This document shows positions 1 through 20,000 of a stretch of 20,000 bases of DNA, in pieces (positions within the stretch are counted from its first letter, which is position 1; each line of letters starts with the position of its first letter). Position numbers and translations under genes: made by a program. The stretch is from an uncultured virus (IMG/VR IMGVR_UViG_3300027707_000912) (Duplodnaviria > Heunggongvirae > Uroviricota > Caudoviricetes). Location of the stretch: the IMG/VR virus record IMGVR_UViG_3300027707_000912. The stretch is one strand, 5' to 3'. The notes beneath the pieces were generated by a model, which worked only from the letters and a program-made list of their open reading frames with translations, had not been told where the DNA came from and did not search any database.

Positions 1-1736
1 CAGGCGACGAGATACAAGTTACTCTTGATAAGACTAAAACAAGTCCTAAGTTAGTAAAGACTATTAAATTTTCCCCAGAGGCCGCAGACAGATTAGAAGC
101 TATTTGGAATCCAACTGGCCGCGACAGATTAGAGTCACCTGATGGCGAACAGCTAGAACAAATCAAAACAGTTTTATTACCAGCTAAAGGCGGTGGCGAA
201 TATCGAGTTAACCAAATTGAAAAGACTGGCGCTATCAAGCAAAAAGTAGGCGAAAAACCAGGTGAGAAAACTTACAGTAAATGGTGGAATGACGGCAACG
301 TTGCAGAAGCTATTATGGCATCTGCTGTACTAACAAAATTTGAAAAAGAGGGTGCTGAATTAGAAGCCAAGGATGTATTTGGTACAGCACAACGCATTGA
401 AGGTACAAGTATTAAAAGCACAGCATTTGGTAAAGCTATAGAACTTAATATTGCACTGGCAGGTGAAGACTTTAAAGCATTTATAATGTCTGCACGTAAT
501 CCTCAAGAATTTTTAAAATATGAAAATTCAAAACAAGTATACAAAATGTTTAGTGATTGCGCAACATACGTTAATCAATCAAGTGCTGTTAAATCTGCAT
601 TAGAAAAAATTAAAAATGCCGATACTAAAGATGTAATCTCAGTTACAGCTGATGGCGCAACACACGAAGCCCAACATAGTACAAAAGCAGACTTATGGAT
701 TGCTCTTAATGGAACTAAAGAAAAACTATTAAGTATTAAAACAAGCACAGTTAAGCATATTGGCGGATATGCTGGTTATGAGTTTGATAAAATTGATACA
801 TTCTTAAACAGTGTATTAGGCATACACTTACCCGAAGAAATAAAGAAAAAGTTTAAGATGGTGCCGTTGCAGTTTTCACCAAAGAATCCTCCAACAGACG
901 AAACTGGTAATCTATTGTTTCCGGATTGGAAGAAAGGTGATCCTGCTCCAGAAGGATACTTATATTCTAAAGAAAGAGAACCTATCGCTAAAGCGGCACG
1001 CGATTATAATTCTAGAATTGCTATTCCTGCGGCCTATAAGTACATGGATAAAGAACTAAAGAAATTATTGTCCGGTAGTGCTAATGAGTATGATTTTGTT
1101 AAAGAAGTGACAACCGGAGTGGTACATCATGCAACTCTAGGACAAGATGTTCGTGTAGTAGTTATTAGCCCTTCAGCTAAAGAAGCATATAAAGAATTAT
1201 CGTTTGGCCCGGAATTTCATGAAGCACTAAAAAATTACAATCTAACACACGAATTAACAATCTCTGAAAAAACTTGTATCTTAAAGATTTACGGTTTTGC
1301 TGTAACTGATTTAGGAAAACGCATTAATAATGGTGATAGTATGTTTGTACAACTACGTACATATAACCAAGACAAAACTACACGCAACGTAGTTGAAATG
1401 GGCGGTTTGTTGAAGAAACTTACTGACATAACTCAACAAGAAGGTGCAGATACTGCATCAACGTTTGATACACGGGCTAAACCAGTATTTGACCAACCAA
1501 CGGCAACTAGCCCTGCAAAAACAAAAACAGAGCCAAATGCCGCAGTTAAAGCAACTACTACACAAGCACCAATGCCAACTGTTCCTACATCACAACAACC
1601 TGCAGACGTTTCACAGCAATCGCAACTAGCTAACGATGAAGAAAAGGTTGCAGAACAACACAAATGGCAACCCCACAAAGATGAACATGTAAGTGAATTA
1701 CAACGCATGTTACATTTAGCAAAATACTCACACTAA
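1..1736 (+). CDS. Large hypothetical phage protein, 5'-truncated; possible PD-(D/E)XK-like nuclease fold plus low-complexity P/T/Q/A tail
   Basis: The frame is open from position 3 to the stop at 1736, so the track start at 315 is internal. Motifs GNVAE...TKADLWI...LLSIK resemble restriction-endonuclease-like active sites. Confidence 0.6.
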   Translation, partial: GDEIQVTLDKTKTSPKLVKTIKFSPEAADRLEAIWNPTGRDRLESPDGEQLEQIKTVLLPAKGGGEYRVNQIEKTGAIKQKVGEKPGEKTYSKWWNDGNVAEAIMASAVLTKFEKEGAELEAKDVFGTAQRIEGTSIKSTAFGKAIELNIALAGEDFKAFIMSARNPQEFLKYENSKQVYKMFSDCATYVNQSSAVKSALEKIKNADTKDVISVTADGATHEAQHSTKADLWIALNGTKEKLLSIKTSTVKHIGGYAGYEFDKIDTFLNSVLGIHLPEEIKKKFKMVPLQFSPKNPPTDETGNLLFPDWKKGDPAPEGYLYSKEREPIAKAARDYNSRIAIPAAYKYMDKELKKLLSGSANEYDFVKEVTTGVVHHATLGQDVRVVVISPSAKEAYKELSFGPEFHEALKNYNLTHELTISEKTCILKIYGFAVTDLGKRINNGDSMFVQLRTYNQDKTTRNVVEMGGLLKKLTDITQQEGADTASTFDTRAKPVFDQPTATSPAKTKTEPNAAVKATTTQAPMPTVPTSQQPADVSQQSQLANDEEKVAEQHKWQPHKDEHVSELQRMLHLAKYSH

Positions 1737-1820
1737 GTTTGTTTTAGAACAAGAAAAAGCAGTCATTTAATGATTCCCCACCTCATAGTAAATACTGGTG
1801 AGGAACCTCGGGAGCGAAAA

Positions 1821-2252
1821 ATGTTAGACGGAATTAAGTCCGCCACAACTACCCTTAAATCTGCGCAAAGTGCAGGCAAGGAATTAGGAGCAGTTGTATC
1901 AAGCCAACAGGCTGATATGGAAGCTACCGTTCAGCGCGAGCATGAATCCCGTATAAAATCTAAACTAGCAGAGCAACATCGAAAATCAACTCTTGAGTAT
2001 AGAGCTCTTGAAAAATTTGAGACTAAGATGAAGTACGAGCGAGATGTAGCTAGACTAAAGGCTGAAACTATTCAAAAATACGGCAAGGATGCGTGGATCA
2101 AAGTAGAAGCTGAAAAAGCTGTTATAGAAAAAGAATATAAAGCTGAATTATCTGCAATGGATCGCGACCGACAAAAACAAATTGATGTGTTGTGCTGGTG
2201 TTTTGTAGCTGGCACATTAGTTACTTACTTTTTTAAACTATACAAAATATGA
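1821..2252 (+). CDS. Coiled-coil protein with C-terminal TM helix
   Basis: Track ORF 1770..2252. Better start is ATG 1821, after TAAATA (1789-1794) and GGAGCGA RBS. Hydrophobic C-terminus VLCWCFVAGTLVTYFF. Confidence 0.75.
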   Translation: MLDGIKSATTTLKSAQSAGKELGAVVSSQQADMEATVQREHESRIKSKLAEQHRKSTLEYRALEKFETKMKYERDVARLKAETIQKYGKDAWIKVEAEKAVIEKEYKAELSAMDRDRQKQIDVLCWCFVAGTLVTYFFKLYKI

Positions 2253-2329
2253 GATTGCCACAAATTGTTCTGATATTAACATTATTAGTCACTGCGTTCT
2301 TGATATGGATGGAATGGCAATTGAAGTAA
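2249..2329 (+). CDS. 26-aa single-TM peptide MRLPQIVLILTLLVTAFLIWMEWQLK
   Basis: ATGA overlap with the upstream stop; one hydrophobic helix; below the track cutoff. Confidence 0.55.
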   Translation: MRLPQIVLILTLLVTAFLIWMEWQLK

Positions 2330-2336
2330 TTAACAC

Positions 2337-3119
2337 CTAGCGTCCTATATATACTTTAGGCTCTGCTTCAGATTGTCGCTGTTTTTCAGACTTGGGAAAT
2401 AACTCGTTGCCGTATTGTGGGTATTTTTGCTGGCGATCATGTGCTACCCACATGAACACTCCGCCCATGATAATGATGATGATCATGATTGCTACACCGA
2501 TGATCAACTCTTCTCTCAGCTGTTTCATACGGGCCGCACGTCTACGATCCTGTACCTCCTGAATTTTCATTTGCTTGATGATGAGAACTTTTTGTTCCTT
2601 ACCCATTTCTCTCATCATCTCTTCTACTTCTGTATAAAGCGCACCCAGTTCTTTAGGGCTTTGATACACCATTATCTCACGCAGTTCAGTGCCCATTTGT
2701 TCCAATTGCTTGCGCATCAACACACGTTGTAAGGCACGTTTACCTAGGCTGTCATCTCCAGTATAAACTTGTGTTTTACTGCGACGTTCTTCTTCAGCAA
2801 AGATTGCCATACACTTGTTTAAGTTATCGTAATATGCGCCAAGATGATTGCCAATCTCTGTGTAAACACCGGTATGCTCGCCCGAGTTAGCCTTTTTGTT
2901 TAACTCGACAACTTCGTTTTTTGTACGAATGTATTGATTACGTTGCTCTACTGTGGCTGGTTTTTCAGCCGGGTGAAGTTTTTGGAACTGTGCATCAAGA
3001 TCTTTGAGTACATCCTTGACATCACCCGCCGCACCTTTGATATCTTTATAAAGTTTACAGCCAGCCTTGACTGCGGACACTGCGGCATTGGCCAGTGCAA
3101 AGAGTGTTAAGGGATCCAT
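2337..3119 (-). CDS. Helical membrane-anchored protein (MDPLT... family), paralog of 3635..4249
   Basis: 260-aa ORF; N-terminal MDPLTLFALANAAVSAVK, coiled coil, C-terminal TM segment. Confidence 0.85.
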   Translation of the reverse strand: MDPLTLFALANAAVSAVKAGCKLYKDIKGAAGDVKDVLKDLDAQFQKLHPAEKPATVEQRNQYIRTKNEVVELNKKANSGEHTGVYTEIGNHLGAYYDNLNKCMAIFAEEERRSKTQVYTGDDSLGKRALQRVLMRKQLEQMGTELREIMVYQSPKELGALYTEVEEMMREMGKEQKVLIIKQMKIQEVQDRRRAARMKQLREELIIGVAIMIIIIIMGGVFMWVAHDRQQKYPQYGNELFPKSEKQRQSEAEPKVYIGR

Positions 3120-3364
3120 TACTTGACCTCTTTCCGATAGCGATATTCAACACAAATCAATGTTCTATTGCTGACATCACCAATCCAAGCAGTTCTAACA
3201 CATTGGGCAACACCCTGATTGAGCGTTACTTCACGTTCTCGACTGGGTAATTCTCTAGCTACATTGGGACGATCACCGCCGTACATGGGTGAACTTGACA
3301 CTATCGTAGAAACACACAGAGTCGATAATGCCAGGACCACAATTATTCTGTTTAGGGTTTCCAT
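3119..3364 (-). CDS. Small exported protein with Cys-pair motif CVRxxWxGDVxNRTxxC
   Basis: 81 aa; signal-like N-terminus; stop overlaps the next start (TAATG). Confidence 0.75.
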   Translation of the reverse strand: METLNRIIVVLALSTLCVSTIVSSSPMYGGDRPNVARELPSREREVTLNQGVAQCVRTAWIGDVSNRTLICVEYRYRKEVK

Positions 3365-3513
3365 CTATTTTCTCTCTTGCGCCATTCTAAACATATCACT
3401 GTGCGATTGTAAACGTCACCGGTCCATGTCCAACGCACACACTCCCACTCTGGCCATTTCTTAACTGGTTCTTGTGCAAGGGCTAGCATCAATATCCATT
3501 CGTACATGATCAT
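3352..3513 (-). CDS. 53-aa paralog of 3119..3364 (MIMYEWILMLALAQEPVKKWPEWECVRWTWTGDVYNRTVICLEWRKRENRWKP)
   Basis: Translated by hand; shares the CVR..W.GDV.NRT..C motif; ATGA-coupled to the upstream ORF. Alternative start at 3507. Confidence 0.75.
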   Translation of the reverse strand: MIMYEWILMLALAQEPVKKWPEWECVRWTWTGDVYNRTVICLEWRKRENRWKP

Positions 3514-3623
3514 TTTCTATCTTTGAGCCAATCTTTAAACATGACACAAAATATAGCCACTAATGGAGTCATTGACAATAAGAACAGCAGATCATTGAAT
3601 GTGATAATAATGTTGAAGTACAT
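3510..3623 (-). CDS. 37-aa membrane peptide MYFNIIITFNDLLFLLSMTPLVAIFCVMFKDWLKDRK
   Basis: AAGGAA RBS; fills the gap in the operon; hydrophobic helix with basic tail. Confidence 0.6.
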   Translation of the reverse strand: MYFNIIITFNDLLFLLSMTPLVAIFCVMFKDWLKDRK

Positions 3624-3634
3624 ACGTTCCTTTG

Positions 3635-4249
3635 TTAATTTTTAGCATAATCTTCGCGTTCTTTCTTTTCACGAGCTTCGCGTTCTTTTTGTTGTTGACG
3701 AATAACTAGATTTCTCTTGACAACCTTTTCTTCATAAATTCGTTTTTCTTCCATCTGGCCGTAAATGCCAACACCGCCCATGGCAAATGCAAATACAATC
3801 ACTGACCCTGCTAGGAAATACATGCCAAAAATAAACGTATCAGCCATTTTTTTCTTGTGTGCTAGTTCACGTTCTTCTTCTGCACGTTGGGCTTCTGCAC
3901 GGGCTTTGAACAGCCTGGTGCGCTCGGTAATCATTTGTTCCCAGATTTGAGGTTTACCTAACTGCCAAAGAATCATGTCTTTGAGTTCACGCTCTGCTTG
4001 ACGTAGGGCATCACTATGCATGGCAATTTGTAGGGCTTCGTGCCCCAATTCAGCATCAGTTTTGCCCAGTATGTTAGCTTTGGCTTTTAACTTTGTTCGT
4101 TCACGATGTATAGAATCTGATGATTCAAAGAATTTGCTGAATTGCCCTACTAGACTGTTGATATCCTTGCCCAGAGCTATGGCTTGCTTTATATGGCTGA
4201 CCGCAGATTGTGCAGCCGCAAAGGCTAATCCGATAGTGATTGGATCCAT
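3635..4249 (-). CDS. Helical membrane-anchored protein (MDPIT... family)
   Basis: 204-aa ORF; GGAGCGA RBS; TAAATA 25 nt upstream; TM segment FIFGMYFLAGSVIVFAFAMGGVGIY. Confidence 0.85.
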   Translation of the reverse strand: MDPITIGLAFAAAQSAVSHIKQAIALGKDINSLVGQFSKFFESSDSIHRERTKLKAKANILGKTDAELGHEALQIAMHSDALRQAERELKDMILWQLGKPQIWEQMITERTRLFKARAEAQRAEEERELAHKKKMADTFIFGMYFLAGSVIVFAFAMGGVGIYGQMEEKRIYEEKVVKRNLVIRQQQKEREAREKKEREDYAKN

Positions 4250-4294
4250 AGTCGCTCCTGACCCGTTATATTATATTTACTAAATTACAGCCAC

Positions 4295-4319
4295 AAAAAA
4301 AGAGCTTGAAAGCTCTTTT
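4295..4319 (-). terminator. Intrinsic terminator after the desaturase
   Basis: AAAAGAGCT-TGAA-AGCTCTTTT hairpin with a 7-T tract on the minus strand. Confidence 0.75.
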
Positions 4320-4335
4320 CTATGTTTGTTTATTA

Positions 4336-5043
4336 TTAATGTGTTCTAAGACGTGCTAATCCTACCGTTCTAAATATAGTGAACCACATCCAACCAATAT
4401 CAAATTCAAACCAACGACGACTTAGTTTAGGATTAGCAGGATCTAAGTGATGATTGTTGTGTAGTTCTTCTCCACCAATCAATATACCCCAAGGCACTAC
4501 ATTATGCGAATGGTCTTTGGTTTCGCCATTGCGATAACCCCACCAGTGTCCAATGCCGTTGATAAAGCCAGCGGCCCAGAAAGGTATCCATATCATTTGT
4601 ACACCCCACACTAAAAATCCCCATGGCCCAAATAACAATAGGTCTATAACCAGCATTACAAGAATGCCAAGGCGATGGTGAGGTGTATAAAGTTTACGTT
4701 CGATCCAGTCTTTAGGAGTACCCATGCCATATTTCATAACCATGTGGGCATCGCTGCCTGCTTGATTATAATACTTGACTCCACCAAACACTAGATTCCA
4801 GATACCGAATACATGCGGGCTATGTGGGTCACCTTCTACGTCTGTATTTTGATGATGCTTACGATGTACTGCTACCCATTGCTTGGTAGTCATGCCAGTA
4901 GTTAGCCATAACCAAAATCGCATAAAATGACTTAATATTGGGTGGAATTCAATTCCCTTGTGTGCTTGGCATCTGTGTAGGTATAGTGTAACTGACACTA
5001 TTGTGATGTGCGTCATCACTAACGTAGCTATAATTTCTATCAT
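4336..5043 (-). CDS. Membrane fatty-acid (delta-9-type acyl-lipid/acyl-CoA) desaturase
   Basis: Three His boxes HRCQAH, HRKHH, HNNHH plus DPHSP and TM segments. Confidence 0.92.
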   Translation of the reverse strand: MIEIIATLVMTHITIVSVTLYLHRCQAHKGIEFHPILSHFMRFWLWLTTGMTTKQWVAVHRKHHQNTDVEGDPHSPHVFGIWNLVFGGVKYYNQAGSDAHMVMKYGMGTPKDWIERKLYTPHHRLGILVMLVIDLLLFGPWGFLVWGVQMIWIPFWAAGFINGIGHWWGYRNGETKDHSHNVVPWGILIGGEELHNNHHLDPANPKLSRRWFEFDIGWMWFTIFRTVGLARLRTH

Positions 5044-5678
5044 GTAATATTTAGCTGGTTTACAAAGTCTAAAAGTAAATTATGTCTACTGTTATAGTTG
5101 CCTTGCAACCATGTATAGCTATTGTACCAAAATTGTTCAGCTTCCGGATGGCATCCTATAAGCCCTATGTTGTTTTGTATTATAGCCATAGCATCGCCGT
5201 TGGCATAAGTTGCTATAGTATTAAACTTGCTAGAATCTCCAACTAAGGCACACCCGTCATAAAAAAACATCCTGTTAGGATGTCCTTGCCAAACTATGTT
5301 TATATCTTTAGCATGTGGTCTACGGGTATCTGTGTTAGGCCGTGTAATATATTGTACAGCGTCAACACTGTCCAACAAGTTCAAATAATATGATCCTGCC
5401 CAGTATGCGCCCATACAGATACCTAAATATTTGCCACCATTAGTTACAAACTTCTTAACACTATTTTGATTTGCGTTGAATAAGCGATCGAATGAATCAG
5501 CATCACCAAAGCCGCCAGGCACAGCTACAATGTCAACATTGTCAAAAAACCCATCTTCTACTTCACTTTTACTAAACAGTTTGAATGTGTAGTCGCTACT
5601 TAATGCTGTTATTATGCCGTTAGCACTTTGTACAGAACAATAGGGATCTGCTACAAACAATGCTATAGTAGTTTTCAT
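5040..5678 (-). CDS. Class I glutamine amidotransferase-like (BPL_N-type) protein
   Basis: VPGG, GGKYLGICMGAY nucleophile elbow and HPE motif. Confidence 0.75.
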   Translation of the reverse strand: MKTTIALFVADPYCSVQSANGIITALSSDYTFKLFSKSEVEDGFFDNVDIVAVPGGFGDADSFDRLFNANQNSVKKFVTNGGKYLGICMGAYWAGSYYLNLLDSVDAVQYITRPNTDTRRPHAKDINIVWQGHPNRMFFYDGCALVGDSSKFNTIATYANGDAMAIIQNNIGLIGCHPEAEQFWYNSYTWLQGNYNSRHNLLLDFVNQLNIT

Positions 5679-5704
5679 AATACTCCTTAACTGCTAGTTT
5701 GTGT

Positions 5705-6907
5705 CTAGATTTTTGGTATGACTAATTCATCGCCTATGAAAATTACATCTGGATTTTTGATTTGTGGGTTAGCTTTAACTAACGCATTTATATTAACGTT
5801 GTTTGATCGAGCTATTTTTGTCAAAGTATCGCCGGCCTTAATAATCTGCGTCTTTGAACTTAGGCCAGCATTTTTCTTAATTCTAGCTAGCAATGAACCA
5901 TACCACGACAGTTCTGCTGGTTTCTTGCTTGAAGATGGTTTAGCAGGAGTAGTTCCAATGTCCAGCGCAGACTTTACTGTGGCTACACCTTGTTTTACAA
6001 CATCGCCAACTACATTAGCACCTTGTTTTAATTTATCAGCAACCACGGCAGCGCCTTGTTTTAGGGTATCTAAGAATCCTGTAACTATTAGTTTACCGTT
6101 ACCATCTGGGAGTATTTTAATTATCACATTGTCCGGAGTCAATCTGTCAACTTCTTTGCGTAATAGTTCCAGTCCGCCTTTGGGTACTGGGTGACGTTTT
6201 ATATATGCTACAGCCGCGCTGTCAAAATCTTGATACATCATTTGAAACATTTTAACTTCTTGTTTGGATTTAAATATTAGGTCAGGACCGATTTGATTAG
6301 GAACTTGTAACGAATATATCATAAGATGTTCTAAAAAGTTTCGTTCACCGGTATTTTCAAGGCCAAGCCCTGAAACCTGTTCACCACTAGTGTACAATTC
6401 GTCTATGTATTTTCGTGTTCTTGGGTTTACATTATTGACTATTTCAGGAATTTCTGTAAGGATGGCGAACCCTCTATGTCGGGCCTCGTGTGCCAGTAAA
6501 CTGGTATCAATCTCACCCGTTGCTGGATAAAAGTGATCGTAATTTATTATTATATTGTAATGGTACTCTTTTCGTATTTGATATCCTCGGGTACTAGGAT
6601 CACGGTTTCCAGTGTAGGCAGTTGGATAATATTCGCCGGCTATTGAAGTTTTATCGTCAATACGAAAGCCAAGCTCCTTAGCACTATCTGGATCAGCTAC
6701 CCCAATCCTTGCTGGACTTTTTAGTTTTACATCAAGTATACTTTGGCTGTTAGGATCGCCAGCAAGCCCTAAAAATACAAGGCCGTCGATTTTGCCGTGG
6801 CCGGCACGGTCTGGATCTGTAGCTAACGCGGCCATGGCTAGTTTAAATTTAGCCCAGTCAATTTTAGGATCGTGGACATTTTCTGCTAATAATTCGGAAA
6901 TTTTCAT
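5705..6907 (-). CDS. Putative zincin metallopeptidase with C-terminal LysM domain
   Basis: LLAHEARHRG (HExxH); C-terminal IKAGDTLTKIA...NPQIKNPDVIFIGDELVIP matches LysM. Confidence 0.75.
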   Translation of the reverse strand: MKISELLAENVHDPKIDWAKFKLAMAALATDPDRAGHGKIDGLVFLGLAGDPNSQSILDVKLKSPARIGVADPDSAKELGFRIDDKTSIAGEYYPTAYTGNRDPSTRGYQIRKEYHYNIIINYDHFYPATGEIDTSLLAHEARHRGFAILTEIPEIVNNVNPRTRKYIDELYTSGEQVSGLGLENTGERNFLEHLMIYSLQVPNQIGPDLIFKSKQEVKMFQMMYQDFDSAAVAYIKRHPVPKGGLELLRKEVDRLTPDNVIIKILPDGNGKLIVTGFLDTLKQGAAVVADKLKQGANVVGDVVKQGVATVKSALDIGTTPAKPSSSKKPAELSWYGSLLARIKKNAGLSSKTQIIKAGDTLTKIARSNNVNINALVKANPQIKNPDVIFIGDELVIPKI

Positions 6908-6935
6908 ATTAATATCTTATCAAGATTATTTATTC

Positions 6936-6962
6936 AAAAAAATAGGATCTAAAAAGATCCTA
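6936..6962 (-). terminator. Intrinsic terminator
   Basis: TAGGATCT/AGATCCTA stem followed by 7 T on the minus strand. Confidence 0.7.
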
Positions 6963-7012
6963 GCTAGCTACTTGTCCTATTGTACGCCGCTAGCCCGGCG
7001 AGTTACTTGCTA

Positions 7013-7330
7013 TTAAGCTGTTTTTTGTTCTGTTTCAACAAAAGCAACTACTTCAGCACCTTGATCATCTAACCCACCTTCTGGAAAAGGCCATGTTGAT
7101 TGTGCAACATGTTCTTCTTCTGTCATATCTTCGTAATATTCGTTTTCTTCTTCAGCTTGTTCAAAGTCTTCGTCGTCTGCTGTAGACATAATTGATAACA
7201 TAACTTTGTCGTATGCTGATAATTCATCAACTAGATCTTTCACGTGTTGTAACACTTCTAAACCGTTGTATGCATCATCATCCAATTCTAAAAAAACATT
7301 TAACCCATGTACTGTCATTTCAAGTTTCAT
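7013..7330 (-). CDS. Highly acidic hypothetical protein
   Basis: Track ORF 7013..7366; likely start MKLEMT at 7330 after an AAGGGG RBS; D/E-rich. Confidence 0.75.
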   Translation of the reverse strand: MKLEMTVHGLNVFLELDDDAYNGLEVLQHVKDLVDELSAYDKVMLSIMSTADDEDFEQAEEENEYYEDMTEEEHVAQSTWPFPEGGLDDQGAEVVAFVETEQKTA

Positions 7331-7387
7331 TTTGAGCCCCTTGTGGTTAGTGTGCTTGTGGCACATAACTATTTAAGTGATAACTGA

Positions 7388-8395
7388 TTACAATGATTTT
7401 ACAGATACTAAATTATCTCTAAAGATAGCCCAAGCACGTTCCCAAGTCCAACGCTGACTACCTGCTAATACTTTGTCTCTATCTAATAGCAAAGCATCTG
7501 TAACTGCCTGTGCCAAGTCTTCACGCATACAGCCAGTGACCCCTTCGTCAACTACATCTAATGGACCTTGACATGGATAAGCCGCTACTGGTGTACCACA
7601 GGCCATGGCTTCAATCATTACTAGTCCAAATGTTTCCCAACGACTAGGGAACACAAATACATCTGCCATGGCAAAGTACTTGGCTAGCTCTTGCCCACGC
7701 TTGGCACCCACAAATTTCACATCAGGATACTGTGCCTTATATTCTTCCAGCATAGGACCATCACCTACCATAATCTTAACGCCTGCATATGGCATTTCAA
7801 AGAACGCTTCTAAGTTCTTTTCTTTGCTCACACGGCTAACACATACTAGTATTGGACCATTCACCACTGTGCCTGTACGCTGACTTGGATTGAATATACT
7901 ACGATCAACTCCACGAGTCCAAGAAATAACGTCTCCGTCAAATCCGTGTGCCCGTAATTCTGCTACCATAGTTTCAGTAGTGGTCAACACTTTGCCACTG
8001 TGCTTGTGGAACCAACGTACTAGAGGCCAAGTAAGTGCCTCAGGGATTCCAAATAAGGCTCTAAGTCCTTCAGGGAACTTAGTATGATAAGCAGTATTGT
8101 AGCGAAAATTATGTTTTGACAAATATTTTCTAGCAGACAGACCAACAGGACCTTCTGTGGCGATATGGTAATAATCCGCACCCACCGCCTCAATCTTCTT
8201 GCCCATCGCCCTTGTATAGGCAATCTTGACTTCGTTGTAGCCAGGACAATCAAAGTGGCGGAAGTCCCCGGGAGTAATGTAAACAACGCGATACCCGTCC
8301 AGAACCGCACACGCTTCAATATTTGTGTATGTAGTGACAACGCCATTGATCTGCTCCGGTAAGTTATCAGTTATTATCAGTATTGTCTTTGTCAT
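7388..8395 (-). CDS. GT4-family glycosyltransferase, Agt-like (putative glycolipid synthase)
   Basis: QINGVVTT, HIATEGPVG, YHTKFPE, SRVSKEKNL and FPSRWETFGLVMIEAMACGTPV (ExFGxxxxE) motifs; overlaps the plcP-like gene. Confidence 0.88.
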   Translation of the reverse strand: MTKTILIITDNLPEQINGVVTTYTNIEACAVLDGYRVVYITPGDFRHFDCPGYNEVKIAYTRAMGKKIEAVGADYYHIATEGPVGLSARKYLSKHNFRYNTAYHTKFPEGLRALFGIPEALTWPLVRWFHKHSGKVLTTTETMVAELRAHGFDGDVISWTRGVDRSIFNPSQRTGTVVNGPILVCVSRVSKEKNLEAFFEMPYAGVKIMVGDGPMLEEYKAQYPDVKFVGAKRGQELAKYFAMADVFVFPSRWETFGLVMIEAMACGTPVAAYPCQGPLDVVDEGVTGCMREDLAQAVTDALLLDRDKVLAGSQRWTWERAWAIFRDNLVSVKSL

Positions 8396-9140
8396 TTGAT
8401 TTTGTCCATGTAATTATTTCCCATCGACCATCCCAGTGTTCAACCAAGGCAGTACACGACTCAACCCAGTCACCATCATTCATGTATGTGACACCGTTGA
8501 TTTCTTTTATCTCTGCGTGGTGTATGTGTCCACATATGACTCCATCAAAGCCACGCTTCTTACAATAGTTAGCCAAGTTTTCTTCAAACTTGAATATAAA
8601 GTCTACTGCTTTTTTGACCTTGTGCTTAAGAAACTGGCTAAGGCTAAAGTACCCAAAACCCATACGGCGACGAATCCAATTAAATTTATTGTTGAGTGTA
8701 AGAATAATGTCATATGCTTTGTCTCCTAAGAATGCTATCCAGGGTGCCAGTCTAGTAATACCATCAAACAAGTCACCGTGTGTGACTAGATAGTGTTTAC
8801 CATCTGCCCCTATGTGTTCCGTTTGATTGACAATTTCTATTAAGCCAAACGAGAAACCATAAGGTATCATGGGTCTTAAAAACTCATCATGATTGCCTGC
8901 TATGAATACCACACGGGTGCCACGCTTGGCGTGTCCTAGTACTCTGCGTACTACGTTAGTATGGCTTTGTTTCCATCGCCATTTATTTTGTTGTATCTTC
9001 CAAGCATCAATTATATCACCGACTAAGTAGAGAGTATCGCACGAGTTGTGCTTGAGAAAATTATTGAGTTGTTCCGCCTTGCAGTCTTTTGTACCCAAGT
9101 GGACGTCACTCACAAAAATACTACGATAAGTTTTTTGCAT
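8367..9140 (-). CDS. plcP: LpxH-like metallophosphoesterase of the PlcP (phospholipase C) type
   Basis: SDVHLG, LVGDIID, GNHD, HGD, CGHIH and NDGDWVES motifs. GNHD rather than the GNRD of enterobacterial LpxH; paired with a GT4 gene. Confidence 0.78.
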   Translation of the reverse strand: MQKTYRSIFVSDVHLGTKDCKAEQLNNFLKHNSCDTLYLVGDIIDAWKIQQNKWRWKQSHTNVVRRVLGHAKRGTRVVFIAGNHDEFLRPMIPYGFSFGLIEIVNQTEHIGADGKHYLVTHGDLFDGITRLAPWIAFLGDKAYDIILTLNNKFNWIRRRMGFGYFSLSQFLKHKVKKAVDFIFKFEENLANYCKKRGFDGVICGHIHHAEIKEINGVTYMNDGDWVESCTALVEHWDGRWEIITWTKSNDKDNTDNN

Positions 9141-9192
9141 AGCAATATTTATCGTAGTATTATGTTTGAAAGATTACTGTTGCGTTACAAAC

Positions 9193-9351
9193 TTAAATCC
9201 TAACTAAAGTCCACTTAGCTGTAAATGGTTTACCTTCGGCCTTGTGTTTCAGTATCTTAGCGAACTCTTTTTTCTTGAGTTCAGAAATCGTTTCTGTATC
9301 ATGGTCGACGCAAGCCCTGTACAGTTTAGCTAATAGCTTTTTCTGTTTCAT
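9193..9351 (-). CDS. 52-aa basic hypothetical protein [52 protein letters not shown]
   Basis: Strong AGGAGG RBS and TAAATA upstream; below the track cutoff. Confidence 0.75.
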
Positions 9352-9384
9352 GGTTGTGTCCTCCTGACAAATATTTAGCCAAAA

Positions 9385-9490
9385 AGAAATGCTACACTTT
9401 AAGAACTTGCGGTAGCGAATCGTTCGTCCCAGGGCAGTAGCCTCCCCACACTTACGGTAACAAGTACCGGTCCTAAGGTGTGTTCTTTAA
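9385..9490. ncRNA. Putative structured RNA, unassigned
   Basis: GC-rich intergenic island with stems CACACTTA/TAAGGTGTG, CGGTA/TACCG, GAAC/GTTC and a possible GCTAC/GTAGC pseudoknot. Confidence 0.4.
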
Positions 9491-9491
9491 A

Positions 9492-10055
9492 TTAGAAAAA
9501 TAAGAATAGTCCCTGGAGACTTAATAGTATACCAAATCCTGCCACTACAAAACTGCCCCAGAACATGGCCATGCTGACTGCAAGGATACTTGCTGATAAC
9601 ACCACAATGGCCAACTGATATGCTGTACTAGCATATCCGATCCATGGGCTAGATTTTTTAGCTTCATCGCGCTCATATTCCATTGCTCGTGCGTCTGCGG
9701 CAATGGCTTTCTTGTCCAAGTCCATACGGTCTTTCTCAGCTTGGAATTCTGCTTTGGTTTTTGGATTTGTTGCTGTCTTGGCTGCGATTTCGTAGCTGAC
9801 GCCGCGGCCTGCTTTGGCTTGATACTGGGCCCAGGCATTGTTGGCGCCCAATGTGCTGTTCAGCACTGTGCTACCCAGTTTGCCGCCGTACCATGCGTTG
9901 ACTGCTAACAACAGGGCAAAGATACTGATAACCATACCTGCTTTGTCTTTGATACGTGCTTCACGTTCGCTACGTGAACCCACTGGAGACTTTGGTGCAT
10001 CCGGATCTTTTGATTGTTTAGAAATTAGATTTAACACTGAGTCTATAAGTGCCAT
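9492..10055 (-). CDS. Membrane protein, DUF4337-like
   Basis: NAWAQYQAK motif between an N-terminal TM helix and two C-terminal TM helices; family recalled, not searched. Confidence 0.65.
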   Translation of the reverse strand: MALIDSVLNLISKQSKDPDAPKSPVGSRSEREARIKDKAGMVISIFALLLAVNAWYGGKLGSTVLNSTLGANNAWAQYQAKAGRGVSYEIAAKTATNPKTKAEFQAEKDRMDLDKKAIAADARAMEYERDEAKKSSPWIGYASTAYQLAIVVLSASILAVSMAMFWGSFVVAGFGILLSLQGLFLFF

Positions 10056-10187
10056 CGATTCGCTCCCGACTTAAACTACTCAATTATTTATTGATTTTTT
10101 AGCCAAAATACTTGCACTTATTCTCTAAATATGTTTAAATACATGTATGCACAAGTTGATGCATAATTTTTTAATAGGTAATTTATA

Positions 10188-10391
10188 ATGGTAACAGGTA
10201 AAGTAAAATGGTTTAACGACGCCAAAGGTTTTGGTTTCATCACTCCGGATCAAGGCGGCACAGATCTTTTTGCGCATTTTTCACAGATTAACGCATCGGG
10301 TTTCAAAACGCTAAAAGAAGGACAACCAGTAACATTTGAAGTTGTTATGGGTCCAAAAGGCGAGCAGGCAAGTAATATCCAGCCTGCTTAA
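10188..10391 (+). CDS. cspA: Cold-shock protein (CspA family RNA chaperone)
   Basis: [18 protein letters not shown] (RNP1) and LFAHFS (RNP2). Confidence 0.97.
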
Positions 10392-10403
10392 TAGGAGAGT
10401 ATT

Positions 10404-10478
10404 ATGGCTAAATTCAAAGCGCATCATCCACGTTCTGTTAAAGCAACAGCTCGTAGAGTTCTTAAAAAGAGGAAGTAA
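10404..10478 (+). CDS. 24-aa basic peptide MAKFKAHHPRSVKATARRVLKKRK
   Basis: AGGAGAG RBS directly after the cspA stop. Confidence 0.7.
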   Translation: MAKFKAHHPRSVKATARRVLKKRK

Positions 10479-10479
10479 T

Positions 10480-10551
10480 ATGACACGACCAATTGCAAAG
10501 AAAAGACTTCGCGAAGCCGCAAAACGGGCAACTAAGAAACGCCAAGGTTAA
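10480..10551 (+). CDS. 23-aa basic peptide MTRPIAKKRLREAAKRATKKRQG
   Basis: GAGG RBS within the previous ORF; TAA-T-ATG junction. Confidence 0.65.
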   Translation: MTRPIAKKRLREAAKRATKKRQG

Positions 10552-10552
10552 T

Positions 10553-10621
10553 ATGAAAACGTATCAATTCATTGTAACAGTTTTAATTGTTATATTTGTT
10601 TTGGTACATGTTTTCATGTAA
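10553..10621 (+). CDS. 22-aa hydrophobic peptide MKTYQFIVTVLIVIFVLVHVFM
   Basis: AAGG RBS; same TAA-T-ATG junction; single TM helix ending just before the tmRNA. Confidence 0.55.
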   Translation: MKTYQFIVTVLIVIFVLVHVFM

Positions 10622-10624
10622 GGA

Positions 10625-10956
10625 ATTGTTGTAATCCCTTCAAAGTGAAGGCATTCTGGACGCGGGTTCGACTCCCGCCAGGTCCACCAAAAGGGCACTA
10701 CACCCCTCTTAATAATGGGCAACCTTGTAGTGCGTTTTTGATGGGCCTGCCATGGTTTCGACAGGGTGAGATAATAGAGACGGCAACACAGTAGGCGATG
10801 ACTGTAAATCAAGCAAAACTCGTAAATGCAAACGCAAATACATTCAAGTTTATGCAAGTTGACTTCGACATTTCAGCAATGAATGACGAAGAATTTGCAA
10901 TCGCAGCCTAAGAAACTGCACTTGCGAGGTAGTTATACCTTGTCACCAAAAATAGC
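10625..10956 (+). ncRNA. ssrA: Circularly permuted two-piece tmRNA; tag ANANTFKFMQVDFDISAMNDEEFAIAA
   Basis: T-arm GCGGG-TTCGACT-CCCGC and CAGGTCC-ACCA (to 10689) lie upstream of the 5' strand GGGCCTG (10743-10749), giving G3:U70. AGGGTG pairs with CATTCT. Tag ORF 10828-10911 ends in AIAA-stop. Outer ends approximate. Confidence 0.92.
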
Positions 10957-10983
10957 AGGAACCCGCTTTGGCGGGTTTCTTTT
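10957..10983 (+). terminator. Intrinsic terminator after tmRNA
   Basis: AGGAACCCGC-TTTG-GCGGGTTTCT-TTT. Confidence 0.85.
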
Positions 10984-11029
10984 GGGCTAATTACCTGTCA
11001 ATGAGTCCAAACTTTGGGCCCATTGAGTG

Positions 11030-11058
11030 TTGACACACCTGTTGATCTTTGCTATAAT
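11030..11058 (+). promoter_or_regulatory. Consensus sigma70 promoter for rIIA-rIIB
   Basis: TTGACA-17 nt-TATAAT. Confidence 0.9.
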
Positions 11059-11092
11059 ATACACATACACTAACACACAGAGAAGGATTTTT

Positions 11093-13258
11093 ATGCTACT
11101 TAACAATGCTCCTGCAAACGAAGCCATTTTGTCCAACGTGGGCGAAGTTGGTGATTTTAAAATTAAAGCAAGTGCCAAAGCATTCTCCATTTTGAGTTCG
11201 GGATTGTATGCAAATAAGGTTCGTGCTATTATACGTGAGTTGAGCTGTAATGCTGTCGACTCGCACGTGGCCGCTGGCAAACAAGAAACTCCGTTTGATG
11301 TTCATCTTCCAAATAGTTTGGAACCTTGGTTTAGTATCCGTGACTACGGCACTGGACTTACACACGAACAAGTTACTTCAATTTATACCACATACTTTGA
11401 ATCTACCAAAACTGACAGCAATGACTACATTGGTGCGCTGGGTTTGGGTTCAAAGAGTCCATTCAGTTACACAGATAACTTTACTGTGACTGCTATCAAA
11501 GATAGCAAAAAAGGTATCTATACTGCATTTATTAATGAACAAGGTGTTCCTAGTATTGCGTTGATGATGACTGAAGAAACTGCCGAGCCCGCAGGCGTTG
11601 AAATTAAATTCAGCGTCAATGACCGTTATGACTTTAGTAAGTTTATTGATGAAGCTCGTAGTGTGTACACTTACTTTAAATTGCGCCCTGTTGTAACTGG
11701 GTTTGACAGTTTTCAATTCCGCGATGTAGAATACGACACTAAGGATGTTATTCCCGGCGTTCATACATATAAAGACAGTCGCCGTAGTGTTGCAATTATG
11801 GGCAATATTGCTTACCCAATTGATGTTCCCGACGCTGACAACTCACTAGGCGAATTGCGCTATATGATTGGTTGCGGTTTGGAACTGCACTTTGCTATTG
11901 GCGAACTAGACTTTCAAGCGTCACGTGAAGGCTTGTCATACATTCCACAAACCATCAACGCTATCAAACGTAAGTTGGTTGCACTGAATAAGCAATTGGC
12001 AGTCCATGTGGCCGCAGAAGCAGACAAGATTTCTAACTTGTGGGAACGTGCAGAATTTCTTTCTAAGAAAAAGCAAAGCGGTCTTTGGGGTGCGGCTGTA
12101 GTTGAATATGCTACTACTAGCAAACTTGCTACTTTTGATCCTAAGAGTTACGGCGGGTCAATTAATTTTAAATTAGCAGTTGACGAGTTGGTTAAGAAAT
12201 ACAACATTAACCTGCGGGGGATTCAAAAGACCAGCAGTGCTAAAAACTGCTCAACTTTGAAAACTAATTATGACCACACCGATGTTAAAGATGCAAATGG
12301 CAATGCAGTATATGTAACCAATTGGCATATTCTAGTTGACACCAAAACACATTTTATTGTAACCGACACAAAGGTTGGTGCATTTGAACGTGCCAAGTAT
12401 CACTATCGCCAGAATAAACAAGAAGTACATACTCGTAATGTGTTTATTCTTGAGGCCGCTGATAAGAACAAGCCGATGAACACTAAGGCTTTTTTCAAAG
12501 CTATTATGAATCCTCCTAAGGCTAACATAATGGTTGCTAGTTCTTTGGACAAGAAGGAACGTAAAGATTCTGGTTTGGGTAAGAACGTTACTATTTTATG
12601 TTTGCAAGAACGAGGCAATGGAGGCTACTACAAAGAACGTGAAATGGTTTGGCGTGATGCTGGCAAGGCTGATGATTTTAGCGCAACAGAAACTTACTAT
12701 TACTTGCCATTGAGTGGCTTTGAAATCCAAAGCGATTTTGGTATGAGCAATGTCAAAGAGTTTTACAACGATTTGAAAGAGTGCGGTCTAGGCGGCATTC
12801 GCCAAACAGTTTACGGTGTTCGTAAAAGCGACATTGAGTTTATTCGTACACAACCAAATTGGGTCAACATCGAACAGCAGATTGTTAATGTTTTGAGTAC
12901 ACCAATTGATAACAAACTTGCTATGAGTTTGGTGTTACAGGCTGTTGACAATTTTAACTTGTTGTCGTATAATAGCAATATCGTTAATGCTGTAACAAAT
13001 CAAAATAGTCCTTACACTAAATTGGTTAGCCAGTTTAAAGGATTTGATAAGATTCGCTATAGCGAACTGAGTTTGAAGCGTTTGTGTAATCGTTATGCTA
13101 AAGGTGTAACTTTTAGTCCAGAAGCGCAAGTACAACGGTTTACTGATGAATGTGCAACCATTAGTAAACGTTATCCGTTACTAGCCTACTTGCGTAGTGC
13201 TCCTAACACAGATGTTGCCGAATATGTTAATTTGATTGACACACAGAAAGGTATTTAA
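11093..13258 (+). CDS. rIIA: RIIA-like protein (N-terminal GHKL ATPase domain)
   Basis: IIRELSCNAVDSH, IRDYGTGL and STK..SND.IGALGLGSKSPFSY motifs; adjacent to rIIB. Start moved to ATG 11093, downstream of the promoter with AAGGA RBS. Confidence 0.88.
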   Translation: MLLNNAPANEAILSNVGEVGDFKIKASAKAFSILSSGLYANKVRAIIRELSCNAVDSHVAAGKQETPFDVHLPNSLEPWFSIRDYGTGLTHEQVTSIYTTYFESTKTDSNDYIGALGLGSKSPFSYTDNFTVTAIKDSKKGIYTAFINEQGVPSIALMMTEETAEPAGVEIKFSVNDRYDFSKFIDEARSVYTYFKLRPVVTGFDSFQFRDVEYDTKDVIPGVHTYKDSRRSVAIMGNIAYPIDVPDADNSLGELRYMIGCGLELHFAIGELDFQASREGLSYIPQTINAIKRKLVALNKQLAVHVAAEADKISNLWERAEFLSKKKQSGLWGAAVVEYATTSKLATFDPKSYGGSINFKLAVDELVKKYNINLRGIQKTSSAKNCSTLKTNYDHTDVKDANGNAVYVTNWHILVDTKTHFIVTDTKVGAFERAKYHYRQNKQEVHTRNVFILEAADKNKPMNTKAFFKAIMNPPKANIMVASSLDKKERKDSGLGKNVTILCLQERGNGGYYKEREMVWRDAGKADDFSATETYYYLPLSGFEIQSDFGMSNVKEFYNDLKECGLGGIRQTVYGVRKSDIEFIRTQPNWVNIEQQIVNVLSTPIDNKLAMSLVLQAVDNFNLLSYNSNIVNAVTNQNSPYTKLVSQFKGFDKIRYSELSLKRLCNRYAKGVTFSPEAQVQRFTDECATISKRYPLLAYLRSAPNTDVAEYVNLIDTQKGI

Positions 13259-13259
13259 A

Positions 13260-14243
13260 ATGAGCTATCCATATTTGATCCAGGGCAGTAACATTGTTGT
13301 CGTTATTGGCAATAAGAGTCATACTATTAGCAAGACCCACATTACCTATAACAAGGTACTGGAAGCTATTAAAGCAAGTGATTGGGATTCACTTCCTGAC
13401 ATTATCGAACCTAAAAAGGTTGTGTTGAACTATGGTGCTGGCAATGTGAGTATCCAAGGTGAAACACTGTTTTGGAAAGGTAAAGAACTCAACACTGGCT
13501 TGTCAGTGCGCATGATCCAAATGTTGCAAGAAGGTTTTCCAATTGAGCCAATGGTTCAGTTTATGGAGAACTTGTATCAAAACCCAAGCAAGCGAGCAGT
13601 TACCGAACTGTACGGTTTCTTGGAAAAAGGTAACTTGCCAATTACCCCAGATGGTCACTTCCTTGCTTACAAGAAAGTACGTACTGATTACACAGACGTA
13701 CACTCAGGTAAGTTTAACAACTCAGTTGGACAGGTTGTTGAAATGGAACGTCACGATGTTGATGACAACAAGGATAACACTTGCTCAACCGGCTTGCACT
13801 TCTGTGCTATGAGCTACTTGTCATGCTTTGGCGGCGAACGTACAGTTATCGTTAAGATCAACCCAGCTGACGTTGTAAGCATTCCAAGTGACTACAACGA
13901 TGCTAAAGGTCGTGCTTGTCGATATGAAGTGATTGGCGAGTTGGCAGTTGACCCTAAGGATGCATTTGTTTCTCCTGTACAGTCTACAGCAGTTGGTTCG
14001 CAACCAGTATACCAACCAGTATACCAAGATGGTCCAAAAACTGGTGACTCTGTATTCAAACGTGGTTACACTTCGGGCTACACTGGGCGTGAATACTTGA
14101 ACCAATATCGTTATGGTACTAAGGAAGCTAAGGACTATACTGAAGGTTACGAAATGGGTGAACTTGATGCAGAAACGGGTGCGGAAGAACGCTACCGTTA
14201 TGTGCAAGTTTCAAACTCACAAGCGTGGCCTAATCCGGCTTAA
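13260..14243 (+). CDS. rIIB: RIIB-like protein
   Basis: LPITPDGHFLAYKKV, CSTGLHFC, VKINPADVVSIPSDY and KGRACRYEV motifs; start at ATG 13260 with AAGG RBS. Confidence 0.88.
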   Translation: MSYPYLIQGSNIVVVIGNKSHTISKTHITYNKVLEAIKASDWDSLPDIIEPKKVVLNYGAGNVSIQGETLFWKGKELNTGLSVRMIQMLQEGFPIEPMVQFMENLYQNPSKRAVTELYGFLEKGNLPITPDGHFLAYKKVRTDYTDVHSGKFNNSVGQVVEMERHDVDDNKDNTCSTGLHFCAMSYLSCFGGERTVIVKINPADVVSIPSDYNDAKGRACRYEVIGELAVDPKDAFVSPVQSTAVGSQPVYQPVYQDGPKTGDSVFKRGYTSGYTGREYLNQYRYGTKEAKDYTEGYEMGELDAETGAEERYRYVQVSNSQAWPNPA

Positions 14244-14256
14244 TTAATCAAACTAC

Positions 14257-14286
14257 AAAAGGGCTAACTTTGGTTAGCCTTTTTTC
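14257..14286 (+). terminator. Intrinsic terminator after rIIB
   Basis: AAAAGGGCTAAC-TTTG-GTTAGCCTTTTTT. Confidence 0.85.
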
Positions 14287-14315
14287 TTGACCTCTCAGCG
14301 TAAGCACTATATACT
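14287..14315 (+). promoter_or_regulatory. sigma70-like promoter
   Basis: TTGACC-17 nt-TATACT. Confidence 0.65.
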
Positions 14316-14356
14316 ACACTATGACATGCAGTCATATTATAAAAGGAAACATAATT

Positions 14357-14809
14357 ATGAAGAATATTTTAATCGCATCAATCTTGGCATTAACCGCTTT
14401 TTCAGCTAGTGCTGTAGAAATTGGTGTTAACGGTAGCTATGACTTTGGATCACCAACTGAGCGTCCAGGCGCTGGTATCACTATTGGTGAGAAGTTTGGT
14501 AAATTTGGCGTAACAGCAGGATTTGATCGTTATACAAAAACTACTGATCAAGACAAGTATAGTCTAGTTGGTTCATATGATGTTGCCACTATTGCTAAAA
14601 CTACTGTTGCTGTTAAAGCAGGTGCTATGTATCTTAGCAACTCTAGTGGTGTATCAGACGGCTATGCCGCTGTAGTTGGTGCTGGCGCAAGCTACCCACT
14701 TACTAAGACTGTTGCTCTAACTGCTGATTATCGTTATCAAGCAGGTCAATCGCGTGTAAACACATTTGACGGTAGTACAGTTGCATTCGGTGCCAAGTAC
14801 TCATTCTAA
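14357..14809 (+). CDS. Small outer-membrane beta-barrel protein (OmpA-TM/Ail-Lom-like)
   Basis: Signal peptide MKNILIASILALTAFSASA; alternating beta pattern; C-terminal GAKYSF BAM signal. Confidence 0.85.
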   Translation: MKNILIASILALTAFSASAVEIGVNGSYDFGSPTERPGAGITIGEKFGKFGVTAGFDRYTKTTDQDKYSLVGSYDVATIAKTTVAVKAGAMYLSNSSGVSDGYAAVVGAGASYPLTKTVALTADYRYQAGQSRVNTFDGSTVAFGAKYSF

Positions 14810-14822
14810 GTTAGAATAATAT

Positions 14823-14850
14823 TAACAAAAGGCCACATCGGCCTTTTGTT
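14823..14850 (+). terminator. Intrinsic terminator
   Basis: AACAAAAGGCC-ACATC-GGCCTTTTGTT. Confidence 0.75.
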
Positions 14851-14872
14851 ATTTTAAGAAAGAGAATTATAT

Positions 14873-15094
14873 ATGAATATGGACCAAACCGCTATCTGGT
14901 TAGCAGGTAGCATTTTAATAATGTTGGGATTTGTGATTGTGGCAATTGGGGTTGTTGTTATCAACAACATCATACACAAGTATTGGAAACCTGTACGCAT
15001 TTTTACAATGGATAGTTGGAATTTAAATCCAAACGTGCGTTATGCACATCAAGAAGAATTAGATCGACTCGTACCAAATAAAGAAAAGAAATAG
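14873..15094 (+). CDS. Small single-TM hypothetical protein
   Basis: 73-aa ORF with a long hydrophobic helix. Confidence 0.75.
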   Translation: MNMDQTAIWLAGSILIMLGFVIVAIGVVVINNIIHKYWKPVRIFTMDSWNLNPNVRYAHQEELDRLVPNKEKK

Positions 15095-15096
15095 TT

Positions 15097-15174
15097 ATTG
15101 AAAAAATCTATTATCGTTATTAAAATAATTATAGCTAAAACCTATTGATTTTGTGTTTTAATAGGATATATAAT
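15097..15174 (+). promoter_or_regulatory. OxyR-like operator overlapping a promoter upstream of rubrerythrin
   Basis: ATTG-N7-CTAT (15097-15111) and ATAG-N7-CTAT (15131-15145) abut TTGATT-18 nt-TATAAT. Confidence 0.55.
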
Positions 15175-15206
15175 AGTAGTAAGACAAACACACACAAGGA
15201 GATTTT

Positions 15207-15656
15207 ATGTCTAATACCATTCAAAATTTACACAATGCACTTGCTGGTGAGTCAATGGCTCACATCAAGTATCGCTACTTTGCTAAACTAGCAAGAGCAG
15301 AAGGCTTTGAAGATATTGCCAAACACTTTGAGCACACTGCTGATCAAGAAATTCTTCACGCTTGGGGTCACTTAGACCTAATTCTAGGTAAGCCGACAAC
15401 TAAAGAATGTTTAGAACTAGCAATTGAAGGTGAAACTTATGAGTACACAACAATGTACCCAGAGTACGAAAAAATTGCAGTTGGCGAAGGGCAAATTAAT
15501 TTTGCTGTTGAAGCCCGTGCTAACACAGAAGAATCAAAAGAACATGCTAGACAGTTTGCCGAAGTTCTTAAAAAAGCAGAACGCCGTTTTGCGGCTTTAA
15601 AGCGAGTTGAAGAACGACATGCTAATGCATATAAAGTAAAATTGGAGACATTATAA
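15207..15656 (+). CDS. rbr: Rubrerythrin (ferritin-like di-iron domain only)
   Basis: NLHNALAGESMA, QEILHA, EGETYEYTTMYP and ESKEHA motifs. Confidence 0.92.
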   Translation: MSNTIQNLHNALAGESMAHIKYRYFAKLARAEGFEDIAKHFEHTADQEILHAWGHLDLILGKPTTKECLELAIEGETYEYTTMYPEYEKIAVGEGQINFAVEARANTEESKEHARQFAEVLKKAERRFAALKRVEERHANAYKVKLETL

Positions 15657-15790
15657 TGGAACACGTATGTATTGTATGCGGTCATGTGCATGACGAATTG
15701 ACAGAAGGCAAGTGGGATGAACTAGCAGACGACTTTGTCTGTCCCGAGTGCGGAGTTGGCAAGTCTGACTACGACGAAGTAGATTTTTAA
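15656..15790 (+). CDS. Rubredoxin, 44 aa (MEHVCIVCGHVHDELTEGKWDELADDFVCPECGVGKSDYDEVDF)
   Basis: CxxCG...W..L.DDFVCPxCG; TAATG overlap with rubrerythrin; not in the ORF track. Confidence 0.92.
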   Translation: MEHVCIVCGHVHDELTEGKWDELADDFVCPECGVGKSDYDEVDF

Positions 15791-15904
15791 ATAAAATCGC
15801 TATAGTCTTTTAATGAATTTCACTATAGGTTTTCCTCTAGTTCTGTGTTATTATAATGATACATACTAATGCAGTATGTTAAATTTTTAACAAGGAGAAC
15901 TACT

Positions 15905-15976
15905 ATGTGGACTACACCATCAGCAACAGATATGCGCTTTGGCTTTGAAATTACAATGTACGTGATGAATCGATAG
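15905..15976 (+). CDS. pqqA: PQQ precursor peptide MWTTPSATDMRFGFEITMYVMNR
   Basis: 23 aa; MW..P....R.GFExxxY signature; AAGGAG RBS. Confidence 0.92.
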   Translation: MWTTPSATDMRFGFEITMYVMNR

Positions 15977-16000
15977 TATTGATTCATTTTTAACAAAAAC

Positions 16001-16023
16001 AAATGCCGCTTTTTGCGGCATTT
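16001..16023 (+). terminator. Hairpin/terminator after pqqA
   Basis: AAATGCCGC-TTTTT-GCGGCATTT. Confidence 0.65.
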
Positions 16024-16034
16024 GCATATATGTC

Positions 16035-16245
16035 TTGACACAACGACTAAATAAATGTATACTAGAGACTAGTTAGATAGTTGAGTAAATTCTTTTTGCC
16101 AAATGTGCAAATAGTGGTTGACACAGAGACTAAATAACTATACAATAAGAACATGCACAAGCAACTGCCTGTGTAAGCCGTTGTAGAAATACAACAAAGA
16201 AAGATTTCAAAAGTGGTTGACGAAGATGCTGAAAGGCATTATAAT
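16035..16245 (+). promoter_or_regulatory. Three tandem sigma70 promoters of the tRNA operon
   Basis: TTGACA-17-TATACT (16035-16063), TTGACA-17-TACAAT (16118-16146), TTGACG-17-TATAAT (16217-16245). The first two carry GACTAAATAA in the spacer. Confidence 0.85.
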
Positions 16246-16304
16246 TAACACAAGACACTAGCATTCCGCTAGTAAATTTTAAGAAGAGATAAACGAGAAA
16301 CAAA

Positions 16305-16451
16305 ATGCAATCAACTGTTAAACATCAACAATTTAATACGATGCCTAAACTGGCAGGTGTAATAGCCTGTTCTTGGTTATCGATTAATGGCGGAAGTTTA
16401 TCATATGATCGTACACCAGAGATTCGCAGGGTCCGGGAGACCGTAATGTAA
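16305..16451 (+). CDS. Putative attenuator leader peptide, 48 aa (MQSTVKHQQFNTMPKLAGVIACSWLSINGGSLSYDRTPEIRRVRETVM)
   Basis: Lies between the promoters and a terminator; its 3' end contains the antiterminator strand; weak GAG RBS. Confidence 0.65.
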   Translation: MQSTVKHQQFNTMPKLAGVIACSWLSINGGSLSYDRTPEIRRVRETVM

Positions 16452-16515
16452 GCTAAAGTTTACATAACAAACTTCAAGGACCCTAGGATTAAAAACCCTG
16501 GGGTTTTTTGTTTTT
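16428..16515 (+). terminator. Terminator/antiterminator switch upstream of the tRNA array
   Basis: Terminator AAGGACCCTAGG (16476-16487)/CCTGGGGTTTTT (16497-16508) plus T tract; competing pairing AGGGTCC (16428-16434)/GGACCCT (16478-16484). Confidence 0.75.
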
Positions 16516-16745
16516 AGACGCTGAGATTGCCAAGGCAGTCGTTGAAGCAAAGTGTGAAGATACCAGTAACGAGGACTGGGCTAGGCACTATAAACATCTA
16601 GCAAACGGGCGGCCTGTAGGATGAAGCACTTCTTCTAGTGTGAAAAATTACAGCGTATTAAAGCATATTCCGAAACTAGAATGTTTAGGGGATAAGGCCA
16701 CAAGCCGAGTATGCTTTAATACACGCATTGGAAACAGTGCGTTAA

Positions 16746-16832
16746 GGAGGATGTTCCCTATTGCCGGCTGTAACCCGGTAGGCATAATAAGTAGGGTGGC
16801 GCCAAGTGGTTCGATTCCATCATCCTCCACCA
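16746..16832 (+). tRNA. Atypical tRNA-Tyr(GTA)-like RNA, 8/4 fold, no canonical D-arm
   Basis: GGAGGATG/CATCCTCC-A-CCA; GCCGG-CTGTAAC-CCGGT; GTGG-TTCGATT-CCAT. Confidence 0.6.
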
Positions 16833-16837
16833 AATAT

Positions 16838-16914
16838 GTGGGTGTGCCGCTGAATGGTTAGGCTCCGGATTGCAAATCCGTTCCATGCAGGTTCGAGTCC
16901 TGTCACCCACTCCA
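16838..16914 (+). tRNA. tRNA-Cys(GCA)
   Basis: GTGGGTG/CACCCAC-T-CCA; loop TT-GCA-AA; U73. Confidence 0.9.
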
Positions 16915-16919
16915 AATTT

Positions 16920-16993
16920 TCCCGGATAATTAAATGGTATAATAATCGGCTGATAACCGGTCTTTGCAAGTTCGATTCTTGCTCTGGGAACCA
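16920..16993 (+). tRNA. tRNA-Ile(GAT)
   Basis: TCCCGGA/TCTGGGA-A-CCA; ATCGG-CTGATAA-CCGGT. Confidence 0.9.
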
Positions 16994-16997
16994 AGTT

Positions 16998-17056
16998 TAG
17001 GATAGCAACAGCAAACTCAAAAATTCTACTTTTAATGGAAAAAAGATGCTATCCTG
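16998..17056 (+). ncRNA. ACAGCAA element 1 with Lys(TTT) anticodon stem-loop
   Basis: AGGATAGCA/TGCTATCCT closing stem; TTCTA-CTTTTAA-TGGAA. Confidence 0.65.
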
Positions 17057-17064
17057 TTTTTTAC

Positions 17065-17139
17065 ACTGTCGTCGTCTAGTGGCTAGGACGCTACCCTTTC
17101 AAGGTGGAGAAGCGGGATCGATACCCGTCGACAGTACCA
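17065..17139 (+). tRNA. tRNA-Glu(TTC)
   Basis: ACTGTCG/CGACAGT-A-CCA; CTACC-CTTTCAA-GGTGG; T-loop ATCGATA. Confidence 0.88.
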
Positions 17140-17143
17140 ACAT

Positions 17144-17218
17144 GCCGTTGTAGCTCTCTGGGAGGGTAACTCGTTGTCTGCGAGACTTAGGTGGGTTCGA
17201 TTCCCATCAGCGGCGCCA
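17144..17218 (+). tRNA. tRNA-Asp(GTC)
   Basis: GCCGTTG/CAGCGGC-G-CCA; CTCG-TTGTCTG-CGAG with unusual U37. Confidence 0.82.
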
Positions 17219-17225
17219 AATTTAT

Positions 17226-17303
17226 TGTGTTCGAGCAAGCATGGTGTATGCGCTTCGCTGTTAACGAAGAATGAGCTAGGTTCGATCCCTAGGAACACAG
17301 CCA
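17226..17303 (+). tRNA. tRNA-Asn(GTT)
   Basis: TGTGTTC/GAACACA-G-CCA; CTTCG-CTGTTAA-CGAAG. Confidence 0.88.
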
Positions 17304-17310
17304 AACAATT

Positions 17311-17385
17311 GGGGGCAGTAGTGGGCTACGGCGTTGCCTTGCAAGCATCGTGACTAGAAGGGTTCGATTCCCTCGGCCTCCACCA
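17311..17385 (+). tRNA. tRNA-Ala(TGC), atypical D-arm
   Basis: GGGGGC/GCCTCC-A-CCA with G3:U70; loop CT-TGC-AA; D-arm reduced to GTAG-TGGG-CTAC. Confidence 0.72.
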
Positions 17386-17392
17386 ATTTTAT

Positions 17393-17468
17393 CTCGCGTT
17401 CGGTTAGCGGCTATGCCACCTGGTTTGGGGCCAGGATTTCGTGGGTTCGAGTCCCACATGCGAGACCA
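17393..17468 (+). tRNA. tRNA-Pro(TGG)
   Basis: CTCGCGT/ATGCGAG-A-CCA; CCTGG-TTTGGGG-CCAGG. Confidence 0.88.
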
Positions 17469-17472
17469 GTTT

Positions 17473-17535
17473 TAGGATAGCAACAGCAAACATTAAAAAT
17501 CTTTTCTTGAAAAAAAGCCAAAAAATGCTATCCTG
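17473..17535 (+). ncRNA. ACAGCAA element 2 with Ser(TGA)-like anticodon stem-loop
   Basis: AGGATAGCA/TGCTATCCT closing stem; CTTTT-CTTGAAA-AAAAG. Confidence 0.6.
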
Positions 17536-17543
17536 TTTTATTC

Positions 17544-17617
17544 GCCCTATTAGTTAAATGGTAGAACACCTGTTTTGTAATCAGGTAATGGCAGTTCGAT
17601 TCTGTCATGGGGCACCA
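17544..17617 (+). tRNA. tRNA-Thr(TGT)
   Basis: GCCCTAT/ATGGGGC-A-CCA; loop TT-TGT-AA; U31.U39 mismatch. Confidence 0.88.
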
Positions 17618-17621
17618 AGTT

Positions 17622-17678
17622 AAGGATGCGAACAGCAAATTCAAAAATTCAACTTTTAATTGAAAAATAAGCATCCTG
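17622..17678 (+). ncRNA. ACAGCAA element 3 with Lys(TTT) anticodon stem-loop
   Basis: AGGATGC/GCATCCT closing stem; TTCAA-CTTTTAA-TTGAA. Confidence 0.65.
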
Positions 17679-17686
17679 TTTTATTT

Positions 17687-17762
17687 GCTACTTTAGCTGA
17701 TGTGGTCATAGCGGCGGTCTGAAGAACCGTTGAACCAGGTTCGATCCCTGGAGGTAGCACCA
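17687..17762 (+). tRNA. tRNA-Phe(GAA) copy 1
   Basis: GCTACTT/AGGTAGC-A-CCA; GCGGT-CTGAAGA-ACCGT. Confidence 0.9.
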
Positions 17763-17780
17763 AGTTTTTAGGAGAATTGA

Positions 17781-17909
17781 ATGGCAAATGTCAAAAAAGG
17801 TAACCTAACAGCGCCTCCACAATGGTGGAAGCATTTGAAAGATTGGAAACGGGTGTTCTGGAAATCAGAACGCCAAGCCCAAAAGCGTAATATCAACAAA
17901 GGAGAATGA
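17781..17909 (+). CDS. 42-aa basic Trp-rich peptide MANVKKGNLTAPPQWWKHLKDWKRVFWKSERQAQKRNINKGE
   Basis: AGGAGA RBS; embedded in the tRNA array. Confidence 0.75.
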   Translation: MANVKKGNLTAPPQWWKHLKDWKRVFWKSERQAQKRNINKGE

Positions 17910-17910
17910 C

Positions 17911-17989
17911 ATGAAACGTACAGGTAAACTGTAGTGTCATCCTAGACCCCCGTATGGTCCTGGATGGCACGTAAAAGAAAACATTTACG
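17911..17989 (+). other. Minigene MKRTGKL-TAG followed by two hairpins
   Basis: AAGGAGA RBS; stop at 17932-17934; GTGTCATCC..GACC-CCCGTAT-GGTC..GGATGGCAC, then CGTAAA/TTTACG. Confidence 0.5.
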
Positions 17990-17996
17990 AATCCAT

Positions 17997-18072
17997 CCAC
18001 AGCTGGCGTTAACGGTAGCGTACTCGGCTCTTAACCGATGAGGTGTCAGTTCGAATCTGACGCTGTGGACCA
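17997..18072 (+). tRNA. tRNA-Lys(CTT)
   Basis: CCACAGC/GCTGTGG-A-CCA; TCGG-CTCTTAA-CCGA. Confidence 0.85.
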
Positions 18073-18075
18073 TAT

Positions 18076-18150
18076 GGGGGTATAATTCAAAGGCTAGAAT
18101 AGCCGGCTTTTAACCGGTCTATCAGGGTTCGAGTCCCTGTGCCCCTACCA
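18076..18150 (+). tRNA. tRNA-Lys(TTT)
   Basis: GGGGGTA/TGCCCCT-A-CCA; GCCGG-CTTTTAA-CCGGT. Confidence 0.9.
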
Positions 18151-18228
18151 TATAAAAACACATTAGAAGCCTTCGTGACTGTAGGCAAGTAGGTCTCTAA
18201 GTCGTTTCCGACTAGTGTGTTTCTATAT

Positions 18229-18304
18229 GGTAACGTAGCATAGTGGCTAATGCACCACCTTCATACGGTGTTTATCGTGGGTTCGAGTCCCACCGTTACT
18301 ACCA
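18229..18304 (+). tRNA. tRNA with CAT anticodon (elongator Met or Ile2)
   Basis: GGTAACG/CGTTACT-A-CCA; CACC-TTCATAC-GGTG; lacks the initiator GGG/CCC pairs. Confidence 0.85.
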
Positions 18305-18307
18305 AGT

Positions 18308-18520
18308 TTTGTAAGTGTCAGCAAGAGAATGTCATGCTGTCTAGGTTTCTTCGAAGGACCGAAACAGTAGAAGGTGATGGGTTCAACTCCCAACCACTCG
18401 CAAGGGTGGTGTCTGTAACGGAGACAAACTGGACTAGTATCCCAAGTGACGTACCGAATCCCGCTCGAGCTTGTTAATTCGGGTGAATGGTTCCAATAAT
18501 GTGGTGGAACTACTTACAAA
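18308..18520 (+). ncRNA. About 213-nt multibranched structured RNA, unassigned
   Basis: Closing stem TTTGTAAGT/ACTTACAAA followed by CAGCAA; inner ATGTCAT/GTGACGT domain with TGGG-TTCAACT-CCCA and ACCACTC-GCAA-GGGTGGT. Confidence 0.65.
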
Positions 18521-18528
18521 TTCAATAT

Positions 18529-18604
18529 CTCTCTAAAGTGTTACCTGGTTGCATCCGCGGTTTGGGGCCGTGTGGTCTTGGTTCGAATCCAAGTAGGGAG
18601 ACCA
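18529..18604 (+). tRNA. tRNA-Pro(TGG), second divergent gene
   Basis: CTCTCTA/TAGGGAG-A-CCA; CGCGG-TTTGGGG-CCGTG. Confidence 0.85.
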
Positions 18605-18612
18605 GTTTCTGT

Positions 18613-18686
18613 TCGGGAATAGTGTAATGGTAACACTACAGACTTTGACTCTGTCATTCTAGGTTCGAGCCCTAGTTCCCGTGCCA
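18613..18686 (+). tRNA. tRNA-Gln(TTG)
   Basis: CGGGAA/TTCCCG with U1.U72, G73, CCA; ACAGA-CTTTGAC-TCTGT. Confidence 0.9.
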
Positions 18687-18692
18687 ATCAAT

Positions 18693-18769
18693 CGGACCGT
18701 AATTCAATTGGATAGAAAGCAAGTCTTCGAAACTTGAGGTTGGGAGTTCGAATCTCTCCGGTCCGGCCA
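18693..18769 (+). tRNA. tRNA-Arg(TCG)
   Basis: CGGACCG/CGGTCCG-G-CCA; CAAGT-CTTCGAA-ACTTG. Confidence 0.9.
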
Positions 18770-18775
18770 ATCAGT

Positions 18776-18849
18776 GTTGTTCCTAGTGTAGTGGTCGCAC
18801 AACTGTCTGTGAAACAGTTAGAGAGGGTTCGATTCCCCGGTCCAACCCA
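18776..18849 (+). tRNA. tRNA-His(GTG), degenerate or possible pseudogene
   Basis: ACTGT-CTGTGAA-ACAGT intact and G-1:C73 possible, but two acceptor-stem mismatches and a short T-stem. Confidence 0.55.
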
Positions 18850-18863
18850 ATGAATTTATCAAT

Positions 18864-19562
18864 TTAAATTTTAGATAGAATATGTTCAGCTATGTTCTGA
18901 TTAGTGTTGACACCACGGTGAGCTAAATCTCTAGCGAGATCATTCTCAATTATCCTAAAATTATGTAAATCTTCATATTCGATTTGAATTAACTTAATAT
19001 CTAGATTGTTACAGATATGCTGGATAGCTAATGTATTTTTAAAGAAATTCATTTCACTATTAGTATCATTTAGCACCCAGTTTTTCCAAATTTGATCTTT
19101 TGACCAAGGTCCGTAATCTTGTATTACAGAGTTATAATGACGTTCAAATCGATGACGAGATGTTGACAAGTGAACAACTATTTTCGGTTTAAGTTGCGAG
19201 AGCCAATAGTGAGCCATTCTGAATGCAGTGTCATTTGAAGATGAACCTATCCCTAAATTAAAATTTTTGAGATTTAGATTATTGCTCACAATACTAGCCC
19301 AGCAATTTTCGATAGGCAATCCAATGCCGCAAGTATAACTACAACCCAAAGATACCATACTAGGTTCGTTAGAAAATTCGTCACTTCTAAATCCGTAGCT
19401 ATTAAATTTATAGCTGAATTTTTTGTCTAGCCAACCAAACTTAACCATCTCGTCATATCTATTTGCTACGTTTTCAACATACAGCTCTTTAGTATCCATA
19501 GGTAACCATTCTAATGTTTGTTTGGCTTTCGTTGAATATTGGTGTAATATTTTATTGAACAT
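18864..19562 (-). CDS. Hypothetical protein, SGNH/GDSL-hydrolase-like, antisense within the tRNA array
   Basis: LGCSYTCG (block I-like), NLGIGSSSND (block II-like), DLAHRG (DxxH). Likely start MFNKIL at 19562, just after TAAATA. Confidence 0.7.
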   Translation of the reverse strand: MFNKILHQYSTKAKQTLEWLPMDTKELYVENVANRYDEMVKFGWLDKKFSYKFNSYGFRSDEFSNEPSMVSLGCSYTCGIGLPIENCWASIVSNNLNLKNFNLGIGSSSNDTAFRMAHYWLSQLKPKIVVHLSTSRHRFERHYNSVIQDYGPWSKDQIWKNWVLNDTNSEMNFFKNTLAIQHICNNLDIKLIQIEYEDLHNFRIIENDLARDLAHRGVNTNQNIAEHILSKI

Positions 19563-19606
19563 GCAAATATTTATTTGCACAACTAGTATAGGAAAATAAT
19601 TTTCAT

Positions 19607-19682
19607 GCTACTTTAGCTGATGTGGTCATAGCGGCGGTCTGAAGAATCGTTGAACCAGGTTCGATTCCTGGAGGTAGCACCA
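19607..19682 (+). tRNA. tRNA-Phe(GAA) copy 2
   Basis: Identical to 17687..17762 at 74 of 76 positions. Confidence 0.9.
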
Positions 19683-19690
19683 AGACACAT

Positions 19691-19774
19691 GCGAGAGTGG
19701 TGGAATGGTATACACAGCAGACTTAAAATCTGCCGCCGCAAGGCATACGGGTTCGAGTCCCGTCTCTCGCACCA
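19691..19774 (+). tRNA. tRNA-Leu(TAA)
   Basis: GCGAGAG/CTCTCGC-A-CCA; GCAGA-CTTAAAA-TCTGC; long variable arm. Confidence 0.93.
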
Positions 19775-19775
19775 T

Positions 19776-19850
19776 ACCGCCTTAGTATAATGGATAATAC
19801 AAAGAGCTTCTACCTCTTGAATATGGGTTCGATTCCTGTAGGCGGTACCA
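19776..19850 (+). tRNA. tRNA-Arg(TCT)
   Basis: ACCGCCT/AGGCGGT-A-CCA; AAGAG-CTTCTAC-CTCTT. Confidence 0.9.
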
Positions 19851-19858
19851 GATAAAGG

Positions 19859-19887
19859 TTGACAATAAAAAAAATAGAGTATATAAT
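19859..19887 (+). promoter_or_regulatory. Consensus sigma70 promoter internal to the tRNA array
   Basis: TTGACA-17 nt-TATAAT. Confidence 0.88.
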
Positions 19888-19895
19888 ACATATAT

Positions 19896-19979
19896 GCCCC
19901 GGTGGTGGAATGGTAGACACGCTGGTCTTAGAAGCCAGTGTCGCAAGGCGTGAGAGTTCGAGTCTCTCCTGGGGCACCA
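19896..19979 (+). tRNA. tRNA-Leu(TAG)
   Basis: GCCCCGG/CTGGGGC-A-CCA; CTGGT-CTTAGAA-GCCAG; long variable arm. Confidence 0.93.
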
Positions 19980-19989
19980 AATAAAAGAA

Positions 19990-20000
19990 GGGTCGTTAGC
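19990..20000 (+). tRNA. 5' end of a further tRNA, truncated by the window
   Basis: GGGTCGT-TA-GC matches positions 1-11 of a tRNA. Confidence 0.45.

Follow-up and report, generated by a model that had tools for sequence, protein, structure and literature searches.

A candidate ribosome-mediated attenuator with an amino-acid-complete leader peptide at the head of a phage tRNA array

Introduction

The stretch of DNA analyzed here (the window, 20,000 nucleotides) comes from an uncultured freshwater phage and carries a short ORF (open reading frame) followed by a terminator and a large tRNA array. We propose, with a probability of roughly 0.55, that this element is a ribosome-mediated transcription attenuator that heads the phage tRNA operon and senses the decoding of any amino acid. 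At the level of sequence, comparison of the leader with its homologues at 110 viral loci establishes a translated ORF, two covarying folds that exclude each other, a constant placement of the stop codon with respect to these folds, synteny with tRNA genes and an unusual completeness of the leader peptide in amino acids. The promoters, the 48-codon ORF, the complementarity, the terminator and the tRNAs from which an initial annotation had drawn the idea of a pan-codon attenuator are all present at the positions given below. All the computational checks which that annotation had named turned out in its favour; the attenuator survives the comparison as a candidate and the codon-level part of the idea does not.

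A conserved leader ORF

The leader occupies positions 16305..16451 on the + strand, begins at an ATG and ends, after 48 codons, at a TAA stop (16449-16451). Its peptide family comprises 87 cluster representatives; homologous loci were scanned with a smaller alignment (A3), the 60-sequence alignment (A2) being too diverse for scanning. The leader frame is open in every complete locus among the 110, with no in-frame stop versus 81 and 198 stops in the other two frames, and pN/pS amounts to 0.52 in frame versus 0.90 and 1.02 out of frame. The spacing from the ATG to the conserved GATCGY motif takes nine different values, and the indels responsible are all multiples of three in 85 of 85 distinct sequences. 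To judge from these patterns of substitution and length variation, the leader encoded by the 48 codons is both conserved and translated.

Conservation is distributed unevenly along the peptide. The W and DRTPE residues are invariant in the family, and the W..AIN..DRTPE stretch is frozen even at synonymous sites (GAT in 86 of 86 cases, ACA for 80 of 80 Thr). The leader peptide is not freely diverging, and its frozen part overlaps a predicted hairpin in the middle of the ORF. In the tail, pN/pS rises to 1.5; the 5' arm of the alternative helix described below is read in two different frames across relatives, so that the C-terminal peptide shifts frame over a conserved RNA arm. The leader is preceded by a weak Shine-Dalgarno sequence of the GAGA type; the neighbouring ORF has AAGGA with good spacing.

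Neither Pfam nor PHROGs returned any family for the 48-residue leader peptide, and both gave weak noise only for the neighbouring ORF. An AlphaFold2 prediction of the leader peptide from the 60-sequence alignment (mean pLDDT 62, pTM 0.12) contained no secondary structure, which is weak evidence. The comparison with GenBank phages produced no protein or DNA match to the element and no cultured phage known to carry it; other searches matched only tRNAs and pqqA.

Two competing RNA folds

The 3' part of the leader transcript is predicted to fold in two ways. The alternative (antiterminator) helix, which spans 16428..16484 on the + strand, is defined by the predicted fold and by covariation among relatives. 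Helix P1 pairs 16428-16434 with 16478-16484 (AGGGTCC/GGACCCT, an exact reverse complement), helix P2 pairs 16436-16439 with 16472-16475 (GGAG/CTTC), and the stop codon is held within an inner hairpin, 16446-16465. The minimum free energy (MFE) structure of 16400-16520 is this long helix (-33.1 kcal/mol, z = -2.66, matched by 4 of 200 shuffles), in line with the pairing originally described from P1 through P2 to the hairpin with the stop codon; the energy of the alternative helix here is -24.3 kcal/mol. A single 7-nt complement in one sequence is unremarkable, and what is remarkable is its conservation and covariation across 80 distinct relatives: 90.3% of the cells are paired and the covariation score was reached by 0 of 500 shuffles. 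The outer pair of the helix is G-C in 38 of the 80 distinct sequences, A-U in 37, G-U in 4 and something else in 1, and its state has changed at least 16 times on the tree of the upstream part, coordinated changes of the two arms possibly reflecting in part recombination of the whole 3' module and not compensatory mutation. In 80 of 80 sequences the stop codon is TAA and falls within the helix; the 5' arm precedes it by 8-27 nt and the 3' arm follows at a distance of 18-32 nt.

The competing fold is an intrinsic terminator at 16480..16515 on the + strand, in which 16480-16487 pair with 16497-16504 around a 9-nt loop and which ends in a T-tract (T6GT5, 16504-16515). A simple scanner missed it because of the length of this loop. 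The terminator folds at -13.6 to -15.8 kcal/mol here, and its hairpin and T-tract are kept in all 80 distinct sequences (mean -15.0 kcal/mol), with 99.7% of cells paired and three pairs in which both partners have changed, an outcome seen in 0 of 500 shuffles. The homologous loci, to which the initial annotation had looked for a check, have retained ORF, complementarity and terminator alike, and their helices covary.

The terminator 5' arm and the alternative helix have 16480-16484 in common. In the alignment, column 77 pairs with column 8 as the outer pair of the helix and with column 94 in the terminator (CG 38, UG 38, UA 4), covarying with its partner in either fold; since this 3' base belongs to both structures, the two folds are mutually exclusive. 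The alternative helix is the stabler in 80 of 80 sequences (mean -24.2 versus -15.0 kcal/mol) and is present in the MFE structure of 68 of them.

Another hairpin is predicted within the ORF at 16371..16422 (+ strand), from the Trp codon to the DRTP codons. Pairing of UGG with ACACC is part of the MFE structure for 64 of 83 distinct leaders (mean z -2.0), and alifold also predicts the hairpin; it is a candidate pause site for RNA polymerase. This hairpin stops 6 nt short of the helix arm, with which it has no base in common, and no anti-antiterminator (1:2 pairing) was found; an untranslated leader would therefore read through, with a default ON state, unlike trp.

Searches of the leader and the downstream block against Rfam 15 gave only noise (trpB motif, 21.4 bits, E = 3; His_leader, 16.8 bits, E = 5.7). 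A T-box was discarded, as a scan of 15950-17000 with RF00230 found nothing, whether at the gathering threshold or with the cutoff relaxed to E <= 10. SRP-like and tmRNA-like readings were considered and dropped for want of a fitting Rfam family and in view of the frame-preserving indels, which also led us to abandon a purely non-coding RNA reading of the ORF.

Amino-acid completeness and codon variety

The leader of the window contains all 20 amino acids and 37 distinct codons among its 48, most amino acids occurring one to four times. As originally counted, Thr, Arg and Ser are each encoded by four different codons, Gly and Val each by three, and ATA, AGG and CGG are present. Uniform use of 61 codons would give 33.4 distinct codons, matching the earlier estimate of about 33, and local usage gives fewer, as predicted (29.7 ± 2.4, P(≥37) = 0.0018). 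None of the 309 48-codon windows of the window's own genes reaches 37 distinct codons, nor does any of the 2019 from genes of the related loci; all-20 content is found in 0.3% and 3.8% of these gene windows, respectively. Codon diversity and amino-acid diversity both lie far beyond the null.

The sensing of every codon, as put forward in the initial annotation, is nevertheless unsupported: for this peptide, drawing synonymous codons uniformly is enough to give 35.9 ± 2.0 distinct codons (P(≥37) = 0.38). Over 83 leaders, the number of distinct codons lies above the usage-weighted expectation (z = +1.78) and equals that of uniform synonymous choice. Pan-codon selection was consequently rejected as a separate signal, codon variety being amino-acid variety combined with a lack of codon bias. 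Among the three codons that had been called rare, AGG and CGG are indeed rare, but they sit in the helix arm AGG GTC CGG and their use is fixed by RNA pairing; ATA, which represents 31% of Ile codons, is not rare here.

The signal lies at the amino-acid level, not at the codon level. Of the 80 family representatives, which stand for clusters at 50% identity, 59 have all 20 amino acids, compared with about 4 expected from random composition, 18.1 ± 3.4 from a column shuffle (0 of 2000 reach 59) and 20.7 ± 4.2 from a tree simulation starting at a complete root (0 of 300 reach 59). The last two nulls depend on how sequences of about 48 residues were aligned by MAFFT and placed on a tree by FastTree; misaligned His columns would inflate the His effect. 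The family of the neighbouring small ORF has 1 complete peptide in 42. The 21 incomplete leader representatives mostly lack Cys (10) or Val (6).

The behaviour of single residues agrees with these counts. Cys is absent from 10 peptides, occurs once in 55 and twice in 15 (variance 0.31, mean 1.06), and the single Cys occupies 22 different alignment columns. Of the 17 peptides in which both usual Tyr residues are missing, 16 have a Tyr elsewhere, versus 26 of the 63 others (Fisher 7e-5). Cys, Tyr and Phe shift position but stay present. The portion before the helix arm is on its own complete in 38 of 80 representatives versus 7.6 ± 2.4 expected. In 21 of the 59 complete representatives, some residue type is confined to the tail, at or after the helix arm, where a stall should favour termination and not read-through.

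Promoters and downstream region

Three promoter-like sites, each with 11 of 12 matches, precede the leader on the + strand: P1 at 16035..16063 (TTGACA-17-TATACT), P2 at 16118..16146 (TTGACA-17-TACAAT) and P3 at 16217..16245 (TTGACG-17-TATAAT). The last is kept in relatives, with both hexamers near-invariant in 47 aligned distinct sequences, and a site of at least 10/12 is found within 130 nt upstream of the leader ATG in 78 of 89 distinct loci. The transcript would start near 16252. A 5'-UTR hairpin formed by an ACTAGC/GCTAGT inverted repeat lies at this predicted start (16256..16274, + strand); its stem sequences vary between loci yet remain complementary and RNAalifold also predicts the stem.

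In most relatives, a conserved small ORF with a good ribosome-binding site starts about 20 nt or less from the T-tract. A conserved structured RNA block (16550..16663, + strand) lies between the terminator and the first tRNA; nhmmer matches to it occur in 89 of 110 loci, all on the + strand, compensatory changes affect 11 of its 14 predicted pairs, and it has no match in Rfam. Since 16516-16838 of the window contains no promoter-like site of at least 10/12, this block could be transcribed there only by read-through. Such a site is absent before the first tRNA in 62 of 89 distinct loci, and in the other 27 a strong one lies past the terminator and ahead of the tRNAs.

The tRNA array (16838..19979, + strand) comprises at least 20 genes and runs beyond the end of the window, its tRNAs being detected from 16838 onward by Rfam or from 16920 by ARAGORN. 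Its first gene is probably a tRNA-Tyr(GUA)-like sequence with a shortened D arm at 16745..16829 (+ strand), which the tRNA-Sec model scores at 24.5 bits, below threshold, and which aligns with the array-opening tRNA-Tyr genes of six relatives, its anticodon having been identified visually. A same-strand tRNA array follows the leader in 106 of 109 evaluable loci (61/62 + 45/47), beginning 262-1153 nt past the leader stop, and the three loci without an array end at most 521 nt past that stop. All 1211 of 1211 downstream tRNAs are on the strand of the leader.

Four of the six metatranscriptome runs containing the stretch were examined as assembled contigs, from which depth, starts and ends are unreadable and in which DNA may be present. 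Summed contig depth peaks at 16357-16617 in all four runs, and many relatives share that sequence; the peak was rejected as evidence of expression or termination on account of this sharing and of the possible DNA. One RNA-library contig begins at 16250, beside the predicted start, and contigs 16475-17145, 16476-16614 and 16485-16670 cross the T-tract, which hints at most at the existence of read-through molecules.

Proposed mechanism

In the proposed attenuator, host RNA polymerase would start at the conserved sigma70-type promoter and transcribe the 48-codon leader. The RNA made last would then have two folds open to it, either the long helix 16428-16484 with the stop codon inside, or the terminator 16480-16515, which reuses five bases of the helix. 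A transcript carrying no ribosome or a late one would read through, because the long helix arises earlier and is the stabler of the two folds, and polymerase would proceed into the small ORF (in most relatives), the conserved structured RNA and then the tRNA genes. A timely ribosome would unwind and cover the 5' strand of the helix near the stop codon, the terminator would form and transcription would end. As the leader has retained the full set of 20 amino acids, most of them in one or two copies, a ribosome held up by sluggish decoding at any of these would arrive late, and the tRNA operon would be opened. The outcome would be a negative feedback on the supply of tRNA or aminoacyl-tRNA.

The position of the ribosome would choose between the folds, and we infer that read-through would rise on stalling. 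We also consider, at somewhat less than even odds, that the leader may act as a purpose-built probe of the whole decoding apparatus, a minimal ORF maintained with every amino acid, the loss of any usable tRNA (through starvation, an anticodon nuclease or another tRNA-cleaving defence) delaying the ribosome and opening a replacement set of tRNAs of the phage. The link to host tRNA-cleaving defences and their anticodon nucleases is speculative.

Several observations count against the model. The 48 codons contain no runs or clusters of a regulatory codon, and one hungry codon would cause a weaker delay than the 5-7 of classical attenuators. The default-ON leader, its weak Shine-Dalgarno sequence and the downstream promoter-like sites of 27 of 89 loci must be set beside this, together with the incomplete representatives (21 of 80), the tail-only residues and a codon variety obtained without extra selection.

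Alternative explanations

The element could be an attenuator that senses overall translation only, through ribosome supply, initiation or ribosome-polymerase coupling, the presence of all 20 amino acids being a side effect of a short ORF that encodes hairpins. The structures, the geometry and the synteny fit this equally well; moreover, a mild shortage would be hard to detect from just one or two occurrences of each amino acid, much of the conserved peptide overlaps RNA hairpins, 21 of 80 representatives are incomplete and codon variety is unexceptional given the peptide. Completeness, however, exceeds the column-shuffle (0/2000) and tree (0/300) nulls, the wandering single Cys is kept across its 22 columns and a lost Tyr is replaced elsewhere in 16 of 17 cases. 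Fixed-position RNA constraints would not produce such compensation, and we regard sensing of overall translation alone as unlikely. Slightly less probable still is an ordinary small-protein gene with a strong promoter and a leaky terminator, whose peptide acts in trans, whose helix stabilizes the mRNA or shapes translation termination, and behind which the tRNAs are expressed by constitutive read-through or from their own promoters. A conserved family of 87 cluster representatives with invariant W and DRTPE and a pN/pS below 1 would suit such a gene, as would the promoter-like sites downstream in 27 of 89 loci and the RNA-library contigs crossing the terminator, though these possibly include DNA. 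Yet pN/pS is only 0.52 and reaches 1.5 in the tail, two reading frames serve for the C-terminus across a conserved RNA arm, the frozen synonymous sites indicate a constraint on RNA and not on protein, and the peptide has neither a confident fold nor a Pfam or PHROG family. Selection would also be maintaining a helix in competition with the terminator of the very same gene, and the all-20 pattern would be left unexplained.

RNase III-type sites occur between the genes of phage early transcripts, and the long interrupted helix (about 21 bp) could be a processing site of this type separating the leader mRNA from the tRNA precursor. Its helices stack to about two turns with internal loops, covariation indicates that the helix forms, and the element precedes RNAs that need processing; we nonetheless judge this very unlikely, as it explains neither the bases common to the helix and a conserved terminator, nor the constant location of the stop codon inside the helix, nor an ORF kept open and amino-acid complete. 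The Sinorhizobium trp attenuator RNA and its peptide reportedly act in trans. By analogy, the terminated leader transcript (about 260 nt) might itself be the product, a small RNA of dual function with a peptide acting in trans, a reading to which we give very little credence. The strong conserved promoter, the 5' hairpin and the terminator would frame a compact structured RNA, and published reports describe trans-acting attenuator RNAs and leader peptides (PMC6614838, PMC7298713); such a product would be compatible with a cis switch, but amino-acid completeness would stay unexplained.

Comparison with known systems

Leader-peptide attenuation is a textbook mechanism for amino-acid operons, exemplified in enterobacteria by trpL, hisL, pheL, leuL, thrL and ilvL, and also by pheST. 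The phage element resembles trpL-type attenuators in its short translated leader followed by an intrinsic terminator before the regulated genes, in an alternative helix that shares bases of the terminator 5' arm, with ribosome position as the presumed selector, and in a hairpin within the leader that possibly pauses polymerase. It differs from them in having 20 amino acids once or twice each instead of runs of a single codon, in regulating tRNAs (with a small ORF and a structured RNA) and not biosynthetic or synthetase genes, in placing the stop codon inside the antiterminator and in being phage-borne. As it has no anti-antiterminator, lack of translation should give read-through, not termination. 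PMC3082878 and PMC4046918 treat attenuators of the leader-peptide type. The multivalent thr and ilvGMEDA attenuators also read more than one amino acid from one leader, but they cluster two or three, whereas the phage leader covers 20, unclustered.

Leaders that respond to general translation include tet(M)/Tn916 (rare codons), the antibiotic-responsive uORF attenuators of vmlR, lmo0919 and mef/msr, and the toiL-topAI uORF. As proposed for the phage element, output is set by the speed or presence of a ribosome on a short uORF and not by one metabolite; unlike it, these leaders answer to drugs or to particular stalling motifs, and the genes under their control confer resistance. To our knowledge, no general-translation leader has been reported as amino-acid complete or as controlling tRNA genes. 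Leaders reporting the general state of translation are described in PMC4335068 and 10.1101/2021.03.24.436905. T-box riboswitches likewise couple tRNA status to terminator read-through via an antiterminator, but they bind uncharged tRNA directly and are untranslated, whereas the phage element keeps a translated ORF. A full-text literature search retrieved no description of leader-peptide attenuation for tRNA genes, nor of a leader with all amino acids.

Implications

The size of the family (110 viral loci, 87 protein clusters) and its diversity allow strong comparative tests of the proposed attenuator. If the proposal is true, these would be the first tRNA genes governed by leader-peptide attenuation, and engineering would gain, in this element, a compact and natural means of sensing translation capacity. 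The function of phage tRNA arrays is debated between codon supply and escape from tRNA-cleaving defences, as presented in PMC10264068. Under the proposed attenuation, such arrays would be made on demand and not constitutively; if the leader moreover probes the whole decoding apparatus, they would be an inducible and self-limiting counter-defence. Attenuation would explain how large phages avoid the over-production of about 25 tRNAs and would directly, and in a testable way, link tRNA-targeting immunity to phage gene regulation.

A leader family heading phage tRNA arrays

All elements named in the initial annotation were found at the positions it gave, beginning with the leader ORF (16305-16451) and its ATG start. 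Scanning viral contigs with the leader peptide yielded a first set of 62 related loci sharing 45-88% identity, a profile of diverged members added a second set of 48 further loci, and 1.84 billion cluster representatives, searched with a profile, returned 87 matches at E <= 0.001. Every complete locus carries an ATG ORF of 42-52 codons with a TAA stop, both complementary arms and the terminator; the exceptions are three loci truncated at contig ends and L109, a natural deletion from which the arm-to-terminator region is gone. L109 (2001-2160 in its own coordinates) and two family proteins, P0060 and P0061, are natural variants where this stretch is deleted or read through and the leader frame continues, and they may represent constitutive read-through forms. 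A tRNA array follows the leader in 61/62 loci of the first set and in 45 of the 47 evaluated loci of the second; in the three loci without one, the sequence ends at most 521 nt after the stop codon. Downstream tRNAs lie on the strand of the leader in 1211/1211 cases.

The pattern of substitutions and spacings indicates that the leader ORF is translated. Among 46 distinct sequences, frame 0 contains no stops, versus 81 and 198 in the other two frames, and pN/pS over codons 1-40 is 0.52 in frame versus 0.90 and 1.02 out of frame. Between the ATG and a GATCGY motif that is conserved at the nucleotide level, nine spacings occur, from 81 to 114 nt, each a multiple of three (85/85 distinct sequences). 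From this motif to the helix arm, the distance modulo 3 is 1 in 47 sequences and 0 in 35, so that the arm is read in two frames (RVR versus QGS or PGS), and pN/pS reaches 1.5 in the tail, the portion of the leader at or after the arm. A head that preserves its frame and a tail with these properties thus point to coding constraint on the former and RNA constraint on the latter.

Two mutually exclusive RNA folds

The exact complementarity between AGGGTCC (16428-16434) and GGACCCT (16478-16484) is present, and the predicted fold of 16400-16520 is, as had been proposed, a long helix that includes GGAG/CTTC and whose inner hairpin (16446-16465) surrounds the stop codon; its energy of -33.1 kcal/mol (z = -2.66) is equalled by 4/200 shuffles. 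The terminator hairpin, in which 16480-16487 pairs with 16497-16504 ahead of T6GT5, reuses positions 16480-16484 of this alternative helix.

Pair counts over 80 distinct 3' segments (alignment A4) argue that both structures are under selection and exclude each other. In the alternative structure, 90.3% of cells are paired and the covariation score is 0.241, versus 0.178 in shuffles (0/500 reach 0.241); the score collapses when the partners are slid. Its outermost pair, columns 8/77, is G-C in 38 segments, A-U in 37, G-U in 4 and unpaired in 1, and column 77 doubles as a terminator position pairing with column 94 (C-G 38, U-G 38, U-A 4). Of the terminator cells, 99.7% are paired, and three terminator pairs have changed on both sides (0/500 shuffles). 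On a tree built from the upstream part, the arm-pair state changes at least 16 times, some of which may have arisen when the 3' module recombined as a unit. In 80/80 sequences the alternative helix has a lower folding energy than the terminator (mean -24.2 versus -15.0 kcal/mol), and it lies within the MFE structure of 68/80. The stop codon is located 8-27 nt (median 15) 3' of the 5' arm and 18-32 nt (median 25) 5' of the 3' arm in 80/80.

Completeness for amino acids, not codons

The leader in the window contains, as claimed, all 20 amino acids and 37 distinct codons, an extreme composition against the local null. Draws from local codon usage give 29.7 +- 2.4 distinct codons (P(>=37) = 0.0018), and 37 is reached by 0/309 48-codon windows from the window's own long ORFs and 0/2019 from those of related loci; a full set of 20 amino acids is present in 0.3% and 3.8% of these windows, respectively. 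The further idea of a pan-codon leader does not hold, since synonymous variety is not special: uniform choice for the same peptide gives 35.9 +- 2.0 distinct codons (P = 0.38) and usage-weighted choice 33.7 +- 2.1 (P = 0.084). Given the match to uniform choice, the family-wide excess over usage (z = +1.78) reflects an absence of codon bias rather than selection for variety. Among the codons put forward as rare, AGG and CGG are indeed so but belong to the helix arm, and ATA is not rare here.

Completeness for all 20 amino acids extends across the family, to 44/46 distinct peptides of the first set and 74/83 distinct leader ORFs of both sets, a count that leaves out four truncated or deleted loci. 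As a less related sample, we took the 87 representatives from clustering at 50% identity, trimmed mis-called N-terminal extensions and kept 80, dropping three long repetitive false matches, two sequences running through the terminator, one fusion and one fragment. Of these, 59/80 are complete and 19 miss exactly one residue type. Random draws from proteome or family composition give about 4/80 complete, with maxima of 10 and 11 in 400 simulations each, none reaching 59. Shuffling residues inside alignment columns gives 18.1 +- 3.4 (59 reached in 0/2000), and site-independent evolution along a FastTree tree, with site-specific frequencies and rates and a complete root, gives 20.7 +- 4.2 (0/300). 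In an adjacent small ORF family of similar length, 1/42 peptides is complete.

The excess stems from residues that move yet are retained. Cys is missing from 10 representatives where the column shuffle expects 25.9, Tyr from 1 (13.5), Phe from 3 (12.7) and His from 1 (19.2, an effect that misalignment may inflate). Ten peptides have no Cys, 55 have one and 15 have two (mean 1.06, variance 0.31), and the single Cys is spread over 22 different alignment columns. Tyr is found elsewhere in 16/17 peptides without either usual Tyr, versus 26/63 others (Fisher 7e-5). The segment preceding the arm (median 37 residues) is by itself complete in 38/80, versus 7.6 +- 2.4 by column shuffle. Incomplete representatives number 21/80, and in 21/59 complete ones a residue type is supplied by the tail only, where a stall should favour termination.

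A frozen stretch within the leader

Near-invariant leader residues (W24, A-I-N and D-R-T-P-E) are also frozen at synonymous sites (GAT 86/86, ACA 80/80 for Thr, CCA 74, GAG 78). Both strands of a predicted hairpin (16371-16422) are built from the frozen codons, and the MFE structure pairs UGG with ACACC in 64/83 leaders (mean z -2.0). The hairpin stops 6 nt before the helix arm and therefore cannot serve as anti-antiterminator; by analogy, its position would match that of the polymerase pause hairpin of trp- or his-type leaders. AlphaFold2, given a 60-sequence alignment, yielded no confident fold for the peptide (pLDDT 62, pTM 0.12).

Flanking elements and genomic setting

Three promoter-like sites with 11/12 matches each start at 16035, 16118 and 16217. 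Just 5' of the last lies a hairpin (GTTGTA GAAA TACAAC, 16180-16195) with a perfect 6-bp stem and a GAAA loop. Its words recur in many relatives ahead of the promoter, and it may serve as an operator or as an upstream terminator. In one subgroup (L067, L069, L071-L077, L083, L089-L092; region some 12-40 nt 5' of the ATG, which is at 2001), a -10 box lying only about 12 nt ahead of the leader start codon would make the leader mRNA nearly leaderless. Upstream, these loci also carry one or two tRNAs, and a second strong promoter-like site follows their terminator.

The stretch from the terminator to the first tRNA holds a structured RNA, conserved and about 115-155 nt long (core 16550-16663, + strand), which is possibly closed by pairing of 16521-16526 with 16670-16675. 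It is present in 89/110 related loci, always on the + strand, and matches no Rfam family. Two hairpins covary strongly, with compensatory changes in 11/14 predicted pairs, and one conserved loop and a possible pseudoknot were also seen. No promoter-like site scoring >=10/12 occurs in 16516-16838, so the structured RNA and tRNAs of the window depend on read-through; such sites are absent between terminator and tRNAs in 62/89 distinct loci and present in 27/89. The leader is covered by assembled contigs of four RNA libraries, three of these contigs spanning the T-tract; they reveal neither ends nor levels, and DNA may be present among them. A conserved ORF of about 50 aa, preceded by a good ribosome-binding site, begins at most about 20 nt from the T-tract in most loci; it is absent from the window, L019, L020 and L027. 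Its product (48-60 aa, Lys/Glu/Arg-rich; for example L001:3224-3394, L009:3226-3390 and L038:3225-3383) falls into neither a Pfam nor a PHROG family.

The tRNA array starts at 16838 (Rfam) or 16920 (ARAGORN) and continues past the window end. A tRNA-Tyr(GUA)-like gene (16745-16829), undetected by ARAGORN and the Rfam tRNA model, aligns with the tRNA-Tyr opening the array in relatives and has a complete acceptor stem, T arm, long variable arm and CCA, with a shortened D arm. The window appears to belong to a large uncultured phage, and no GenBank phage searched is close to it. This phage-like contig carries a tmRNA of betaproteobacterial type (10573-10980), also matched by the permuted-tmRNA model and given a tag peptide by ARAGORN, and a pqqA-like gene for a PqqA-family precursor peptide (15869-15976; DNA 79-86% identical to Methylophilales phages) directly downstream of rubrerythrin and rubredoxin genes (15207-15790). 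The sole match among 185,579 species genomes is an 85% identical leader copy (L111, 1501-1644) on a contig of 6.2 kb that was binned with a Polynucleobacter MAG; this may be a weak clue to the host or a binning artefact.

A candidate sensor of decoding

In common with leader-peptide attenuators, the element has a terminator, a helix competing with it and a leader that is translated; it differs from them in lacking codon runs and an anti-antiterminator, and the genes that it would control are tRNA genes. A T-box reading was ruled out by the lack of an Rfam T-box match in 15950-17000, even at E <= 10. Literature searched at abstract level described neither leader-peptide control of phage or bacterial tRNA genes nor an amino-acid-complete leader.

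In the mechanism that we propose, the alternative helix, the stronger fold, would form first, so that a bare transcript would read through. A ribosome arriving on time at the last dozen codons would unwind the 5' arm and, sitting at the stop codon, hold it off its partner, allowing the terminator to form. A delay anywhere in roughly the first 36 codons would leave the arm free and permit read-through into the tRNA operon. The steps from the selection of the fold by ribosome position onward are inferred. Against the mechanism stand chiefly the use of single codons instead of clusters, the weak Shine-Dalgarno match and the extra promoter-like sites in 27/89 distinct loci. That a frame this short retains all 20 amino acids is in keeping with a sensor of the decoding of any amino acid, the outcome of which would be negative feedback on tRNA supply.

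Follow-up and report, generated by a model that had tools for sequence, protein, structure and literature searches.

A conserved tRNA-Tyr-like gene of phage tRNA arrays with a predicted crossed-helix core in place of the D hairpin

The tRNA array of an uncultured freshwater phage opens with a tRNA-Tyr(GUA) gene in which the strands of the core are connected in an unusual order. The gene, here called rewired, covers 87 nt including an encoded CCA, at 16746..16832 (+) of the window, that is, the whole 20,000-nt stretch of DNA that was analyzed (IMG/VR record IMGVR_UViG_3300027707_000912). Judged by comparison of related sequences, five helices are kept with compensatory changes across the rewired family, and the gene is a real and widely conserved phage gene, not a decayed one-off. 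We put a probability of about 70% on the reading that it is a working elongator tRNA-Tyr(GUA) with a plan other than the cloverleaf, which would be an undescribed structural class.

From 5' to 3', the gene consists of an 8-nt acceptor strand, TT, CCCTAT, the anticodon arm, GGC, a 7-nt linker, GTAGGG, TGG, C, GCC, AA, the T arm, the 3' strand of the acceptor stem, the discriminator A, and CCA. The acceptor and anticodon stems are separated by only 9 nt. The elements are listed below with the support that each receives from the family of 127 sequences described later.

16746..16753 (+), 5' strand of the acceptor stem, 8 nt; pairs with 16821-16828 (8/8 pairs with two-sided changes, 99.9% of cells paired, 127 sequences)
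16754..16755 (+), TT linker in the place of positions 8-9 (TT in 117/127)
16756..16761 (+), strand A, CCCTAT; pairs with A' at 16791-16796 (6/6 pairs in 126/127; 59 double changes in each of the middle two pairs)
16762..16780 (+), anticodon arm: 6-bp stem (16762-16767/16775-16780), loop CTGTAAC, GTA at 16770-16772 (6/6 pairs covary, 98.7% of cells paired)
16781..16783 (+), strand B, GGC; pairs with B' at 16801-16803 as the putative variable-stem equivalent, crossing A-A' (3/3 pairs in 126/127)
16784..16790 (+), A/T-rich linker from B to A' (6-10 nt long across 86 sequences)
16791..16796 (+), strand A', GTAGGG, within the variable region (same pairing evidence as strand A: 6/6 pairs in 126/127)
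16797..16800 (+), TGG and the next base, the putative G18-G19 and position 20 of the D loop (TGG in 126/127)
16801..16803 (+), strand B', GCC (same pairing evidence as strand B: 3/3 pairs in 126/127)
16806..16820 (+), T arm: 4-bp stem GTGG/CCAT with a first pair G.T, loop TTCGATT at 16810-16816 (2/4 pairs with double changes, 90.9% of cells paired; TTCGATT in 101/127)
16821..16832 (+), 3' strand of the acceptor stem (16821-16828), discriminator A73 (16829) and encoded CCA (16830-16832) (A73 in 124/127, CCA in 117/127)

All the features given in an earlier note on this DNA lie where it placed them: the acceptor stem of 8 bp with A73-CCA, the T stem of 4 bp with its TTCGATT loop, and the anticodon arm with GTA. 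The 9 nt in the place of the D arm and their pairing with the downstream GTAGGG are also seen at the locus. The note regarded this pairing as an extension of the anticodon helix; the pairing holds for GTAGGG and needs correction at one base: T16762 pairs with A16780 to give a 6-bp anticodon stem, not with the A before GTAGGG, and the extra helix is 6 bp long. The following stretch, TGGCGCCA, had been recognized and left unexplained. It consists of the invariant TGG, a spacer, and GCC, and the GCC pairs with the GGC after the anticodon stem, crossing A-A'. The term 'D-armless' does not suit the gene, since it has a helix resembling a D stem as well as a GG motif, both supplied from the variable region.

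The relatives were collected as follows. An exact 17-mer from the anticodon arm matched 105 IMG/VR stretches; with the window's own record, 106 loci were checked, 64 of which fit the odd plan by the filter and 42 did not. The filtered-out loci are mostly ordinary tRNA-Tyr cloverleaves, with one divergent member (L017) among them. Further members were obtained with patterns that leave the anticodon arm, or the entire 5' half, free. The looser-pattern search gave 120 matches, nine of which were rejected by the filter; by eye, six of these have the same fold one base off register, one has a broken acceptor stem, and two are unrelated. The final family set comprises 127 distinct sequences of 86-92 nt, aligned with MAFFT and mostly derived from tRNA arrays of uncultured phages. 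The selection for this set imposed the 8/4 geometry and at least seven acceptor pairs, and the retention of U33 and of a purine at 37 was partly imposed by the search patterns.

The proposed structure is paired in 96.0% of 3429 cells over the 127 sequences, and 20 of its 27 pairs have changes on both sides. None of 500 shuffles matched the observed values on any of five measures, and pairing falls to 40-55% when the partner columns are slid by 1-3. Smaller alignments gave the same outcome for covariation. The A-A' helix (CCCTAT/GTAGGG) is paired in 99.9% of cells. The eighth acceptor pair is G-C in 108/127 and has a two-sided change in 19, the second pair of the T stem is non-standard in 18/127, and the T loops read TTCRAYT throughout the set. 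The B-B' helix should be noted: it is paired in only 79.3% of cells in the MAFFT columns of the 127-sequence set, a low value that comes solely from a subfamily with one additional base ahead of the T stem. When the parse allows for this extra base, all three pairs form in 126/127 sequences, compared with 46.6% when B is dealt among the sequences. The same helix is 95% paired in an alignment of 86 sequences, where the middle pair is seen as GC, CG, UA, AU, and UG. A covariance model of the nested part gives the members 65-104 bits and ordinary tRNAs at most 35 bits; the window's gene scores 98.6 bits with the model built from its relatives (model R1). These results bear out the earlier suggestion that the locus is a genuine, selected, non-canonical 8/4 tRNA-Tyr-like gene, in that its homologues share the fold with compensatory changes. 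A one-off decayed copy among normal cloverleaf homologues had been named beforehand as the refutation; the homologues found are not cloverleaves, and they covary.

The strands follow each other in the order A, B, A', B' (16756-61, 16781-83, 16791-96, 16801-03). They are interleaved and both helices covary, giving the topology of an H-type pseudoknot; that is, A-A' and B-B' cross. Since strand A is directly continuous with the 5' anticodon-stem strand, A-A' should be stacked on the anticodon stem, in the place of the D stem. By topology, strand A would correspond to the 3' strand of the D stem and A' to its 5' strand, so the helix would take the position of the D stem found in tRNA-Sec and allo-tRNAs. 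The invariant UGG after A' is proposed to act as G18-G19 at the elbow, and B-B' would sit where the stem of a class II variable arm begins and ends. The 5' strand and loop of the D arm would then have moved into the loop of the variable arm with the L shape retained, and the 8-bp acceptor stem stacked on the 4-bp T stem would keep the usual 12 bp. The window's copy has one base only between GG and B', and the elbow contact and the B-B' pairing may exclude each other there.

Standard models do not call this gene. ARAGORN finds 19 tRNAs in the 20,000-nt window and the Rfam tRNA model RF00005 gives 17 matches; none is located at 16746-16832, for Rfam even with E up to 10, and none is a Tyr tRNA, in agreement with the earlier statement that the window contains no canonical tRNA-Tyr. 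ARAGORN likewise makes no call for the rewired gene in 33/33 related loci. Membership of the four-arm cloverleaf families represented by RF00005 and ARAGORN was rejected for want of any call. The best Rfam match to the rewired gene is tRNA-Sec (RF01852), and this assignment was also rejected, with 24.5 bits and E = 0.012 against a gathering cut-off of 47 bits. If rewired RNAs are charged and used, tRNA finders under-count phage tRNA sets systematically, for instance in phages scored as lacking tRNA-Tyr.

Comparison with known systems places the gene near several of them. It shares with bacterial class II tRNA-Tyr the GUA anticodon, A73, G1-C72, an enlarged variable region with a helix at its base, and a length of 86-92 nt. 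It differs in having no D hairpin, in the 8/4 instead of 7/5 branch, and in the 6-bp anticodon stem, and its variable 'loop' gives one D-stem-like strand and GG, which makes it pseudoknotted. The class II cloverleaf was rejected, since the D hairpin is missing and the variable region pairs back to the 9 nt before the anticodon stem. The 8/4 allo-tRNAs and the phage 8/4 tRNA-Ser/His described by Mukai et al. (PMC5389517) have in common with it the 8/4 branch, the lengthened anticodon stem, and a tRNA-Sec-like long D-stem geometry, and the allo-tRNAs likewise occur in phage tRNA clusters and metagenomes (PMC5389517). The tRNA-Sec-like D arm of an allo-tRNA is described there as a long stem with a tetraloop (PMC5389517). 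Unlike the rewired gene, allo-tRNAs have a D hairpin with a tetraloop, and they have a normal variable hairpin and the Ser identity base G73 or U73 (PMC5389517). The rewired family has the 8/4 branch of the allo-tRNAs, and neither their D hairpin with tetraloop nor G73/U73 (A73 in 124/127). No Tyr member and no pseudoknot are named in the searched text of that paper (PMC5389517), the phage clusters of its Figure S2 being outside the text search.

The rewired gene resembles tRNA-Sec (RF01852) in its long acceptor stem and 6-bp anticodon stem; tRNA-Sec differs in having a 13-bp branch, a closed D hairpin, and a UCA anticodon. The A-A' helix followed by UGG presumably resembles the 6-bp D stem of tRNA-Sec followed by its U-G-G turn, a likeness that we take partly from the text of Mukai et al. 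The D-armless mitochondrial tRNA-Ser(AGY) also connects its acceptor and anticodon stems without a D hairpin. It drops the arm outright and is short, whereas the rewired gene is full-sized and has the helix and GG rebuilt from the variable region. The pseudoknot of the viral tRNA-like structures (TLS) of TYMV and BMV is in the acceptor arm. These TLS are similar to the rewired gene in that tRNA identity elements are encoded by a virus on a non-cloverleaf, pseudoknotted frame (PMC9976931). They form the 3' end of a plant virus genome and act outside protein synthesis (PMC9976931), whereas the rewired gene stands free in a tRNA array and its acceptor stem and anticodon loop are normal. The tRNA-Tyr of phages T5 and SP15, which escapes retron-Eco7 PtuAB, is likewise phage-encoded with a variable region unlike that of the host (PMC11555353, PMC12673091, PMC13096335). 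The T5 and SP15 molecules are ordinary cloverleaves with a longer variable loop and are resistant by experiment, whereas the resistance of the rewired gene is conjectured. Textbooks and recent papers describe all known bacterial tRNAs as cloverleaves (PMC11551756). The literature searched, which left most subscription journals outside, gave no tRNA whose variable region forms the D stem and no phage 8/4 tRNA-Tyr.

Several lines of evidence point to a working tRNA. The window's gene carries the Tyr set of GUA anticodon, A73, and G1-C72, and has all the sequence features of a functional tRNA, namely the 8+4 bp branch, the T loop, a 7-nt anticodon loop with U33, and A-CCA. Across the 127 sequences, A73 is found in 124, G1-C72 in 119, an encoded CCA in 117, and a GTA anticodon in 121; A73 and the bacterial G1-C72 are described as tyrosine identity elements (PMC9976931). 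The genomic context adds to this in two cases. A 383-kb phage genome (G003; CheckV 100% complete) has all its 39 Rfam tRNA matches in two regions, and its 41 ARAGORN tRNAs serve 19 amino acids with Tyr alone missing. Its rewired Tyr gene, at the 5' end of the array, fills the sole missing amino acid. Similarly, a 36-tRNA chromosomal array flanked by typical Planctomycete genes in a Pirellulales MAG lacks Tyr alone, and a rewired Tyr gene between tRNA-Glu and tRNA-Leu fills the gap.

A TyrRS domain (PF00579) was not found in 5/5 large contigs, so charging would be performed by the host enzyme. We suppose that the rewired tRNA would be cut from the array transcript, charged by host TyrRS through A73, G1-C72, and G34-U35-A36, and used to read UAY codons. 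Acceptance of a D-armless tRNA by the bacterial translation machinery has been described (PMC11551756). Contigs from RNA libraries cover the rewired gene in 4/4 metatranscriptome libraries (one, for example, spans 16475-17145), and these contigs carry no end, strand, or level information. The coverage is weak evidence, compatible with transcription and also with DNA carry-over. It should be noted that a canonical tRNA-Tyr is also present within 20 kb in 4/5 large contigs, suggesting that the rewired copy is usually redundant for decoding. One of these contigs (G006), a close relative of the window's phage, has it approximately 5.9 kb downstream of the rewired copy, and by that comparison the window's phage probably has a canonical tRNA-Tyr just past position 20000.

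The scaffold is not restricted to Tyr. A Tyr-only scaffold was considered when the first anticodon-free pattern gave GTA in 64/64, and was abandoned when a looser pattern and a pattern excluding G34 then found Arg and Ile members. The G34-excluding pattern gave nine loci in IMG/VR, five with Arg(UCU) and four with Ile(UAU). On metagenome contigs it gave at least 120 loci, at least 114 of which passed the filter, and among the matches listed these G34-excluded members represent at least 56 distinct sequences (46 UCU, 1 ACG, and 9 UAU). The rewired Arg(UCU) is the sole UCU tRNA in two complete phage genomes with terminal repeats; the remaining Arg tRNAs of the first are CCU, UCG, and ACG, and that of the second is ACG.

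The base after TGG varies with the anticodon. Among the matches listed, it is A in 49/49 distinct Arg members, which have 16 different acceptor strands, and T in 9/9 Ile members (A in 0/9); it is A in only 10/121 Tyr members. A viral Arg member outside the count of 49 (L450) also has A at this position. A20 of the D loop is described as the main determinant for ArgRS (PMC9976931). The Arg-linked A after TGG matches A20, and this correlation within the alignments supports the reading of TGG as G18-G19 and recognition by a synthetase. No array was found to hold a second rewired tRNA; there is one per array in 55 arrays.

Other unusual tRNAs occur in these arrays. In a complete 161-kb phage genome (G010), ARAGORN reports a tRNA with the amber-reading anticodon CTA, labeled 'tRNA-Pyl', at L447 1286-1362 in an array with a rewired Arg(UCU); it may be a suppressor tRNA. 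A 92-nt tRNA-Ile(UAU) recurs in arrays at L303 2716-2807 (-), L058 2076-2167 (+), L445 11850-11941 (+), L026 877-968 (-), and L442 11406-11497 (+). The copies at L303, L058, and L445 are of one sequence type, and their MFE cloverleaf combines a tetraloop D arm and a 7-bp anticodon stem with a long variable arm like that of class II, which is unusual for Ile.

The window's stretch is present in 20 public runs from 16 studies, described as freshwater, lake water, and viral or crustacean metagenomes; six of the runs are RNA libraries. A search of the genomes of 185,579 species with the strict pattern gave 17 matches, of which only two Planctomycete arrays contain members. Both Planctomycete MAGs with the rewired gene also have a normal tRNA-Tyr in a housekeeping Thr-Tyr-Gly-Thr cluster, so that the rewired form is a feature of the accessory array and not the host type. 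On these two MAGs and the strict-pattern matches, the idea that the host's own tRNA-Tyr has this fold was rejected. The accessory array of the Pirellulales MAG (L307 3344-8079) is dense, with 35 tRNAs and a 36th at 11.6 kb, and that of a Planctomycetaceae MAG (L308 1-3753) has at least 22 tRNAs, in both cases in addition to scattered housekeeping tRNAs. The inspected genes of these two arrays have no encoded CCA.

Among cultured phages, a blastn search of 50,697 phage records with 4 of the 127 sequences gave no member. The best match, in Aeromonas phage 25, is a different, 7/5 tRNA-Tyr-like gene with 23.9 bits by the family model and was rejected. This gene of a T4-like phage (L315 2495-2564; NC_008208.1, approximately 64.47-64.57 kb) is unannotated and lies under a 'hypothetical protein' CDS in a tRNA region. 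It has a GTA anticodon and a 7/5 branch, its variable hairpin is short, and GG is missing from its D region.

The possibility that the gene is a decayed tRNA-Tyr pseudogene agrees with its rejection by standard finders. It is refuted in practice, with a residual chance that we consider negligible, by the number and spread of the members: 127 distinct sequences, in which every helix shows compensatory changes, come from phage contigs, many metagenomes, and two Planctomycete chromosomes. It is also highly improbable that the true fold is a different one, either the MFE register or a cloverleaf formed after processing, with the proposed helices being by-products of relatedness. The MFE of the window's copy does have another register of the central hairpin (-30.7 compared with -28.5 kcal/mol for the model), and the z-score of this copy is only -1.9. 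However, that register is paired in 70.6% across the family and its pair 19-37 is unpaired in 84/127, whereas the anticodon stem of the model is 98.7% paired with 6/6 pairs covarying and the slid controls reach 40-55%. The MFE register of the central hairpin was ruled out on these family data, and a D hairpin is impossible from nine bases. Charging with an amino acid other than tyrosine, if the rewired core and A73 made the RNA a substrate of LeuRS or another synthetase, with recoding of UAY codons, has in our estimation a similarly slight chance. The class II identities (Tyr, Leu, and Ser) are close and can be switched through tertiary elements (PMC9976931), and the core is unlike that of any tested TyrRS substrate; against this, the major Tyr determinants GUA, A73, and G1-C72 are kept, and Tyr is exactly what two otherwise complete sets lack.

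The remaining alternative, raised in the earlier note as a mimic or decoy, deserves more weight, though we judge it unlikely. A tRNA-Tyr look-alike would occupy a host nuclease directed at tRNA-Tyr, or another tRNA-binding defence protein, and would not be used by the ribosome. Decoding needs no rewired copy where a canonical phage tRNA-Tyr lies alongside, which is usual (4/5 large contigs), and overexpressed tRNA-Tyr neutralizes PtuAB toxicity, while the variable loop of SP15 tRNA-Tyr is required to block retron-Eco7 (both PMC12673091). The frequent first position in the array, noted earlier for the window and found in 22/33 related loci, also suits such a role. A decoy, however, has no need for the strictly kept A73, CCA, 12-bp acceptor/T branch, and 7-nt anticodon loop, and every feature required for charging and for EF-Tu is kept. 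The rewired gene is, moreover, the sole Tyr tRNA in one complete phage genome and one chromosomal array, filling the only empty amino-acid slot in these two otherwise complete sets. The Arg and Ile anticodons on the same scaffold, with an Arg-specific A20-like base, further point to synthetase recognition. A functional elongator tRNA is the reading that we prefer.

As to why an elongator tRNA should have such a core, a poor fit to host tRNA-directed defence nucleases such as PtuAB/Septu is our leading guess, with the odds somewhat against it. In tRNA-Tyr the variable arm is the site of cleavage by PtuAB and Septu (PMC12673091, PMC13096335), the tRNA-Tyr of phage SP15 with its longer variable loop is uncut and requires the loop for its protective effect (PMC12673091), and phage tRNAs are an established means of counter-defence (PMC11555353). 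A tRNA-Tyr with its variable region buried in the core would plausibly fit this picture of nuclease evasion. The Arg and Ile anticodons on the same scaffold, on the other hand, weaken a Tyr-specific form of the explanation. An alternative explanation may be neutral drift in arrays freed of some host constraints.

A broader proposal is that the rewired tRNAs form a third class of elongator tRNA beside classes I and II, with a strand-swapped, pseudoknotted core accepted by bacterial TyrRS, ArgRS, IleRS, EF-Tu, and ribosomes, and that they occur almost only in phage and mobile arrays because this core is invisible to host nucleases that recognize the normal D-arm, variable-arm, and elbow region. 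We regard this combination as rather doubtful. What the alignments do provide is a tRNA core wired in another way, kept in hundreds of natural sequences and with at least three amino-acid specificities as judged from the anticodons. If the rewired tRNAs are charged and used, the L shape is reachable by more than one secondary structure in bacterial systems. They would then offer a natural scaffold for synthetic biology that may be orthogonal to host enzymes, and the arms race between phages and tRNA nucleases could be tested with a radically remodeled substrate.

The neighborhood of the gene in the window includes an rIIA-like gene, a probable rIIB, and a permuted tmRNA, and the tRNA array starts at 16746. 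The two-piece permuted tmRNA at 10573-11002 (+) has 140.6 bits with Rfam tmRNA_permuted, and the tag peptide predicted by ARAGORN is unusually long (ANANTFKFMQVDFDISAMNDEEFAIAA). Approximately 230 nt upstream of the array, in the region 16035-16515 (+), there are three tandem sigma-70-like promoters (16035, 16118, and 16217; 11/12 matches each), a 48-aa ORF at 16306-16451 (+), and then a hairpin with a T run at about 16478-16515. The depth of RNA-library contigs is very high at 16272-16538. The region 16035-16515 looks like a leader or attenuator before the tRNA array.

Further members of the window's array deviate from the standard plan as well. The rewired tRNA-Tyr is followed after 5 nt by a tRNA-Cys(GCA) at 16838-16911 (+), which has 44.4 bits by Rfam and no ARAGORN call. 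The tRNA-His(GTG) at 18776-18848 (+) reaches only 35.3 bits and seems to have an irregular acceptor stem. The array also has a gap of 225 nt at 18305-18528 (+), in which there is neither a tRNA call nor an Rfam match at E up to 1. The bin 18141-18407, which overlaps the gap and includes a tRNA-Met, has the highest depth of RNA-library contigs, with the same loose end at 18392 in 4/4 runs; the gap may hold a small RNA of a new kind. A 238-aa ORF at 18864-19580 (-) has no Pfam match. This ORF may have been inserted as a mobile element, in the manner of the homing endonuclease genes of T4-type tRNA regions, and it lies inside the array between near-identical copies of tRNA-Phe at 17687-17762 and 19607-19682, with joints of RNA-library contigs around it.

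Follow-up and report, generated by a model that had tools for sequence, protein, structure and literature searches.

Ro60/Y-RNA particles are RNA-surveillance machines, and to our knowledge few bacterial or phage Y RNAs have been described, all of them beside canonical TROVE genes. Imitation of an anticodon loop outside tRNA is exemplified by the E. coli thrS operator, in which a non-tRNA hairpin copies the loop to bind the protein that reads it. For the Class I RNAs of Dictyostelium we know of no mechanism established since 2004. The YrlA Y RNAs (RF02553; Chen et al. 2014, PMC4201824) carry a tRNA-mimic module made of a T arm, a capped acceptor stem and a D arm in permuted order. The Ro60 of Thermus phage phiLo binds two upstream Y-like RNAs and the host PNPase (PMC12135203), and PMC11482910 describes gp130 of Bas63 as a Ro60-like protein, encoded directly upstream of tRNA genes, that counters the ppl defence. 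The sole known direct binder of the Class I RNAs (RF01414) is the RRM protein Rnp1A, and none of these RNAs has been found outside Dictyostelia (Kjellin et al. 2021, PMC7919456).

The window analysed in this work, a 20-kb stretch of DNA from a giant freshwater phage, contains three elements of ~60 bases interleaved with tRNA genes, as established by sequence reading and alignment of the copies. A first-pass annotation had described them as non-tRNA RNAs displaying isolated anticodon stem-loops, possibly as decoys for anticodon nucleases, and had proposed that a shared ACAGCAA is a protein-binding tag. The analysis reported here indicates that they are probably genuine small-RNA genes joining a conserved handle to a look-alike of the tRNA anticodon arm. 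In copying an anticodon loop they recall the thrS operator; that operator, however, is a cis-acting mRNA leader serving one synthetase, whereas the elements would be free-standing RNAs with many triplets, including serine types, which seryl-tRNA synthetase does not read.

Three elements within a phage tRNA array

Each of the elements (el1 to el3; 57–63 nt) is closed by a terminal stem and ends in CUGU. The stem encloses an invariant ACAGCAA and a 5-bp hairpin that bears a 7-nt CU-NNN-AA loop, and mean column identity across the three-copy alignment is 84% (Table 1). Every item of the layout described in the first-pass annotation, including coordinates, stems and loops, was reproduced by sequence reading and alignment, as was the identity of the CUUUUAA loop of el1 and el3 with that of the real tRNA-Lys(UUU) at 18076–18150. 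The pattern AGGATNNNNACAGCAAA has three exact occurrences in the window, where chance would give 0.81 even if as many as two mismatches were tolerated. Neither ARAGORN nor Rfam called a tRNA at el1, el2 or el3, and all three lack an acceptor stem, D arm, T arm and CCA. The elements lie at fixed distances within a same-strand tRNA array, with el1 separated by 5 nt from the preceding tRNA-Ile(GAU) and by 8 nt from the following tRNA-Glu(UUC), and el2 flanked by tRNA-Pro(UGG) and tRNA-Thr(UGU).

Table 1. Positions of the elements, their parts and the enclosing array within the window
Feature	Position	Strand	Details
Three sigma-70-like promoters upstream of the tRNA array	16035–16245	+	11/12 consensus matches each
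tRNA array enclosing el1 to el3	16838–19979	+	every gene on the + strand
el1, putative handle plus anticodon-arm mimic, loop CUUUUAA ('UUU')	16998–17056	+	R1 match 16997–17061, 78.4 bits
el1, 5′ stem strand	16999–17007		U16998-AGGAUAGC(A)
el1, ACAGCAA	17008–17014	+	unpaired, directly 3′ of the closing stem's 5′ strand
el1, central hairpin	17024–17040	+	UUCUA 17024–17028 / CUUUUAA 17029–17035 / UGGAA 17036–17040
el1, 3′ end	17047–17056		(U)GCUAUCCU-G, then six U
el2, putative handle plus anticodon-arm mimic, loop CUUGAAA ('UGA')	17473–17535	+	R1 match 17472–17540, 82.4 bits
el2, closing stem	17474–17481 / 17527–17535		AGGAUAGC / GCUAUCCU-G
el2, ACAGCAA	17483–17489	+	invariant alignment columns
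el2, central hairpin	17501–17517	+	CUUUU 17501–17505 / CUUGAAA 17506–17512 / AAAAG 17513–17517
el3, putative handle plus anticodon-arm mimic, loop CUUUUAA ('UUU')	17622–17678	+	R1 match 17621–17683, 72.4 bits
el3, closing stem	17623–17629 / 17671–17678		AGGAUGC / GCAUCCU-G; ends AAG...CUGU
el3, ACAGCAA	17632–17638	+	invariant alignment columns
el3, central hairpin	17648–17664	+	UUCAA 17648–17652 / CUUUUAA 17653–17659 / UUGAA 17660–17664

Contigs assembled from RNA libraries cover el1 and el2; because such contigs carry no RNA ends, strand or level, transcription is not certain from them and discrete ends are not visible. One RNA-library contig joins position 17468 to 17691, and the strain from which it came therefore lacks el2, tRNA-Thr and el3.

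Correspondence with Dictyostelium Class I RNAs

Comparison with Rfam, as suggested in the first-pass annotation, returned no characterised family at threshold for any element or for the larger cargos described below, and the YrlA model (RF02553) gave no match on the window elements. The best look-alike of el3 was RF01414, at 23 bits over the full length. All three elements align full length to this model (17.8, 18.3 and, for el3, 23.0 bits, against a threshold of 41.5), as did 10 of 20 sampled loci, the best score in relatives being 27 bits. Five defining features of the Class I RNAs coincide with those of the phage elements: a length of ~42–65 nt; a short terminal stem whose structure, but not sequence, is conserved; a motif directly 3′ of the 5′ stem strand, shared in its core (Rfam consensus CCUUACAGCAAU, phage form NNNACAGCAAA); a start of AAG (in el3, with UAG in el1 and el2) and an end of CUGU, the Class I ends being those given in PMC7919456; and a variable, A/U-rich remainder. 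Within the motif, the core ACAGCAA (7 of the 11 Class I positions) is identical and in the same place, and the first four positions differ. The genomic settings are distinct, the genes here lying in a phage tRNA array with sigma-70-like promoters, whereas Class I genes have the eukaryotic DUSE promoter. The phage handle appears to match the defining features of Class I RNAs while scoring below the Rfam threshold, which may reflect either common descent or convergence.

Covariation of both helices and conservation of the loop

The thermodynamic signal of the elements was modest (RNAfold z-scores of −1.8 to −2.15). The central hairpins, rich in A and U, have marginal folding energies, and for el2 the minimum-energy fold contained the closing stem only, with the central hairpin absent. 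It is covariation, and not energy, that supports the central hairpin. The covariance model R1, built from window-type elements following a check proposed in the first-pass annotation, returned 190 matches, with covariation in both helices. Across 106 distinct rows, 89.5% of cells pair, compared with 40–47% when the partners are slid, and double-sided changes were found in all five pairs of the central hairpin and in three pairs of the closing stem. The nine pairs of the closing stem are formed in 89.7% of cells, with changes including AU/GC and CG/GC/UA. Columns 13–18, which correspond to the ACAGCAA region, are invariant across the same rows.

A 7-nt loop was present in 90 of 113 distinct short members (14.8 in shuffles), U33 together with R37 in 66 of 113 (2.5 in shuffles) and a CU...AA loop in 54 of 113 (0.3 in shuffles), comparisons that overstate independence because the search pattern fixes letters and the sequences are related. 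Most statistics were derived from loci gathered with a pattern fixing AGGAT, AACAGCAAA and ATCCTGTTT. The description of the loops as anticodon-like held for the 7-nt majority, but another loop length was found in 23 of the 113, and U33 is present in 71 of the 90 seven-nt loops. Within stem families the middle position of the loop is the most variable and position 37 the least, and 7-nt loops with U33/A37 are kept over at least 10 stem families. Sister elements of el2 keep its stem and carry the loops CUGUAAA, CUCGAAA, AUUGAAA and CUUGAAC. The loop statistics and covariation bear out the notion of non-tRNA RNAs that show an anticodon-type stem-loop.

The handle encloses diverse cargos

A 23-base layout was found at no fewer than 147 loci in viral contigs, representing 93 distinct sequences, and at five loci in 596 billion bases of bacterial genomes. 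Of the four bacterial loci examined, three were within tRNA arrays, and the fourth fell in coding sequence and matched by chance. A same-strand tRNA abuts 145 of 162 distinct short instances, with modal distances of 5 nt upstream and 9–10 nt downstream. The handle is composed of a (U/A)AG-led terminal stem of 7–9 bp and an unpaired ACAGCAA beside the 5′ strand of that stem, and it terminates 3′ in CUGU. Members of the family outside the search pattern have no U tract and end in tails such as GUUAGUC and GUAAAGG.

The same handle encloses sealed, circularly permuted tRNA look-alikes in 22 distinct long forms, 18 of which gave ARAGORN cloverleaf calls after in-silico rotation at the capped acceptor loop, the dominant calls being Arg-UCU, Ile-UAU, Ile-GAU, Trp-CCA, Ser-UGA, Tyr-GUA and Phe-AAA. 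The acceptor stems of these long forms are closed by cap loops of 3–7 nt, several of them GNRA tetraloops, and have no CCA. Cargos unlike tRNA are also enclosed, and gene-proximal family members have 9-nt loops. Given that many cargos are not anticodon-like, selection may be acting on something other than the resemblance to an anticodon. The window elements are minimal members of a broad handle-plus-cargo family; their earlier interpretation as isolated anticodon-loop RNAs had missed both this broader family and the Class I-like handle. Searches of cultured-phage DNA with the elements returned tRNA similarity only, and literature searches on anticodon-nuclease decoys, phage tRNA mimics, permuted tRNAs and DUF2828 returned no description of such RNAs.

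A Ro60-like DUF2828 protein as candidate partner

The suggestion that neighbouring genes be inspected for Ro60/TROVE proved key, as it revealed an association with DUF2828. In relatives of the window phage the candidate partner is a 470-aa protein comprising DUF2828 and DUF7788, with a vWA domain. The structural model of this protein (pLDDT 92.2, pTM 0.91) had Ro60/TROVE structures as all of its top 12 PDB matches (full length, E 1e-7 to 3e-5, TM 0.38–0.63) and is predicted to form the HEAT-repeat ring with a MIDAS-bearing vWA domain that is characteristic of Ro60/TROVE. The MIDAS residues D276, S278 and S280 are invariant. Similarity to Ro60 at the sequence level is weak (E 0.02–0.09), and the Pfam TROVE model gave no match to the DUF2828 protein over 10 records, a misleading negative, since the partner has diverged beyond the reach of that model.

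A DUF2828 gene was present in 25 of 33 element-bearing records, and the eight records without one are all incomplete (4–60%), including one of 211 kb at 60%. When 66 loci were picked by the DUF2828 protein alone, independent of the RNA, scaffolds consisting of the stem and CAGCAA were found within 750 nt upstream on the gene strand in 64 of them, compared with 0/66 on the opposite strand, 0/66 after shuffling and 3/64 downstream. R1 produced 56 matches at these loci, all 56 on the gene strand, and in 31 of the 66 a match terminates no more than 100 nt from the start codon. CAGCAA is kept in these loci and is conserved between phages whose partner proteins share just 36–43% identity. At the handle ends in the protein-selected loci, U (125) or A (30) occupies position −1, G (143/173) position +1 and U (123) position +2. 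The position of the scaffolds upstream of the Ro60-like gene lends support to the proposal that ACAGCAA acts as a protein-binding tag.

Homologues of the DUF2828 protein were found in 704 cultured-phage records and in 6232 clusters at 50% identity. In the E. coli phage humlepung (Felixounavirus) the DUF2828 gene is followed by a tRNA array holding four scaffolds, and in Sinorhizobium phage phiM12 a mini-scaffold precedes the gene. From its position and family, gp130 of Bas63 would be a DUF2828 orthologue. Neither the window nor the 73-kb virus record G001 contains a Ro60-like gene, and the link for the window phage is therefore drawn from its relatives; in those collinear with the window, the DUF2828 gene lies 12–15 kb downstream, past the window end, and a 40-mer from the 3′ end of the window matched no extending contig. 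The handle RNAs probably have a divergent Ro60-like protein (Pfam DUF2828 plus vWA) as their partner, and the handle marks a large, previously undescribed RNA family beside a Ro60-like gene in many phages.

The family shares with the YrlA Y RNAs (PMC4201824) and with phiLo Yrl1/Yrl2 (PMC12135203) small RNAs with paired ends, occurrence in phages and, at the family level, same-strand genes beside a Ro60-type ring protein. The YrlA tRNA-mimic module has its counterpart in the long forms, the only sequences here to match the YrlA model full length (26–36 bits against a threshold of 69), whereas the window elements lack the T arm/capped acceptor/D arm domain and bear only an anticodon-type hairpin. 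Further differences from YrlA are the partner, which belongs to a divergent family missed by Pfam TROVE; the handle, in which ACAGCAA and AG...CUGU ends take the place of the YrlA stem; the junction of the terminal stem in the long forms, at the 26/27 or 43/44 hinge with the anticodon arm kept, whereas the YrlA stem replaces that arm; and the many copies scattered in tRNA arrays, kilobases from the protein gene. The family would constitute a second, far more widespread phage Ro60/Y-RNA branch with its own RNA handle and modular tRNA mimics, giving orphan tRNA- or anticodon-arm-shaped RNAs in phage tRNA arrays a testable candidate partner. Tractable models are available in E. coli, and the Ro60-like gene of Felixounavirus Bas63 is reported to counter a defence system (PMC11482910).

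Proposed mechanism and competing explanations

The explanation favoured here, with a probability of roughly 0.55, is that the elements are Y-RNA-like RNAs derived from the tRNA precursor, in which the handle would dock a Ro60-like ring and the module would mimic an anticodon arm. Each gene would yield a Y-RNA-like small RNA of ~60–65 nt, presumably co-transcribed with the tRNAs from the promoters at ~16.0–16.25 kb and released by tRNA-trimming enzymes, with RNase P acting at the downstream tRNA and 3′-end maturation at the upstream tRNA. Synteny across many phages points to the handle as the docking site for the phage ring protein (DUF2828 plus vWA), leaving an exposed module that would imitate a tRNA anticodon arm, or, in sister RNAs, entire tRNA bodies whose acceptor ends are sealed; the resulting RNP would thereby show tRNA look-alikes to tRNA-reading proteins. 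The most plausible use would be counter-defence, either by baiting or sequestering the host factors by which tRNA anticodon loops are attacked or inspected, or by tethering a host nuclease in the manner of known Y RNAs. Either role of the RNP is the least supported part of the proposal.

A wider reading, rather unlikely at present, would unite the RNAs of phages with the Class I RNAs of dictyostelids in one old family with an AG-stem/ACAGCAA/CUGU handle that docks DUF2828 rings, the modules being swappable tRNA baits against host immunity. Phages would then use the handle as a plug-in socket for anticodon arms, sealed tRNA bodies and other folds. If this were true, it would supply a candidate protein partner and mechanism for the Class I RNAs, and a partner for the many orphan tRNA mimics of phage tRNA arrays. 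The resemblance itself forms an unexpected bridge to RNAs reported as unique to dictyostelids.

Docking to a Ro60-like ring could be dispensed with if the elements were free-standing anticodon-stem-loop decoys that titrate or block anticodon nucleases or modification enzymes, with the handle providing exonuclease stability only. Known targets of anticodon nucleases include Lys-UUU, Tyr-GUA, Asn-GUU and Arg-UCU, which counts in favour of such decoys, as do loops that copy canonical bacterial ones (CUUUUAA, CUUGAAA, CUGUAAA, CUGUUAA, CUUCUAA, CUUGUAA and CUGCUAA), near-identical elements that differ in triplet, and whole tRNA bodies with sealed acceptor ends in the long forms. The recommended search for neighbouring RtcB or RNA ligases found none in five large relatives (RtcB, T4 Rnl1 and RNA_ligase), a result that also suits decoys, although the control genomes for T4 Rnl1 were likewise unmatched and the Rnl1 negative therefore says little. 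However, decoys leave unexplained the invariance of CAGCAA and of the AG...CUGU ends in the presence of a freely covarying stem, the occupation of the same handle by cargos unlike tRNA and the clustering of the RNAs at the Ro60-like gene. The UUU and UGA triplets are also favoured by the AT-rich composition of the loops, and no link to PrrC, AriB or any other anticodon nuclease was found. Decoys without a partner are considered unlikely.

It is improbable that the elements are passive punctuation of the tRNA precursor, whether as RNase E/P processing guides, as protection of tRNA ends or as leaky terminators that tune dosage. Although their fixed spacing to the flanking tRNAs, the GUUUU after the stem in the window copies and the trailer-like AGUUU would agree with such a role, most tRNA junctions in the same arrays have no such element, and a processing signal needs neither a covarying hairpin with a 7-nt loop nor a tRNA-shaped cargo. 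A simple terminator scan was negative: with a loop of ~40 nt, the elements were not called as intrinsic terminators, and many family members, including those outside the search pattern, lack a U tract.

Functionless selfish or decaying DNA, in the form of miniature inverted-repeat insertions or eroded permuted tRNA-like genes, is decidedly improbable. It would be consistent with the terminal inverted repeats, with the GTTT(T) that flanks el1 and el2 on either side, with the differing presence of elements among related strains (the 17468–17691 contig) and with the appearance of short forms as long forms minus the tRNA body. Against this, compensatory changes maintain both helices, the 7-nt loops with U33/A37 persist across stem families, the asymmetric CAGCAA survives between phages with strongly diverged partner proteins, and the orientation always follows the tRNAs or the Ro60-like gene. 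That the elements are working minimal or two-piece tRNAs, decoding after unusual processing, is hardly credible despite their canonical anticodon loops and the rotation of long forms into full cloverleaves, as the short forms have none of the other tRNA parts, the long-form acceptor stems are capped by 3–7-nt loops (some GNRA) without CCA, five large relatives yielded no ligase gene, and ordinary tRNAs with the same anticodons are already in the arrays.

Several other motifs were considered and set aside: a K-turn (GA pairs not conserved), a CsrA or Shine-Dalgarno-like AGGA (buried in the stem), an Hfq (ARN)3 site with U tail (letters too invariant, and many members without a U tail), an integron attC-like core (no GTTRRRY), an AACAG/CUGUU pseudoknot (sterically clashing with the closing stem and without covariation), a retron-like branching G (no reverse transcriptase seen) and anticodon–anticodon kissing (complementary anticodons mostly nonexistent).

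At the sequence immediately surrounding the window elements, GTTT(T) is present on both flanks of el1 and el2, the stem is followed by GUUUU in all three copies, and the flanking AGUUU resembles the usual tRNA trailer of the window array.

Architecture of the elements and their tRNA-array setting

The window comes from a large uncultured freshwater phage encoding rIIA/rIIB, and three elements of about 60 nt (el1, el2 and el3) lie within its tRNA array. The positions and layout given for them in the first-pass annotation agreed exactly with sequence reading and alignment. Each element consists of a terminal stem, (U)AGGAU(A)GC paired with GC(U)AUCCU(G), an unpaired ACAGCAA motif, and a 5-bp stem with a 7-nt loop that is preceded and followed by A-rich linkers, the second leading into GUUUU. 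The terminal stem, the motif and the CUGU end are here termed the handle, and what it encloses the cargo. Neither ARAGORN nor Rfam called a tRNA at el1-el3, in keeping with their earlier description as non-tRNAs. Folding-energy z-scores of -1.8 to -2.15 gave weak support by energy alone, and the minimum-energy fold of el2 contained the closing stem only.

Coordinates of the elements and of associated features
Feature	Record	Position (strand)	Remarks
el1	window	16998-17056 (+)	loop CUUUUAA
el2	window	17473-17535 (+)	loop CUUGAAA
el3	window	17622-17678 (+)	loop CUUUUAA
tRNA array	window	16838 to window end (+)	~21 tRNA genes (ARAGORN, Rfam)
Two-piece (circularly permuted) tmRNA	window	10573-10980 (+)	betaproteobacterial type, 132-141 bits
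48-aa ORF	window	16305-16451	
High-depth stretch	window	16382-16614 (+)	includes terminator-like GGACCCUAGG...CCCUGGGGUUUUUUGUUUUU
42-aa ORF	window	17781-17909 (+)	very basic, tryptophan-rich
Mini-ORF MKRTGKL	window	17913-17936 (+)	own Shine-Dalgarno
Hairpin	window	17938-17975 (+)	CAUCCUAGACC...GGUCCUGGAUG
Structured RNA candidate, ~213 nt	window	18305-18520 (+)	between tRNA-Met and tRNA-Pro; unannotated
Larger non-tRNA cargos	L159	8947-9059, 10882-11047, 11054-11286	
Larger non-tRNA cargo	L160	13518-13897	
Larger non-tRNA cargos	L157, L158	(reverse strand)	
tRNA-Ser (121 nt), tRNA-OTHER (113 nt)	Cronobacter phage S13 (L252, NC_028773.1)	3396-3638	as annotated

Among 162 distinct instances of the window type (short forms), a same-strand tRNA ended at most 12 nt upstream in 128 (mode 5 nt, 96 cases), a tRNA started at most 15 nt downstream in 112 (mode 9-10 nt), and 145 had at least one such neighbour. 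Three sigma-70-like promoters, with 11/12 matches each, precede the array, and a terminator scan did not call el1-el3. In six freshwater metatranscriptome runs, each from a different study, 53% or more of the words of the region were present; in the four runs whose contigs were placed on the region, el1 and el2 were covered together with adjoining tRNAs by contigs, which prove neither transcription nor ends. One contig joined 17468 directly to 17691, indicating a strain without el2, tRNA-Thr and el3.

RNA-library contig depth was also high following the 48-aa ORF, in a stretch that could correspond to an early transcript, or an sRNA, of high abundance. The 42-aa ORF inside the array had no match in Pfam or PHROG. 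The arrangement of mini-ORF and hairpin recurs after short elements at two other loci (L014 and L024).

A covarying RNA family

A 23-base layout pattern retrieved at least 147 loci from IMG/VR, with 93 distinct sequences among those listed, and 5 loci from 596 Gb of bacterial genomes: a chance match within a Dyadobacter coding region, one on a 526-base contig, and three within the tRNA arrays of two metagenome-assembled contigs, of which one carries the label Polynucleobacter. This labelled contig and the betaproteobacterial-type tmRNA encoded by the phage hint weakly at a freshwater Burkholderiales host. On contig CAUYTX010000437.1 (14 kb; loci L162 and L163) the tRNA array and element are present twice in mirror orientation, through either inverted duplication or an error of assembly.

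The first-pass annotation had proposed a covariance-model search, and a model trained on 101 short forms did recover a family, with 190 matches in 100 sources. Across 106 distinct rows, 89.5% of cells were paired, against 40-47% with the 3' partners slid, two-sided changes occurred at every one of the 5 hairpin pairs and at 3 pairs of the closing stem, and the observed covariation score was reached by 0 of 500 shuffles, figures that are biased towards structure by the fitting of the alignment to the model and by the kinship of the sequences. The elements thus represent a conserved, covarying family of handle-plus-hairpin RNA genes embedded in tRNA arrays.

Anticodon-like loops and other cargos

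The best hairpin of each of 113 distinct short elements was compared with mononucleotide shuffles. A 7-nt loop was present in 90 (shuffled mean 14.8), U33 with a purine at 37 in 66 (mean 2.5) and CU...AA in 54 (mean 0.3). Loop length deviated from 7 nt in 23 of the 113, and U33 was missing from 19 of the 90 seven-nt loops; the hairpin picker took the wrong register in some AU-rich cases. Triplets in canonical loops were UUU (24), UGA (17), UCU and GUA (5 each), CGA and GCU (3 each), UAU, GUU, UGU and GGA (2 each) and UCA (1). Position 35 was the most variable and 37 the least, and the triplet differed among elements of identical stem (UAGA/UCUA, for example, carried UUU, UCU, UGU or GCU).

There are 22 distinct long forms (100-140 nt), in which the same handle encloses a larger cargo; 18 of them fold into a closing stem, hairpin, T arm, capped acceptor stem and D arm, the acceptor being capped by a 3-7-nt loop, several of them GNRA, without CCA. 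When rotated at this cap by script, all 18 gave an ARAGORN cloverleaf in at least some rotations, with dominant calls of Arg-UCU, Ile-UAU, Ile-GAU, Trp-CCA, Ser-UGA, Tyr-GUA and Phe-AAA, plus two with 6-nt loops; calls for L017, the first L038 form and L084 were ambiguous or minority only. In the remaining four of the 22 no cap or T loop was usable. As the handle junction falls at the 26/27 or 43/44 hinge, the long forms are sealed, permuted tRNA mimics with the anticodon arm kept. Only long forms matched Rfam YrlA, below threshold (26-36 against 69 bits) and in one case over the whole model. Further cargos of 108-114, 134-166 and 229-240 nt are not tRNA-like, matched no Rfam family, and lie two to four in tandem directly before a Ro60-like gene; the gene-proximal cargo, of 54-56 nt, has an AGAAU/AUUCU stem and a conserved 9-nt loop with AUAUC at its end.

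In the unannotated structured RNA candidate of the window, a closing stem UUUGUAAGU/ACUUACAAA precedes G-UCAGCAAG, with CAGCAA placed as in the handle, and a T-arm-like GGGUUCAACUCCC is present. The candidate is shared by L157, L158 and L160 as a conserved feature and had no Rfam match. Contig depth was by far highest at bin 18301-18387 in four metatranscriptome runs (3072, 70, 514 and 7602); loose contig ends at 18392 suggest that a related sequence of greater abundance contributes to this depth.

Resemblance to Dictyostelium Class I RNAs

In the Rfam comparison that had been advised, no family reached threshold for the short forms. The sole family to align was RF01414, Dictyostelium Class I RNA, always at full length and on the correct strand, owing to its consensus GaUcuC-CUUACAGCAAU...GagAuC-UG. 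Window elements scored 17.8-23 bits, 10 of 20 sampled loci gave full-length matches of 21-27 bits, and a Felixounavirus element scored 24 bits. Kjellin et al. 2021 (PMC7919456) describe Class I RNAs as 42-65 nt long, with a short terminal stem whose structure but not sequence is conserved, an 11-nt motif adjoining the 5' stem strand, an AAG start, a CUGU end and a variable remainder, and report none outside Dictyostelia. Measured against this description, the phage elements agree in length, terminal stem, ends and variable remainder; of the motif, the first four letters differ and the remaining seven, ACAGCAA, are identical and in the same place. The resemblance may reflect either homology or convergence.

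The handle is linked to a Ro60-like gene

In four large relatives, a gene for a 470-aa protein (Pfam DUF2828 plus DUF7788) lies directly downstream of two to four handle RNAs. The Pfam TROVE model did not detect this protein. Its AlphaFold model, from a 68-sequence alignment, had a pLDDT of 92.2 and a pTM of 0.91, and the top 12 Foldseek hits in the PDB were all Ro60/TROVE proteins (Xenopus, human, Deinococcus Rsr and Thermus phage phiLo; E 1e-7 to 3e-5, TM 0.38-0.63, ~500 columns aligned). A sequence-profile search ranked Ro60 first, weakly (E 0.02-0.09), and the MIDAS residues are invariant. The protein is therefore predicted to be Ro60-like.

Neighbouring Ro60/TROVE genes had been suggested as worth tabulating. 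Eighty loci were fetched through the DUF2828 protein alone (64-92% identity), making the test independent of the DNA pattern, and 66 had at least 750 nt upstream. The scaffold, a 7-bp stem plus CAGCAA, occurred in the 750 nt upstream on the gene strand at 64/66 loci, against 0/66 on the opposite strand, 0/66 after shuffling, 3/66 inside the gene, 3/64 in the 750 nt downstream and 6/52 at 1500-2250 nt upstream. Closing stems varied (AGGAU, AGGUU, AGAAU, AGAGU, GGGAU) and CAGCAA, the leading (U/A)AG and the trailing G-U-U were kept. The window-type covariance model gave 56 matches, all on the gene strand, and at 31/66 loci a match ended at most 100 nt from the start codon. The handle is thus tightly linked in genomes to the Ro60-like gene.

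The gene was encoded in 25 of 33 element-bearing records, the other eight being incomplete (4-60% complete). It is absent from the window and from the 73-kb record of its phage (G001); in two collinear relatives (72-99% identity) it lies 12-15 kb downstream of the el1-el3 region, and in the window's phage would therefore fall past the window end.

A putative Ro60/Y-RNA system

The elements are probably a variant of the Ro60/Y-RNA type, unexpectedly resembling Class I RNAs. The RNAs would be released by tRNA-processing enzymes and would dock through the handle on the Ro60-like ring; their anticodon-arm module may act as bait or adaptor in counter-defence. The first-pass annotation had read the elements as small RNAs that titrate or inhibit tRNA-targeting defences; its observation was confirmed, and its interpretation was supported in part, for non-tRNA RNAs with anticodon-like loops and, through the linkage of the handle to a Ro60-like gene, for ACAGCAA as a putative protein-binding tag. 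A free decoy acting without a protein partner, punctuation or a terminator within a precursor, and selfish or decaying DNA each leave unexplained the invariant asymmetric motif, the gene linkage or the conserved loop geometry, as does a working minimal tRNA.

Ro60-like proteins of cultured phages

A tblastn search with the DUF2828 protein found 704 cultured-phage records, including Felixounavirus, Listeria, Staphylococcus, Campylobacter, Vibrio and Sinorhizobium phages; the protein is annotated as "Ro-like RNA binding protein" in mycobacteriophage records. A tRNA array comes after the gene in E. coli phage humlepung and contains four scaffolds, three short ones and a long one that is a permuted tRNA mimic; all four read AAG-ACCnn ... 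(N)CAGCAA ... nnGGU-CUGG and matched no Rfam family. In phiM12 a 33-nt element of a stem plus AACAGCAA directly precedes the gene.

According to the respective reports, the Ro60 protein of phage phiLo binds a pair of Y-like RNAs from its upstream region and also associates in a complex with host PNPase (PMC12135203), and the Ro60-like gp130 of Bas63, encoded directly upstream of the tRNA genes, counters the ppl defence, the authors of the latter report guessing that some "tRNAs" are Y RNAs (PMC11482910). From this gene position we infer that gp130 is a DUF2828 orthologue.

The two annotated tRNA features of phage S13 lie ~500 nt downstream of a DUF2828 'RNA-binding protein' gene. Both are tRNA-like in normal order, with a large insert, containing a hairpin plus UUCAGCA, in place of the anticodon arm. 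They may correspond to the 'species 1/2' stable RNAs of T4, and may be candidate partners of the Ro60-like protein.
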